A stretch of 64,000 nucleotides of DNA from NCBI RefSeq assembly GCF_009914755.1, contig NC_060935.1. One strand, written 5' to 3'. The translations under genes and the position numbers were made by a program. Within the stretch, counting starts at the first letter, position 1; every line of letters starts with the position of its first letter. This stretch comes from the human T2T-CHM13v2.0 reference genome, Homo sapiens. Below are positions 1 through 64,000 of this stretch, piece by piece. The notes beneath the pieces were generated by a model. It worked only from the letters and a program-made list of their open reading frames with translations. It did not search any database and had not been told where the DNA came from.

Positions 1-274
1 GAGGACTTGGCGAGAGTTGCTGGGAAATTTAAAAGTGTAGAAAAGAGAAGGGAGATTCCACAATTCAAGGACTCCAGATGCAAAAATAAAAGAAAGAAAA
101 TCTATTTTTATATGTGCAGACAGTTTTGAGATTTTGGAAAGTGGCTTTAGTCTAGCAGTTAACCGAACATTTCTGCCCCTGGGTATAATGAAGATGAATA
201 GCAATAGTGGTGGTCTGTATTTAGTTTTGACTGCAGAAGCCTTCTGTGGGAATTTGCTATTCTGAGATGAGAGG

Positions 275-450
275 AATGATGTTTAGTAGTTAAAAGCTGG
301 GTCTCTGATCTAACACATAATTATTGTGTGACTTGGAGAACTAGTTTAGTTTAGTTTCTCTGCTCTTCTAGGCTTTTTCCAATAAAAGATTCTTCATAGG
401 GTTATTATAAGTATTGAATGACTTAGTGCACCCTAAACAGCTAGACATAA
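275..450 (+). mobile_element. MIR SINE, degraded
   Basis: tgtgtgacttgg...cttcatagggttattataagtattgaatga resembles the MIR core. Boundaries approximate. Confidence 0.5.
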
Positions 451-799
451 CTATGAAGGATTATCATCACCCAAATCCTTGAGCAAAGGGAGAACTGGTA
501 GTATTCGAAGTATCCAGCCATCCTGGGCATGCAAGGTACCTCTAGGTTATAACTGAGATCGTATTTGAAGTGGTTCTGTGCTCAAGTGGTTTGAGAAGCT
601 CCGAGCAACATTCTGAGGCTGTAATCCCATAAGACCTTTGCTGTGTTCCAGAAAAGTCCACCCCTGACAAATCAAAGGAAATGTATGTGTTGGGGGAAGG
701 GAGAAAGACAAGATATTCTAGCCTTGCCATGAGGACCTCCCTCTGATGGCTGCTGTCGTCTCTCAGTCCCTTGACGTACCTGTCTGGTCTTCCCTTCAG

Positions 800-1032
800 G
801 TGCACTATTGACAACCGGGTCACCCGGGTGGCCTGGCTAAACCGCAGCACCATCCTCTATGCTGGGAATGACAAGTGGTGCCTGGATCCTCGCGTGGTCC
901 TTCTGAGCAACACCCAAACGCAGTACAGCATCGAGATCCAGAACGTGGATGTGTATGACGAGGGCCCTTACACCTGCTCGGTGCAGACAGACAACCACCC
1001 AAAGACCTCTAGGGTCCACCTCATTGTGCAAG
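800..1032 (+). CDS. NTM: Neurotrimin internal coding exon (most of Ig-like domain 1), 233 bp, phase 2 start and phase 1 end
   Basis: Translates as (R)[77 protein letters not shown], an IgLON Ig1 domain. [15 protein letters not shown] matches NTM rather than OPCML (KWSIDPRVIILVNTP). Flanked by the acceptor tcttcccttcag (AG at 798-799) and the donor AAG|gtaggt (GT at 1033). Confidence 0.97.
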
Positions 1033-1689
1033 GTAGGTGGGCGGGGCTTGGCGGGGAGATCTGGCTGGCCAGCCTGGAAAGCCTTCAGGTAAAGGTTTGT
1101 TCTCTGATCCTCAACAGAGATGAGTTATCCTTATTCTACGCATCTGGGGTCCAGGGCACATTTCTGGTTGTCATTTTGCAGTTAGAAGCTAAATTTTCCA
1201 GTCATTTTCATTGAGTGGAACTAGGAATTGTTTTTTTCATTTTTGTTCCAATAATATATTTTCTCAGGAAATTATCTTGTAATTATTGCTCTTCTTGGCT
1301 TTTTTCTCCCCTAAGTTTTAGTTATTTTTGTTTGTTTGTTTTTTGTTTTGTTTTGTTTTGTTTTTTAGATTTCATCCAATTCCAAGACTGTGTTATGTTT
1401 AAAACCAGACTTTTAATGCACTTTTGGAAGTACAGGTATGCCATGTCCCCCTCCAGCCTTGAACGAAAGCAGAGCCAACCAGGATGCACTGGGCACTGCC
1501 CTCAGCTGCATCCTTCACAAGCACCTGCTTGTTTCCAGCTCACTTGCGCCTCCTCTCCTCTCCCAGCCAGGGGTTTTGGATGCCATTTCTCCCATATAAT
1601 ACTGGTGTCTGATTCTCCCTGTTTTGATTCCATCCCAACTCTCCTGGCCTTCTTCTCCTCCCCTGACTCCTAGTTCATGAGGCCTTGTA

Positions 1690-1693
<4 letters not shown>

Positions 1694-1756
<63 letters not shown>
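1694..1756. repeat. Compound (TG)n(AG)n microsatellite
   Basis: About 18 TG units followed directly by about 14 GA units. Confidence 0.97.
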
Positions 1757-1761
<5 letters not shown>

Positions 1762-1884
1762 TGTGTTGGTTATGCTCTCTTAGACCCTGGGAATGGAGCT
1801 CACCTCTTCCCACAAGGCAGAACCAGTCCTGGGGCATTCAGACAACACTTAACCCGGTTGAAGGATTCCTAGTTAGTGAGCAAG

Positions 1885-2062
1885 AGCTGGCATCACACTT
1901 GGCCACTTTCTGGCTGTGAGACCTTAATCAAGTTATTACCGTGTCTCAGGGTTCTCTTTCTGTAAAGGGGGTCAACGTGAGGATTGAATTGTAAACGTAC
2001 TGACATAGAAAACACGTAGAAGAGGGCGTGGCACATACAAGTGCTATTTCAGTGTTAGCTAT
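1885..2062 (+). mobile_element. MIR SINE
   Basis: gccactttctggctgtgagaccttaatcaagtta...gtgaggattgaat...tggcacatacaagtgct...gttagctat follows the MIR consensus. Confidence 0.75.
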
Positions 2063-4361
2063 GGAGCTTTCTTTTCTTCTTTTTTAGGACTTTTGTAATT
2101 TTTAAAATTTTTGAGCATCTTTTACAGTGGGTCAAATATCTTATTTTGTGATGTCAGCAGTATAGCCCCTGAGCAGCGGCATGCCAGATCCAGTGCTGGA
2201 GCCCTTTCCCAGGCTGATCCCGAGGCCCTTTCAACCAGGGACGTGTAGCTCCAGGGTGACAAACTCCTCTCCTAGGGGCTCCTTCCACCAGTCCCCTTGT
2301 CGGTGTGTTCAAGAAAAGGGTAAAGAACTATGGGATGATTGGTTAGAGACAGAATAGGAAGGAAGGCAGCTTGAGAAGGAAGAACTGAAGTGAGCCGGAA
2401 GAAGGAAGGGGAGGCCTGCTGTTTGACAGTAGGGGAAGGCGGAACTTGGGTCGTGATCAGCACTGTTGAGTGAGGCAGGGTGAGCAGGACTGAGAGGAGG
2501 ACACATGAGAACAAGGTGATGCTGGACCTGGCTGTGGGCAGAACGTATGCCAGGGGACATGGGAATCCTTGATGCTGTGGCCCAAGTTTGGTCATGCCAA
2601 GTTTTTATTATATTTTGCTTACTCTTTCTTCCCCAAAGGAAATTACAATGGCTGTTTAAAAAATGATTCTATAAATGAATACTTTTTGAACTGATGCATG
2701 CAAACAGCAATTTTAAAGAAAATAGAATTGCATAGAAGGTATCAGAGTGTATTACAAAGAGTGGAGTAGGTATTGCCATGTGAGATTTTTGTTTCAGTTT
2801 GTGTACATTTTTTAATGTAAAATACATTTTTTATTATGGATAGGGAGGCCAAAAATGCTTGAGAATCTCCACTCTGTGGGCAGGGCTGGTGAATGCCCTG
2901 GTGCCACCATCTGCATACTCTACCAGGTGGTGGTTTGGAAGCTATTGCTCAGCCCCCCTCCTGTCCTGCCCCAACCCCTGCACACTTAGTGTTGAGAAAA
3001 GAATGCCTAGCATTGACAATGAGAGACTGGGAACTAGGAACTATTAGAGATATTTGCTTTAGGAAGCAGGGCCTCATGGAACTGGAAAGTGGAAGGAATT
3101 GTGAAAAGTGCTAATGTCTCCTTGAAAACTGGATCATATTTTTGTCATTTTCTTTCTTCAGCCACCCCCACTCACACACACCCCCACACCCCTGCCCTGA
3201 ACACCTCGCAGAATGCCTGATACAAAGTGAACATTTAATAAATGCTTATTGAAGCAAATGGCTAGAATTAGAGCCAGGTGATCTTATATGGGCTCCAAGA
3301 GAGACGGCTGGGTGTTTTTGGGGGTGAGATGATGGGAGGGGGTGAGAGGATGGAGTCTACATCAATCTTCACTCACATCCAAGCTAATGGAAAATGTCTA
3401 ATCCCTTGCTAGGTGTTTACATCTGTGACTTAGCTAGGTGCCCTCTCGCATGACACACCACCTCAAGTATTGGAATCTCATCTTGGGCTAATTTTCGAAT
3501 GCTGATGGGTGTATTGATCTGGAAACAAGCTGGGTTAAAAAAGGCATTGGTCTTTTACACAGACTCAGCCCAAGCTAATCCGCTGTCGATATGCCTGGAC
3601 TGAGTATTATCGACACTTTAATGAATAGAGGACCATAGTTTTTTCAGAGCCAAACTGACCCCCTCTTCAAAGCGATCAGACAAACTAAATAGAGCCAGAT
3701 TCTTGTGTTTCTGTATTGGAAAGAGGATGCACCACCATCCTGGATTACAAAAAAAAAAAAAAAAAGGGAAAGAAATATATTTATCTTGGGATCGTTTATT
3801 ATACCAAACATAAACCCTAATTCCCCTAGCAGAAGCTGACTCTCTGGATTTGAAGTTGCTATTCAGCCCTGAGCTTCTGGAATAAAAGTTGGGCATATTA
3901 GGTTTTCAAAATGGTATTATGATCCTTTAAAAAAAGAAATAAAAACAGCAACAACAAAAAGGAACTAAATTGATATTCTGCCCATGAGTATGTGTATTTA
4001 TGTATATGTAGTCACCTTCATATCTAAATAAATCCACACAGAAGGAAGGTAGTGGCATCTCACAGCATTGCACAAGCTGCTTCAGGTCTGGGGTATGTCT
4101 TTCCCCTTACTGTCAAATATCCCATCTACCCCCTAGTTCTCTGTACTGGATTTTCTTCCCCTGTGGTTCTAATCCAATATGGTTATTTCTTGCAGACAGC
4201 CGTGAGGCCAAGGCGACCACATGGAGCAAGTCTCTGGGGCAAGCTAGGAGCAAAGGGCATCCTGGGGGAGGAGGGTGACCCTGGAGCCAGTGTGGGAGGG
4301 AGATGGAGGGGGAAGGCGGCAGAAAGGAGGAGACAAGAGAACTGAGCCAAGTAGCTACTTG

Positions 4362-4972
4362 CCAGGGTGGCTATTTTAAATTAAATTTAAATTAGCTACA
4401 ACCAAACAACATTTAAAATTTACTTCTTCAGTCACACTAGCCACACTGCAGTGCTTCCATAGTCATGCAAGTCTACTGTTCCCTTGTGTTCATTTTGCAT
4501 TACTATAAAGGAATGCCTGAGGCTGGTAATTCACACACATAAAAAAGAGGTTTATTTGGCTCATGGTTCTGCAGCCTGTACAAGCACAGCACCAACATTT
4601 GCATCTGGAGAGGGCCTCAGAATGCTTCTATTCGTGGCATGGCGTGAAGGGGACCCAGTATATGCAGAATTGCATGGTGAGAGAAAAAGCCAGAGACAGC
4701 AGGGACGGTGCCAGGCTCTTTTTTACCACCAGCTTTCGAGAAAGCTAATAGAGCAAGAACTCACTTGCCCCACCCCCTGCATTTATCTATTTATGCTCCA
4801 TCCCCATGGCCAGACATCTCCCATTAGGCCCCCACCTCCAATTTTGGAATCAACTTTCCACATAAGATCTACGGGAACAAATACCCAAACTACTGCACTC
4901 CTGTGTTGGACAGTGCAGAGAGAGAACATTTGTGTGAACTTCCATTGTAAAAAGCTTTATTGGATAGTGCTA
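4362..4972. mobile_element. MER3/MER33-type hAT-Charlie DNA transposon relic, split by an MST LTR
   Basis: cagtcacactagccacac (~4429-4446) resumes after the LTR as ttggacagtgcag...agaacatt...tattggatagtgct (~4900-4972). Confidence 0.65.
4477..4897 (-). mobile_element. MST-family MaLR solo LTR (MSTB/C-like)
   Basis: ctataaaggaatgcctgaggctggtaat...gaggtttatttggctcatggttctgcag...cccattaggccccacctccaa...caaactactgca are typical MST blocks in reverse orientation. Confidence 0.85.
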
Positions 4973-5121
4973 TAAGGGGTTACCATTATGGATCAGCAGG
5001 TGTTAAAGCTAGAATGGCTTTCCATGGCTTGAAGGGCTAGGTATATTGTGGAAAGGAGAGTGGAATTTTGGAAAGAGGATGGAAATTTTAAATAGATGGT
5101 GCTCTTTTAAAAACAAGAGAG

Positions 5122-5209
5122 AATTGTTGAAAAAGATGGAGTAATGGATTTCCTAGGTTAGCTTCAATTGTTTAAAAAGATGGAGTAATGGAGTTCCTAG
5201 GTTAGCTTA
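5122..5209. repeat. Two-copy 44-bp tandem duplication
   Basis: aattgttgaaaaagatggagtaatggatttcctaggttagcttc followed by aattgtttaaaaagatggagtaatggagttcctaggttagctta, with 3 differences. Confidence 0.93.
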
Positions 5210-8200
5210 GACAGAGAAGAGTCTGGAGTCCAAGGATGTACCTGCAGGAGAGTAGGCAGAGTTCGAGGGTTGGTTAAGTGTGAGCATGGGGGTGATGACT
5301 CCACCAGGACACTGAGATTTCTACCTGTGAGCTCAGGGGACATGAATACTAACATGTCTAAAGATCACATGGCAAAACTGATTCATCAGCAGAGGGGAAT
5401 GAGTTCAGATACCTGGATTTCTTGACTTTGAGATGCCTTGAATACTTCCTTCAAATGTGAAATGTAAGAAATACCACCCGTGGATTTGCATGTCCTGAAC
5501 ATAATCTTTTTGTCCAGAATAGGGGAGATTCATCTAAAATTTATTAACATTTAGGTCTAATGATTTCCATCTCTTTGACCTTAGGGTTTTTTGCCTAATA
5601 AACATAATTAATAAGTGGTTCTCTCTGGAGTCTAGCAGAATATTTTATTCCTTTCACCCTCTTAATCCTGCTACCAAACCGAGCATATTCTACATCTGAA
5701 AAAGCCATACTACTGTCTCCATTGTTCCTTTGGACAAGGTTACATCTTGGAAAACAGAATGGATAAAACATTCAGTGGGAATGAATTGTTTGGCAAGTTA
5801 AGGACAGCTTGAGAAGACGTCTAAAAGGCCCCGTCTGTGTTTCTAAGAACCCATGAATGGTGGTAGAGCAAAAGTGTGCCATGGTTGTGTGCAGAGTGTT
5901 AAGAAAGGTCCTCCTTATCCAAGTATGGAAAACTGACTTCTCCATTTTGACTGGTGTACCTGCAGGAATTCACTCTCACTTAGAGACACATTTGTATGAC
6001 AGAGAACAGTAGAATACAGTGCTTATAAAAACAGGGATATTAGTGTAATAAAAAATGTTAAAAAAGCTTTTAGCCTCTTTGTCAGTTTTCCAGGCCCTAG
6101 CTAGGTTTCTCTTTTGTCACTGGAGTATCTAATCATCCCCTCCCTTTTGTTTGGTAAAATGAGTTTTCCTATTTCTTGCTGGGCAGAATTAATCTGAAAA
6201 TCCCTGCTATTGTTTGATAGTTAATTACCTGCCTTTGGAGTCAAACAGCTCCGAAGCTCAGGTAAAGAAGGGAAACACAAATGTCTATGGAATAGGGCAG
6301 GAATGAGGGAAAGAAGCCAGGACATTCTGTTCACTTCGTGTGTTAAAGTAATTCCAGAGAGAAAGGGACTAGACTAGGGAGACACCCAGCCCAGGCAGTG
6401 ACTTGCAAATAATGGAAGTATGGCCACATCAGCCCCTAATTTACCTTTGATTGTCTCCCTATTTCTGACTCTCTCTCTTACCCACTTGATATATACAACC
6501 GTGTTTCTTTCCAATCCTGAATAATTAGTTGACCTTGTCAAGCAAAAGCTCATTATTATGATTCAGAGAACAGGAACAATAACTTTTAATTTCTAGGTAG
6601 CTACACCCTAGAGACCCCTCCCCACTCTGAATCTGAACTGAAGGTAATTTGAAACACAAAATATCAAAGGAAATAATGTGACCTAATCCTTACTTTGAAA
6701 GCAAAGCTTTCTGCCTCTCCAGACATGTCACCCAGAAAGCACCATGCCCTTCTGGCAGGACAAGGCTCCCGGAGAGCTCTGCAGATCTTTGCACCAACAC
6801 TTCCCATTCAAGCGAGTCAATGGTAGAGGAAAACATCATGATCCAATTCGAAATAGACTGAAGTCACCTTCTGAGAACATCTGTGTTCTCTAGATGTCAG
6901 TAGCCCTGTGTGACAGATAGTGGGGGCATACTGATCATCCCAAACTGCTTTCCAATGACCTCTCTTTTTCCTGTCCCATTCAAGAAATAGATGAAAATGT
7001 ATATTTGGTCTGGTCATAAGACTGTGTGTCTAAATTTGATAGAACTTTGAAAAAGTCAGGAAATTAAATTCCACTATAAAATTGGAGCTCTCCTCAAAGC
7101 ACCCCGGAGAATGACAAGGAAGTAGGGCATTTTACCTGCAATTGATGTACACTATCTAGACAGCATGCAGATGAGGCAACTCTGTTCTACCTGGTGAGTT
7201 TTAAAATTTCTTGAAGCAGTTGCTGACAACGGAGGGACAAAAATTGACAGAAAGGCTAGAGCACATTTCAGTAAACTCACCTGAGGTATCGTCTGTCTGC
7301 TAAGCCAAGTAGGGCAAAATGTAAAGACTAAAGTAATCTCAGAAAAATGCCAGAGGAAAAGTTATATTCATTGAATAATGGCATTTTCTTTTCCTTTTGG
7401 TATGGCTGGGAAGGGGTCCTCATGTTCTCTACAGAGTTTGGAAAACTTGGCGTCTTTTGCAGAAGAGTGGATAAAAATAGGGTCCCCTGTTCTAGCCTTT
7501 CACACCCACTCATAGAGAATGGAGCAGAAAGTTTAGATGACCCTTATGGCTTTACAGCAAGCACTTACAGAAGTCAGGCAACATCTCTCCAGGTAAGCAG
7601 TTAGGGCTCCCATGGGAAAGTCTGTAAGCAGCCACTGAGTTATTACCCCTTAGGTGCTTTTCCACAGGGAGTCTTGGCTGCTTCTGAGCGGCCTCAGAGT
7701 CTAACACCATAGGATTGAGAAACATGGCTCTGATTCCTTCTGGATCTTGATTCTTTCTGCAGCTTCCAAGTGAGAAATGTCATTTATTTTGGGGAAAGGA
7801 CAAACACCAGATCCTGAATAATCAGCTTTTTCAAGATGTATGCCTTTAGACTCCCATTCCCATATGAGAGTGCTGATTTATTCAAGCTGCACTTGAAGAA
7901 AATCTTCTTAATTAAGGGTTGGATGAGGTCTCTTTATGGTCTCATGACCCAACACTACAGATCTGTCTAATCCTATAATATATCCAAAATTTTCCTCATT
8001 ACCGTATTCCTAATGGTTTCAGAAGGTCACCCATACAGAGTGTGTGATACAGCAATATCAAGAGCAGCTGACTTGGATGCCATCACTGTTAGGAGAAGAT
8101 TCTTAGACACTCAAAAGACCCAAAGATTCTGGTTGTTCCTCTCTTCTTAATAAAATTAAAATGCGTAGCTTCTTAGGACATAGGGAGTAGTTGATGAGAA

Positions 8201-8249
8201 AGGTTTCCGTCCATCTGTTGTCAGATCGAAGACACTCTACTGACCCTGT

Positions 8250-8700
8250 TGAATTCCATTTAACAGTATTTTGAAGCCAGGTCCTGGGGACACAAAGATT
8301 CAGACAGAGCTCCTGCCCTGTCCAGCAGAGGAGACCACTATACTAACAAATATCTGTCTTATAAGGTAACAGGGATTAGGATGTTTGAGGGTATAAATGC
8401 TATGAATACATTGAAATGGAGTAATTGAATTTACCTGCAAGATTAGACAAAACTACAAAGTTATATTTCATGAGGGTCTTCAATGGGCAGTAGAGTTTTT
8501 TAGGGGATCTGAGAGGAAATGGCATCCCAAACAGGATCAATCATGTGTGCAAAGCTTGGAAGGCTGAACGTGTATGTTGTGTTGGACGAAGAGTGAGGAC
8601 GCTAATATGGTCACAGGGCAGAGTTCCTGGGGTGAAATCACTCAATATATGGCTAGAAAGGTAGGCTGCATCTCAGTTTCAGGTGGAACCAGATAGGCTT
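8250..8700 (-). mobile_element. L2 LINE 3' fragment
   Basis: cagtatttttgaagccaggtcctgggggacacaaagattcagacagagctcctgccct...catgtgtgcaaagcttggaagg resembles an antisense L2 3' end. Confidence 0.55.
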
Positions 8701-10599
8701 CCAATAGGCTTATTTTTTTCTGGTTGTCCTGCTAGAATGCTACTTTCTTTCACAAGGAAGTGCACATTAGATTGTTTTGACAATGGACAAATACTCAAAA
8801 GATTATCAGTGGAAAAGAACATGACAAACACCTAAGTCAATAAATCTTGGGTAGAAAGGAGATATATTGGAAGGAAAGAATACATCCAATCCCAACTGGT
8901 TCTATGCTTCTTGCATGGTTAAGACACAAAGGGGAAAGATTGCCAAAGACTTTTCTACCAATACGTCAATTTTCAAAATCTCTCCAATGTATGTCTTACA
9001 TTTGAATTTGTAATAATGATTCTTCTTCCATAGTATAGTAAGGTGCATCTCTTTGTGTCTTAGCAAATAGAGGGTGTGGTACTGGGTTTTGTGCTGTCAT
9101 GGTGATGATCATGGCAGAGAGGGTGAGGATGCTGCCGAGGATGAATGACAGCTGCAAGAAGCAGTCCCCAGCCCTCAGGTCCTCAGCAGCCTCCTACCTG
9201 AGAGTCCTCATACAAATGAGAAGACTTCCTGTTTCTGATATCTCCAGGCTAATTTAGGCTTTGAGGTGTCACCACTTGGAGTGTATGTTAAGACATGTTC
9301 CTGTTGAATGTCGCCTGCAGTAAATAATTGTCTAACATTGGTATGAAATCTAATTGGCTTCCGCTAGAGCTTGGCTCAGCAGAGGAATTCACTCCTGGAG
9401 TTTTTGGAGCACCACACTTTCTTCATTTCATGTTATTTGAGAAAGAATTTATTGATGCAAAATCAGGGCAGTTTAATTTGGTGGCATGTTTTCTTTATGT
9501 CTCAATTATATATTCATGTCTTTGTGGTAAACTCAGCTGGTGGGGGGATTAAGAATTCAAAATAGAGGATTTTCACTTGGCAAGTAGTGCTTTCTACTGT
9601 GATTAATTGGGAGTCTGCACAATGAACCCGGTGTTGGCTCCGTTGGGGATTTAATAGCTTAGTAGAAAGAAGTAAATTTCAGGATTTAAGAGTTTTGGGT
9701 TACAGTCTGAATTTTGATAATTACCTGGAAAAATGATCTCCTTGTTTTAGTTATTCCAGATTAGATATTCCCAATTAGATACCTTTTATAGAAGTGTTTT
9801 TGTGTCCCATAATTCGATTTGGAGAAGGGTGTCAAGTAGGTGCAGGGAAGCAGAAGAGCACCCCTCATTGTTGTGATCATCCAACAGCCCTAAAGACTTC
9901 CAGGTGCTTACATCCATTTGTCTTTTTCTGTCTTCTTTCTATGGATGCAATCCTCTAGATGGGGAATGCACACATGTCCTGCCGCTGATGTGGGTCCCTG
10001 TTCCCAGAAACCGGTCTGGGTCGCATCCCGTTTCTCCAGCCTCAGCCGCCTCCGCGGAGCTCTATTGCTCCTGGCTTTCTGGCCTTCTGACCTGGTGCTC
10101 TTCCTCAGCTCTCTTGCCACCATCTCCTGTGTTCTCACAGTTTTGTTTGGGCATGTTTTATGGTGTTCTTATCGTCCTAAAACCTGGATTTCACAGAGGG
10201 GACCTGTGTGCTAACACTGTTCCTCATTCTGAGGGCTAGGCTGGCCAAGCCATTTCTTCCTACTCTGAGAAAGAAAGATGAGAAATTTTGATTATTTTCC
10301 CTTTCACACATAAACCATCATGTGTCAAGTCCTGAAATTGAGGTTGGAATGGATACAAAGATGGATGAGATGGGTCCCTACAATGGGGATGTGCAAAGGA
10401 GTGGGGTGCAGGTAGGGTGTGTAAGGGCAGCAGCTCTCACAGCCACTGGAGAGTCCCTGGGCTGAGAGCGATGGCTGCAAGCTTGGGAGCCAGGCTTTGC
10501 TGTTGCAGAAGGCCAAGAAAATAATAAAGTCTTTTGAAATTGAGTAATGTGGCGTTTCAGCTCCCGACTGTTAGAATGAAAATAGCGATTCTGCCACAC

Positions 10600-11155
10600 C
10601 CACTTTGCACCCCTCACCCCTCATTTCTGCACTTGTAGCCTGAGTGATCTTTTCAAACCAAATCTGGAGGTTCCTCAAAGACTTCTCTTTAGCCCAAGAG
10701 AGCCAATTCCTTATGAAGGAGTTGATAGTCCTGGAGGCCAGGCTCCAGGGGACCTCTGCTCCTGGTTCATGCCATGTCCTGCCTCACTATTTTCATTCTA
10801 GTGTATTTTTTCTTGTTATTTCTGGTCATAGGCCCTTTGAACGTTCCCTTCCCTCTTCCTGGAATTCTCTTTTGCTTTTCACCCAGTCGGTCCTATTTAT
10901 CCTTCAGACTTTGACTCAAATGCCATTTCCATAGAGAACTTTCCCAGACCTGCTAACCACTGCCACTCCCACCTCTGCCAGGAGCTAGAGCCTTGCCCTT
11001 CTTCCTGCTTTTTGCCACAGTTAAAATGTGGCATTTGTCTGTGTGATTGGTTGATTATGTCATTTTTTCTGAGGTCAGGGGGCCTGTATGCTTGTGCATT
11101 CTATCCCCAGTGCCTGGAATTTAATAGAGCTCAGGGACTATTTGTTGGATAATCT
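10600..11155 (+). mobile_element. L2 LINE 3' fragment
   Basis: gagtgatcttttcaaac...ccttcagactttgactcaaatgcc...atccccagtgcctggaat...tatttgttggat. Confidence 0.6.
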
Positions 11156-11226
11156 ATCTGTAAAGTTTCTTTTTTATTGTATTATAATTATTAAACAAAA
11201 TGATTCATTTTTTTTTCATTACTAGT

Positions 11227-11721
11227 TGTAGTAGGCTGAATAATGTCCAAACAAAGATCAGATTCTAATCCCTGGAACCCAAAAATATACTTTGCATGGT
11301 AGAGTCTTTACAGATGAGATTAGTTTAAAGATTTGAGATAGGGAAATTGTCCTGGGCCCTAAATGCAATCACATAAATCTTTACAAAAGGGAGGCAGAGG
11401 AAGATTTGATAGGAACACACACAGAGGAGAAGGCAGTGTAAAGACGGGAGCAGAGGGATATGAAGATGCTGACCCTCAGGGTTACAGTGATGTGGCCACA
11501 AGCCAAAGAATGCCCATAGCCAGCGGAAGCTGGGAGCACCAAAGACCAGATATCTTTTGAGAGCCTCTGGAGGAATCACAGCCTTCCTGATACCCTGATT
11601 TCAGCCTAGTGAGAGTCATTTTTGGACGTCTCACCTCCAGAATCATCAAAGAATCAATTTCTCTTGTTTGTTAAGCCACTAAATATATGGAAATGTGTTA
11701 TAGAAAAAGGAAACAAATACA
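11227..11721 (+). mobile_element. MLT1 (MLT1C/D-like) MaLR solo LTR
   Basis: TG...CA termini (tgtagtaggctgaataatg ... ggaaacaaataca), with internal gggccctaaatgcaatcaca, ggccacaagccaaagaatgcc and cctccagaa blocks. Confidence 0.88.
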
Positions 11722-12189
11722 CTGACCTTCAATGTTTTGAATCCTTAATGGATGGAAATAGGAAAAACAAAAATTGATATTTGAAATCTGCCCCAAATTT
11801 AGTCTTTGTCACTGTGAGAGATGAAGTAACACTCATCTTTTTCATTATTTCTTTTTAAAAAAAATCTCTTTGGAGATGCACCCTTGTCATGTAAATGCAA
11901 TGAGGCATCAGCTTTTTGTCCTTGGGGTATCTACAGGAGCAGATGGAGTCATCCACATTTCAAAACTAAGATGATACTTTTTGATGTTGAAAATTTCTGT
12001 CCCAGGGGCCCTAGGGTATGGAAGCAGGGAGGGAAAGACACCTCTGCCAAATATGGTTTTAATGAGAGGAAACCATTGATGTCGCCTAGCATTAAGCTGT
12101 GAGATTTGGTTTGTGAATGTGGGACCAGAGTTGAAGATTAAAATCGCTAAACATTCTCTTGTTAACTGGGAGAGGGACCTCGTATTTGT

Positions 12190-13167
12190 GTTTTTTCTCC
12201 ACTATGTGTCTCATAGGCATCTCAAACTGAAAATGTAAAACATAGATCTCTTGAATTCTAGCCTTCTTTCCTGACCATCCTCTGACTCCAACCCTAAACC
12301 TGCTCCTCCTGGAGTCTTGCCATCTGGTAAATGGCAATTGCATTCTTCTAGTGGCTCATGTGAAAGCTGCAGTCCGTCTTCACTGTTTTCCTTTTCCCGT
12401 CCTCTTCCTCAATCCTGAGCACGTCCTGCTAGATTTTCTGAATTCGGAGGTTTATCCAGTCCTGCCTCTTCTGCCCTCTCCCAAGCTGCTGTTACCTTTG
12501 TCTGGAGTGTTCCACAGCTTTCTACCTAACTGGCCTGCTTTTTTTGTTCTTATTCCCTATCGTCTGTTCTCCATGCTCAGCGAAAGCATTTCTGTGCAGG
12601 CTTCGTTGTTCCTGATTTAGTCGCTTCCTGGCTCACCTAAGGTCTTTAACATCCCTACTGTGGCCTAAAAGGTCTTCCTTGGTCCGGCCACCAGTGTCTC
12701 CCTGGCTTCACCTCCACACACACTCCCTTTTCCTTACCCTGTCTCCACTACTTCCTGATATGCCTGTGATACACCAAGGTGGCCTCCTGGCTTCCAGGCC
12801 TTAAAGCTCCCTCTGCTGGTGCCCATGCCAGGTGTCCTTGGGGCTCTCTTCTTAGATCTCTGTTCAAGGTCACCTTAAGGCAGAGGCCTTCTTCACCACC
12901 TGCATAAAATAGAGCTTCCAACCCCACATCATCACACCCTAGCACCTTTCTTGCCTTGTTTGTTCTTTATAAAGTAACTCACCTATTGGCATAATGGATA
13001 TTTCCGTGTTGGAGAGTGGTAGCCTGTTTCAACCCCTCTAGAACATGTGTGCCATGATGGTGGGGCTTGATCTGGCATGTTCATTGTTGTTTCCCAAGTG
13101 CCTAGAACAGGGTCTGGTGCATAGTAGGCACTCTGTAAGCATTTGTCAAATAAATGAATGAATGAAA
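12190..13167 (+). mobile_element. L2a LINE 3' portion
   Basis: ataggcatctcaaactgaaaatgt...gtaaatggcaattgcattcttctagtggctca...gtgcctagaacagggtctggtgcatagtaggcactc...aaatgaatgaatgaa tail. Confidence 0.85.
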
Positions 13168-16100
13168 ACAAAGGCCTACCGTTAAGTGGACTTGATCATA
13201 TTTTCTCAGTGTTTGCTCTCTCTTTGGTCAGGCGTGAGAGCATGAACTTCTCTGTTACTTCTATCAAAATGTTTTGGTCCCTCTAGTCTCAGACCAGGTG
13301 ACATTCAGCTGAGTTTTGCAGTGTGCATTTTCTTAGCAAGGTAAAGAATTGAACCAGATTGAAGGAACAAATCACACAGCAGGAAGGACTCTGAGAGACC
13401 AAAGATGAGTCACTCCAGGTCACTGCCTGGAAAGAAAACAGGAATGATAGAGGCGCACCACAGCCTGGATAGCAGGAGAGGGCCAGATCTCTGCCACCCC
13501 CAGGGTGTGGGTTTCACTGTGGAGGGGATGGGGAATTATAGGAAGGGTTGAACAGGGAAATTAAATTAGTTGTATTTCAGAAAGATCTCTGGCATCAGAA
13601 TGAAGGGTGGATTGGAGGGGAGTTTTGCAGCAGGGAGACTGAGAGAGAATGAAAACAAGGCTGAGATTGTATTATCCTGTGTTCCTGACCAGGAGACCCC
13701 CCTCTCTCCTTGAGGGGCTGGACAAACAGGGCTTTAGAGCAGCCGATCCATGGCCAGAGGGCACATATACAGGAAGAGTGGAAGGGGTCCCGTGGCCACA
13801 TGGTTCCAGTTTTCCTGGATGATCCTATTCCTAAGAGACGCGTTTATTCTCCATGTGTGGTTGCTAAGGGAGTAAGTCAATGGAATTTAAAGTTGACACC
13901 TTTGTAAAAGTTTCAAGTTTATATATTTACAAATAAGGGAAAAAATGTGCCAGACTTTGTTTCTGTTTGGAATTCTGGGAATATCGCCTTTGGATTATGG
14001 ACCTGAAATCATGTCACCAACAGGAGATGCAGTTTGTGTGAACAAAGGGTAAAGCTTGAAATAAGATAGGATAAGACAGGATAAAGAACCAGGAGAGCTT
14101 TTTAAATAGGAGAAGCTATTTGAAAGCAGAAAGGAGAACAGGTTCAGAGGATACCAAAACCGGAGTTATCACAGAATGTTTGTCTGACCACTCATTCCTG
14201 CTGCCTGCCTTGGAATCTCTGGAGGAACTTCCCAGAAAAAAAAGAAGAGTGGAGACCACTCCACAGACCCACCGAACCTGAAGAGCCTAGGTGCAGGCGT
14301 GGGTGTGGGGGTAGAACTGGGAATCACAGGCTGGAGCCCAGCGAGCTAAGGCCCGAGGCAGCTGAAGGTCAAATTGGGAACATTTCTTACATCAAATCCT
14401 AAATGAGGTTCATGCTGATTAGTAGGAACTGTGTCAAATAGGTGAGCAGGCCTGTTCTGGGTTTCTAATTACGGTGTGGCTTTCATCTCCCTGAGCTTGT
14501 TGCTGCACTGTTGTTCAAATGAAAAATGGGAAACAGACATGAAAAAGAGCTGCTCCCCTAAGTGGGTCAGTGCAGGCTTCTTCCACCTTCTCCCACCTTG
14601 TTTTTCTAAAGAGTTACCTGGCTTTGTTCCCTCACTGATACTCACTGAGGCATGGCAGCCATTCCTTTGCCCTCTTTGGACAGGGCAGCATGCTGCCCAT
14701 TTGGGACTGGCAGTAGAATAGTCAAGAAATTCTTTTTACCTTTTTCTGGCATTCATATGGCAAATGAATTTTTCGTGCAAAAAAGCTTCCTGTGATTGAG
14801 TCGGTCTGGTAGCACAGGTGACAGCTAATGCACCAGGAAGTGCCCTCAAGGGTCAGCCTTGGCCACAGCACTGCATGAAGCTCACGGTCTGGTGGGGAAG
14901 GGGAGCTGAAGCAGGCCCTTCACCCCTCTCCTACCAACACATGAAATGCCTGCCTCATCTTTCAGCCCAGGACCTGGTTGAAGAAAGATGCATATATAGC
15001 AATCATCTTTTCTTCCTTCCTTCACCCATCAAATATTCCATGAACATCTACTATGAGCCAGGCATCACGCTACACTCACGGTAGAGCACGAATGCCCTAG
15101 TTACCCCCAAAGAAATAATATGTGGGCGGGTGACTGGAGAAGTCAGTAACTCCTTTTAACATAGGGAGAGAGCTGGGCTGAATACCAGGGGCTATGCCAG
15201 CAGCCAGGGGAGGCCCCTGAAGAAGCCCAGGGACTTTGGACATGAAGTTTTGCCCAGCTGAGAGCTGAGGAGGATTAGCTGGGTAGCATCAGGAAGGTGA
15301 AACCTTCTGGATAAAAAATGACAAGTGCAGGATGGGGCACCGCTGAGGGCAGGGTCCCTGTAGAGAAGGAAAAAGCATCCCCCGCAGGCAGTGAGAGAAG
15401 GAGGAGGGTGAGAGGAGAGACCCGAGAGGGGAGCCACGGCAGATGGCCCAGGGCCTGGAAAGCCCTGCCGGTGACTTCGGGATATTTCTTAAGGGCAGAA
15501 GGAGCCAAGTTAGGGGAGAGCAGACCCAATTCAGGAGAATTCCTCACTTGGTTTCAGTTTTGACAAGAGGGTATCTGGGAGCAATGCAGAGACCAAAGGA
15601 CCTCCATGGTTCACAGCTTTGTGGGATCCCCCCTTCCTTCTTGCCTGGCCAGGGCTCCTCAGCGGAGGTGAGGAGGAGTTGAGCTCCTGGTTTCATACTA
15701 TTTGTGCTCCTCCAGTGAGGCTTCATTTGTCCATGGATTCTCCCCCACTGGAGTGAGTGCAGCACCCTGTTTAGAAGATCGGCAGAATCAGCAGATGGAC
15801 ACCCTTCTTCCTTTCCATAGACAGTTCTCTTCTTTGCTATTTTCCACCTAGCTCTTGGAGGCTGTTTCTCATTTGGTCTTTCGAGCAGCTTTTTTTTTTT
15901 TTTTTTTTTTTTTTCCCCACAAAATGTTCTTTTTGTCATCTTCTGCCTGTCACCGTTTTTCATCCTTTTTTTCCTGTTCTTTTTCATGGTGTCCTATTTC
16001 ACTCTCTTAGGCACGCTCTATCTGATACTCCCGTTCTCTCACGCATCGCCAACCCCGTTTTTCATGTTGACCTTCGATTCCGGGCACTGTGCACCCGGGC

Positions 16101-16599
16101 TCATGCGTCCTCCAATTTCACATTTCCCACAGTCTTCCTCCCCCCAACTTTCTTTGCTTCCTCTCCTCTTCCCCTGGCGCCCCCTTGCCAGTTGCCATCC
16201 CTCTGTTTCACCCAGTGTCCGCTTTCTTCCCCGTGCGCAGCCCTGTGCACCCAGACTGCGATTCCCTCCTCCCGCAGCTGCGCCATCCCCGGACCCTTCC
16301 TGCTGGGCTGCTTCTCCACGGAAGGTCCCCATGGGTTTCGCCTCCAACACTCAGAGCCCACATGGCCGTTGTAGAGAGGATAAGATAATCAGATGCACCT
16401 TTTTAATTATTTATTTTTCATTTCACTTAATAAGCACATCTTGAAATTGAGCTGCAGTTTCACTCGTAATAGATCATTTCCCTTAGGGAACCCACATCCA
16501 ACCCCGGTTGAAATTCTCTCCGTGCGCAGTGCAGGGAAGGAAGACACTAGGTTTCAGGTGTCTTTCTTGAGATCCAAACATGTTACGTCCTAATGTAAA

Positions 16600-17376
16600 G
16601 TGCGTGGGTCTGGGAGTGTGTGTTTGTGAGAGGAGTGTGTAAGTGTGCATACTTTGTCCCTTCTGTAATGTGCTTGGGTATAGTAGGGTATTTGTGTTTT
16701 GGGGGGAGTGTGTATGTGGGGGAAGATGTGTATGTGTTTGTGTGTTTATGGGGAGTGTGTATGTGAGTGTGTTTATGTTTGTGTAGGGAGTGTGTATGTA
16801 AGTGCTTGTGTATGTGTGAAGAGCGTGTATGTGGGTGGAGTGTTGATGTGATTGTGTGTGTGTTTGTGGGGCATGTGGGGGGGACTGCGTGAGTGTGTGT
16901 ATGTGTTTGTGGGTCATGTGTGTATTTGTGGGACATGTGTTAATGTATGTTTTTGTGTAGAGCATGTGTGTGAGTGCTTGTGTATGTTTGTGTGGGAAGT
17001 GTGGATGGGGGGAGTGTGGATGTGTGAGTGTGTGTGTTTGTGGGGGGAGTGTGGATGTGAGTGCTTCTGTGCGTGAGGAGTGTGGATGTGATCGTGTGTG
17101 TGTGTGTGTTTGTGGGGCATGTGTGGGGGACATGTGTGAGTGTGTGTATGTGTGTGGGGCATGTGTGTGTTTGTGGGGCTTGTGTGAGTGTGTGTGTGTT
17201 TGTGTAGGGAATGTGTATGTGATCTTGTGTGTGTGTGTTTGTGGAGCATGTGTGAGTGTGTGTATGTGTTTGTGTGGGACATGTGTGTGTTTGTGGGACC
17301 TGTGTGTGTGTGTGTGTTTGTATAGGGAGTGTGTATGTGATCTTGTGTGTGTGTTTGTGGAGCATGTGTGAGTGCT
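16600..17376. repeat. Degenerate TG-rich minisatellite / low-complexity array
   Basis: About 780 bp built from gtgtgtgtttgtggg, gcatgtgtgagtg and gggagtgtgtatgtga modules. It is the source of the THTH- and VCVC-rich pseudo-ORFs. Confidence 0.95.
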
Positions 17377-17929
17377 TGGTGGGGGAGGAGGTTTCTATCT
17401 GTCTATGAGTGATAGGCGTGATGGACATGTAACACTTAGCCCAAGTGAATGTGAAGACCACAGAGGGAAAAGGGAAGAGCAGCTACTCAAAGGGGCTGAT
17501 GATTTACCTAACTCTCCCCTGGTCCACCCCAAGAGAAGGATCGGTTGTGAAAGTTCCAATTACTAGAAGTGTGATGGCCACTCCACCAGCCACCTGGAGC
17601 CCAGTGGAAGGAGCGTCTGCAGAGAGGCCCTGCCTGCCATTTGTTCTGGCCCAGCCACGGGCAAGCATCTCAGGAAAAAGGGATTTCCTGGAACAGTGCA
17701 GCAGCAACAGGACTGAATTGTGGGTTGAGTCCCGAGGATCTCCTCTGGCTCCTCTAGGCCCAGAGGCCTCTTCTGCTCCAGGCTGGGGTCCTTTCCTAGG
17801 GCACAATGACTCGGGTGCCCCTAGCTAGTCTAGTCATGGAAGATTGTAAATATAGCTTCTCATGTCGTCGAACTTTTAGAGGCAACTGTAGGAAAACAGT
17901 AGCAGGCAGGTTTCATCATGCAATGATAA

Positions 17930-18170
17930 TGCTATTTTTATGTATAGCTTATTGAAACCTGATTATGTGGCAGCCAAGAACTAGATGAAGCTCATTATGC
18001 ACACTGTGTCATTTAATGTTCAAACAGCCCTGTGCGATAGATGCTGTCATTTCCCTTCCTTTAGAAATGAGGAGACCAACTAACCCAAGGAAGGTTGCAC
18101 ATTGGTAAGTGGCAGAGCCAGAGTTTGAATTCAGAAAGTCTGACTCTTCACAGCCTCCCTCAAACACTAA
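17930..18170 (-). mobile_element. MIR SINE
   Basis: tcatttaatgttcaaacagccctgtg...aaatgaggagacc...ggtaagtggcagagccagagtttgaattcag. Confidence 0.78.
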
Positions 18171-18290
18171 GCTTCCCCTTATGAGCAAAGGATCAGGTTA
18201 ACCTGACTCAAAGGACTGTATCCCAATTGCCAGCACAGGCATGGGCTCAAGTTGTTGTAGAGACAGAAGCCTCCTTGGAGGCCACCTAGC

Positions 18291-18471
18291 CAGTGATTCT
18301 CAGCTCTGCTGCGCATTGAGATACTTGGGGTATTGTTAGGCAATACCAACGTTGAGGTCCTCCTCAGAAATTCTGACTCAGTTTACTGGGGGTAAGCCCA
18401 TGGTGTCTTTGTTTTTTTTTTTATTTTTACTCCTGGATGTTTCTGTTGTTTACCCATGTTGAGAACCACTG
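18291..18471. mobile_element. MER5-family hAT-Charlie MITE
   Basis: Terminal inverted repeats cagtgattctca ... ttgagaaccactg, with internal cagaaattctgactcagt. Confidence 0.8.
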
Positions 18472-18654
18472 TCCTAATTTACAGATGGGAAAACATGAAA
18501 CTGAAGAGGTTAGCTGGCTTATCCAAGGTCATGCCGCTGGTTAAGCACAGTAGCAAGGACTAACCCAGATCTCCCATCTCTCTTCCAGGGCGCTTTCTCT
18601 TGCCCCTTGATGAAAGACAAATCTTTCCTTATGTGTGTGAGGGAACAAAATACA

Positions 18655-18880
18655 ATATGGTGGGTAAGAGTTTGGACTGAGACACCAAATGGGTTGGAAA
18701 AATCGCTGTGTAATCTTGGGTTTTATGTGTTCTCTGGCTTTGTTTGTTGTTGTTGTTGTTGTTGTTTTCCATCTGTAAAATGAGGAAATAATAAATCCTG
18801 TCTGGCGGGATTCTTGTTAGGTGATAACATGAGATGATACCATTAAAAAGTGCCATAATCTAGCTCAGCATATGGTCATT
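18655..18880 (+). mobile_element. MIR SINE with an internal (TTG)n run
   Basis: gctgtgtaatcttggg...ccatctgtaaaatgaggaaataataa...atgagatgatacc. Confidence 0.65.
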
Positions 18881-20009
18881 GTTTTTGCTGTGTGGAAAGG
18901 ACCATCCATTAGACATCAGCCTCACTGGGCATTCTCATGAGCTCAGATGGCAATAGTCAGTAACATCAACTTTGCGTTTTCAAAAGTAGCACACAATTAA
19001 AGAATACATTTCTTTATTTGACTATGAACTCATTAAGGATGATGTGTGCTATGTAAATGCACTCTGCACAAGTTGACGTCACCTGTGGAACCTCGGTGAC
19101 GATGGCTGATGGAATGTCTGGCCATTGGTTTGGCTGAGGTAGAACCAGCATCTAAATCTACTGTTGCCATGTTGTCCTTCTAACTTGTTGTCACAAATGG
19201 GGACACTTGCTGTTCTTCCACAAGTTCTTCTCAATCTCATCACTAAGACAGATGTGAAGACATTCATAATGCTGATCACGGGTACATCTCTGACCCTGTG
19301 AACTCCCGAGGCCTGTTTTCCATGGGATGATTTACATCAGGAGACACGATTGTCTCCATCACTGGTTTCAATACCATCCAACAAAGATGCCATGGAGATT
19401 GGAGCTTACTCCCTAAGGACATTGTCTCTCAGCTCATGCAAACGCTACTCTTCCTGAGTTTCCCCTTGCCTCCCTGGACTCTGTCTAGACGGCTGTTTTA
19501 TTCTCAGCTCCCCCTCCCCTGTTGGCCTACACATAGTCTTCTGTTCTTCTCACTTAGGCTACATGCTGTCCAGTGACCCACCCAGGCCTGGGGCTTTACC
19601 TGCAGTGCTTTCACCCATGATAGTGATATCTTTATATCCAACACCGGCAAAGCTATGTTTGTGGGAACCTAATGGAATCTCCTCTCAAAAGTGGCACAAT
19701 GTATTCAAAATTAAACAAATCATCTTGCCCCACCTCCCTTACCACCCCAAATTCCTCTTGCTTCTGTATCAGCAGTCTTGGAGTGGTAAAACCCAATTCT
19801 CAAGATAGATAGAGGACTAGAGATCGTCCTTGATTTATTTCTTTCTGTAGCACTCCTCATTCAGTCATCTGTTCCTATAGATGCCCGTCACTCACGATTC
19901 CCCATCTTTGCTGTCATGGCCTTGCTTCAGCCATTTATCCCATTTACCTAACTTATTGCCTTCCTACAGCCTGTGTCCTCCACTGTGCATCCTGTGTCAC
20001 ATGGTCACA

Positions 20010-20215
20010 GTAAAATAAGAGCAAACATTTATTGGGTCCTTTCCATGTGACAGGTACTAGGCTTAACTTACAGAATCTCATTTAAATCTCCCAACAATCT
20101 TAGGTAGTAGATATGAGTGTGATATGAACAATTTTAGGTGAGGAAACTGAGGCTCAGGGGGGGTTTAGTCTTGCTGAAGATCATCCAAATAAAAGATGGG
20201 GCTTGAACCCTTATC
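20010..20215 (-). mobile_element. MIR SINE
   Basis: aacatttattgggtcc...tctcatttaaatctcccaacaatc...gtgaggaaactgaggctcag. Confidence 0.8.
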
Positions 20216-21026
20216 TACTATTGGAAGAAGCCCGACTGTGGGGCTGTTCCATCCCTAAGAGGCTGAGCTCTCTCTGCTTTCTCAAAAGCATCCCTCTGCT
20301 AAGTGCTGCTTCTTGCAGAGGTCTTCTTCTTTTATTTCTTTTTGGGCTCTCCTGTTTCCTTGGAAATGTTGATTTCATTGCATTTTCCTAATATTTCATG
20401 CTTTAATTTAATTTATTTGATACTACTGTACAGTGCCTTGAGCACCTCAGAGGAAGTGAGAGTTTTATAAATAAAATAATTATTACAGCTTGCTCTGATG
20501 GCAGCCCCTGAGCTATTTAGTAGATATATCAATTACTCTCAGTGTTGAAAATTTTCACCTAAAGCTCTTTATGGCCCAAGTTTTCCTTGGCTTTTAATGC
20601 TCTATCCTGCTTGTTGTAGTTTTGACACAATCATGTAGCACTTTTCTTTACTATCCCCATCAGAAGTGAACAGACAGCAGCTCAGCAAAAGTGCCATATA
20701 ATGTATTCTAGAGAACATGACCTAGTTTTCTTAACCTTTTTGAATCACTTAGTTCCAGGTGTCATTTACTAGACCTATAATGTCAGTTTTGCAATGAGTC
20801 AACCCGCCTTGCCCACCTCATGGTCTCTATTAGTGAGACCTCATTATCTATTAGTCTGTTGCAGAAACCTCACCCACGATAATCTAGAGATGGGTATGAA
20901 TTAACCACAACACTGTTTGGCACCCAGGATTTCAGGATTCTAAACTACAAGGCTTATGCAGACAAAATGTTTGTCAAAATCTTGAAAGGAAGTGAAGCCC
21001 CAACACATGGAGGAGGGTGAGTGGAT

Positions 21027-21230
21027 TAGAGAGTGCAGTGTAGAGAACTCTCTAATGAAATTCAGTTTTCCTGCAGCTCAGAATGCTATGCAATCCACAT
21101 AGTAATTAGAGAGAACTGAGGTAATTTTGCATTCCTGGACCCAGTATTCTCAAGATGCATTAATCAGTCAGTGGCAATTTGCATTCCTACTAAGTGCAAG
21201 CCACTGTTCAATATGCTGCTTTTGCTAAAT
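21027..21230 (+). repeat. Copy 1 of a ~204-bp local direct duplication
   Basis: Aligns end to end with 22486-22688: about 20 substitutions and 3 indels, roughly 89% identity by hand. Confidence 0.93.
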
Positions 21231-21741
21231 TAGCACATTCCTCCACAGTTCCTCCTTTCACGATGAGTGAGTCTGGCACATGTCATAAGATTCCACCTCT
21301 CAGGAATACACCTGAATGTGGCACTGACCATCATTCCTAGCATTATGGCTACTTTCTGGATCCTGCCTGCCTCACAGTCTCATAGCACTTCACTAGCAAG
21401 AGATGTGAGAGGACCGTTGTCATCTGTTTAGTGTTTTAGAGGCATGTTGAAGAATTCAGAGGATAAACCAATGGTCAAGCTAAGATTTCTCCCTGGACAT
21501 CTCCCACTCATGCAGTTAGACCTGACTTTCCTCCTCTCACTTCCATCATGGCATATTTTTTTATTCTACTTAAAAAAGATACACTTTATTCTATCCTATT
21601 TTACTCTGTTCTATCTTATTCATTCATTCAATAAAAATGAGCTTAGCGCTTGCTGTATGCCAGTTATATGACTGGCATGTACAATGATGAGCAAAATTGA
21701 CATTGTTCTTTATTTTTTGGAGTTTGAGTTCTTCTCTTCCT

Positions 21742-21882
21742 TTTGTTTTTAAACATTTTTTATTTGTTTTGTAGAGATGGGATCTTGTTAGGTTGCCCAG
21801 GCTGGTCTTCAACTCCTCAAGTGATTCTCCTGTCTCAGCTTCCTGAGGTGCTGGGATTACAGGTGTGAGCCACCATGCCAAG
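21742..21882 (-). mobile_element. FLAM / Alu monomer
   Basis: gtagagatgggatcttg...gttgcccaggctggtc...gctgggattacaggtgtgagccaccatgcc. TSD tcttctcttcct at 21730-21741 and 21883-21894. Confidence 0.88.
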
Positions 21883-22485
21883 TCTTCTCTTCCTCTCATC
21901 TTGACTTGCCTCCCTCTCAAAATTCTACTCTTTGTAATCTGTAGTTGTATTAAGGATTTCTAAAGAAGTTTCCTCATTAACCAGAAACAATACACTGTGC
22001 TGTCTCCATTTTGTGTTTTTTAGCAAACAAATGGGAGTAGCCAATCTGTCCATTATAAATGAGTTCATTCCCATTCAAGCAATGGCTGTCATGTATCTTG
22101 CCTGAGGCTTCTTATGTTATGAGCAACATATTGGCTTCAGTTGTCTGTACTTTTTCCTAGCTGCACAGAGATCCTTAGATGAAGGGAAGGCACAATAACT
22201 CAAAATAATGTATTGTATTATACATAGTAGTCATTCATAGTTCCAATGACAGGAAACACAATGAGCTTGTTCAAGGTGGATATGTGTAACCCTCTCACCA
22301 GGCCAGGTAGAGGTTGTTAGATGTCTAACAACTATTCTTCCCCCTAGCCAAATACGAATCTGAAACAAACTATGACCCAGATATCCAGACCAGAAAGAAA
22401 CAGATAGGATGAAGCCTGTTTTGCCCACAACGGGAAGAATCACTTCCGATGAAAAACGACTAACTGGAAATACTTCAAATTGCTG

Positions 22486-22688
22486 TAGAGAGTGCAGTGT
22501 GGAGAACTATCTAATGAAATTCCGTTTTCCTGCAGCTCAAAAATGTTTTGCGATCCACATAGGAATCAGAGGACCCAGGTAATTTTGCATTCCTGGACCC
22601 AGTATTCACAAGATACATTAATCAGTTGGTGGCAATTGGCATTCCTACTAAGTGCAAGCCACTGTTCAAGATACTGCTTGTACTAAAT
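22486..22688 (+). repeat. Copy 2 of the ~204-bp local direct duplication
   Basis: Shares blocks such as aggtaattttgcattcctggacccagtattc and gcattcctactaagtgcaagccactgttcaa with copy 1. Confidence 0.93.
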
Positions 22689-23817
22689 ATGTCTATTGCA
22701 CTGCACTTCATCTGATGATGGGTGAGGCCCAAGCAACTCATCAGATACTACCTCTCAGAAATACATCTAAAGAGGGCAAATCCTAGGCCCATTCTTTTCC
22801 TCTCATTTCTCCAAATAGCTTGTGAGCCCAGTTGACCTTGCCTGGATCAGGACAATCCTGGGTTGCTGGTTAAAGGTTGACTTGGTCCATTTGCCTCTAC
22901 TCTATGAGGTATCTCATATCACTTTCATTGTAATTCTGTGGTAGCCCTTTAATAAAAATGGCCAGCAAGCCCACAAGATAACAGAATAGGAATCAATGAG
23001 ACCTGCAATTGTCTGCATGCCAGATTCTCCTGTCAGCCTGGCCTCCAATCCATCCTGCCAACTCAACCTCCTCTGGGACTGAGACGTTTGAAAACAGTGC
23101 AGCAGCCTCATCTCCTGGGCAGTGTTTTTCTCCATCATTTGCTTTATTAAATATTGATTTTCTGTTGCATTATTAAACCTTAAGTCCAGAGCATAAATTC
23201 TGGGCTGATACTTTAATCTGACTCTTCTCATTTTTTTGGCTTTTAGAACTGATTTTCAGGCCAGCTCTCCTGGGGAATCTTTAAGTCAACTTAGGGCCAG
23301 AGACAAACCTGCCTGTAGGAAAGGGAGGAGCCCGGAGTTGAGAAGGAGCTTGCCTTGCCAGTGCACTATAAATAAGGCTGTGGCTCTGTCAAGCAGATCT
23401 TCACTTTACACATGTCTTAGACACAGAGGCTTATGCTCCCTGGGATTCAGGTTGTAGTGCAAGGAAGGACTTTTAGATTCCCACCACCAAAACTATCGAG
23501 TAGGCAAATGGTATGCAGAACTGATTTTAGAGCTCTCTAGATATTATCAAACTCATTATCCATCCACCCCCTCCTTCTTTTGGTTTCTAATATTCCTAGG
23601 ATTTGAGTCAAAGGTTATAATCACACAGGCATTTGGATTTCCACTCACTTTGGGCCTCTGGTTCATTCTTGTTTTCTCTTACTGTCTCTTCTCTCTAAGG
23701 GCCAATGGTTGAGTAATCAGCTGTAGCCATCCATTATAGGATGGAGCCATCACACACTTTATGAAAGTCTTTCTGAGAGAGGCAGGCATTCTCAACCAGT
23801 CATATTAGCCAGAGTGA

Positions 23818-24151
<334 letters not shown>

Positions 24152-25790
24152 AATTTTTTACTTCTTGAATACTTCTTAGACTGGCAGTATCATTGACTGA
24201 GGCTAGGGTTGGTGATTTTAAAGATAAGAAGCAGAATACTGACAGACAAGCATGAGAAAAGAAATGCAAGTCAACATGTATGGAGCTTCTCTGGCAGGAC
24301 TGGGGTATGTTGCTGTCTACATGGATGTTTGCAGAGAGCTGTGCCTATCTCCCTGTCTGACTTCTGTTCATCCCATCTTTCTATTCAGTTCACCCCATCT
24401 TTCTCCTCAGTTATCCCACCTTTGTCTTTTAGGTCCTGCATCTCCAGAAATCTAGTGTTAGGAAGTTATTCCAGGACCTAGCAGAGCCTCTGTTTAGGAA
24501 AAGAGTGAATTTGATTCGCTCTTCACTCTGGGATGGAGAGGGAACACAGGTAGCTCATGGGGCTACAGAAACCAGCAACTACAAACCTTCAGATGCTGTG
24601 AGCCAAGTGCTGACTGAGCCGGGATAGCCACATCAGGTGCTGTTGAAAATGATTCTTGGGGAATATTTGATAGAAACAATGTGAAGATCAGGGTGGAAGA
24701 AACTGTGTCCTTCATTTTCACCAATACTCTTCATGTCACCAATAACCATAGGCCTCTAAAGAATAATACATGTTCTCTTTAAGGTCATGGGGATTCCAGA
24801 TCATAGATCTTCCTCCAATTCCATTTCCAAAGCCTGAATTCCCTCTACAATAGGTATACAGCTAGGGAGTATCTACCATTTATTTGAACACTGTCAGTGA
24901 TGAGCAACTAACTACCTATTCATCTAGGTCTTACTTCCTTTAGAAAAGCTCTATTAGATCCACATATACACCTCTCTCCCTCTAATATCTACCTCTTGGT
25001 TACTTCTTTATAACCACATAGGATAAGCTGAATCTTTTGTAATGATAAAAAAAGTCCTTGGCATTTAATTAAGAGCTATGAATTTTGAATCTTACTGTCT
25101 ATGTAAATGTCTACAAGTTATAGGTCAAAATGGCTGAATATTGGCAGTTGCATATGTTTCAATCTAATATTTAATTTCTCAGAGCTCCAGCTTTCTCATT
25201 TATAAAGAACTTGAATATAACCACTCATCAGTTTATTGTGAGGGGGAATTGAAATTAGGTGGGATACCTAGCATTGGAAAGCATTCAATTTAAAAAAAAT
25301 AAATAAATTTAACAACTATTTACTAAACGCTTATTCTGTGTCAGGCACCGTGGCAAGTGTTGGGAATAGGAAAATGAGTGATAAATGGTCCTTGACCTCA
25401 TGATGGGGATTGCGGTATTTGAGGATGCCTATTGTAGTCCTTAAGTCTTCCCTTCTTCTGCTAACTAAATAGAGCAAGTATCACCTGCATTTGTCTTTGT
25501 ACTCAGCTCATTAAATTGTAGTTATCTCTTCACCCAAAAGTTATACATTTTGGGGTGCAAGAATCGTTCACTAAATGTCACATGTTTTTCTCCATAAATT
25601 CTGGTTGTTGGACCTGTTTGTAGTTCTTCATCTTTCCTTGTCTGAAAGATTCTGGTGTCTTCACTTATCTCTTCAGATGTTAGCTGACTTTTCCCCAGGG
25701 CAGCACAAGCTCACCGAGGTCAAACAAGCATGAGCATGCTGACTTCCATTCAGTCACCTCTGCACGTCCTGCCGCTGATCCTTTATCTCC

Positions 25791-26157
25791 TGTCTTAATC
25801 TGCCCAAGCTGCTATGACAAAGTACCATAGACTGGGTTGCTTATTAAGAACAGAAATTTATTTCTTACAATTCAGGAAGCTAACAAGTCCGAGATCAAGG
25901 TTCTGGCAGATTTGGTGTCTGGCGTGGGCTCACTTCCTGGCTCATTGATGACGACACCTTTTTGTTGTGTTCTCACATGGTGAGAGTGGTGAGGGGTCTC
26001 TTTCTAGCCTTTTTTATAACGACACTAATCCGATTCATCAAAGCTTTGCCCTCATAACTTAATCACCTCGCAAGGCTCCACCCTCAAAAACCATCATCTT
26101 AGAGTTTAGGATGTCGATATATGACTTTTGGAGAGACATTAACATTCATTCCATTGC
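25791..26157 (-). mobile_element. MLT1A-like MaLR solo LTR
   Basis: tgtcttaatctg...gctgctatgacaaagtaccatagactgggt...aagtccgagatcaagg...taatcacctc...aacattcattccattgc. Confidence 0.88.
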
Positions 26158-29100
26158 TTTGTCCTTTCACACACTTGGAATGCCTCTATTTTCTCTTTGA
26201 TTCTTCACTATTTCTGCATATTCAATTTTTGTAATGATTAAAAACTCATCTGAATTGCAGGAATTCATTGGAATAGTTCAAGAAGATTTATTGGATAGAT
26301 AGATCAGAATTTATGGAAACAAATGCAGGAAAAACAGATGAGCCCTGTCTGCAGGGGATACCTCTGACTGCTACTCTCTGCCCCTCTCTTGTTGGGACTG
26401 TGTAGTCTCCTTATTCATGCTTCTTTCTGCAAATCTCCTATGGTGGTCTCTTCAATCTCTTACTTGGGGTTTCTCTAATCCCCACTAACTTCATTTCCCA
26501 TGTGGCCTTGGCCTATATTGGTGCTCATTCAGACAGCTTGATAGACCACAGTCAACTGACTCCACATTGGTGCCTTAAATTCCACATAGCAGAACAACAA
26601 GTCAGACTGCCTTCATTTGAGTTAAGTGACCAAAATGAGTTAAGTGAGTTAAGTTTGGACCACTCTTGGTCCAAACAGCTATTGTTGAGATGAACATAGA
26701 GATCATATGATACATGATGCGATTTATGTCTATTCAGTGTTCTGCTAATTCAGAAACTTGGTAAAAATACATTATTACCAATTGACAGATCTCATACAGA
26801 GATGTTTGATAATGTCCACATAGTCAAAACCAACGATGGTCTGCTTGAACCTTCTCTGCCTCCTGTCTAGTTCTTCTCATCTACCTCACTCATTTTCTGG
26901 ACATATCCATTGCCAAGGAGATGTCTCTGCCCAAGAAATGGTCTGAAAATGTGTTCAGAACCTACAAGCCTTCTCTTTAAAGGACAGGATGTGGGGGAAA
27001 TGCATTCAGTGGCTGGAAATCACCCTCACTTGAAATGCTTTGGCCTGTGAAAGAAGGAGACTATTACAATCTACTGAAATGTCAATAATTAAAAGCCAAA
27101 AAAGTTATTGGAAAGGCTCGCCATGATTCATGCCAACTCCCATTCTCCCCAGCATGTAGCCTCACAAGATATATAATTTTCCATTTGTGTATAGTGGAGA
27201 GTTCCAGGTCACATAGGAATATTGAAAATGGGTGTAGGACCCAGGGTCTTCAGGCTATTTCTGTCTCAAGTTATTTTGATTTTCCCTTTTGATGCTGTCA
27301 GAAACTCTGGACATGATCATTTGTGCTGGAAAAAGCACAACTTCTGCCCTTTGTTTCGATCGCTTTTGCCATGTGTGATTGGTGAATTTGATTGCTGGCC
27401 ACAGAAAATTGCATTTGTGTCGGGAGCATTCTGAACAGATCAATGTAGGAGGAAACCAGGCAGGATCAATTGTAATACCAAAGGACCAGTATAAAAAGTC
27501 ATGCAACTCACATGTCATCCTATAGCTCTCAATGTCTAAACATCACATGGATTTTTGGCCACAATTCATTAATTAAACCTCACAATATGCAGTGAGGTCA
27601 AGTAATGTTTGATGCTAGACATCTAGAAGAGTGGGAAATAACACCATGTCAATCCAACTGTCTTTATGCAGAGAATCTGCAAAAAGTGAGACAACATGTA
27701 ATAATACAAATAATTATTATAGTCACTCCATATATTTTCCAGGGGCTGGCTATGTCCTCTATACACATTTCTAATTTTAACTTCAAGAGAAGTTAAATCT
27801 ATCATTTCTATTTTATGACTAATAAATCAAACCCAGAAGGGTTAAATAATCTGTGATTGTCCATGAGTGTGCAGCGAAGTGGGGTCTCCGGAATTCTGTT
27901 CTGACTGGCTCTGAACGTCATGCTTTTAACCGTCTCTATTTATTGTCTTTGTGTTTTTAAACCACAGTGCTATATACCATTAGGAATAAGCATTATCATT
28001 GCTGCCACTATTCTTGTTAGTTTACTAATACTGCCAGATGTGTAGTAAACTAAGTATTTCCTCTTCTCCACAAAGGGATGCTAGGGTTCTAGGGAGGCAG
28101 TTATTCATGTGATTACATCTGTAATATTTGTATGCATCCAGCTTGATCAAGCAGTTTCCCTGTCTATTATGAAAACCAGCTTGTGGAGGAAGTAGGGCAA
28201 GTATCATTCATTCCATGTTCCAAGTGAAGAGAGTGAGGCTCACAGATTGTGACTTGTGCCCAGGAATGGAGAGTGGAGCTAGGACGAGAAGTCAGGCCTC
28301 CCAGCTGCAGAGATACTGTTGCTTCCACTCTCTTGTTCTTCTGTAACAGGTAGCAGTTGTTTTTGAAGATATCACAGCCTAAATGGAATTAACTTTCTTC
28401 TTAAAAGTTGGACTGTCTCCAGCCTCCCACTTTCTTAAAAATGTGAAAAACAAACAAAAACCAGTTCAGAACACTTTAGCCAAAGAGTGTGTCCTAAATG
28501 AGTGTGTCCTACTCTCTTTAGGCTTGGACCATGTCTTATACACCTGTTTGGTCCTATCTGGTCCCTGATAGGCTGCCTTCAACGGAGGGAAGCAGTGGAA
28601 AAAGAGCTTAACTGACTGCTAGAAGACAAAATTTATGTCTTAATGATACTTAATGATTTAGTTTCAACACTGTTTATTAGCAAAAAATGTTTAGTGATGG
28701 CATCCTACATTCTAGGCCCTCACTGGGCACTGAGTAGCTGGGCAAACTTATACAGGACACTTAAGTTTTCTGGGCCTCAATTCTGTCATCTGCAAAATAG
28801 ACTTATGAATGCCTTTTTCCCTACTGCAAAGAGTTATTGTAAGAATAAAATTAAATCATGGAAGTGAACTGCTTCTATAAACTAATGACCCCTGTACTTA
28901 TGTGATGCATTATTTTAGGCTCTAAAAAAATCGTAAATGTATCAGCAAGTTAAGAATGTACCTTGCTACATGCCCCAGGGTAACAGAATCGATGCTAGTG
29001 CAGTGACTTCATGGACTCAGTATGCTGGGTGAGGAGCGGACTATGATGGGCATTGCTGTGTCGCCTCTTTCTCCCTCTTATGGAGGGGGCTGCCTTCAGC

Positions 29101-30052
29101 AGGGTGGAGCTGCTGCTCTTTGTGCAGCCATTCTCTTGGAACTGCTTTCTCTGAGTGGTGTGATTTTTGTAGCATTTTCTTCCTTTCCTTTCTCTTTCTG
29201 GCAATGGCTCTTTGAAATATTATTTTTGCTTCCTCGACGGCTGGGCTGTATAATTGATGGCCTCTCGGGGTTGCTGGAGTCGTGCATTTAAACCACGATC
29301 GCCTTGGATTCAACGCCTCAGAGTTCATTACTTTTTGAAATGCTTCACGTCTGTTTGTGTTCAGATTATTGTTGCTCTGGAGAGAGAGGTTATTGTCAGG
29401 CAGGAAGAGGAGTGTGGAGCAGAATTCATCATAATCACATGCTCTTCTCTTCTGGACGAATATTTCTGGGTAACAAGACTTCATATTTATCTGGCATGGC
29501 TGTTCTGAACCAGGGAACCCAGGACCTTCACTTTCCCCCTGCAGCCTGCTGGAGGGAGTTTAGCAGCATTCGGTCTTGGAATGTGGGAGGCTGCTGCTTT
29601 GCAAATAAAGTGGGTAATAAAAGTGCCCAGCGCTCATACTAGAGAATGATTTAGTGCAGAATGTGTACATGTAGGATTTTTAATTAAAGGTTTGGGGTGC
29701 ACTTGGTTCTCAGCAATGGTGTTGGTGGAGGGAGCATGCTCTCTCCACTTGAGCTATGATCTTCTCTCAGTTCTGCAGTGGTCGTCCCATCCTTCCCAGC
29801 TCTTGTCTCTCTGTCACCTCATGGTCCACCCACACCATTATCACTCATGTATGTCCACACCCTGGCTCCTGCTCTCCACGCTGCACCAGCTCCATAAGCA
29901 TTAGCACCCCAAATTTGGTAAACCCAAACAAGTTTGTGTAAATTTGGAATATACTAGAACCTAGTCTATATGGCAAATGAAGAATAACTCCTCTAGGTTT
30001 CCAGAAATGGAGATTCAGAGTTGTTGGGGAGGCTATAACTGAGAACTTTTAA

Positions 30053-30385
<333 letters not shown>

Positions 30386-31238
30386 TGAACTTCCAGAGCT
30401 CCTTATTTGTATCATGGCTGCAACATTCTTTACATTTTTTTTGTAATTCTCCATCTTATGTCTGTTCTCTTTTCTCTCACTGTATCTCTTGAAGACAGGA
30501 GCTAGATTTTTTGTTTGTTTGTTTTATTTCTGAATGACCACCATCTAGTGTGGTTCCAATATATGCTTGACACTAAAGAAAGGTTCATTGAATTAATCCA
30601 TGAAAGAATTCTGTTTGATCAAGTCACATTTCGATTTTCCTGTTAGTTAAGTGTAACTGTATGTGGAAGAGAAGCAGTGTTGTGTGCGAGGGACACGCTG
30701 ATTCATCTGTCCTTTGGAAATACACACAGCTCCTCATTCCAGAGGGACAGGTAGTCAGATACAGTTTGTTGGGTGGGGCTACTTATACAAGACCAGGTGG
30801 TAAAAAGTAGGCATTTCTAAAAGATGGGTTTGGTCAAGTTTGGTCAATTATGGATATAGAAGCAACTTTCCAGGAAAAAAAAAAAGAAAAAAAAAACCTG
30901 TTTGAGAAAGGTTTTTCATCTCAATAGCAGATGAAGTACTTATAAGTTGAAGGCAGTTTCTTTTCTTTTTGCAACATAGCAATTAGAAGATATTGTCACA
31001 TCTTGTCATTTGAAAATTCTAAATTAGGTTATGCATGTAACAAAAATATATGCTGGTGTTTAACAAAAAATAAATATTTGAGGGACTATTTTCTGTACAT
31101 TTCTCAATAGGACACCAAGTATAGATATCCTCTCAGATTATGCTTGACATGTGTTATTATATTCATATATTTCTTAGTATTCTGGGGGTGAGGAAGGATT
31201 TTAGCCTCTGTGAATCCTAGTTGAGTATACATGCCTAA

Positions 31239-31551
<313 letters not shown>

Positions 31552-31806
31552 ACATGCCTAAAGTTTTTATTGTTACTTTGTTACTCAAACTTCTCCTTGA
31601 CACATTACAGGAGAATGCTGGATTGCATGGATTATAACAGTCTAAAGCTCAGCAAAGTGAAGGTGATTATCAGCATTTTAAATGCTGTGACATTTTGCTG
31701 CCAAAAAGTAATTGATTTATTAAAGACATTACAATACATGCATGATTCAACATAAGAAGTTCCTTTGAATTTGTTCAGTACCAAATCCTGTGGGAGACTA
31801 TTTGCT

Positions 31807-31827
31807 TTCAGCACCACGGACAGAAAC
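31807..31827 (+). promoter_or_regulatory. RE1/NRSE (REST/NRSF binding site)
   Basis: TTCAGCACCACGGACAGaaaC against the consensus TTCAGCACCACGGACAGCGCC: the first 17 nt are identical with canonical half-site spacing, and the host is a neuronal gene. Confidence 0.85.
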
Positions 31828-33529
31828 TCTTTTTCATTCAGATTCAGTTGGCCTTACACAAGTAAATATTATAGCTCAGCAGTGGCACTCCAATCCACTG
31901 GCCACAGTATGATCCAATAGCTTTAACATTCCAACTGATGGGTACTGGAATGTTAATACATTGTTTTCCACTTATTTTGCCACAAAGTGGAATAGGGGAC
32001 ACAAGTGGATGACTTTATAATGCATTATTATTACCTTCACTTTGCTAAAAATGAAGGTACTAATCCATAACAAATCAGATGAAATACATAACATTTTAGA
32101 AGATGACTGATTTTTTCCTAACAAGCAACTTCTTGGCAATGCTAGATTTCAAAACACTAAATAAGAAGCCATAACTGAGTTCAGTGATTCCACACCTGAT
32201 CACTGAACCAAAGAGACTAATGAAATGCCTAAAGCTAATAAAAAATCTTGTTGTTGAAGGCAATGAAGCCCCAATGGGGCATGGGGTAAAATACTGAAGG
32301 ATCAGGATCTTCATCTGTCGTATGACTATGACTAATGCACTCATCCTGACTGGGTAAACCTCTAGTTAATTCCCAATTGCTTCAGGCAATGGATCAAAAC
32401 TTTTAAAATACAGGGACACAGTCTTAATCCAGAGTACTGTTTGCTTCCTTATTCACTGTTGATTATAAATGTTCCAACGCAATTTTATTTCTCCTCACTC
32501 ACATGACAAAAGAAATGGAAAATTTTGATGGAGTAATTCAGGAGTTTTGCTGAATCGCTCACATGAAATTGGATTATAAAATATATAGCCACATTGATGC
32601 CCAAATTAAAAATATTTATAGAACACAAGCTGATAGACGTCTTAGATAACGTGAAGTCCAACCTGTCTCCTTACAGATAGGGAGGCTGGCTCCGCAGGAT
32701 CTCATCTCTTGCCTTAGGTCACAGAGATAAACACATGGTTGGGAGGGGCTTATTGCTTGATGAAACAACAAAGAAGAGAAGGAAAGATAAACTTTAATAA
32801 TATGTAAGTTATTTTGTTTCCATTTTTATTCAGAAAAGCTACAAGGCTTCCTTTTTACTCAACAAAATGCCATATAAGTAAACATAATTCCCACTTTGCC
32901 TTTCTGTCAGGAGGCTTAAAAAGAAATTTCCAGCCTAACCTAAAAATTTATATTGACATTTATGGTTTCCATAAGAGGTATTCTCTTTTTCCTTGGATTT
33001 TATTTTATGTGTTTACCCTTTTGTTTTGTGTTTTCATTATAAGATTCCTCAAATTTATTGGGGAAATGGTGAAATATAAATAATTATGAAAAGTTTGATA
33101 GACAGCCTTTTCAAATGTAAAGTAATCATATATAAAATATGACCTGGACAATTGACGCCTTGTGTATTTTTTGGGATCAACTTGGCTGTGAATCATTTGC
33201 TCGTCTTAAAAATTGGGGATGGGGGAAGAATGTTCATCATTTATCTCCCAAGAATGCATGATGAAGGTAATTAAAAATGAAGTGAAAAAGAATAAGAATT
33301 TTATTAGTGTAGATATAGGTTATGTAAGAGAGGAAGTATTTTTATTCAGAACAAAAATGTTTGTAAAATATTAAATGAAAATGTAGGTTAATAGAATTTA
33401 GCATTTAACTTGTCAATTGTATTAATGAATTCAAAGCAAAGAAAAACTTGGGCGTTTCAGTTATTCAGTTCAAACAATTACATTAATTAAGTAAGCGGGA
33501 TTTACTTTTTTATTCCTGGTCTTATTTAT

Positions 33530-34360
33530 TTTTCCGTTCATTTATTGAGTACCTGCTATGGTTTCAGGCACTCTATACTGTCTGGGTATTCAGAGATAAA
33601 AGAGAATTGCTCTTCTCAAAGAGTTTTCAGGAAACTCCACCCTCTGCTAAAATATAACACAATGAACTGCTGCAAGATGCTGGGGAAACAAAAAAGAGGA
33701 TCAAAACCAAACCGGATCAAGGTGGAGTGGAGCTTGAGGAAGGCTCCTAGGAATGAGTCTAGATTTAAAGGGCTAAGATAAATTTGTTATGTAAAGATTG
33801 AGAGTCTGCCAATCCAAAGTACCCTAATGGATGCACAAGAGAAAATCCTAGGGAGAGAGGGGCAGGACACAGATCTTAATCTAGTTTACAGTGAATAATG
33901 GTTGAAAGATGGAAGTGGGTAGGCAAAGGCTCTGGTGTACGTGTGTGTGGAGAGAGAGACAGAGACAGAGAGAAAGTTTGGGTGCATTATGGTAAAAGAT
34001 AAGATAGGAGAGCTATAAAATGGGGCAGTCCGGAAGGGCCTTGCCTTACACCTCCAGTTAAGGAGTTTACATCCTGTGAAATGAAAGAGAGTACTTCAAA
34101 ATGTTATAAGCAGATGAGATTTGCATTTCCACAAAGATCCTTCCAAGTCATTTTGGAAGACGGTTTGAAGAGGGACGAAGCTGACCCACTCTATTATAGT
34201 AATTCAGGGGAACAGTGTGGATGGCCTAAATGTAGATAATTAGCCTTGATGATGCAGGAGATACCAAGTGGAATGTATCTTTACCAGCAGGGACTCATGG
34301 GGCTTGGCGACTGGTATGGGAAGAGGAAAACTTGAAGAAGAATGAGGAATTTCCTTGACT
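33530..34360 (-). mobile_element. L2 LINE fragments
   Basis: catttattgagtacctgctatggtttcaggcactctatact...ataagcagatgagatttgcattt... Boundaries approximate. Confidence 0.6.
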
Positions 34361-36472
34361 GGGGGGTAGCATAGCATAGCAGTTTAGCATGTGGACACTG
34401 GGAGCAGACTGCCTCTTCTAAAACCTCGCTGTTTGATCCTGGTATGCTTCTTAACATCTCAGTGCCTCCATTTCGTTATTAGAAAATAGTGTAACACTAA
34501 CAATAGTAATGTTATTTTTCATACATTTTCAGAAAATTATTGGAAAATCATCACCGTTTCTTAAATCTCTTTAAAGGCCTATGGGAACCCCGTTTGAAAG
34601 CTTTTGAAATATACAAAAGGGATTGATTGTCTATGGAGAGAAAGTGATTCATTCAATATGGGACTTCACATTCACTTTGTATTGTGTATTCACAGTCTAA
34701 TAAATTATTACATAATTTGTGAAAAGATGAAAGAGAAAAAGAACATCTTCAGAGAGGATGAAATAATCCAATAGAGAGATGTTGGAGATGATTAGTGAAG
34801 ACATTCAGAAGGTAGAGAGAAACTGACAGTCATGTTAAGTCTAACATGACTTTCAAAGAAGCTACTAAACAGTGATGGATTATTATTAAAGGCAGAGATT
34901 AGCCAAGAAGTAAAGCAAGCAACTTCAAAGGAACAAGCAAAATGGGAAAAAAAGGCACTTCAATCCTTAAAAGAAAAGGACAAATGATAGAAATTTTTAT
35001 ACAACTGAATGGCTTCCCATAAGCAAGTAGCTCTGGTCTTCCCTCAAGTCTAGAACTGCAAACTCACAGGTTTTCAAGTCTAGAAAAGTAAAAACAAAAA
35101 ACAAAACCAACCAACCAACCGAACAAAAAAACAAAAAACCCACAAACCCTCTCAAGCTCTCAGACTTTTCTATAACTTGTGTCCTGGGCAGCTGGGTTTA
35201 AATTCCATCAATCTAAGGACCTGAGTTTCCAAACACTATAAGTCTAATATGATTACCACCAGAGTTGGTGGTTCAGCTCACCACCTCCACTCCACCCAGC
35301 CTTAGAGAATGAAGAACTAAAACCCGGTGAGGCTCTCCCATCAGATTTTCTTTCCATTGTATTCGCTACTACCAGCCCCAGGCCAACATAGGCCCCTTCC
35401 TGGAAGAAGCTTCAGGAAAAAAAAATGGGGAGAAGATAAAAGAAGAAAGAAGTGATCAATTTAGTTCATCATCATGTATGTAAAGTCAATAAATTTAGGC
35501 TATGTATTTAACTTAAGGATCTCAGAATAAGTTATACAAGTAAGACAAGTGATTGTGCTCAGGACACAAGCAATTGCCTATTGCCAAATCTCATGGCATT
35601 TTTTCAGTACTCTTTCTGTCATAATTGATGCAGTTGCTACCACTGTCCTTACTGATGATACTTTCTTTACCAACTTTTCATGAAACTACTCCCTCTTGAC
35701 TTTCACCCAACTCTCACCACTCCATCTCAGTTTCTTTTCTTTATCCACCTTAATCCTTCTCATGAGTCATACCTGTTGGCTTTCCTCTGGGTTCCACATT
35801 TGAATCTTCCTTTTATGTTTTTCCTAGGTGATGCTACTCCATCATGGCATCAGCATGAAGATTATGATTTAGGCAGTCATCCTGCTGTGTTCTGCCTCAT
35901 TTCTTTTCTAAATTCCCAAAGGATTACAAGTTGTCTATTGAGATTCTTAGCTTTTATGTCCTGCAGACAACTTGAGCTCAGTGTATTCCAAACTGTTTTT
36001 ATTATCCTTGGTACCTAACCAGGTTTTTGGTTTCAATCAATGGGGATTGATTCAGGTTGACTTAACAGAAACAAGGAGTTGACTAAAAATATGTTGTATA
36101 ACTCATGGAATTGACAGAGGTTTGATTCAAAAATGGGAAGGGGGTCAATACATAGAAAAATTACAATGCAGGAAGTCCTGCCAGGGCATTGCATCCACTA
36201 CAGCTTAATAGTGGCACTGATGTTGGCACTATTGAAACACTGGCATTTGATGCCTCTTCTGTTCCTTCTGATACCTCTGAATGCTGGACATCCCAACAGG
36301 AGTGAATTCTAACTGTCTCTGTATCTTTGCATTTTTAACTATGTATGCAAATTCCTTGACCAGAGCATCCAGTAGACAGAGACCAGGTGACATTCCTATG
36401 CTGCACCTATTAGAGTACTATAAGGCAAGTCTGAAATCTTATCAGATTTCAAAATGGAGTCACACTATCTAG

Positions 36473-36516
<44 letters not shown>
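36473..36516. repeat. (TTA)n microsatellite
   Basis: Seen directly, with one interruption. Confidence 0.93.
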
Positions 36517-36517
<1 letters not shown>

Positions 36518-36859
36518 TTAATCTAGGAAGGGTGTTCCGATTCTGGGTAGTAGCTTAAAGGAATGGCAAAAACCCACTCCATATTTCATGAGGAAACCTT
36601 ATCTTCAACCGTTATTTCCCATGTTAACTAATGCCACCAACATATATCAGTCAAGCTAGAAACCTCCATCATTTGCTAGTTTTTCTTTCACTTCTTTTTA
36701 ACACACCTGTTTTGTTAGTAGTGTTTATTTAAGTTCCTAACCTTACAATTCTATCTACCAAATATTCCTTTCCCTTGTTTTCTATTCTGCTCTTTCCACT
36801 CTTATAGAAGCCCTAGGTCATGACTGGAGAGGACTTTCATATTTTTAAACAGTGATGTA

Positions 36860-37095
36860 CTAGCTAAGGTTGCATGCTCCAGTGTCTGATCACCTGCATT
36901 TGTATCAAACTGCAGATCATGCTCACTCATTGTGCAACCCTGGGCATATTATTTAATCTCTCTACGTGTCATGTATAAAATCAGGGGAATAATAATAATA
37001 CCTGCCACACAGGGTCTCTGCAAGAACAAATTGAGGCTGTAGGTGTAAAGCATTGTGTATGCCCACAAGCAATGTGCACACAATGATGGTAAGGT
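36860..37095 (+). mobile_element. MIR SINE nested in a fragmented + strand L2 (~35570-37720)
   Basis: tgtgcaaccctgggcatattatttaatctctct...tataaaatcaggggaataataataatacctgcc...gtaaagcatt. Confidence 0.7.
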
Positions 37096-37880
37096 GACAC
37101 TAAAACTGGAAAGTAATAATGGGAGGTGAGGTGGTGAAAACAGTAATGATGGCAGTAGTAATCTGGTAGCTATCTCTAATACGTACTCTCTTGAGGATGC
37201 AGTCTGCATTGCTGCCAGCATTATCTTTCCAAGCAAATCTGCTTCGAATCCTTGGATGGTCCTCATTTCCTATGGAATAAAATCCGAAGTCTTTAACAAA
37301 GCATATAAACTTCTCTAAAATGGGGCCCCAAGTTATCCTTTTACCATCAAATTCTACCACTGACCTTATAGTACAGGAACACAGACCACCTCATTTTCCA
37401 ACATTTTAAAGATTTTACTTACAGGTTTCACATATGCTTTCTGCTTCCTAGAACACTCTCCTTTGCTGCCTTGGAATTCACATTTTCTGTAAGGCCCAAA
37501 CACATGGTGCCTTTCTTTGCATTTTCCTCCCTGATACCCTCCCTGTGTTCCTGTCACACTCTATATTTGCATCTCACACGGTGCTGTACAGTCCTCATTG
37601 CATATATTGTCAACTTCTACACCTGCTGGCACACCCTTGAACTTAATGTTCCTATCTTACCCACTCCCATCTCTGTTACATAAGACCAGCACATAGTAGT
37701 TGCTCAGGGAATGGTTATTCTATGACTGTAATAATCAACACATTTGTAATGACTCTTCAAGGACCCAGAAACCTGGAGAGGCATGCCCACCAACTTGTCC
37801 CAGATTAGTTAACCATACCCCACTGGCCACATTTGGCAGTGACCAAACAGGCTCAGCATTTGAGGGCCTGGACTCTTGAT

Positions 37881-38596
37881 CTCTGCTTTCATCGTTTCCA
37901 CTTTGTGCTTGGCACCAGGCACCATGGAGAAACTTTAGCATGATACCGGGAAGACACAGTCGGTCATTTTTTTCTGAAGGAATTTTCATGCCACCATAAA
38001 CTCTAAATTAGCAGGCATCATAGTTATGAGACTCTGGAGCCAAATTTGCAATCACCATTAAGACAAAGAGGCAAAGGACTGTGCATGTCCCAGCAAGGTA
38101 TTCTAAAACAGAAATCGCTACTCCCTTTGACAACACAAGTGTCATCTGAAAAATCTCCATGTTCTTTGAAAGCACCAGACAAGTATATCTTCTCTAGGTC
38201 TACCTGGTCATAGAAACTTTAGACTCACCAACTCCAAAAAGTAAAGTGTGGAACTTGGTGTAAAGTGCTTCCATTCCTGTTTCTGGAACTTAATATTCAA
38301 TACAAATTTAGGCCATCACTAGATTTTTCAAATGACACCTGTGTTGTTAAAGGCAGTAGCGATTTCTGTTTTAGAATACCTTGCTGGGACATGCACAGTC
38401 CTTTGGCTCTTTGTCTTAATGGTGATTGCAAATTTGGCTCCAGAGTCTCATAACTATGATGCCTGCTAATCTAGAGTTTCTGGTGGCATGAAAAAATCCT
38501 TCAGAAAAAAGGACCGACCGTGTCTTCCCAGTATAGTGTTAAAGCTTCTCTATGGTGCCTGGTGCCAAGCACAAACTGGAAACGATGAAAGTGGAG
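37881..38596. repeat. Long inverted repeat: arms 37881-38156 and 38321-38596 (276 bp each), 164-bp spacer
   Basis: Hand alignment of the left arm to the reverse complement of the right arm gives 19 substitutions and 2 one-base indels (~92%). Perfect runs of 64 bp (38007-38070) and 51 bp (38072-38122). Confidence 0.97.
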
Positions 38597-41415
38597 CTGA
38601 AGATTTTGTATTTCAAACATTTTACTACCGTTTTTGAGAGCCTCTTTTGAAAGCAGTGAGTTTACGGGGGTGTCCGTAGATCTTCCTGTTCCATATGCTG
38701 TGTTTACCCACAGAAGAGGGAACTTTCCCTGACACTTCTGCCTCCTCACCAAGGCAGAGAAAAGAGGTCCTCTCTTTGCTCCTTTGCTCTGTTCTCCCGG
38801 GCTGAGGCTGGGGATCCAGTTGATCCAGACAGTTACTGGCTGCCTCCCAAGCAAGTTCCTCTCTCAGCTCATCCTCTTTGTGCTTCCTTGGCACAGCTGT
38901 GGGGGGCAGTGCACTGCCCCAGTTCCTACATCTCACACCCATGTGAGTGCTGCTGTTTCTTTTAAGACTTTTCTACTGACTACTGTATAAATGGATCAGA
39001 TTGGCTTAAGGTGGAGAGCTGCTTCTTTTTTCTTGAGGCAGGACACAGGAAATTCTTTCCTGCAGACCCCCACACTCCAGTCGTCCGGTCCTGGTAGTTA
39101 AAGGTGGTGAAACCCTCTCATTCACCTGAAGCCTGGCTCTTCCCTCAATGGTTCAGACCTGGAAGGAAAGACCAGAGAAAGACTAGGATTTGGGCCACAA
39201 AGCTTCAAAACTGCATTTTTTCTTTTAAATGTAAATTTAGATTATTTGTAATTACACAAGATGAATTTGATGAACAATGAGCTACACAAATTTTTTGGGA
39301 AAAATAATATTCATTTCTAGGCAGTTGACCTTCAGTCAGATCCACACAGCGTCATGAACGTACCATGTCATTGTGAACCTATGCTACGGCTTCATGGCGT
39401 CAGAGGTGCCAATTCAGAAACGGTGTGGCTGGGCCTTCTGCTTTCAGCTTACCTTTTTTTGTTGTTCTAATTTTTCTTGATTTGGATTAATACTGTACTC
39501 TGCCACAGCACGCTGGATTATTTTGCTGCGATTGTTTATAAGGAGTGGCATCCTTATGAGGGTATTTGATCTGTTATTATCCCACTTTCTCTTGAAATTG
39601 TCGTATCTAGGCTCAGTGCTATAGAAATAGAACTTTAAAAGTGAAAAACAAAACAAAAAATCTCACTGCTGGAAGACATTTCACACTGAAACATCTCTTT
39701 CTGTGTCTTGCTTTCTATCACTGTCACTCTCACTCCCCCCATATGTGTGCACATGTACATACATGTGAATGTGTATGTCTGTGTGTGTACACACAAGCGA
39801 ATATCCAAACAGACATTTATGCACACATTTTCTTGAGATATCAAGGCTTTTATGTTCCCCATAATGTGTGCCTCTTCTCTCACTTTTCTTTCTTAAGGGA
39901 GGAAATTTTCTTCCATCAGAATATCACTCTGAGATAAGCCCTGCATTTATAATGCACACAAAGACTTTTTCCAGTACTTGTCTAATGAGAAGCGATGCCC
40001 AAAATTAGAGCTTGATGCCTTCCAATTATCCTATTGCACATGATTTTGTTATACCACAAATAGTTATTTTCTTCCTTCCCCAACAGCTACATAAATGGGT
40101 CGTGGTAATCCACTCCAAAACAAATGGCTCAGTATTGCTAACTTTGCTGCATATAACGCAAATCTCTCCATTAATAAAGAAAAAGAGTGTCTGGTCATTT
40201 CATAATAATTTTAATATAATTATTTTTAAAAGATATGTTGGTTTAAAAGATATGGAGGAGGGTTGGAAGTTAGTTCTCAAGAGCATAGCTTTCATGAAAA
40301 CTGGGAGAGAGCCCAGGATGGAGTAGGAAGGGGGCTGCAGGGCTGGGTGGCATCCATTACTTTCACTTTATTTTTGGGCTCGGATTCTTTAACGTTGACC
40401 CTGCTTTGTGCTCAGGCAAATAATGGGTCAAGGCACTTCAAAGCAGACAGCTGCTCTGGACTTGATTCATCCTAATCAGAAATAACTGCCGCCCTTGCCT
40501 ATTCATCGCTTTCCCACCCTAGAAATGGGGGATTACGGGAAGAATGAAGTCAAATCTAAAGAGTTCTGCCTTAGATAGTTAAGAGGATGATTGAAATCAA
40601 TAAATCCCAGGCTTTCGGGAAGCCCACTTGATTCCAAGTTTGCTAAAGACGGAAAGAAAGAACTCCAACAGGAGCCTCTGGTGACCAGAACTCCACCACT
40701 GAGCCACTGCGGTGGCTCTCTCATCACTGGGACTTCCCAGCAGGAGCCTAAGTATTACTCGATTCCACCTCATTATGGTACTCTCCCCATGAGGAGTGTA
40801 AGTCACAATGACAGGACAACAAAATGGTTGGGAGACACAGCCACCAAGGGAAGCAGGCAGTGGATGGCCAGCCCCTATGAATACACTAGCTTGCCTCTTT
40901 CCAGCAGCCCAAATCTCCTTGGAGGGAATCCCAGCCAGTCTTGGATCTCTAACGCAGCCTTCTCTTTTTAGTTTGACTGGTATCCCAGCTCCCCGAGGAA
41001 CCTGCAGGCCACTTGAAATTCATGATGACAGCAGCAGATAAAGACTCCATCTTATCATCCACGTGGCCACTGCTTTAGACAGCCTGCTTTTTAAATTTTT
41101 ATTTTTTAATGTTTTGTTTTGTTTTGAAATGTTCGGGCTTTCAGGTCATGGCATTGCAGCCATTCCTCCTATTTTTTTTCTTTAACGATATGTAAATACT
41201 TTCATGGAGGTTGTCTTATTTGGTTCTCAGAAGGACACTATAAGACAAGGCAGTTATAATAATTTCAGTTTTATAAATGGAGCAAATGAACCCTAAGACA
41301 TCAAACCACTGGCCCTCAAATGCACCAGGGATAGGACTCTTGCAGGTTTGCCCTTCTTCCAGTTCTCATCCCATTACCGCTTCCGAGCCCCCTGTGGGGA
41401 TCCGGATGATTTCCT

Positions 41416-41434
41416 CAAACGCTAGGTGGCGCCC
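41416..41434 (+). promoter_or_regulatory. Candidate CTCF motif
   Basis: caaACGCTAGGTGGCGCcc against the core CCRSYAGRKGGCRS, one core mismatch, CpGs retained. Confidence 0.45.
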
Positions 41435-41736
41435 TGTGGAGTGCCCCCATGCTCACACTTTCAGAGGGGGTTTGTGGCAGCCATAGCTCTATGAATATGT
41501 CCATTCCCTTGACTCCGTGTCTAGGAGAACATTGTCTACATCTGAGTGCCAGGATCCACATCTGTTCAATTGAATAGACTCCACTGAATACATCAGAGAA
41601 GCAGGGCCAGACTGGCTACCCATGCCCTTTCTAATCTCACTGTTCAATTCCTTGGGGAAATATGCTACTTTGAGGATGTCTTCAGTGCCTTGCTTCTCTT
41701 TTCTTCATTTTCACTGGAAAGGAGGTTGCTCAGATG

Positions 41737-41738
<2 letters not shown>

Positions 41739-41774
<36 letters not shown>

Positions 41775-41779
41775 GCGTG
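41739..41779. repeat. (GT)n microsatellite
   Basis: Seen directly. Confidence 0.95.
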
Positions 41780-42536
41780 TTTTAAGGATTGAATGCCCTG
41801 AAAAAACAAGATGAGACCTAGAAGTATGTTCAGCAACACCATATCTGGCTTCTCTATACTCCCCTTCATATTTTTCTTAGCTGTTCTGTTTTAGTTAGCA
41901 CCAATATAGTGCTCCCCACCCACGTATCCCTTTAGGGTGAAACGCCTGCTCAGTGTGCTTGGGAAAGGCAGTATATTTTAGGCAGCCTGATAAAAGGCTC
42001 TAATAGCCCCAGATTAATGCATTCATTCCTAGCCAACTGAAGGATTCATTACAGTGCTCAGGCTGAGGCTCCTCTGACAAATTTGCCCTGGGTAATGAGC
42101 CATTCAGCAGCTAACTACCCTGTGCTGCTGGTGACCTCCAGAAGGGGCAGTGAGATGGAGCTGAGCAGACACAGGTGGAGTACAAAAGAAGGGAGAGATT
42201 TGAGGCATCTCTGGGCTTTGGGGAGCAGTTGTAAGAGCAAGAAGGTGCTTCTGAGACCACATCTGCCTCTGGAGCTATGACAGGAGCGTGATAGGGTATG
42301 TGGCGCCTCTGTACTTTCTGAGCCTAACAAGTGAGGTTCAGAGCAAGGCAATGTAAATCTCTGCTTTGAAAGTGAACATGGATTGGGTAACTAAAAAGAG
42401 AGTGATACGTAGGAGAAACTTCCAAAGAATTGCAATCTGTCCCTCTGACTAACATGTCTACGTGGAGACTTCCAAAATGGAAAATGAGACATAGCATAAC
42501 AGAAAGCAAGAAAGCCTCCTAAAGATAAGCTAGCCC

Positions 42537-42795
42537 AGCAGCTCTGCAGAGTATGACTTTACCCTCCAGGGAACATTTGGCAATGACTTGAGACATCCTA
42601 GTTTGTCACAACTCTGTGCGTGCGTGTGTGTGTGTGTTTGTGTGTCAGGGAAGAAATTAGCATGAAGATGCTACTGGCATCTAGTGGGTATAGACCAGAG
42701 ATTCTGCAAAACATCCTGCAATGCACAGGACAGCCCCACACAACAAAGAGTCATCCAGCCCCAAATGTCAGTAGTGCTGAGGTTGAGGAACCCGG
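42537..42795 (+). mobile_element. MER20 hAT-Charlie DNA transposon
   Basis: ccagggaacatttggcaatg...tgtcacaact...tgctactggcatctagtgggta...aatgcacaggacagcccc...aaatgtcagtagtgctgaggttgagga. Confidence 0.92.
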
Positions 42796-44163
42796 ACTAA
42801 CCCAAACGCCTCCTTTTATAGGAGACAAAGCTGAAGACTTGAGAAAAGTGCCTGGCTGAGGGGCCAGAAACCTGTGTCTTGTCTCCCTCCAGGCCATGCA
42901 AGGCTTGCTTTTGAATGCTGTCCTGGACAGTACTTTCAGAAATGAAGAGGTTCCTTCTCCTCCCAGACTCCAGGGCACCCTTCCCAGCTCACATCTTCAG
43001 AAAGGAAAATTCCACTGCCTGCCTTAATGAACTTACGCCGGTCTCTAAACACTTTAGTCTAGGAATATCTCTTCTGGGGGTTAGCTTATTATCTTTATTA
43101 TGCATTTTAGAGGTGGATGTTACTGCAGATAAAAATAGGAATTCCCAGAGGAACCAGCACCAGCATCATGATATGCTGTATGTGCAATGTTGTTGCAAAC
43201 AGTTCCCCATGAGGGTGAGATGGAGACCCCTGCATATACACATAACTGTATCTCACAATTATTAAATATTGATTCATCTCAGCAGGGGCCTGTGTCTGAT
43301 TTAAAATAAAGGCAAGTGCATTAACTGATGCTAATCTAATCTAGACCTATAGCACTGCACCCTGGGCTGTCTCCACTGACCCTGGTTCTCTGATTGACAG
43401 TGTGCATGGGAGCCATTTCCTCTGCCAACCATTTTGACTCTAGAAATGCGCACACATGAGTTTATATCTGGAGTTATAGGATATGTGGGATGTGAGCATA
43501 AGAGCTTAATAAGAAAGAAAGGAGGCCTACATGATGATGAATAGCAATTACAGGGAATTAGATTAGTATCAGCATCTGGAGTAATTGTAAACATTTTCTG
43601 GTGCTGATGTTTGATAGTGTTGGGAAGGGGGGCAGGTGGCGGATGATAGAAAGGAAGAGAGGCCAAAGATAAGAACAAATATGCAAGTCTATAGTGTGTG
43701 CTTAATGGAACTGAGATTTGTTTCTCTGTGTGTCTTTTTAAGCCTCTAGATAGATCATGAAAAATACAGCCAGCTGGGAAAGAAATAGCCCAAATGTAAT
43801 TTAAAGGACAGCTTTTTAACCAATACTTCAACTTGGAGACACCTGTCCTATGTTCCTTAAAGATGCTCAGCTCAGGGGAGGAGTATTAAAGTTGCTGATT
43901 TATCTTCAGGAGCACAGACCTATTTTTAATTTATTGCCCAGTGACAGGTTTCTTGTTTAGCTTTTCTGTGTTACTCAACACAACCTTCTCAGTAAAGAAG
44001 AGCTGCCTGCAGGACATTGTTTTATTTCATGTTCCAGAGCCTTAGAAGAAGGAACCGAACTTGGACTTCTCCAAAGCATGTTGACACTCTCTCTAGCTTC
44101 ATGGCAAGCAGCAAATTGTGCACCAGGAAATATAGTTGCCTTGCCCACTGATTCACGGCAGAT

Positions 44164-44195
<32 letters not shown>

Positions 44196-44199
44196 ACAC
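44164..44199. repeat. (CA)n microsatellite
   Basis: Seen directly. Confidence 0.95.
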
Positions 44200-44344
44200 G
44201 ATACTTGAGTGCCTTTTGGAGTGTGTGTGACAGCAATGGTTTAATCACTCCTGTGTCAATAGTTATGTCATAGAAACCTTTGCCAGAAATATGTCTTTTA
44301 GTACTGTAGAGCCACAAGAAAGAAAATGTGTGTGATTCGGTTTA

Positions 44345-45580
44345 TGCATACAAATGAACAATCGTTTGTGGTGCTCCTACTATTCGCAAGAAACACTGTT
44401 CCATGCTGGGGGCCATAAAGGCGAAGCACACAAAAGAGATAAAAACATTATAGGTCCTGCCTTCTAGAATCTCATATTCTTGTGGGAATGATAGGTACAT
44501 ATACGAATAGTTGCTAAGACAAACTGTGATATACTCGATCAGAGTGGTTTGAACAAAGGGCAAAGAAGGAATAAATTAATTCTGGCCAGGGGAGTTCCTC
44601 TGTTCAACAAAATGATTTGAGCCCTTGTTGTGTGCTGGGAATTGTTGGTGGAAGGGACAGAGTGTGCACAATACAAGGTTTGGTTCTCATAGCTGTTACA
44701 TTCCAATGAGAAGAGAGAGACATCAGACACTAAACAAATGAGAATTTCAGAGAGTGTCATGAGCCATACTAATAACCAAAGCATGGTAATGAGATAGGCC
44801 AGGAAGCTATGTGAGGTAGCATAGCAAGGAAGGGCACTGAGAAGGGGAAATTTGAAATGAGAACTAAATGATAAACAACTAAATATGTGACACTCTGGAT
44901 AAAGAGCATTTCAGGAGAGGAAAGAAACTATAAAGGCCTGAAGGTTCTTAACCTTAGCATCTTTAAGAGATAGAAAGGGCCGGGTGTGGTGGCTCACACC
45001 TGTAATCCCAGCACTTTGGGAGGCCGAGGCAGGTGGATTGTGAGGTCAGGAGTTCAAGACCAGCCTGGCCAAGATGATGAAACCCCGTCTCTACTAAAAC
45101 CTACAAAAATTAGCTGGCCGCGGTGGCAGGCTCCTATAATCCCAGCTACTCAGGAGGCTGAGGCAGGAGAATCACTTGAACCCAGGTGGCCCAGGTTGCA
45201 TTTAGCCAAGATCATGCCACTTTACTCCAGCCTGGGTGACAGAGTGAGAATCCATCTTAAAAAAAAAAAAAAAAAAGAGACAGATAGCAGATCAGGGAAC
45301 TGAGTGAATTCTGGGCAAAATAGTCCAAGGTAAAGTCAGAGACTTCCTTCAGGGGTTAGCTCTGTAGCATCTTAGAGACACAGGGACACAGGTATGGATT
45401 GTGAATTTAATTCTAAGTTCAGTCAAATGCCATTGGAGGTTTATAAGCAGGGGATGATATTATTTGTTTTTTTTTGTCATTTTGCTTTGTTTTAATTACT
45501 CTAGTCATGATGTACAGAGTGGAATGTCCGTGCAAACAGTAAAAACAGGAAGACCACAGATGTAGTAAGAGTAGAATAGA
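44345..45580 (-). mobile_element. L2 LINE fragments, interrupted by an Alu and an L1 and resuming at ~51490-51830
   Basis: ggtcctgccttctagaatctcatattct...gccattggaggtttataagcaggggatgatat, then after the L1 ...ggcattagatttggtaagatg. Confidence 0.6.
44978..45277 (+). mobile_element. Full-length AluS (AluSg-like)
   Basis: ggccgggtgtggtggctcacacctgtaatcccagc...cagcctggccaagatg...poly-A. Confidence 0.95.
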
Positions 45581-45642
45581 CTTGGATAGTATTTACCAGA
45601 GGGGAAAAAACAGGTCAGTGTCCACAAAACTAAAAAGCATTG

Positions 45643-48600
45643 TTGCAGCCCCCTACCCCTGCACACTGCCCCTCTGGAATGCTTATGCTTGCGGCCACCA
45701 CCCAACGAAGTGCTGTTGCTGGTGGTCTGGGAGCAGCTTAGCCACCCAACCCCACCACCATGCTAGAGTGCTTTCAAACCTCAGCTCCCTCTACAAAGTG
45801 CTGGTGCCAGTGATCTGGGAGCACCTCGCTCCCACCTTCCAGTGCAGCCAGTGCTCAACCTCAAGGAGACAGAGGACAAAGCCACAGACCAAGTTCCAGC
45901 CCAACAGGGTTAGAGCACACTGCCCAGGAGTGATCAGCTGAGCCTTGGCCCTCTGAACACCTCTGGAAATGAAGCCATTTGACTATACCCAGCTTGCATC
46001 GCAGTCAAGCCCTCAAGGGCTGTAAAGAACATAAAAACAAAAAGCCCTATCCAAAGACAGTAACTTCAAAGGATAGAGGAACATCAGCCTTCACATGAGA
46101 AAGAATAAGCACAAGAATTCTGACAACTTTGAAACCCAAAGTGTCTTCTTACCTCCAAATGATCACACTAGCTACCCAGCAATGGTTCTTAAGCAGATGG
46201 AAATGGCTGAAATGTCAGAAATAAAATTTCGGATCTGAGTGGCCTGGAAGATCAACAAGATACAAAAGAATGTTGAAACCCAATCCAAGGAAAAGAGTAA
46301 AATGATACAAGAGTTGAAAGATGACATGACCATTTTAGAAAGAACCAAACTGAACTGCTGGAAATTAAAAATTTACTATAAGAATTTTATAATACAATTG
46401 GAAGCATTAACAACAGAATAGATCAAGCTGAGGAAAGAATATCAGAGCTTGAAGATCACTCCTTTGAATAAATGCAGGCAAAAAAATTTTTTTAAAGAAT
46501 TTTTAAAAATGAACAAAACCTTCAATAATATGGGATTCTGTAAAGAGACCAAACCTACAACTCATTGGCATTCCTGAAAGAGGAGAGAAAACAAGCAACT
46601 TGGAAAACGTATTTGAGGATATAGTCCAAAAAATTTTCCCAGTGTGGCTAGAGAGGTCAACATGCAAATTCAAGAAATTGAGAGAACCCCTGTGAGATAC
46701 TATACAAGATGACCATCTGCAAGACACATAGTCATCAGACTCTCCAAGGTCAAAGTGAAAGAAAAAATATTAAAGGAAGCTAGAGAGAAGGGGCAGATCA
46801 CTTACAAATAGAACCTCATCAGGCAAACAGTGAAACTTTCAGCAGAAAACAAACAAGCCAAAAGAAATTGGGAACCTATTCTGAGCATCCTAAAAGAAAA
46901 AAATTCCAACCCAGAATTTTGTAACTTGTGAAACTAAGCTTCATAAGCAAAGGAGAAATACAATCTTTTTCAGACAAGCAAACACTAAGGGAATTTGTTA
47001 CCACCAGGCCTACTTCACAAGAGTTCCTAAAGGGAGTGGCAAACATGGAAAAGAAAGAATAGTACCTGCCATGCTTAAGTATGTAGCCCACTGACACTAT
47101 AAAGCAACTATGCAATCAAGTATATGTAACAATCAGCTAACAACATAATGACAGGATACAATCCTCACATATCAATATTGACATTGAATATAAATGAGAT
47201 AATCCCCCCACTTAAAAGGCATAGTGTGTAAGTTGTATTAAGAAGCAAGACCCAACAGTCTGCTGCCGTTGAGAGATATATCTCATGAGTAACAACACCC
47301 ATAGGCTCAAAATAAAGGGATAGAGAAAGATGTATCAGTCAAACAGAAAATGAAAAAGAGTAGGGGTCGCCATTCTTATATCAGATAAAACAGATTTTAA
47401 ACCAAAGTTGGTCAAAAAGGACAAAGAGAATCATTGCTTAATTATAAAGGGCTCAATTCAACAAGAAAACTTAACTATCTTAAATATGTACAAACCCAAA
47501 ATCAGAACATCCAGATTCATAAAACAACTTCTTAGAGATCTACAAAGATATTTAGATAAACATGCAATAATAGTGGGAGACTGCAACACCCCACTGACAG
47601 CATTAGACAGATCATTGAGGCAGATATCTAACAAAGATACACTGACAAACATGACACTTGACCGGTTGAATTTAATTGACATCTACAGAACACTCCACAA
47701 CAACAGAATGACAACAGAATATACTTTCTTCTTATCTGTATATGGCACATACTCTAAGATCAACCACACACTAAACCATAAAGCAAGTCGCAATAAATTC
47801 AAAAAAGTCAAAATCCACCAACCATACTCTCAGACCACAGTGCAATAAAAAAAGAAATTATTAACAAGAAGATCTCTGAAAACCATAAAATTGCATGGAA
47901 GTTAAACAACCTGCTCCTGGATGACTTTGGGGAAAAGAATGACATTAAAGTAAAAATAAAAAAATAAAAACAATTTTCGAAACTAACAAAAATGGAAAAA
48001 AAAATAGATCAGAATATTTGGGACATAGTTAAACAGTGTTAAAAGGAAAGTTTATAGTGCTAAAAACTTACATCAAGAAATTAGAAAGATCTCAAATTAA
48101 CAACCAAATGTCATACCTAGAAGAACTAGTAAAACAAGAGCAAACCAAACGCCAAAGATAACAGAAGAAAAGAAATAACCAAAATCAAAACTTAACTGAA
48201 CAAAATTGAGATGCGAAAATCCATACAAAAGATCAACAAAACTAAAAGTTAAGATTATTAAATAAGAGAGAAGATGCAAACACCATCAGAAATGACAAAG
48301 GTGACATTACAACCAACCCCATAGAAATACAAAAACTACTCAGAGACTATTAAAAACACTTCTATGCACACAAACTAAAAAACCTAGAAGAAATGGATAA
48401 ATTTCTGGAAACCTACAGCCTCCCAAGATTGAACCAGGAAGAAATTAAAATCCTGAACAGACCAATAATGAGTTCCAAAATTTAATCCATAATAAAAAGC
48501 CTACTGACCAAACAAAGACCAGGACCAGATGGATTCACAGTCAAATTTTACCAGATGTACAAAGAGCTAATACCAGTCATACTGAAATTATTCCAAAAAA

Positions 48601-51479
48601 TAAAGGAGGAGGGACTCCTCTCTAACTCATTCTATGAAGCCAGCATTATAAAGACACAATGAAACAAACAAACAACAACAACAACAACAACAAATCTTCA
48701 GGTTATTATCCATGATGAACATAGGTACAAAAATCCTCAGCAAAATACTAGCAAACCTAATCCAGCAACACATCAAAAAGTTAATTTACCATGATGAAGT
48801 AGGCTTTATTCCTGGGATGCAAGGGTGGTTCAACATGTACAAATCAACAAATGTGTTTCACTAAATAGAATTAAAAAAAACAAAATAACATGATCGTCTC
48901 AATAAATGCTGAAAAGGCTCTCAATAAAATTCAACATTCCTTCATGTTAAAAACCCCTCAACAAATTAGGCATCAAAGGAACATGCCTCAAAATGATAAG
49001 AGACATATATGACAAACCTACAGTCAACATAATACTGAACGGACAAAAGCTGGAACCATTCCCCTTGAGAAATTCAACAAGGCAATTATTACCACTCTCA
49101 CCAGACCTATGTAACATAATACTGAAAGTCCTTGCCAGAGAAGTTGGGCAAGAGAAAGAAATAAAAGGCATCCAAATAGGAAGGTAGGAAGTCAAACTAT
49201 CTCTCTTCACAGATGATGTTATTCTACACCTAGAAAACCCTGTAGGCTCTGCCAAAAGCCTCCTAGAACTGATAAACGACCACAGTAGAGTTTCAGGATA
49301 CAAAATCAATGTACACAAATCAGTAGCATTTCTTCCTTTTTTTTTTTTTTTTTTTTTTTTCTGAGACAGGGTCTCACTCTGTCACCCAGGCTGCAGTGCA
49401 GTGGTGTAATCTCAGCTCACTGCAACCTCCACCTCCCAGTTTCAAGTGATTCTTGTACCTCAACCTCTTGAGTAGCTGGGATTACAGGCCTGTGCCACCA
49501 CGCCTGGCTAGTTTTTGTTCTTTTAGTAGAGATGGGGTTTCACCATGTTGGCCAGGTTGGTCTCGAACTCCTAACCTCAAGTGATCTGTCTGCCTCGGCC
49601 TCCTAAAGTACTGGGATTACAAGTGTGAGCCACTGCACCTGACTGAAATCAATAGCATTTCTCTACACCAATAACTTCCAAGCTGAGAGGCAAATCAAAA
49701 ACACAATCTCAATTACGATAGCCACAAAAAGAGTAAGATACCTAGGAATACGTCTAACCAAGAAGGTAAAAAATCTATACAATGAGAATTACAAAACACT
49801 GCTGAAAGAAATCAGAAAAGTCAAAAACAAATCGAAAAACATTTCATGCTCATGGATAAGAAGAATCAATATTGTTAAAATGGCCATACTTCCCAAACCA
49901 ATTTACAGATTCAATGTAATTCCTATCAAACTACTAACATCATTTTTCACAAAATTAGAAAATAAAAACTGTACTAAAATCTATATAGAACCAAAAAAAA
50001 AAAAGACCCCATATAGCCAAAGCAATCCTAAGTGGAAAGAACAAAGCCAGAGGCATTATATTACTTGACTTCAAACTATACTACAAGGCTACAGTAACCA
50101 AAACAGCATGGTGATGTTACAAAAACAGACACGTAGACCAACAGAACAGGATAGAGGCCTCAGAAATAAAGTTTCATACCTACAATCATCTAACTGTTAA
50201 TAAAGTTGACAATAACAAGCAATGGGAAAAGGACTCCCTATTCAATAGATGGTGCAAGATAACTGGCTAGCCTTATGCAGAAGATTGAAACTGGCCCCTT
50301 TCTTTTACCATATACAAAATTTAACTCAAGATGGATTATATGCTTAAATGTAAGACCTAAAACTATAAAAACCCTTGAAAACAAACCAAGAAAATATCCT
50401 CCTGGACATTGGCCTTGGCAAATAATTTAGGACTGAGTCCCCAAAAGCAATAGCAACAGAGCCCCAAATTGACAAGTGAGACCTAATTAAACTTCTGCAC
50501 AGCAAAATAAACTGTCAACAGAGTAAACCGACAACCTATGGAATGGAAGAAAATATTCATCAACTATGCATCCATCAAAGGTCTAATGTCCAGAATCTAT
50601 AACGAACTTAATTCAACAAGCAAAAAACAAATAACCCCATTAAAAAATAGGCGAAGGACATGAGCAGATATTTCTCAAAACAAGACATACATGTGGCTAA
50701 GAAATATATGGGAAAAAAAAGCTCATGATCGCTAATTGTTAGAGAAATGCAAATCAAACCACAATGAGATACCATCTCACACCAGTCAGAATGCTATTAT
50801 TAAAAAGTCGAAAAGCAACAGATGTTGGCAAAATTGTAGAGAAAAGGGAACAGGTTTACTCTGTTTGTTGGAATGTAAATTAGTTCAGCCACTGTGGAAA
50901 GCAGTGTGGAGATTTTTCAAAGGACTTAGAACTACCTTTCAATGCAGCACTCTTGTTACTGGGTATATACCACAAGGAAAAGAAATTGTCCCACTAAAAA
51001 AAAAATACACTCATATGTTTATTGCGGCACTATTCACAATAGCAAAGACATGGAATCAGCCTATATGCCCATCAGTGGTGGACTGGATAGAGAAAATGTG
51101 GTACATATACACCATGGAATACTACACATCCGTAAAACAAATCAAATCATGTTCTTTCCAGTAGCATGGGTGGAGCTGCAGGCCATTATCCTAAGTGAAC
51201 ACCAAATACGGCATGTTCCCACTTATAAGTGGGAGCTACACATTGAATACACATAGACACAAAGAAGGAAACAATAGACTGTAGTGACTACTTGAGAGGG
51301 GGAGGATGGGAGAAAGATATGGGGTGAAAAACTACCTATTGGTTGCTATGGTCACTACCTGGGTGACTGGATCATTAATACACCAAATTTACCCATGTAA
51401 ACTCACAATTTACCCAAGTAACAAACCTGCACATGTACTCCCTGAAGCTGACATAAAAGCCAAGAGAAAAAAAGAAAAT
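45643..51479 (+). mobile_element. Old primate L1 (L1PA15/16 to L1PB age class), ~5.5 kb excluding the nested Alu, with disrupted ORF1 and ORF2
   Basis: ORF fragments match L1 ORF2 endonuclease (IKGSIQQENLTILNMY, IIVGDCNTPL), RT ([21 protein letters not shown]) and C-terminus (MFIAALFTIAKTWNQP). The 3'UTR ends in an A-rich tail. Candidate TSD taaaaagcat(t/c)g at 45631-45642 and 51479-51490. Confidence 0.93.
49334..49645 (-). mobile_element. AluS inserted in L1 ORF2
   Basis: Full Alu with a 17-bp TSD aaatca(g/a)tagcatttct at 49317-49333 and 49646-49662. Confidence 0.96.
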
Positions 51480-52029
51480 AAAAAGCATCGAATCCAGTTT
51501 TTGGCCTGTGAGAGTGAAGCTCAAAGGGAGGTTAAGGCTGATGGCATGAATTTGGAAACCATGGGTATCTGATAGCAGTTAAGCCACAGATGGGATGGAA
51601 GGGAGTTTTAGTTAAAGAACAGGGCTGATGGTCATGAAATAGACCATGTCAGCATTTAGAGTTTGACATTAAGGAGGAGTAGCCAGTAAGGTAAGTAGAG
51701 AATAAGGACAGTGTGATAGCATCAAGCCAAAGATGGAAGGGTAGATCTGCTCAAGTACTGCTGAAAGATTAAATTATATTGAGGACAGGGAATTGGGCAT
51801 TAGATTTGGTAAGATGTACCTCCTGGGATTTGGTTACACAGAGATTGGGGAAAATGATTCTATTAATAGTTGGATTGGTGAGTGCATATTTGTGTGTGTA
51901 ATTCTATTTTTGATCTTTTAACATGTCCTGAGTACTATGTAAATAATCTAAATTACCATTTGTCATAACCACCCTATTAGGTATTGTTTTTTTTTTAATT
52001 TTGAAAGAGAGATGTTTATTGATTTTTAA

Positions 52030-52649
52030 TTTTTTTATTATTTAAGTTCTAGGGTACATGTGCACAACGTGCAGGTTTGTTATATATGTATACATGTGCC
52101 ATGTTGGTGTGCTGCACCCATTAACTCGTCATTGACATTAGGTATATCTCCTAATGCTATCCCTCCCCCCTCCCCCCACCCCACAACAGGCCCTGGTGTG
52201 TGATGTTCCCCTTCCTGTGTGCAAGTGTTCTCATTGTTCAATTCCCACCTACGAGTGAGAACATGCGGTGTTTGCTTTTTTGTCCTTGTGATAGTTTGCT
52301 GAGAATGATGGTTTCCAGCTTCATCCATGTCCCTACAAAGGACATGAACTCATCATTTTTTATGGCTGCATAGTATTCCATGGTGTATATGTGCCACATT
52401 TTCTTCATCCAGTCTATCATTGTTGGACATTTGGATTGGTTCCAAGTCTTTGCTATTGTGAGTAGTGCCACAGTAAACATACGTGTGCATGTGTCTTTAT
52501 AGCAGCAAGATTTATATTCTTTTGGGTATATACCCAGTAACGGGATGGCTGGGTCAAATGATATTTCTAGTTCTAGATCCCTGAGGAATCGCCACCCTGA
52601 CTTCCACAATGGTTGAACTAGTTTACGATCCCACCAACAGTGTAAAAGT
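52030..52649 (-). mobile_element. 5'-truncated young L1PA (L1PA3/4-like) 3' end
   Basis: Close to the L1PA 3'UTR (tagggtacatgtgcacaacgtgcaggtttg, ccctcccccctccccccacccc) and the ORF2 C-terminus (HCWWDRKLVQPLWK...). TSD gtattgtt at 51981-51988 and 52648-52655. Confidence 0.95.
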
Positions 52650-52726
52650 ATTGTTATTATTTGCATTTTGAAAACAGGACACTGAGAAATTAAATAACTT
52701 TCTGAAACATATGTCTGTTTATACAT

Positions 52727-53022
52727 TTATTACTTATTTATTTGAGAGACAAGGTCTTTCCATGATGCCCTTGCTGGGGTGCAGTGGTGCAGTCTTGGCT
52801 CACTGCAGCCTCAACTTCCTGAGCTAAAGTGATCCAGCCTCCTGAGTAGCTGGATCTACAGGATCATGCCAGCATAAACAGCTAAGTTTTAAAAATTTTT
52901 TTGGAAAGATGGTGGTGTTGCTATGTTACCCAGGGTGATCTCAAATTCCTAAGCTCAAGCCATCCTCCCACCTCAGCCTCCCAATGTGCTGAGATTACAG
53001 GTGTGAGACACTGCACCTGCGC
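52727..53022 (-). mobile_element. AluJ
   Basis: Diverged Alu with the J-type gcagcctcaacttcctgagct and ctcaagccatcctcccacctcagcctcc. Confidence 0.9.
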
Positions 53023-53117
53023 TTATAAATGTATTGAATACGACTAAACTGTATACTTAAAAGTGGCCAAAATGATAAATGATAGATACATTTTACCACA
53101 GTAAAAGCTTTGAAAAA
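53023..53117 (+). mobile_element. L1M (L1MB/MC-like) 3' terminal fragment
   Basis: aactgtatacttaaaagtggccaaaatgataaat...attttaccacagtaaaa matches the 3' end of old L1M elements. Confidence 0.7.
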
Positions 53118-56100
53118 CTATGGCTAGTAGATAGTAGATTCAGGATTGGAGCCTGAGTCTACTTGGCTCCCGAGTCTGAGTTCTTGGCTATGGTCATATT
53201 CTGCAGATTTGCATAGAGCCCTTACTGAATATTAATCCATTCAGATAGAGAGCAATGTGTGATATTTATCAAGCATAATTAGAGAGAAGACTAGAAGATA
53301 AGTGGGGAAGGAGGAGTGCCTAATGTCTCAGGACATGTACTTTAAAATTTATTCTGTGGGTGGACAGAGTTGGCAAATTTTGAACTTTTGAATTCATTCA
53401 CTCATTTAGTATCAGCCATCCAGCCAATATCTAATAAGGCCCTAATGGAAGACAAGGTGTGTTTAGCTAGGACTAAATGATCAGCAATGTTTCAGACATG
53501 TAGACCTGAAAAGCAAGCATCTTGTAAGACAAGATAAACATTATCAACCAAGGCAGGAAGTACGGAAAGTGGCAGTGAATTCTTTGGTAGAACAGTCACA
53601 GTCTAGGGTGGCTAGAGTGCTAAATGGGAGAGGGCCTTGAATGACAAAGCATGGGTTTTTAAATCATGTTATGTGGACAGCTATGATTAATGAAACATAA
53701 AAGATCATGAAACATCAGCAGGAGAAATCTAAGAAAGGCGTGACACCACAGGTAGGGATGTTTGGTGACTGCAAAGCATGGTACATAGAGTGTAGTTCAC
53801 CTAATTCATATGGAGGAGGTTTATTACATGGTTAAAGATACAAAGGGTCTTAGGTTCTGAATTTTTGTTAGTTTTGAGGCACAACGTTTGCTTCTATATG
53901 CTTTTCTGTAATTGGACATATTTTGGATTGGGTGGTCAGGCTCTTTGATGTGCAGAGATAAATGAACGCTGTTCAGTGGCGTACATCTTTTACAGTTCTC
54001 AATAGCAAGAGAAGATGCTGGCATAAAACCCACACAATTGCATTTCTCATAGTAAGTGGTCAGGTGACCTCTTCCCCTCTGTATCCATAGATAGGGGAGA
54101 AATTCCTTCCTGAGTGATACCGGGGAGTAGATGGCCTTGTGTCAAGATTCACTGACATCCTGATGGGCCTGCTTTCTCCTGCTGGGAACTGGTGAGCGAG
54201 AAAGAAGAGTTATTGTCAAATTCCCAACTTGCCCTTTTTGATATAAAGTTCACTTGTAATTTTTTTTTTACTTGTGTTGCTAATGCATTTTGTTCTCCCA
54301 AGTGTGAGAGACCTAGCTTCCTCTGTAGCCTTTAATTAGTTTCTGAATGATGACATGTCTACTGAGAAGCAACTGGTTGCGTCCCTCCAATCTCGGGGGG
54401 AGATAAAGGAATCTAATAAAGACATTCGGTATTTCTAGGTGATGTGTTTGACAAGCTTTGTATTAACAAGAAGTCATGTTGAAACTTCTCTCTTTCCCCA
54501 ACTGCACTGCCTCACTCGCTCCAGCACTGTGACATTTCACAGGGGGATTAACAGAGCTGCCACTCTCGCTGAGAACTTGTAGTTTAAAACAGACAGACCT
54601 GTGTCTCTACCCCTCATGCTAAAGGGGAAGGAGCTTCGCCTTGATCTATTCACCAGCCATAACCTTTATGAGGGATTTAGTGGCAATAAGGTCTTGGAAC
54701 ACAAAATCAACGGATAAGTTTCCTTTGACAGCAGTGGGACCACCTCCCAGGATTCAAGATTCAAGGTCGGATAATGAGATGTGTCTTCCTCGCAGCTGCC
54801 TAGTTATTCCCTAAGACGGTGGTCACAAGGAGTGTGGGAACAACTCAAGTTTTAATTCTGGCATGAGCAATATTGGGACTGTAGCACTAGAGAGAGGCTG
54901 AAACTCTTCTCAGGGCTAATGACCCTCCTTTGCTGAACTCAACTGTGCAGTTATTTGGAGAACAAGAGAAAAATCTCTGGAATTATTTGCACTTTACTGC
55001 AGTCATGGGGTGAGGTGTGGTGGGGACTTCACCACAGCCTTCTTACTGCAGTCAGCATAATTCCCTGCTGCATACAGTTTTATAGCTTGTGTTTGAGTGC
55101 ATAACTACCAGTGCTTTTAGGCAATTAAGAATTAAAGTGCCGATGACGCCATGAAGGCAGCTGAGAATGTAAGTGAGCTTGGCGCTGTTGGCAGCCAGCA
55201 GATTGACAGCTCAGAAATGCAGGTTTCTGCAGAGCTGAGAGCCGAGAGCGGCGACCACCTGGGGACAGGGGCTTAGTCTCTATCTGGTTGACCTCCATTT
55301 GACCTGAGTGAGGCAGCCTAGGAGAGAGGAATGATTATTACCTGAGTATCTCTTAAGGGCAAGAGGAGAACATTAGCAGAATCATGGCTCAGAGTCTAAG
55401 AGGTTACCATGACCTATACATACATACTTACATATTTGTTTACCTGTATGATATCAAGATGTAGAAATACAAACTTCATCCCAGGGTAGAGTAATGGCAC
55501 AGACTATTATAGCAAAATGTTTTTTCTCTCTGTGAAGTGGGTTTCTGAACAGAAGCAAGGGCATCCAAGGGGCAGAGTTAGCTAACATCTTCCTGATTTT
55601 GCAGACAAATGACCCCTATTGAAAAGGTAGTGGGATTACAGAGGTTGAAGTCCTTAGAACTAGAACAGAAGTGTGTGTACCTAGAGTGTCCCTCTAATTG
55701 AGGCTGGAGCTGCCAGTGGCACCCTCTACCCATGAGTTTTCTAAGCCTAATGGAATGGGGTCTTGTTCCATTTCTATGAAGATCTTTTGGAGATTGTGGA
55801 AAAAGTCTGTCTAGGGGAGAGAAGCAACTAATGGAGTCTGGTATATGATAGAAGTGGCAGTCACCATTGCACAGCTTACAGTATCTGGTCACTTGAGTTT
55901 CATGAACATCAGCTGCATTCTTGCTTTGGGAAAGGAAAGTCACAGTAAGGTGCCAGATGCCAAAAGAGCGAAAGACACAGCTTAACGAGGCCTTGCGGTT
56001 GAGCCTCAAAGGATATGGCAAGGCTATGGCGGTTGGGAACTACAGGAATAGACAATTCCTGGTGAGAAGAAATTAGAAACAGTGATGTCAGAAATCTCTT

Positions 56101-58139
56101 GCCAGCCCCTGGCTCTGAGGAGAGGATGGATGTGAAGAAACCTTGCATGTCAGGAGATGTTGCTGAGCACTATAAATAAATCCTGGTCAGCACATCAGGG
56201 TTGGTTTTTACAGCAAACAATTATGCTGTTTACCACTAATTCATTGAACTCTGAATTATCTCAATCACAATAGCATTCATTTGCAGAGTGATTAGTAATT
56301 CACTAAGTGCTTTCAATTATACCTACATATTTTATTGGATCCCAAATCCCTGTAGGAAGAGCTTGGGTCTGAGAACAGCCACTTTCTAGCTCAGTGGCTT
56401 CGAGCACATCATTAGCAGGGTAAAACCTCAGATTCCTGGATGAAAAGGGAGAGTATATGGGAAGCCCTTATTAGGTCTTCAACAAATATTAGTTTTCTCC
56501 CATGAGGAATAATATTAAAAAGTCATATTTCCTCTGTTTTTACTTCTGTTCTCTTCCTCACGAAATTATGTAATGAATTAGATTAATTGATTCCTTTCTC
56601 ATTGTGACGTTATTTCACGTTTTGAGGATCTTTTGCTTGTATACATTTTGGCTGTCAGTTTTCAGGGACACCTTATTAGAGAATCTGCAGTGTGTCTGAC
56701 ATTCTCCATGATGGTTTTGGGTTACTTGTGTAACCTCTCCAAGCTTCAGTTTCTCGACTACACGGTGGGGAATCATGCCTTAGGAGTTACGGTGAGGATT
56801 TACAAGGGAGCAGCAAATGTGGAACACCTGGCAAAGTGCTCGGAATAGAAGGTGTTTGGTGTTTCTTTTCTTCCCACCCCATCTATCCTCCCTTCGTGAA
56901 CTGGTCCCTAAAGAGAGAGGCCTGGTGGTGAAGGGCAATAAAGCCAGTCATATAGCCCCAACCCAAAGCATGCACTGCCATACATGGAAAACACGCACAG
57001 CTGGGAAACAGATGGCCCTGTCTGGATGGCAGGTCCACATCATGATCACTGATACACCCCTTATGTTTCCATGTTAAAAAATTGATGAAGAGACACTTCT
57101 TAGTAATTTCTTAGATGTGACCCACATAATAGGGCACTTATGATTACAGGTAGTTGCTGTGAAATTCAATTTTTACCATTATGCCCCGAAGCCAAGAGGC
57201 ATGGAATAAGGAAAGAATGGTATGGACTGCACTCTCTTATGTCTCCATCAGGAATGACTAAAACTCGGTCAAGAGGCAGAGCTCATAAAGACTTCCTTCC
57301 ACATTTCAGTTGATCCTGAAAGGAACAAGTTCCAATCTTCAGAAGCACTGGTTTATGACTAATCCTGAAAAAATCACTAGGTTTTTTTCCTAGAGCTTCA
57401 GGGTTTTCTAGCCAACATGAATGGTTTTACTATGGAGGGCGAGAGAAGGAATGAGATGTAACAAATGACAAAAGGGTTCTGGTGAAGAGAATAATAATCC
57501 ACTGAGGTTATGCCATTAAGGAGCTTTCTACATTTTCAAGCTCTCATTTGGAATTCTGATTGACTGTAATCTGACCCTTCCGTTCTTGAAAATGATGGCA
57601 GCAAGCGCATTGCTGACAAAAGAATGGGGTCCTGTTGCACAGCGCACCCTGGCCTGGGGCCTGAGTCCTCATTTAAAGATGCTGTTTATCCTCAAACCTT
57701 GAGCACATCAGCAGGGCGTGTGGTGCATCCCAATGTCCAAACCAAAACAGCCCCCTACTGCACTAAAAATCTCTATTTCTCTTCGTATTGGTCTCTACAG
57801 GTACACATTTTTAGTAACACTAAGAAAGGACATTTGATTAATGCTTTATGTATAAAAAGTGATTTCTTAACATTTTAATCTGATCCACAGAACATCTATT
57901 TTGAGGAGAAAAGATAGGTGTTGATATATAATGAATACAATCAGAGACTCTAATGATTGCCATGCACTTATACAGCTAGTAACTGTGGGGTGTGGGCTTA
58001 AAACCTCGGCTTCTGATATGAAGCTTAGGGTTCTTTTTTTATCAAAAGAGACCTTAGGGATCTTCATGTATATTCCCATGATTCCATGTGCGTTTGTTAT
58101 TTTTCTAACCCATATTATTTCCATTTGAAAAAACACTGC

Positions 58140-58449
58140 GCGGTGGCACATGCCTGTAATCCCAGCACTTTGGGAGGCTGAGGCGGGCAGATCACGAGGT
58201 CAGGAGATCGAGACCATCCTGGCTAACACGGTGAAACCCTGTCTCTACTAAAAATAACACACACACAAAAATTAGCTGGGCTTGGTTTCAGGTGCCTGTA
58301 GTCCCAGCTACTCGGGAGGCTGAGGCAGGAGAATGGCATGAACCTGGGAGGTGGAGCTTGCAGTGAGCCTAGATCGCACCACTGCACTCCAGCCTGAGCA
58401 ATAGAATGAGACTCCATCTCAAAAAACAAAAAACAGCAACAACAACAAA
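58140..58449 (+). mobile_element. AluY
   Basis: gagatcgagaccatcctggctaacacggtg, agaatggcatgaacc and gagcttgcagtg diagnostics. TSD aaaaaacactgc at 58128-58139 and 58450-58461. Confidence 0.95.
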
Positions 58450-58543
58450 AAAAAACACTGCAATTTTCAGCTGTATGTCCTTGAACAAGTTCCTTGACTC
58501 CTCTGAGTATCGGTATCCTCATCTGTAAAGTGTGGGAACTAAT

Positions 58544-58657
58544 TAGGATGACCAATGCATCCCCATTTGCCTGAAATGCTTTTGGTTTCAGCAGTGAAAG
58601 TTTTATGTCTCAAGAAACTCTCCAATTCCAGGTAGACCTGGGCAGTTGGTTGCCTTA
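58544..58657. mobile_element. MER81-like hAT-Blackjack MITE inside a MIR
   Basis: Degenerate terminal inverted repeats taggatgaccaa ... ttggttgcctta, 114 bp. MIR sequence on both sides (~58462-58543 and ~58660-58770). Confidence 0.7.
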
Positions 58658-60954
58658 GAGAGAATATCTATTTGTGGGGTTCATACAGTGAAAAATAAAA
58701 TAAAGGTAATATAGCCAAACACCTGTTATACAGCAGGTATTTAATAAATGGTAATTATCAACATCATTATGTTCACTTACAGTCCTTGGGGGCAATTTAA
58801 AGATCTTGAGGAAATTCAGTCATTTCAATTTGTTTGCATTTGCATACAGCCTTGAGAGAATACAGTAATTCATTCACTCAGAAAAATTGTTGAACACAAA
58901 CGATGCCAGGCATTATGATATGTGATGACCATTTTCAATGAACGAGACACCAGTGGAGCTTACATTGTACTTAGGAGAGGCAGACAGTTGTGTAGCAAGC
59001 CAGGCAGGCTGGGGGTTCTCTTGTAGAAAGGGGGTTTGAGGAAGCCTTCTGTGAGGAGCTGAAATTGAAATAATTAGACAGAACCAATGTGAGTAGCAGG
59101 AGAAAGGCAAGTGTGAAGGATGGAGTCAAAGGTGGGCTTGAGGCATTTGAAGAGGACAGGTGGCCAGCAGGGTGAGGAAGGGAGAATGCTGTGGGAAGAG
59201 CATGGAGAGGGAGGCGGCATCCAGAGTGTGCAAGGCCTTTGAGACCAAAGAAGGAGTTTGCCTTCATGCTCCATGACAGATTCATCTCTCCGTTCAGTGT
59301 GGATGAGAGAAGGGAGGTCCTAACCAAGCACATTTGCCACAGCCTGAATCCCACCTGAACCACTCAACTGTGCCTAGGCTTCGCTTGGGTACACAGTGGC
59401 CCTTGGGAAAAGATGGATTTTTCTCAAAACCAACACCTGCTTGGTTGCATCTTTCCAAGCTTTCCAATCTGGGTTGGACATTCATGCACCAGGCTGTTCT
59501 CATAGGCCTTAGTGTCTCTGCACGTGGTCTGGAAGCCAGAAAGGTTAAGAGCACTCCAGATTTGTCCCATTAATTCTGTAAAGACAAAGGTCCCTAAAGA
59601 GGCCTTAGCAGTGAAGCAGCCCTTGCTGTGAGAACTGCCCGGAGGAGATGCGGGCATCTCCAGTCTTCAAGATAGAGGAGAGGCAGGAGGGGAACCCCCA
59701 CTGCCAGCCAAGGAAGCCATCTGGGATCTGTAGATCTGCATGCGCCGTGCAGTTACCTGGTCCAAGTGGCTTATGTGCATTCTCAGCCCCACAGGACTGC
59801 ACAGTGCTTCATAAAGCATCCTGATTTGGATTTAATAGGATATCCACTGTGTGCTAAAAACAGCAAATTGCTATTTATTAATGACATAATTATTAAAACT
59901 CAACACCTGGGCAGTGGAAGCTAAACCAAGAGTAGGGAAGTTCCTCAGAATACTGTTTTAATAATTATCTTATTTAATTATTTACACATTTGAATTAAAA
60001 TTCAATAAGAGCCGGATTAAACATTAACCTAATGTATTAAACATGGAACTGTATCCAAACAGCATGGCTCCCTTGGCTTCTGTCTTTCTTCCTAAACATA
60101 CCCTAACCACTCCTTGGTCTTTCGGTTTCTATAATTGGTATATTTTCTAGATTCAGCTCTCAGAAGCCAGGAGGCACCACATACATGCCTGTGGGTAAAA
60201 GCCAATGACCTTTTCAAAGGACTCTTCCACTCATAGCAGGTCTAATTTACTATTGGCACGTCAGTTCTTACCCCTCTGCTCTTTACCTTTCATGTGGATT
60301 CTCAAACTGGGATCTTGCCCAGACCTCCGATCCTCTGATTCCAACTGCTAACATAATAGTAATATTCTTCCTGGATGTCCCTCATCATCTCACCATCAGC
60401 AAGTCTAAGATAGAATTAATCACACTAATGTTCTCCCCAAAAGTAGTTCCCCCTAGAAGGTCTAGGGGTCTCCCTGTGCAGCCGTCCAGATGCTACTTAA
60501 CAGAACGGCATTCCTGCTCGACCCCATCTCCCTGGTCGTCCTCCTAGCAACCATTTGTGCATTTTTCCTGGGCATGGCTCTCCAATCCATCCCTTGCTTT
60601 TCATCTTTTCAGAGCCAACAGTTTAATCCAGGCTTTGAACATCACTGTCGATTGATTTCTGTGACTCCAGTTTCTGTCTATTTTACTCCATCTGACACAA
60701 TGTTAACAGATTCTTTTTCTTAAAATAAATTTTTAAAAAATTACGACATTTCTTTTAAAAAACTTCAAATGCTTGTCACTGCCTGTAGGATAGAGCTAAA
60801 ACCTAGGCACTAGGCATTCACGCCCTTCCATCATCTGGCTGTCATTCACTTCATGATCTTGTATCCCATTTTTCATTGATTCTGTCAAAATTTATGGACT
60901 GTCCATTCTGTGTTGACACTGCATATATGTGTTTGCCAAGCACATACAATATTA

Positions 60955-61170
60955 AAACTCACTCATTGAGCACTTCACATTGCCAGAAACTGTTCTCAAT
61001 GCATTTCATAACTTACTCCTATGTCTTTGAAACAGTCTTTATGAGGTTCAGACAGTTATTAGCTCCATTTTATAAATGTGGAGAGCAAGACACAGGCAGG
61101 TGAAGTAACTTGGCCAAGGTTGCCCAGTTAGAACATAGTAGAGCCGGATCTCAGCCCCTGCTCTGCGTTG
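60955..61170 (-). mobile_element. MIR SINE within a fragmented + strand L2 (~60290-62590)
   Basis: cattgagcacttcacattgccag...ctccattttataaatgtggag...gtgaagtaacttggccaaggt...agagccggat. Confidence 0.75.
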
Positions 61171-61625
61171 CCTCTTGTAGTCAATAGACATTGTATTTCT
61201 TCAGTTTGTGGATTTCTGCCTTCCCATCTGTGCCCATGCAATTCTGTCCCATTTGAAACAGCTTCACTTTTTCTGCCTAGATACCTGTTTCTCATTTGTT
61301 GAGACCTAAAATAAACTCCAATTTGAGGTGAAGCCATCTCTGGAACTCTCTCTAGCTGTTATCCTCCCTCCTAGTAACTCATAGCACTTAAAGTTTGTAC
61401 TGTTCATTCACATTCAATCATACACAATTTTCCAACATATTTTGCCTTGTTATTCAACTCTCTGGAATGTTTACATGCCCTGTTTCCTCAAACAGATTGT
61501 AAGTTCATAGAGGGCCAGGCAAATTGGTATATGTCTGCATGTCTTTCATATACCTAGCACACCATTGTGTAACAGTAGGTGTTCACAAAATGTTCATTGG
61601 ATGACTTTTGGCCCAGCTTCTAAAG

Positions 61626-62165
61626 CAAGGGTCTCCAAACCTCAGGCCACATACCGATACTGCTCTGTGGCCTGTTAGGAACCAGGCCACACAGCAGGAG
61701 GTGAGCAGCTGGTGGGTGAGTGAGTGAAGCTTCTTTTGTATTTACAGCCACTCCCCATTGCTGGCAATACCGCCTGAGCTCTGCCTCCTGTCAGATCAGT
61801 GGCAGCATTAGGTAGGAGCACGAACCCTTATTGTGAACTGCCCATGCGAGGGATCTAGGTCGTGCACTCCTTGTGAAAATCTAATGCCTGATGATCTGTC
61901 ACTATCTCCCATCACCCCCAGATGGGACCCCCTAGTTGCAGGAAAACAAGTTCAGGGTTTCCACTGATCCTACATTATGGTGAGTTGTATAATTATTTCA
62001 TTATATGTTACAACATTACAATGTAATAATAATATAAATACAATGCATAATAAATGTAATGTGCTTGAATCATCCTGAAACCATTCCTTCCCGCATCCCC
62101 AGTTCATGGAAAAAATTATCTTCCATGAAACCTGTCCCTGGTGCCAACAAGGTTGGGGACTACTC
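61626..62165 (+). mobile_element. MER1A hAT-Charlie DNA transposon, full length
   Basis: caagggtctccaa...gtggcctgttaggaacc...tgagctctgcctcctgtcagatcag...ggtgccaacaaggttggggactactc. 8-bp TSD ttctaaag / ctctaaag at 61618-61625 and 62166-62173. Confidence 0.93.
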
Positions 62166-64000
62166 CTCTAAAGTAGACTTCTTCCATTAACAGTTGTGCC
62201 TGGCCACAAAATGTCTTACTGATAGTGCTTGCCTTATGTTGTCTCCTTTGCCTAGGATATCTTTCCTCCTTTTCTCTCCAGATATGATTAATTTTTACTT
62301 ACTCCTAGGGCTTAACTTAGGCATCACATATCTAAGAAGCCTCTTGTGGCATCCATGTCAAGGTTGGCTTAGATGTATATCCTCTGTGTCTCCATAACAC
62401 GTGATTCACCATTCTGTGTCACCATACATTAGAATATTAGGCTTCTGCATCTATTTTGATATCTTGAGGCTGTGAACTCCTTGAGGAAAAGGATGGTATC
62501 TTATTTAGTTTATGTCTCTAATGCTTGGCACAATGCTGGCATATGGAAAGTGATCAATAAATATTGAAGAAGGAGTGAATGAATGAAAATAAGCAAAACA
62601 ATCCTAGTATGTTTCTAACAGTCTGAGTGATGAGAAGTCAGATATAGAATGTATCCATGGAAACAATATAAAAATATAAGTAGCCCTATCTCACACTTGG
62701 TCAGAAGCTTCCTTATGAGGATGGCTTAGCTAAAACCACAGTGCACCCTAATCAATTCAAGTAGTCTTGAATACTGACAATGTACTAGAAGTTGCCACCT
62801 AGAAAATCATATTTTGACTCCCTTAGCATCTTAGGCATATGCCAATTTGTTTCTGATAATTGGGATTGCTCCCCTAGTCAAACCACCTCATCTCTATGCC
62901 ATGAATGATCTGTCTTTCTCACTCACCCAAGGGCAATTTGCCTCCTTCAAACTGTATTCTTAGGCAGAATTTAAAGGACAGCAAGCACTTCTCAACTTCT
63001 ACCTCATGAGTTGGATATTTTCCAATTATTAGTGGGGGGAGACAATTCTAGATGATTCTTCCAAGCATGAGGTGCGATTGTCTCATTTAATATACTTACT
63101 GCACTGACAGCTCTGGCCCAAACCACCTTCTGTCCTGCTTGGGGACTGTCCATTGTTCTCTAGTGTATGATTAGCAGATTACCTATCATGCAGGAAGCCA
63201 GGAAAATGAACTCACAGTAAGCCCTTCCAAAGCAAGAGTAATTCATTACCCGGCCTGATTTCCACTTAAAATGTACTTTAAGCACACTTCCAACTACAAA
63301 CCCTAAATCACCCTGTGTTCACAAAGTCCATCATTTTTTATTTTATTGCATGGCATTGGCGTGACATAATCCCTTGCAGAGCATCTCGGAGTGCTTTACA
63401 GATCAATAAATTACTTACCTGCACAGTTGAAGCAACGTCTGCAAGGCCAGCACAGACATTCTGCAGGCAGCCTGTCCTCCAGGAAGCAAGCAAGGCTGTG
63501 TGGGTGCTAAGAGTGAGCAGGGACAGGGACCAGCAAACGTATGGGTTGGTGTTGGGGGGTGGGGGAAGGAGGTGGCTGGTGCATGAGATGGGAATGCTCT
63601 AGTTAAAACTCTGAATAAAACACATCAAAGTGTCTATTTTTGCAATGATCAATTTAAATGATTCCAGAACTAAGAGAATTTAGAAGCTTGTACCCTTCAG
63701 GCAGTCAGCAAATCAAATGCTCAGTCATTAACTCATCAGTTACCTTTCTGTCCTGGAAGGCTCCATGTAGCTTTTAAAATGATATAACCATAAATGGCAT
63801 TGTTACATCTTAAAAGTCCCAGATTATAGAGCTAGCATTCTCTCTCCTCCAACCCTTGTCCATGTCCACTCTCCATTATTTCTGTCCCACCAAATGCTTA
63901 TGGGAGTGCAATTGAGTGTGTATGTGTATGTGTGTGTGTGTGCATGCATATGCAGAGACACACACGCTGCCTATCTGAAGCTCAATGAGGATGGAAATCT

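What the first reader, a model, noticed from the sequence alone, without database searches (positions are those of the whole stretch)
37881..38596. Long inverted repeat, apparently not from a transposon, predicting a ~276-bp dsRNA stem-loop in NTM pre-mRNA
Seen: two 276-bp arms in inverted orientation around a 164-bp spacer, ~92% identical. I do not recognise the arms as Alu, L1, MIR, LTR or MITE, and I see no terminal CAG-type TIR or flanking TSD. Established: most long intramolecular dsRNA in human introns comes from inverted Alus, and stems this long are substrates for ADAR and potentially Drosha/Dicer or dsRNA sensors. Inference: a locally generated palindrome (fold-back or template-switch duplication) that may act as a neuronal non-Alu hyper-editing site, a hairpin-RNA/endo-siRNA source, or a DNA hairpin/inversion hotspot. 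This is the best candidate for an undescribed element in the window.
Basis: partly seen in the sequence, partly recalled or inferred. Interest (0 to 1): 0.85.

Follow-up and report, generated by a model that had tools for sequence, protein, structure and literature searches.

The report
Old local inverted duplication in NTM intron
A 730-base stretch inside an intron of the human neurotrimin gene is an ancient back-to-front duplication of ordinary unique DNA that should fold into a long RNA hairpin, a known kind of feature with no sign so far of a special function.

Summary
The inverted repeat is real. Its arms are 37874-38156 and 38321-38603 (283 nt), around a 164-nt non-palindromic spacer. 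261 of 282 aligned positions are complementary, with two 1-nt indels. Either strand folds at about -500 kcal/mol (z -36 and -49).

In the 3.1-Gb genome each arm matches only itself and its partner. The spacer and both roughly 600-bp flanks are unique. Two control repeats gave 3,266 and 2,010 candidates, down to 77% identity. I found no target-site duplication, no Rfam family and no coding frame. It is therefore a local inverted duplication of unique intronic DNA, not a transposon.

The substitutions look neutral: 13 transitions and 8 transversions, with G:U-compatible changes 7 on the + strand and 6 on the - strand. They are unevenly placed, however. A central 116-nt tract has 1 difference (K2P 0.009), against 0.13 on both sides (permutation P about 0.001). 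This suggests an old duplication (about 55-67 Myr, rate-dependent) with a later arm-to-arm homogenisation.

A-to-I editing in NTM pre-mRNA is predicted but could not be tested here. The class is already catalogued genome-wide (long intronic inverted repeats, non-repetitive dsRNAs). Interest is low to moderate.

The parts
37874..38156 (.). Left arm of the inverted repeat (283 nt). The outer 12 nt are poorly matched.
   Evidence: Unique in the genome apart from the right arm.
38157..38320 (.). Spacer, or loop (164 nt). It is not palindromic and is unique in the genome.
   Evidence: 271 of 500 shuffles reach its self-complement score; 1 candidate, which is itself.
38321..38603 (.). Right arm of the inverted repeat (283 nt), the reverse complement of the left arm.
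   Evidence: (92% identity, E 8.5e-110).
38007..38122 (.). Near-identical central tract in the left arm: 1 difference in 116 nt (at 38071). It contains the longest uninterrupted helix, 64 bp.
   Evidence: permutation P about 0.001; K2P 0.0087 against 0.134 and 0.130 on either side; Fisher p 2.9e-4, post hoc.
38355..38470 (.). Partner of the central tract in the right arm.
   Evidence: Pairing register (left position + right position = 76477 in this block).

Best explanation
This is a local inverted duplication of unique intronic DNA, with the structure arm - 164-nt spacer - reverse-complement arm. It was probably made in one event by replication template switching or by fold-back repair of a break, tens of millions of years ago. 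The divergence of the non-homogenised parts of the arms gives about 55-67 Myr at 1.0-1.2e-9 substitutions per site per year. Since then it has decayed neutrally, except that a central 116-nt tract was later copied from one arm to the other by gene conversion or an arm-to-arm template switch.

It lies on the sense strand of an NTM intron, at least 36.8 kb from the nearest listed exon. It is therefore transcribed within the pre-mRNA, should fold into a roughly 283-bp duplex, and is expected to be deaminated at many adenosines by nuclear ADARs before the intron is degraded.

Shown here: the repeat, its uniqueness in the genome, the lack of transposon hallmarks, the neutral-looking substitution spectrum and the uneven divergence. 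Inferred: the mechanism of origin, the date, the homogenisation and the editing.
For: Structure.

Copy number: arm 1 finds only the two arms in 3.1 Gb. The 3.7-kb surroundings, the spacer and both roughly 600-bp flanks find only themselves. The same tool finds thousands of candidates for two control repeats, with scored matches down to 77% identity. No diverged copy turned up in the 64-kb window with blastn at word size 7.

Transposon hallmarks: no direct repeat of 5 nt or more sits at the two outer junctions. The spacer is not palindromic, so the structure is A-B-A' and not a decayed perfect palindrome.

Substitutions: 13 transitions and 8 transversions. G:U-compatible mismatches number 7 on the + strand and 6 on the - strand, so pairing has not been preserved on the transcribed strand. 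Two of the transitions are CpG/TpG differences (alignment).

Uneven divergence: K2P is 0.134, 0.0087 and 0.130 in the outer, central and inner segments. The permutation P is about 0.001 for a 116-nt run with at most 1 difference.

RNA substrate: 95.0% paired if G:U is counted, longest helix 64 bp, 154 A:U-paired adenosines and 6 A:C mismatches on the + strand.

Literature: template switching is documented as a source of new hairpins and of arm homogenisation in primates and yeast (PMC10710096 abstract and passages; PMC8604942 and PMC8794818 abstracts in the listing).
Against: No orthologous sequence from another species was available, so the date, the ancestral single-arm state and the homogenisation are all inferred from one genome.

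No microhomology is visible at the junctions, although after this much divergence none would be expected to survive.

The template-switch events I saw in print are much shorter than 283 nt (28 and up to 83 nt; PMC10710096 passages).

The genome search cannot see copies much below about 75% identity, and no Dfam or RepeatMasker library was on hand, so a very old low-copy repeat family is not formally excluded.

The near-perfect central tract could also reflect purifying selection rather than conversion.

Confidence: 0.65

Rival explanations
1. The hairpin, or at least its central 116-bp near-perfect duplex, is a selected functional dsRNA in neurons. It might act as an ADAR-binding or editing platform, or as another dsRNA-binding-protein site, and is kept intact by purifying selection.
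For: The central tract has 1 difference in 116 nt, against 20 in 166 elsewhere in the arms (permutation P about 0.001). The host gene is neuronal (hub annotation). Andrews and Bass report neuronally enriched conserved dsRNAs (PMC11838218 abstract).
Against: Outside the tract, 8 of 21 mismatches are transversions that break pairing on both strands. Transitions show no bias towards G:U on the transcribed strand (7 vs 6). The conserved dsRNAs in that paper are short (median 65 bp, Table 2 passage). NTM is not named in its main text (0 occurrences). A recent conversion tract explains the same pattern without any function.
Confidence: 0.1
2. It is an orphan palindromic (fold-back or MITE-like) DNA transposon with very long terminal inverted repeats.
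For: The overall shape: long inverted termini around a short unique core, 730 nt in all.
Against: No other copy exists in the genome, although the search demonstrably detects repeats at 77-86% identity over about 120 nt. No target-site duplication was found. The termini are the worst-matched part of the arms. Copies from a family active when the arms were identical would now be roughly 87% identical to this one, and so detectable.
Confidence: 0.05
3. Its main significance is at the DNA level. It forms hairpins or cruciforms and acts as a hotspot for breakage, deletion or spacer inversion.
For: The arms are long and include a 116-nt near-identical tract. The homogenised tract itself shows that the arms have interacted at least once, if the conversion reading is right.
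Against: The spacer is 164 nt and the arm-to-spacer ratio is 1.7. The passages I read give spacers under 20 nt and ratios above 16 as the strongly recombinogenic range (PMC5414712), and report that a 52-nt spacer already abolishes frequent fork stalling in eukaryotic cells (PMC7999016). The structure has apparently survived tens of millions of years.
Confidence: 0.1
4. It is a hairpin-RNA locus processed by Drosha or Dicer into endo-siRNAs or a microRNA.
For: A long near-perfect hairpin in a transcribed intron.
Against: No Rfam family reaches its threshold. The only hit inside the arms is mir-218 at 21 bits against a gathering score of 62, E 0.19. A 283-bp stem is far from the roughly 35-bp stem preferred for microRNA processing (PMC10710096 passage). 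From my own knowledge, not from any call here: somatic mammalian Dicer processes long dsRNA poorly, and an intronic hairpin stays nuclear.
Confidence: 0.05

Closest known systems
Non-repetitive intramolecular dsRNAs of the human dsRNAome (dsRNAscan; Andrews and Bass 2025, PMC11838218)
   Same: It is an inverted repeat within 10 kb, detectable by einverted-type scoring, not made of interspersed repeats, intronic and in a neuronal gene. The paper counts 497,429 non-repetitive predictions, of which 4,597 are edited (Table 1 passage).
   Different: It is much longer and more stable than the medians given there (144 bp and -185 kcal/mol for edited non-repetitive dsRNAs, against 283 bp and about -495 kcal/mol here).
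Primate-specific long inverted repeats in long introns (Wang and Leung 2009, as cited in the Lirex paper PMC5414712)
   Same: A long inverted repeat of non-repeat DNA in a long intron of a nervous-system gene. This is the same class as described in the Lirex introduction passage.
   Different: The original FEBS J paper is not held, so I do not know whether this NTM locus is listed there. Primate specificity is only inferred here.
Inverted Alu pairs (IRAlu), the main ADAR substrates
   Same: Similar arm length (about 300 nt) and intronic position, and the same expected fate: promiscuous A-to-I editing of a long imperfect duplex.
   Different: The arms are single-copy DNA, not Alu (against the repeat control). 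They are 92.6% complementary with a short 164-nt loop, so the fold is unambiguous and intramolecular.
Template-switch mutations that create hairpins (Loytynoja and Goldman model; PMC10710096, PMC8794818)
   Same: A one-step origin of a perfect inverted copy next to its source. Later events can re-homogenise the arms.
   Different: The examples I read are 28 to 83 nt, with stems of 30-55 nt. This copy is 283 nt, closer in scale to small fold-back or inverted duplications.
Long, highly paired putative MDA5 substrates (more than 300 bp and more than 96% paired; PMC11838218 section 10, PMC7006430)
   Same: The same kind of structure, close to both thresholds.
   Different: It fails both thresholds (283 bp; 95.0% paired counting G:U). 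It is also deep in an intron, so it is not expected in the cytoplasm.

Membership tests
Palindromic MITE / DNA transposon | Multiple dispersed copies in the genome | tested here: not met
   only the two arms match in 3.1 Gb (2 candidates, 2 scored). Controls gave 3,266 and 2,010 candidates.
Palindromic MITE / DNA transposon | Target-site duplication flanking the termini | tested here: not met
   the only shared words of 5-6 nt between the two flanks lie away from the junctions.
Palindromic MITE / DNA transposon | Match to a curated consensus (Dfam or Repbase) | not testable with these tools
   No eukaryotic repeat library is on hand.
Inverted Alu pair | Arms are Alu elements | tested here: not met
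   The arms are single-copy. The stretch is not masked in NCBI's file (hub annotation).
Non-repetitive long intramolecular dsRNA / long inverted repeat | Inverted repeat within 10 kb, scoring far above a 30-bp helix, with arms free of interspersed repeats | tested here: met
   Freedom from repeats was judged by copy number only, not by RepeatMasker.
Non-repetitive long intramolecular dsRNA / long inverted repeat | A-to-I editing sites on both arms (the 'edited' subclass) | not testable with these tools
Putative MDA5 substrate class | More than 300 bp and more than 96% of nucleotides paired | tested here: not met
   283 bp; 268 of 282 positions (95.0%) paired counting G:U on the + strand.
MicroRNA / hairpin-RNA locus | Match to a known RNA family | tested here: not met
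   nothing reaches a gathering score. The best hit in the arms is 21 bits against 62.
MicroRNA / hairpin-RNA locus | Small RNA reads of 21-23 nt from the stem | not testable with these tools
   No small-RNA data.
Template-switch / fold-back inverted duplication | An outgroup carries one arm plus the spacer only | not testable with these tools
   No other eukaryotic genome is held; the tool states that the assembly 'has no relatives here'.
Template-switch / fold-back inverted duplication | Microhomology at the switch junctions | tested here: inconclusive
   One search prints the four junctions and none is evident. With about 13% arm divergence, none would be expected to remain.
Strongly recombinogenic palindrome | Spacer under about 20 nt, or arm-to-spacer ratio above 16 | tested here: not met
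   The spacer is 164 nt and the ratio is 1.7. Criteria are from the PMC5414712 passage.

The most novel reading that the evidence does not exclude
The central 116-bp near-perfect duplex (38007-38122 paired with 38355-38470) is kept identical in both arms by selection, or by recurrent homogenisation favoured by selection, because the NTM intronic hairpin is a functional neuronal dsRNA. It would be a non-Alu, single-copy platform for ADAR or another dsRNA-binding protein that arose de novo from an inverted duplication.
Probability: 0.08. Interest if true: 0.6.

Novelty: new member of a known kind. Interest (0 to 1): 0.22.

Why it matters
The element is a clean, single-copy, unambiguously intramolecular dsRNA of about 283 bp in a highly expressed neuronal gene. 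That makes it a convenient natural test substrate for nuclear ADAR activity, free of the mapping ambiguity that Alu pairs bring. The roughly 15-fold contrast in arm divergence (0.009 against 0.13) would also make it a small, datable example of arm-to-arm homogenisation in a short human palindrome. It does not open a new category: such intronic inverted repeats and non-repetitive dsRNAs have been catalogued genome-wide, and nothing here points to a dedicated function.

Tried and rejected
- Rfam scan of 36500-40000 at E up to 10: 9 sub-threshold hits and none credible. Those at 39732-39827 fall on an imperfect TG/CA-rich simple repeat.
- Stop-to-stop ORFs in 37700-38800: 20 frames of 40-120 aa, mirrored between the arms.
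- Decayed perfect palindrome: rejected, because the spacer has no self-complementarity beyond chance (271 of 500 shuffles reach its score; half against half, 356 of 500).
- Extension of homology beyond the arms, or extra diverged copies in the window: none at blastn word size 7.
- Target-site duplication and junction microhomology: none.
- Literature on this particular locus. The search 'NTM / inverted repeat / hyper-editing' returned only mycobacterial and unrelated editing papers. The search 'neurotrimin / A-to-I / RNA editing' returned 0 papers. NTM occurs 0 times in the main texts of PMC11838218 and PMC7006430. So I found no printed description of this locus in those searches. Supplementary tables, where it would most likely appear, could not be read, and Wang and Leung 2009 (FEBS J) is not held.
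- The search of earlier findings was not open.

Full report
**Observation.** The repeat finder gives arms at 37874-38156 and 38321-38603, 283 nt each, separated by 164 nt. A gapped alignment of the left arm with the reverse complement of the right arm gives three blocks with two one-base indels. 261 of 282 aligned positions are complementary (92.6%). The outermost 12 nt carry 4 of the mismatches, so the outer boundary is uncertain by about 12 nt. As RNA, 37860-38620 folds into one long hairpin at -495 kcal/mol on the + strand (20 shuffles: -195 +/- 8, z -36) and -507 kcal/mol on the - strand (z -49). In the whole 64-kb window only four inverted pairs of at least 60 nt lie within 5 kb of each other. 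The other three are 70-81% complementary, and at least two of them overlap stretches that NCBI masks as repeats (hub annotation).

**Transposon or local duplication.** The window's own assembly (3.1 Gb, 24 contigs) can be searched.
- Arm 1 finds exactly two places, itself and arm 2 at 92% identity. The first look raised only 2 candidates and both were scored.
- The 3.7 kb around the repeat (36400-40100), the spacer alone and the two roughly 600-nt flanks each find only themselves.
- As positive controls I searched with two stretches that NCBI masks. 58092-58464 raised 3,266 candidates; 40 were scored, at 86-90% identity over about 300 nt. 21700-21900 raised 2,010 candidates; 40 were scored, and their full-length matches were 77-86% identical over about 120 nt.

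The search therefore sees dispersed repeats down to at least about 77% identity, and the arms have none. Within the window, blastn at word size 7 finds no further copy and no extension of homology beyond the arms. No direct repeat of 5 nt or more sits at the two outer junctions. The spacer has no self-complementarity above chance (271 of 500 shuffles reach its local score), so the structure is arm-spacer-arm' and not a decayed perfect palindrome. No Rfam family approaches its threshold; the best hit in the arms is 21 bits against a gathering score of 62. Stop-to-stop frames are short and simply mirrored between the arms. One gap remains: no Dfam or RepeatMasker library was available, so a very old family whose copies are below about 75% identity cannot be formally excluded. 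Such a family would not, however, explain arms that are 87-99% alike.

**How it has evolved.** The 21 mismatches are 13 transitions and 8 transversions. Of the transitions, 7 leave a G:U pair on the + strand (the NTM sense strand) and 6 leave a G:U pair on the - strand. Pairing has not been protected on the transcribed strand, and the 8 transversions break it on both strands. Two of the transitions are CpG against TpG/CpA differences. Three CpGs are shared by both arms (read from the alignment; 4 CpGs per arm).

The differences are not evenly spread. Counting indels, 18 of 23 lie in the outer half (binomial p 0.011). The longest run with at most one difference is 116 nt (38007-38122), and only about 0.1% of 100,000 random placements reach that length. 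The Kimura distances are:

| Segment | Differences | K2P |
|---|---|---|
| 37874-38006 (outer) | 16 of 132 | 0.134 |
| 38007-38122 (central) | 1 of 116 | 0.0087 |
| 38123-38156 (inner) | 4 of 34 | 0.130 |

A post hoc Fisher test of 1/116 against 20/166 gives p 2.9e-4. The divergence is the same on both sides of the near-identical core. That is what a single conversion tract, or an arm-to-arm template switch, laid over an older repeat would produce. Homogenisation of inverted-repeat arms by template switching is described in the literature (PMC8604942 and PMC8794818; abstracts seen in the listing only).

For dating I used long-term primate rates of 1.0-1.2e-9 per site per year, which I recall rather than take from any call. 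The flanking segments then date the duplication to about 55-67 Myr and the central tract to about 4 Myr. At 0.5e-9 both figures double. The whole-arm average (K 0.079) would give 33-39 Myr. These dates rest on one genome and on few sites, so they are rough.

**Mechanism of origin (inferred).** The A-B-A' layout, with a unique non-palindromic spacer and sharp inner boundaries (one search prints them), fits two routes. In one, a nascent strand copies A and B, switches to the complementary strand and copies A backwards. In the other, a broken end folds back and primes on itself. Template switching is documented as a frequent source of new hairpins in primate introns, but the events I read about are 28 to 83 nt (PMC10710096; abstract and passages). 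This one would be several times longer. No junction microhomology is visible, which is uninformative at this age.

**What it does (inferred).** According to the hub annotation the repeat lies in an intron of NTM on the sense strand. It is 36.8 kb downstream of the only exon listed in the window (800-1032), and more than 25 kb from the window's end. Only 1 of 45 transcripts was listed. It is too far from splice sites for the 730-nt loop-out to matter for splicing, and both arms are in the same intron, so it cannot promote back-splicing.

In the pre-mRNA it offers a 283-bp duplex that is 95.0% paired if G:U is counted. Its longest perfect helix is 64 bp. On the + strand it has 154 A:U-paired adenosines, 76 of them with a 5' U or A, and six A:C mismatches. 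From established knowledge of ADAR substrate preference, this should be edited promiscuously in the nucleus.

It narrowly misses the 'more than 300 bp and more than 96% paired' class regarded as potential MDA5 ligands (PMC11838218 section 10; PMC7006430 passages). Being deep in an intron, it should not reach cytoplasmic sensors. Barak et al. note that long dsRNAs are tolerated in pre-mRNA far better than in mRNA (PMC7006430 abstract and passages). A microRNA or endo-siRNA role is unlikely: there is no family match, and the stem is far longer than the roughly 35 bp preferred for microRNA processing (PMC10710096 passage).

At the DNA level, the 164-nt spacer and an arm-to-spacer ratio of 1.7 put it well outside the strongly recombinogenic range quoted in the passages I read. 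That range is spacers under 20 nt and ratios above 16 (PMC5414712). Frequent fork stalling in eukaryotic cells is already lost at a 52-nt spacer (PMC7999016). None of the RNA-level predictions could be tested here.

**Comparison with what is known.** The class is not new. The Lirex paper states that primate-specific long inverted repeats had been found in long introns of genes involved in nervous-system development. It also states that over 100 recombinogenic long inverted repeats exist in the human genome, citing Wang and Leung 2009 (PMC5414712 passages). That original paper is not held.

Andrews and Bass scanned the whole human genome with an einverted-based pipeline using 10-kb windows. They report 5,134,754 predicted dsRNAs, of which 497,429 are non-repetitive and 4,597 of those are edited, and they note enrichment of non-repetitive dsRNAs within 3 Mb of chromosome tips (PMC11838218; abstract, sections 10 and 20, Table 1 passage). 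A repeat this strong would necessarily be picked up by such a scan. By my recollection of the length of chromosome 11 it also lies about 2.9 Mb from the q end, which fits that enrichment. It is much longer and more stable than their medians for edited non-repetitive dsRNAs (144 bp, -185 kcal/mol).

I could not check whether this locus is listed or edited. NTM is not named in the main text of either dsRNA paper. My two locus-directed literature searches found nothing.

**Verdict.** The element is best described as an old, neutrally decaying local inverted duplication with a later homogenised core. It passively provides a long intronic ADAR substrate. It is a new, unusually long and clean member of a known and already catalogued kind. 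The one feature worth a follow-up is the roughly 15-fold drop in arm divergence over the central 116 nt. A primate alignment would quickly settle whether that reflects conversion (my expectation) or selection on a functional neuronal dsRNA (about 8%).

Noticed in passing
window 38903-38920: A perfect 18-nt G+C-rich palindrome with no spacer, 300 nt downstream of the right arm (blastn self-hit at 100%, E 1.6e-4; sequence printed). It is unrelated in sequence to the arms.
   Followed up: no
window 39730-39830: An imperfect TG/CA-rich simple repeat that attracts sub-threshold Rfam hits to mir-297, mir-466, mir-3149 and mir-1277 on both strands (18-27 bits against gathering scores of 81-100; sequence). 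These are probably composition artefacts.
   Followed up: partly
window 45103-45276 / 49345-49518; 50997-51137 / 52358-52498; 50927-51000 / 52496-52569: Three further inverted pairs (70-81% complementary, spacers of 1.2-4.1 kb), mostly inside stretches masked as repeats. They are probably inverted copies of interspersed elements.
   Followed up: no
window 36400-40100: The whole 3.7 kb around the repeat raised only one first-look candidate in the genome, which was itself, and the separate flank searches agree. This points to a repeat-poor patch of intron. The caveat is that old repeats below about 75% identity would not be seen.
   Followed up: partly
window 21756-21890: A core of about 130 nt with at least 2,010 first-look candidates genome-wide. 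The 40 scored were 77-86% identical in their full-length matches. This fits an old interspersed repeat. The family was not identified, and the stretch was used only as a sensitivity control.
   Followed up: no
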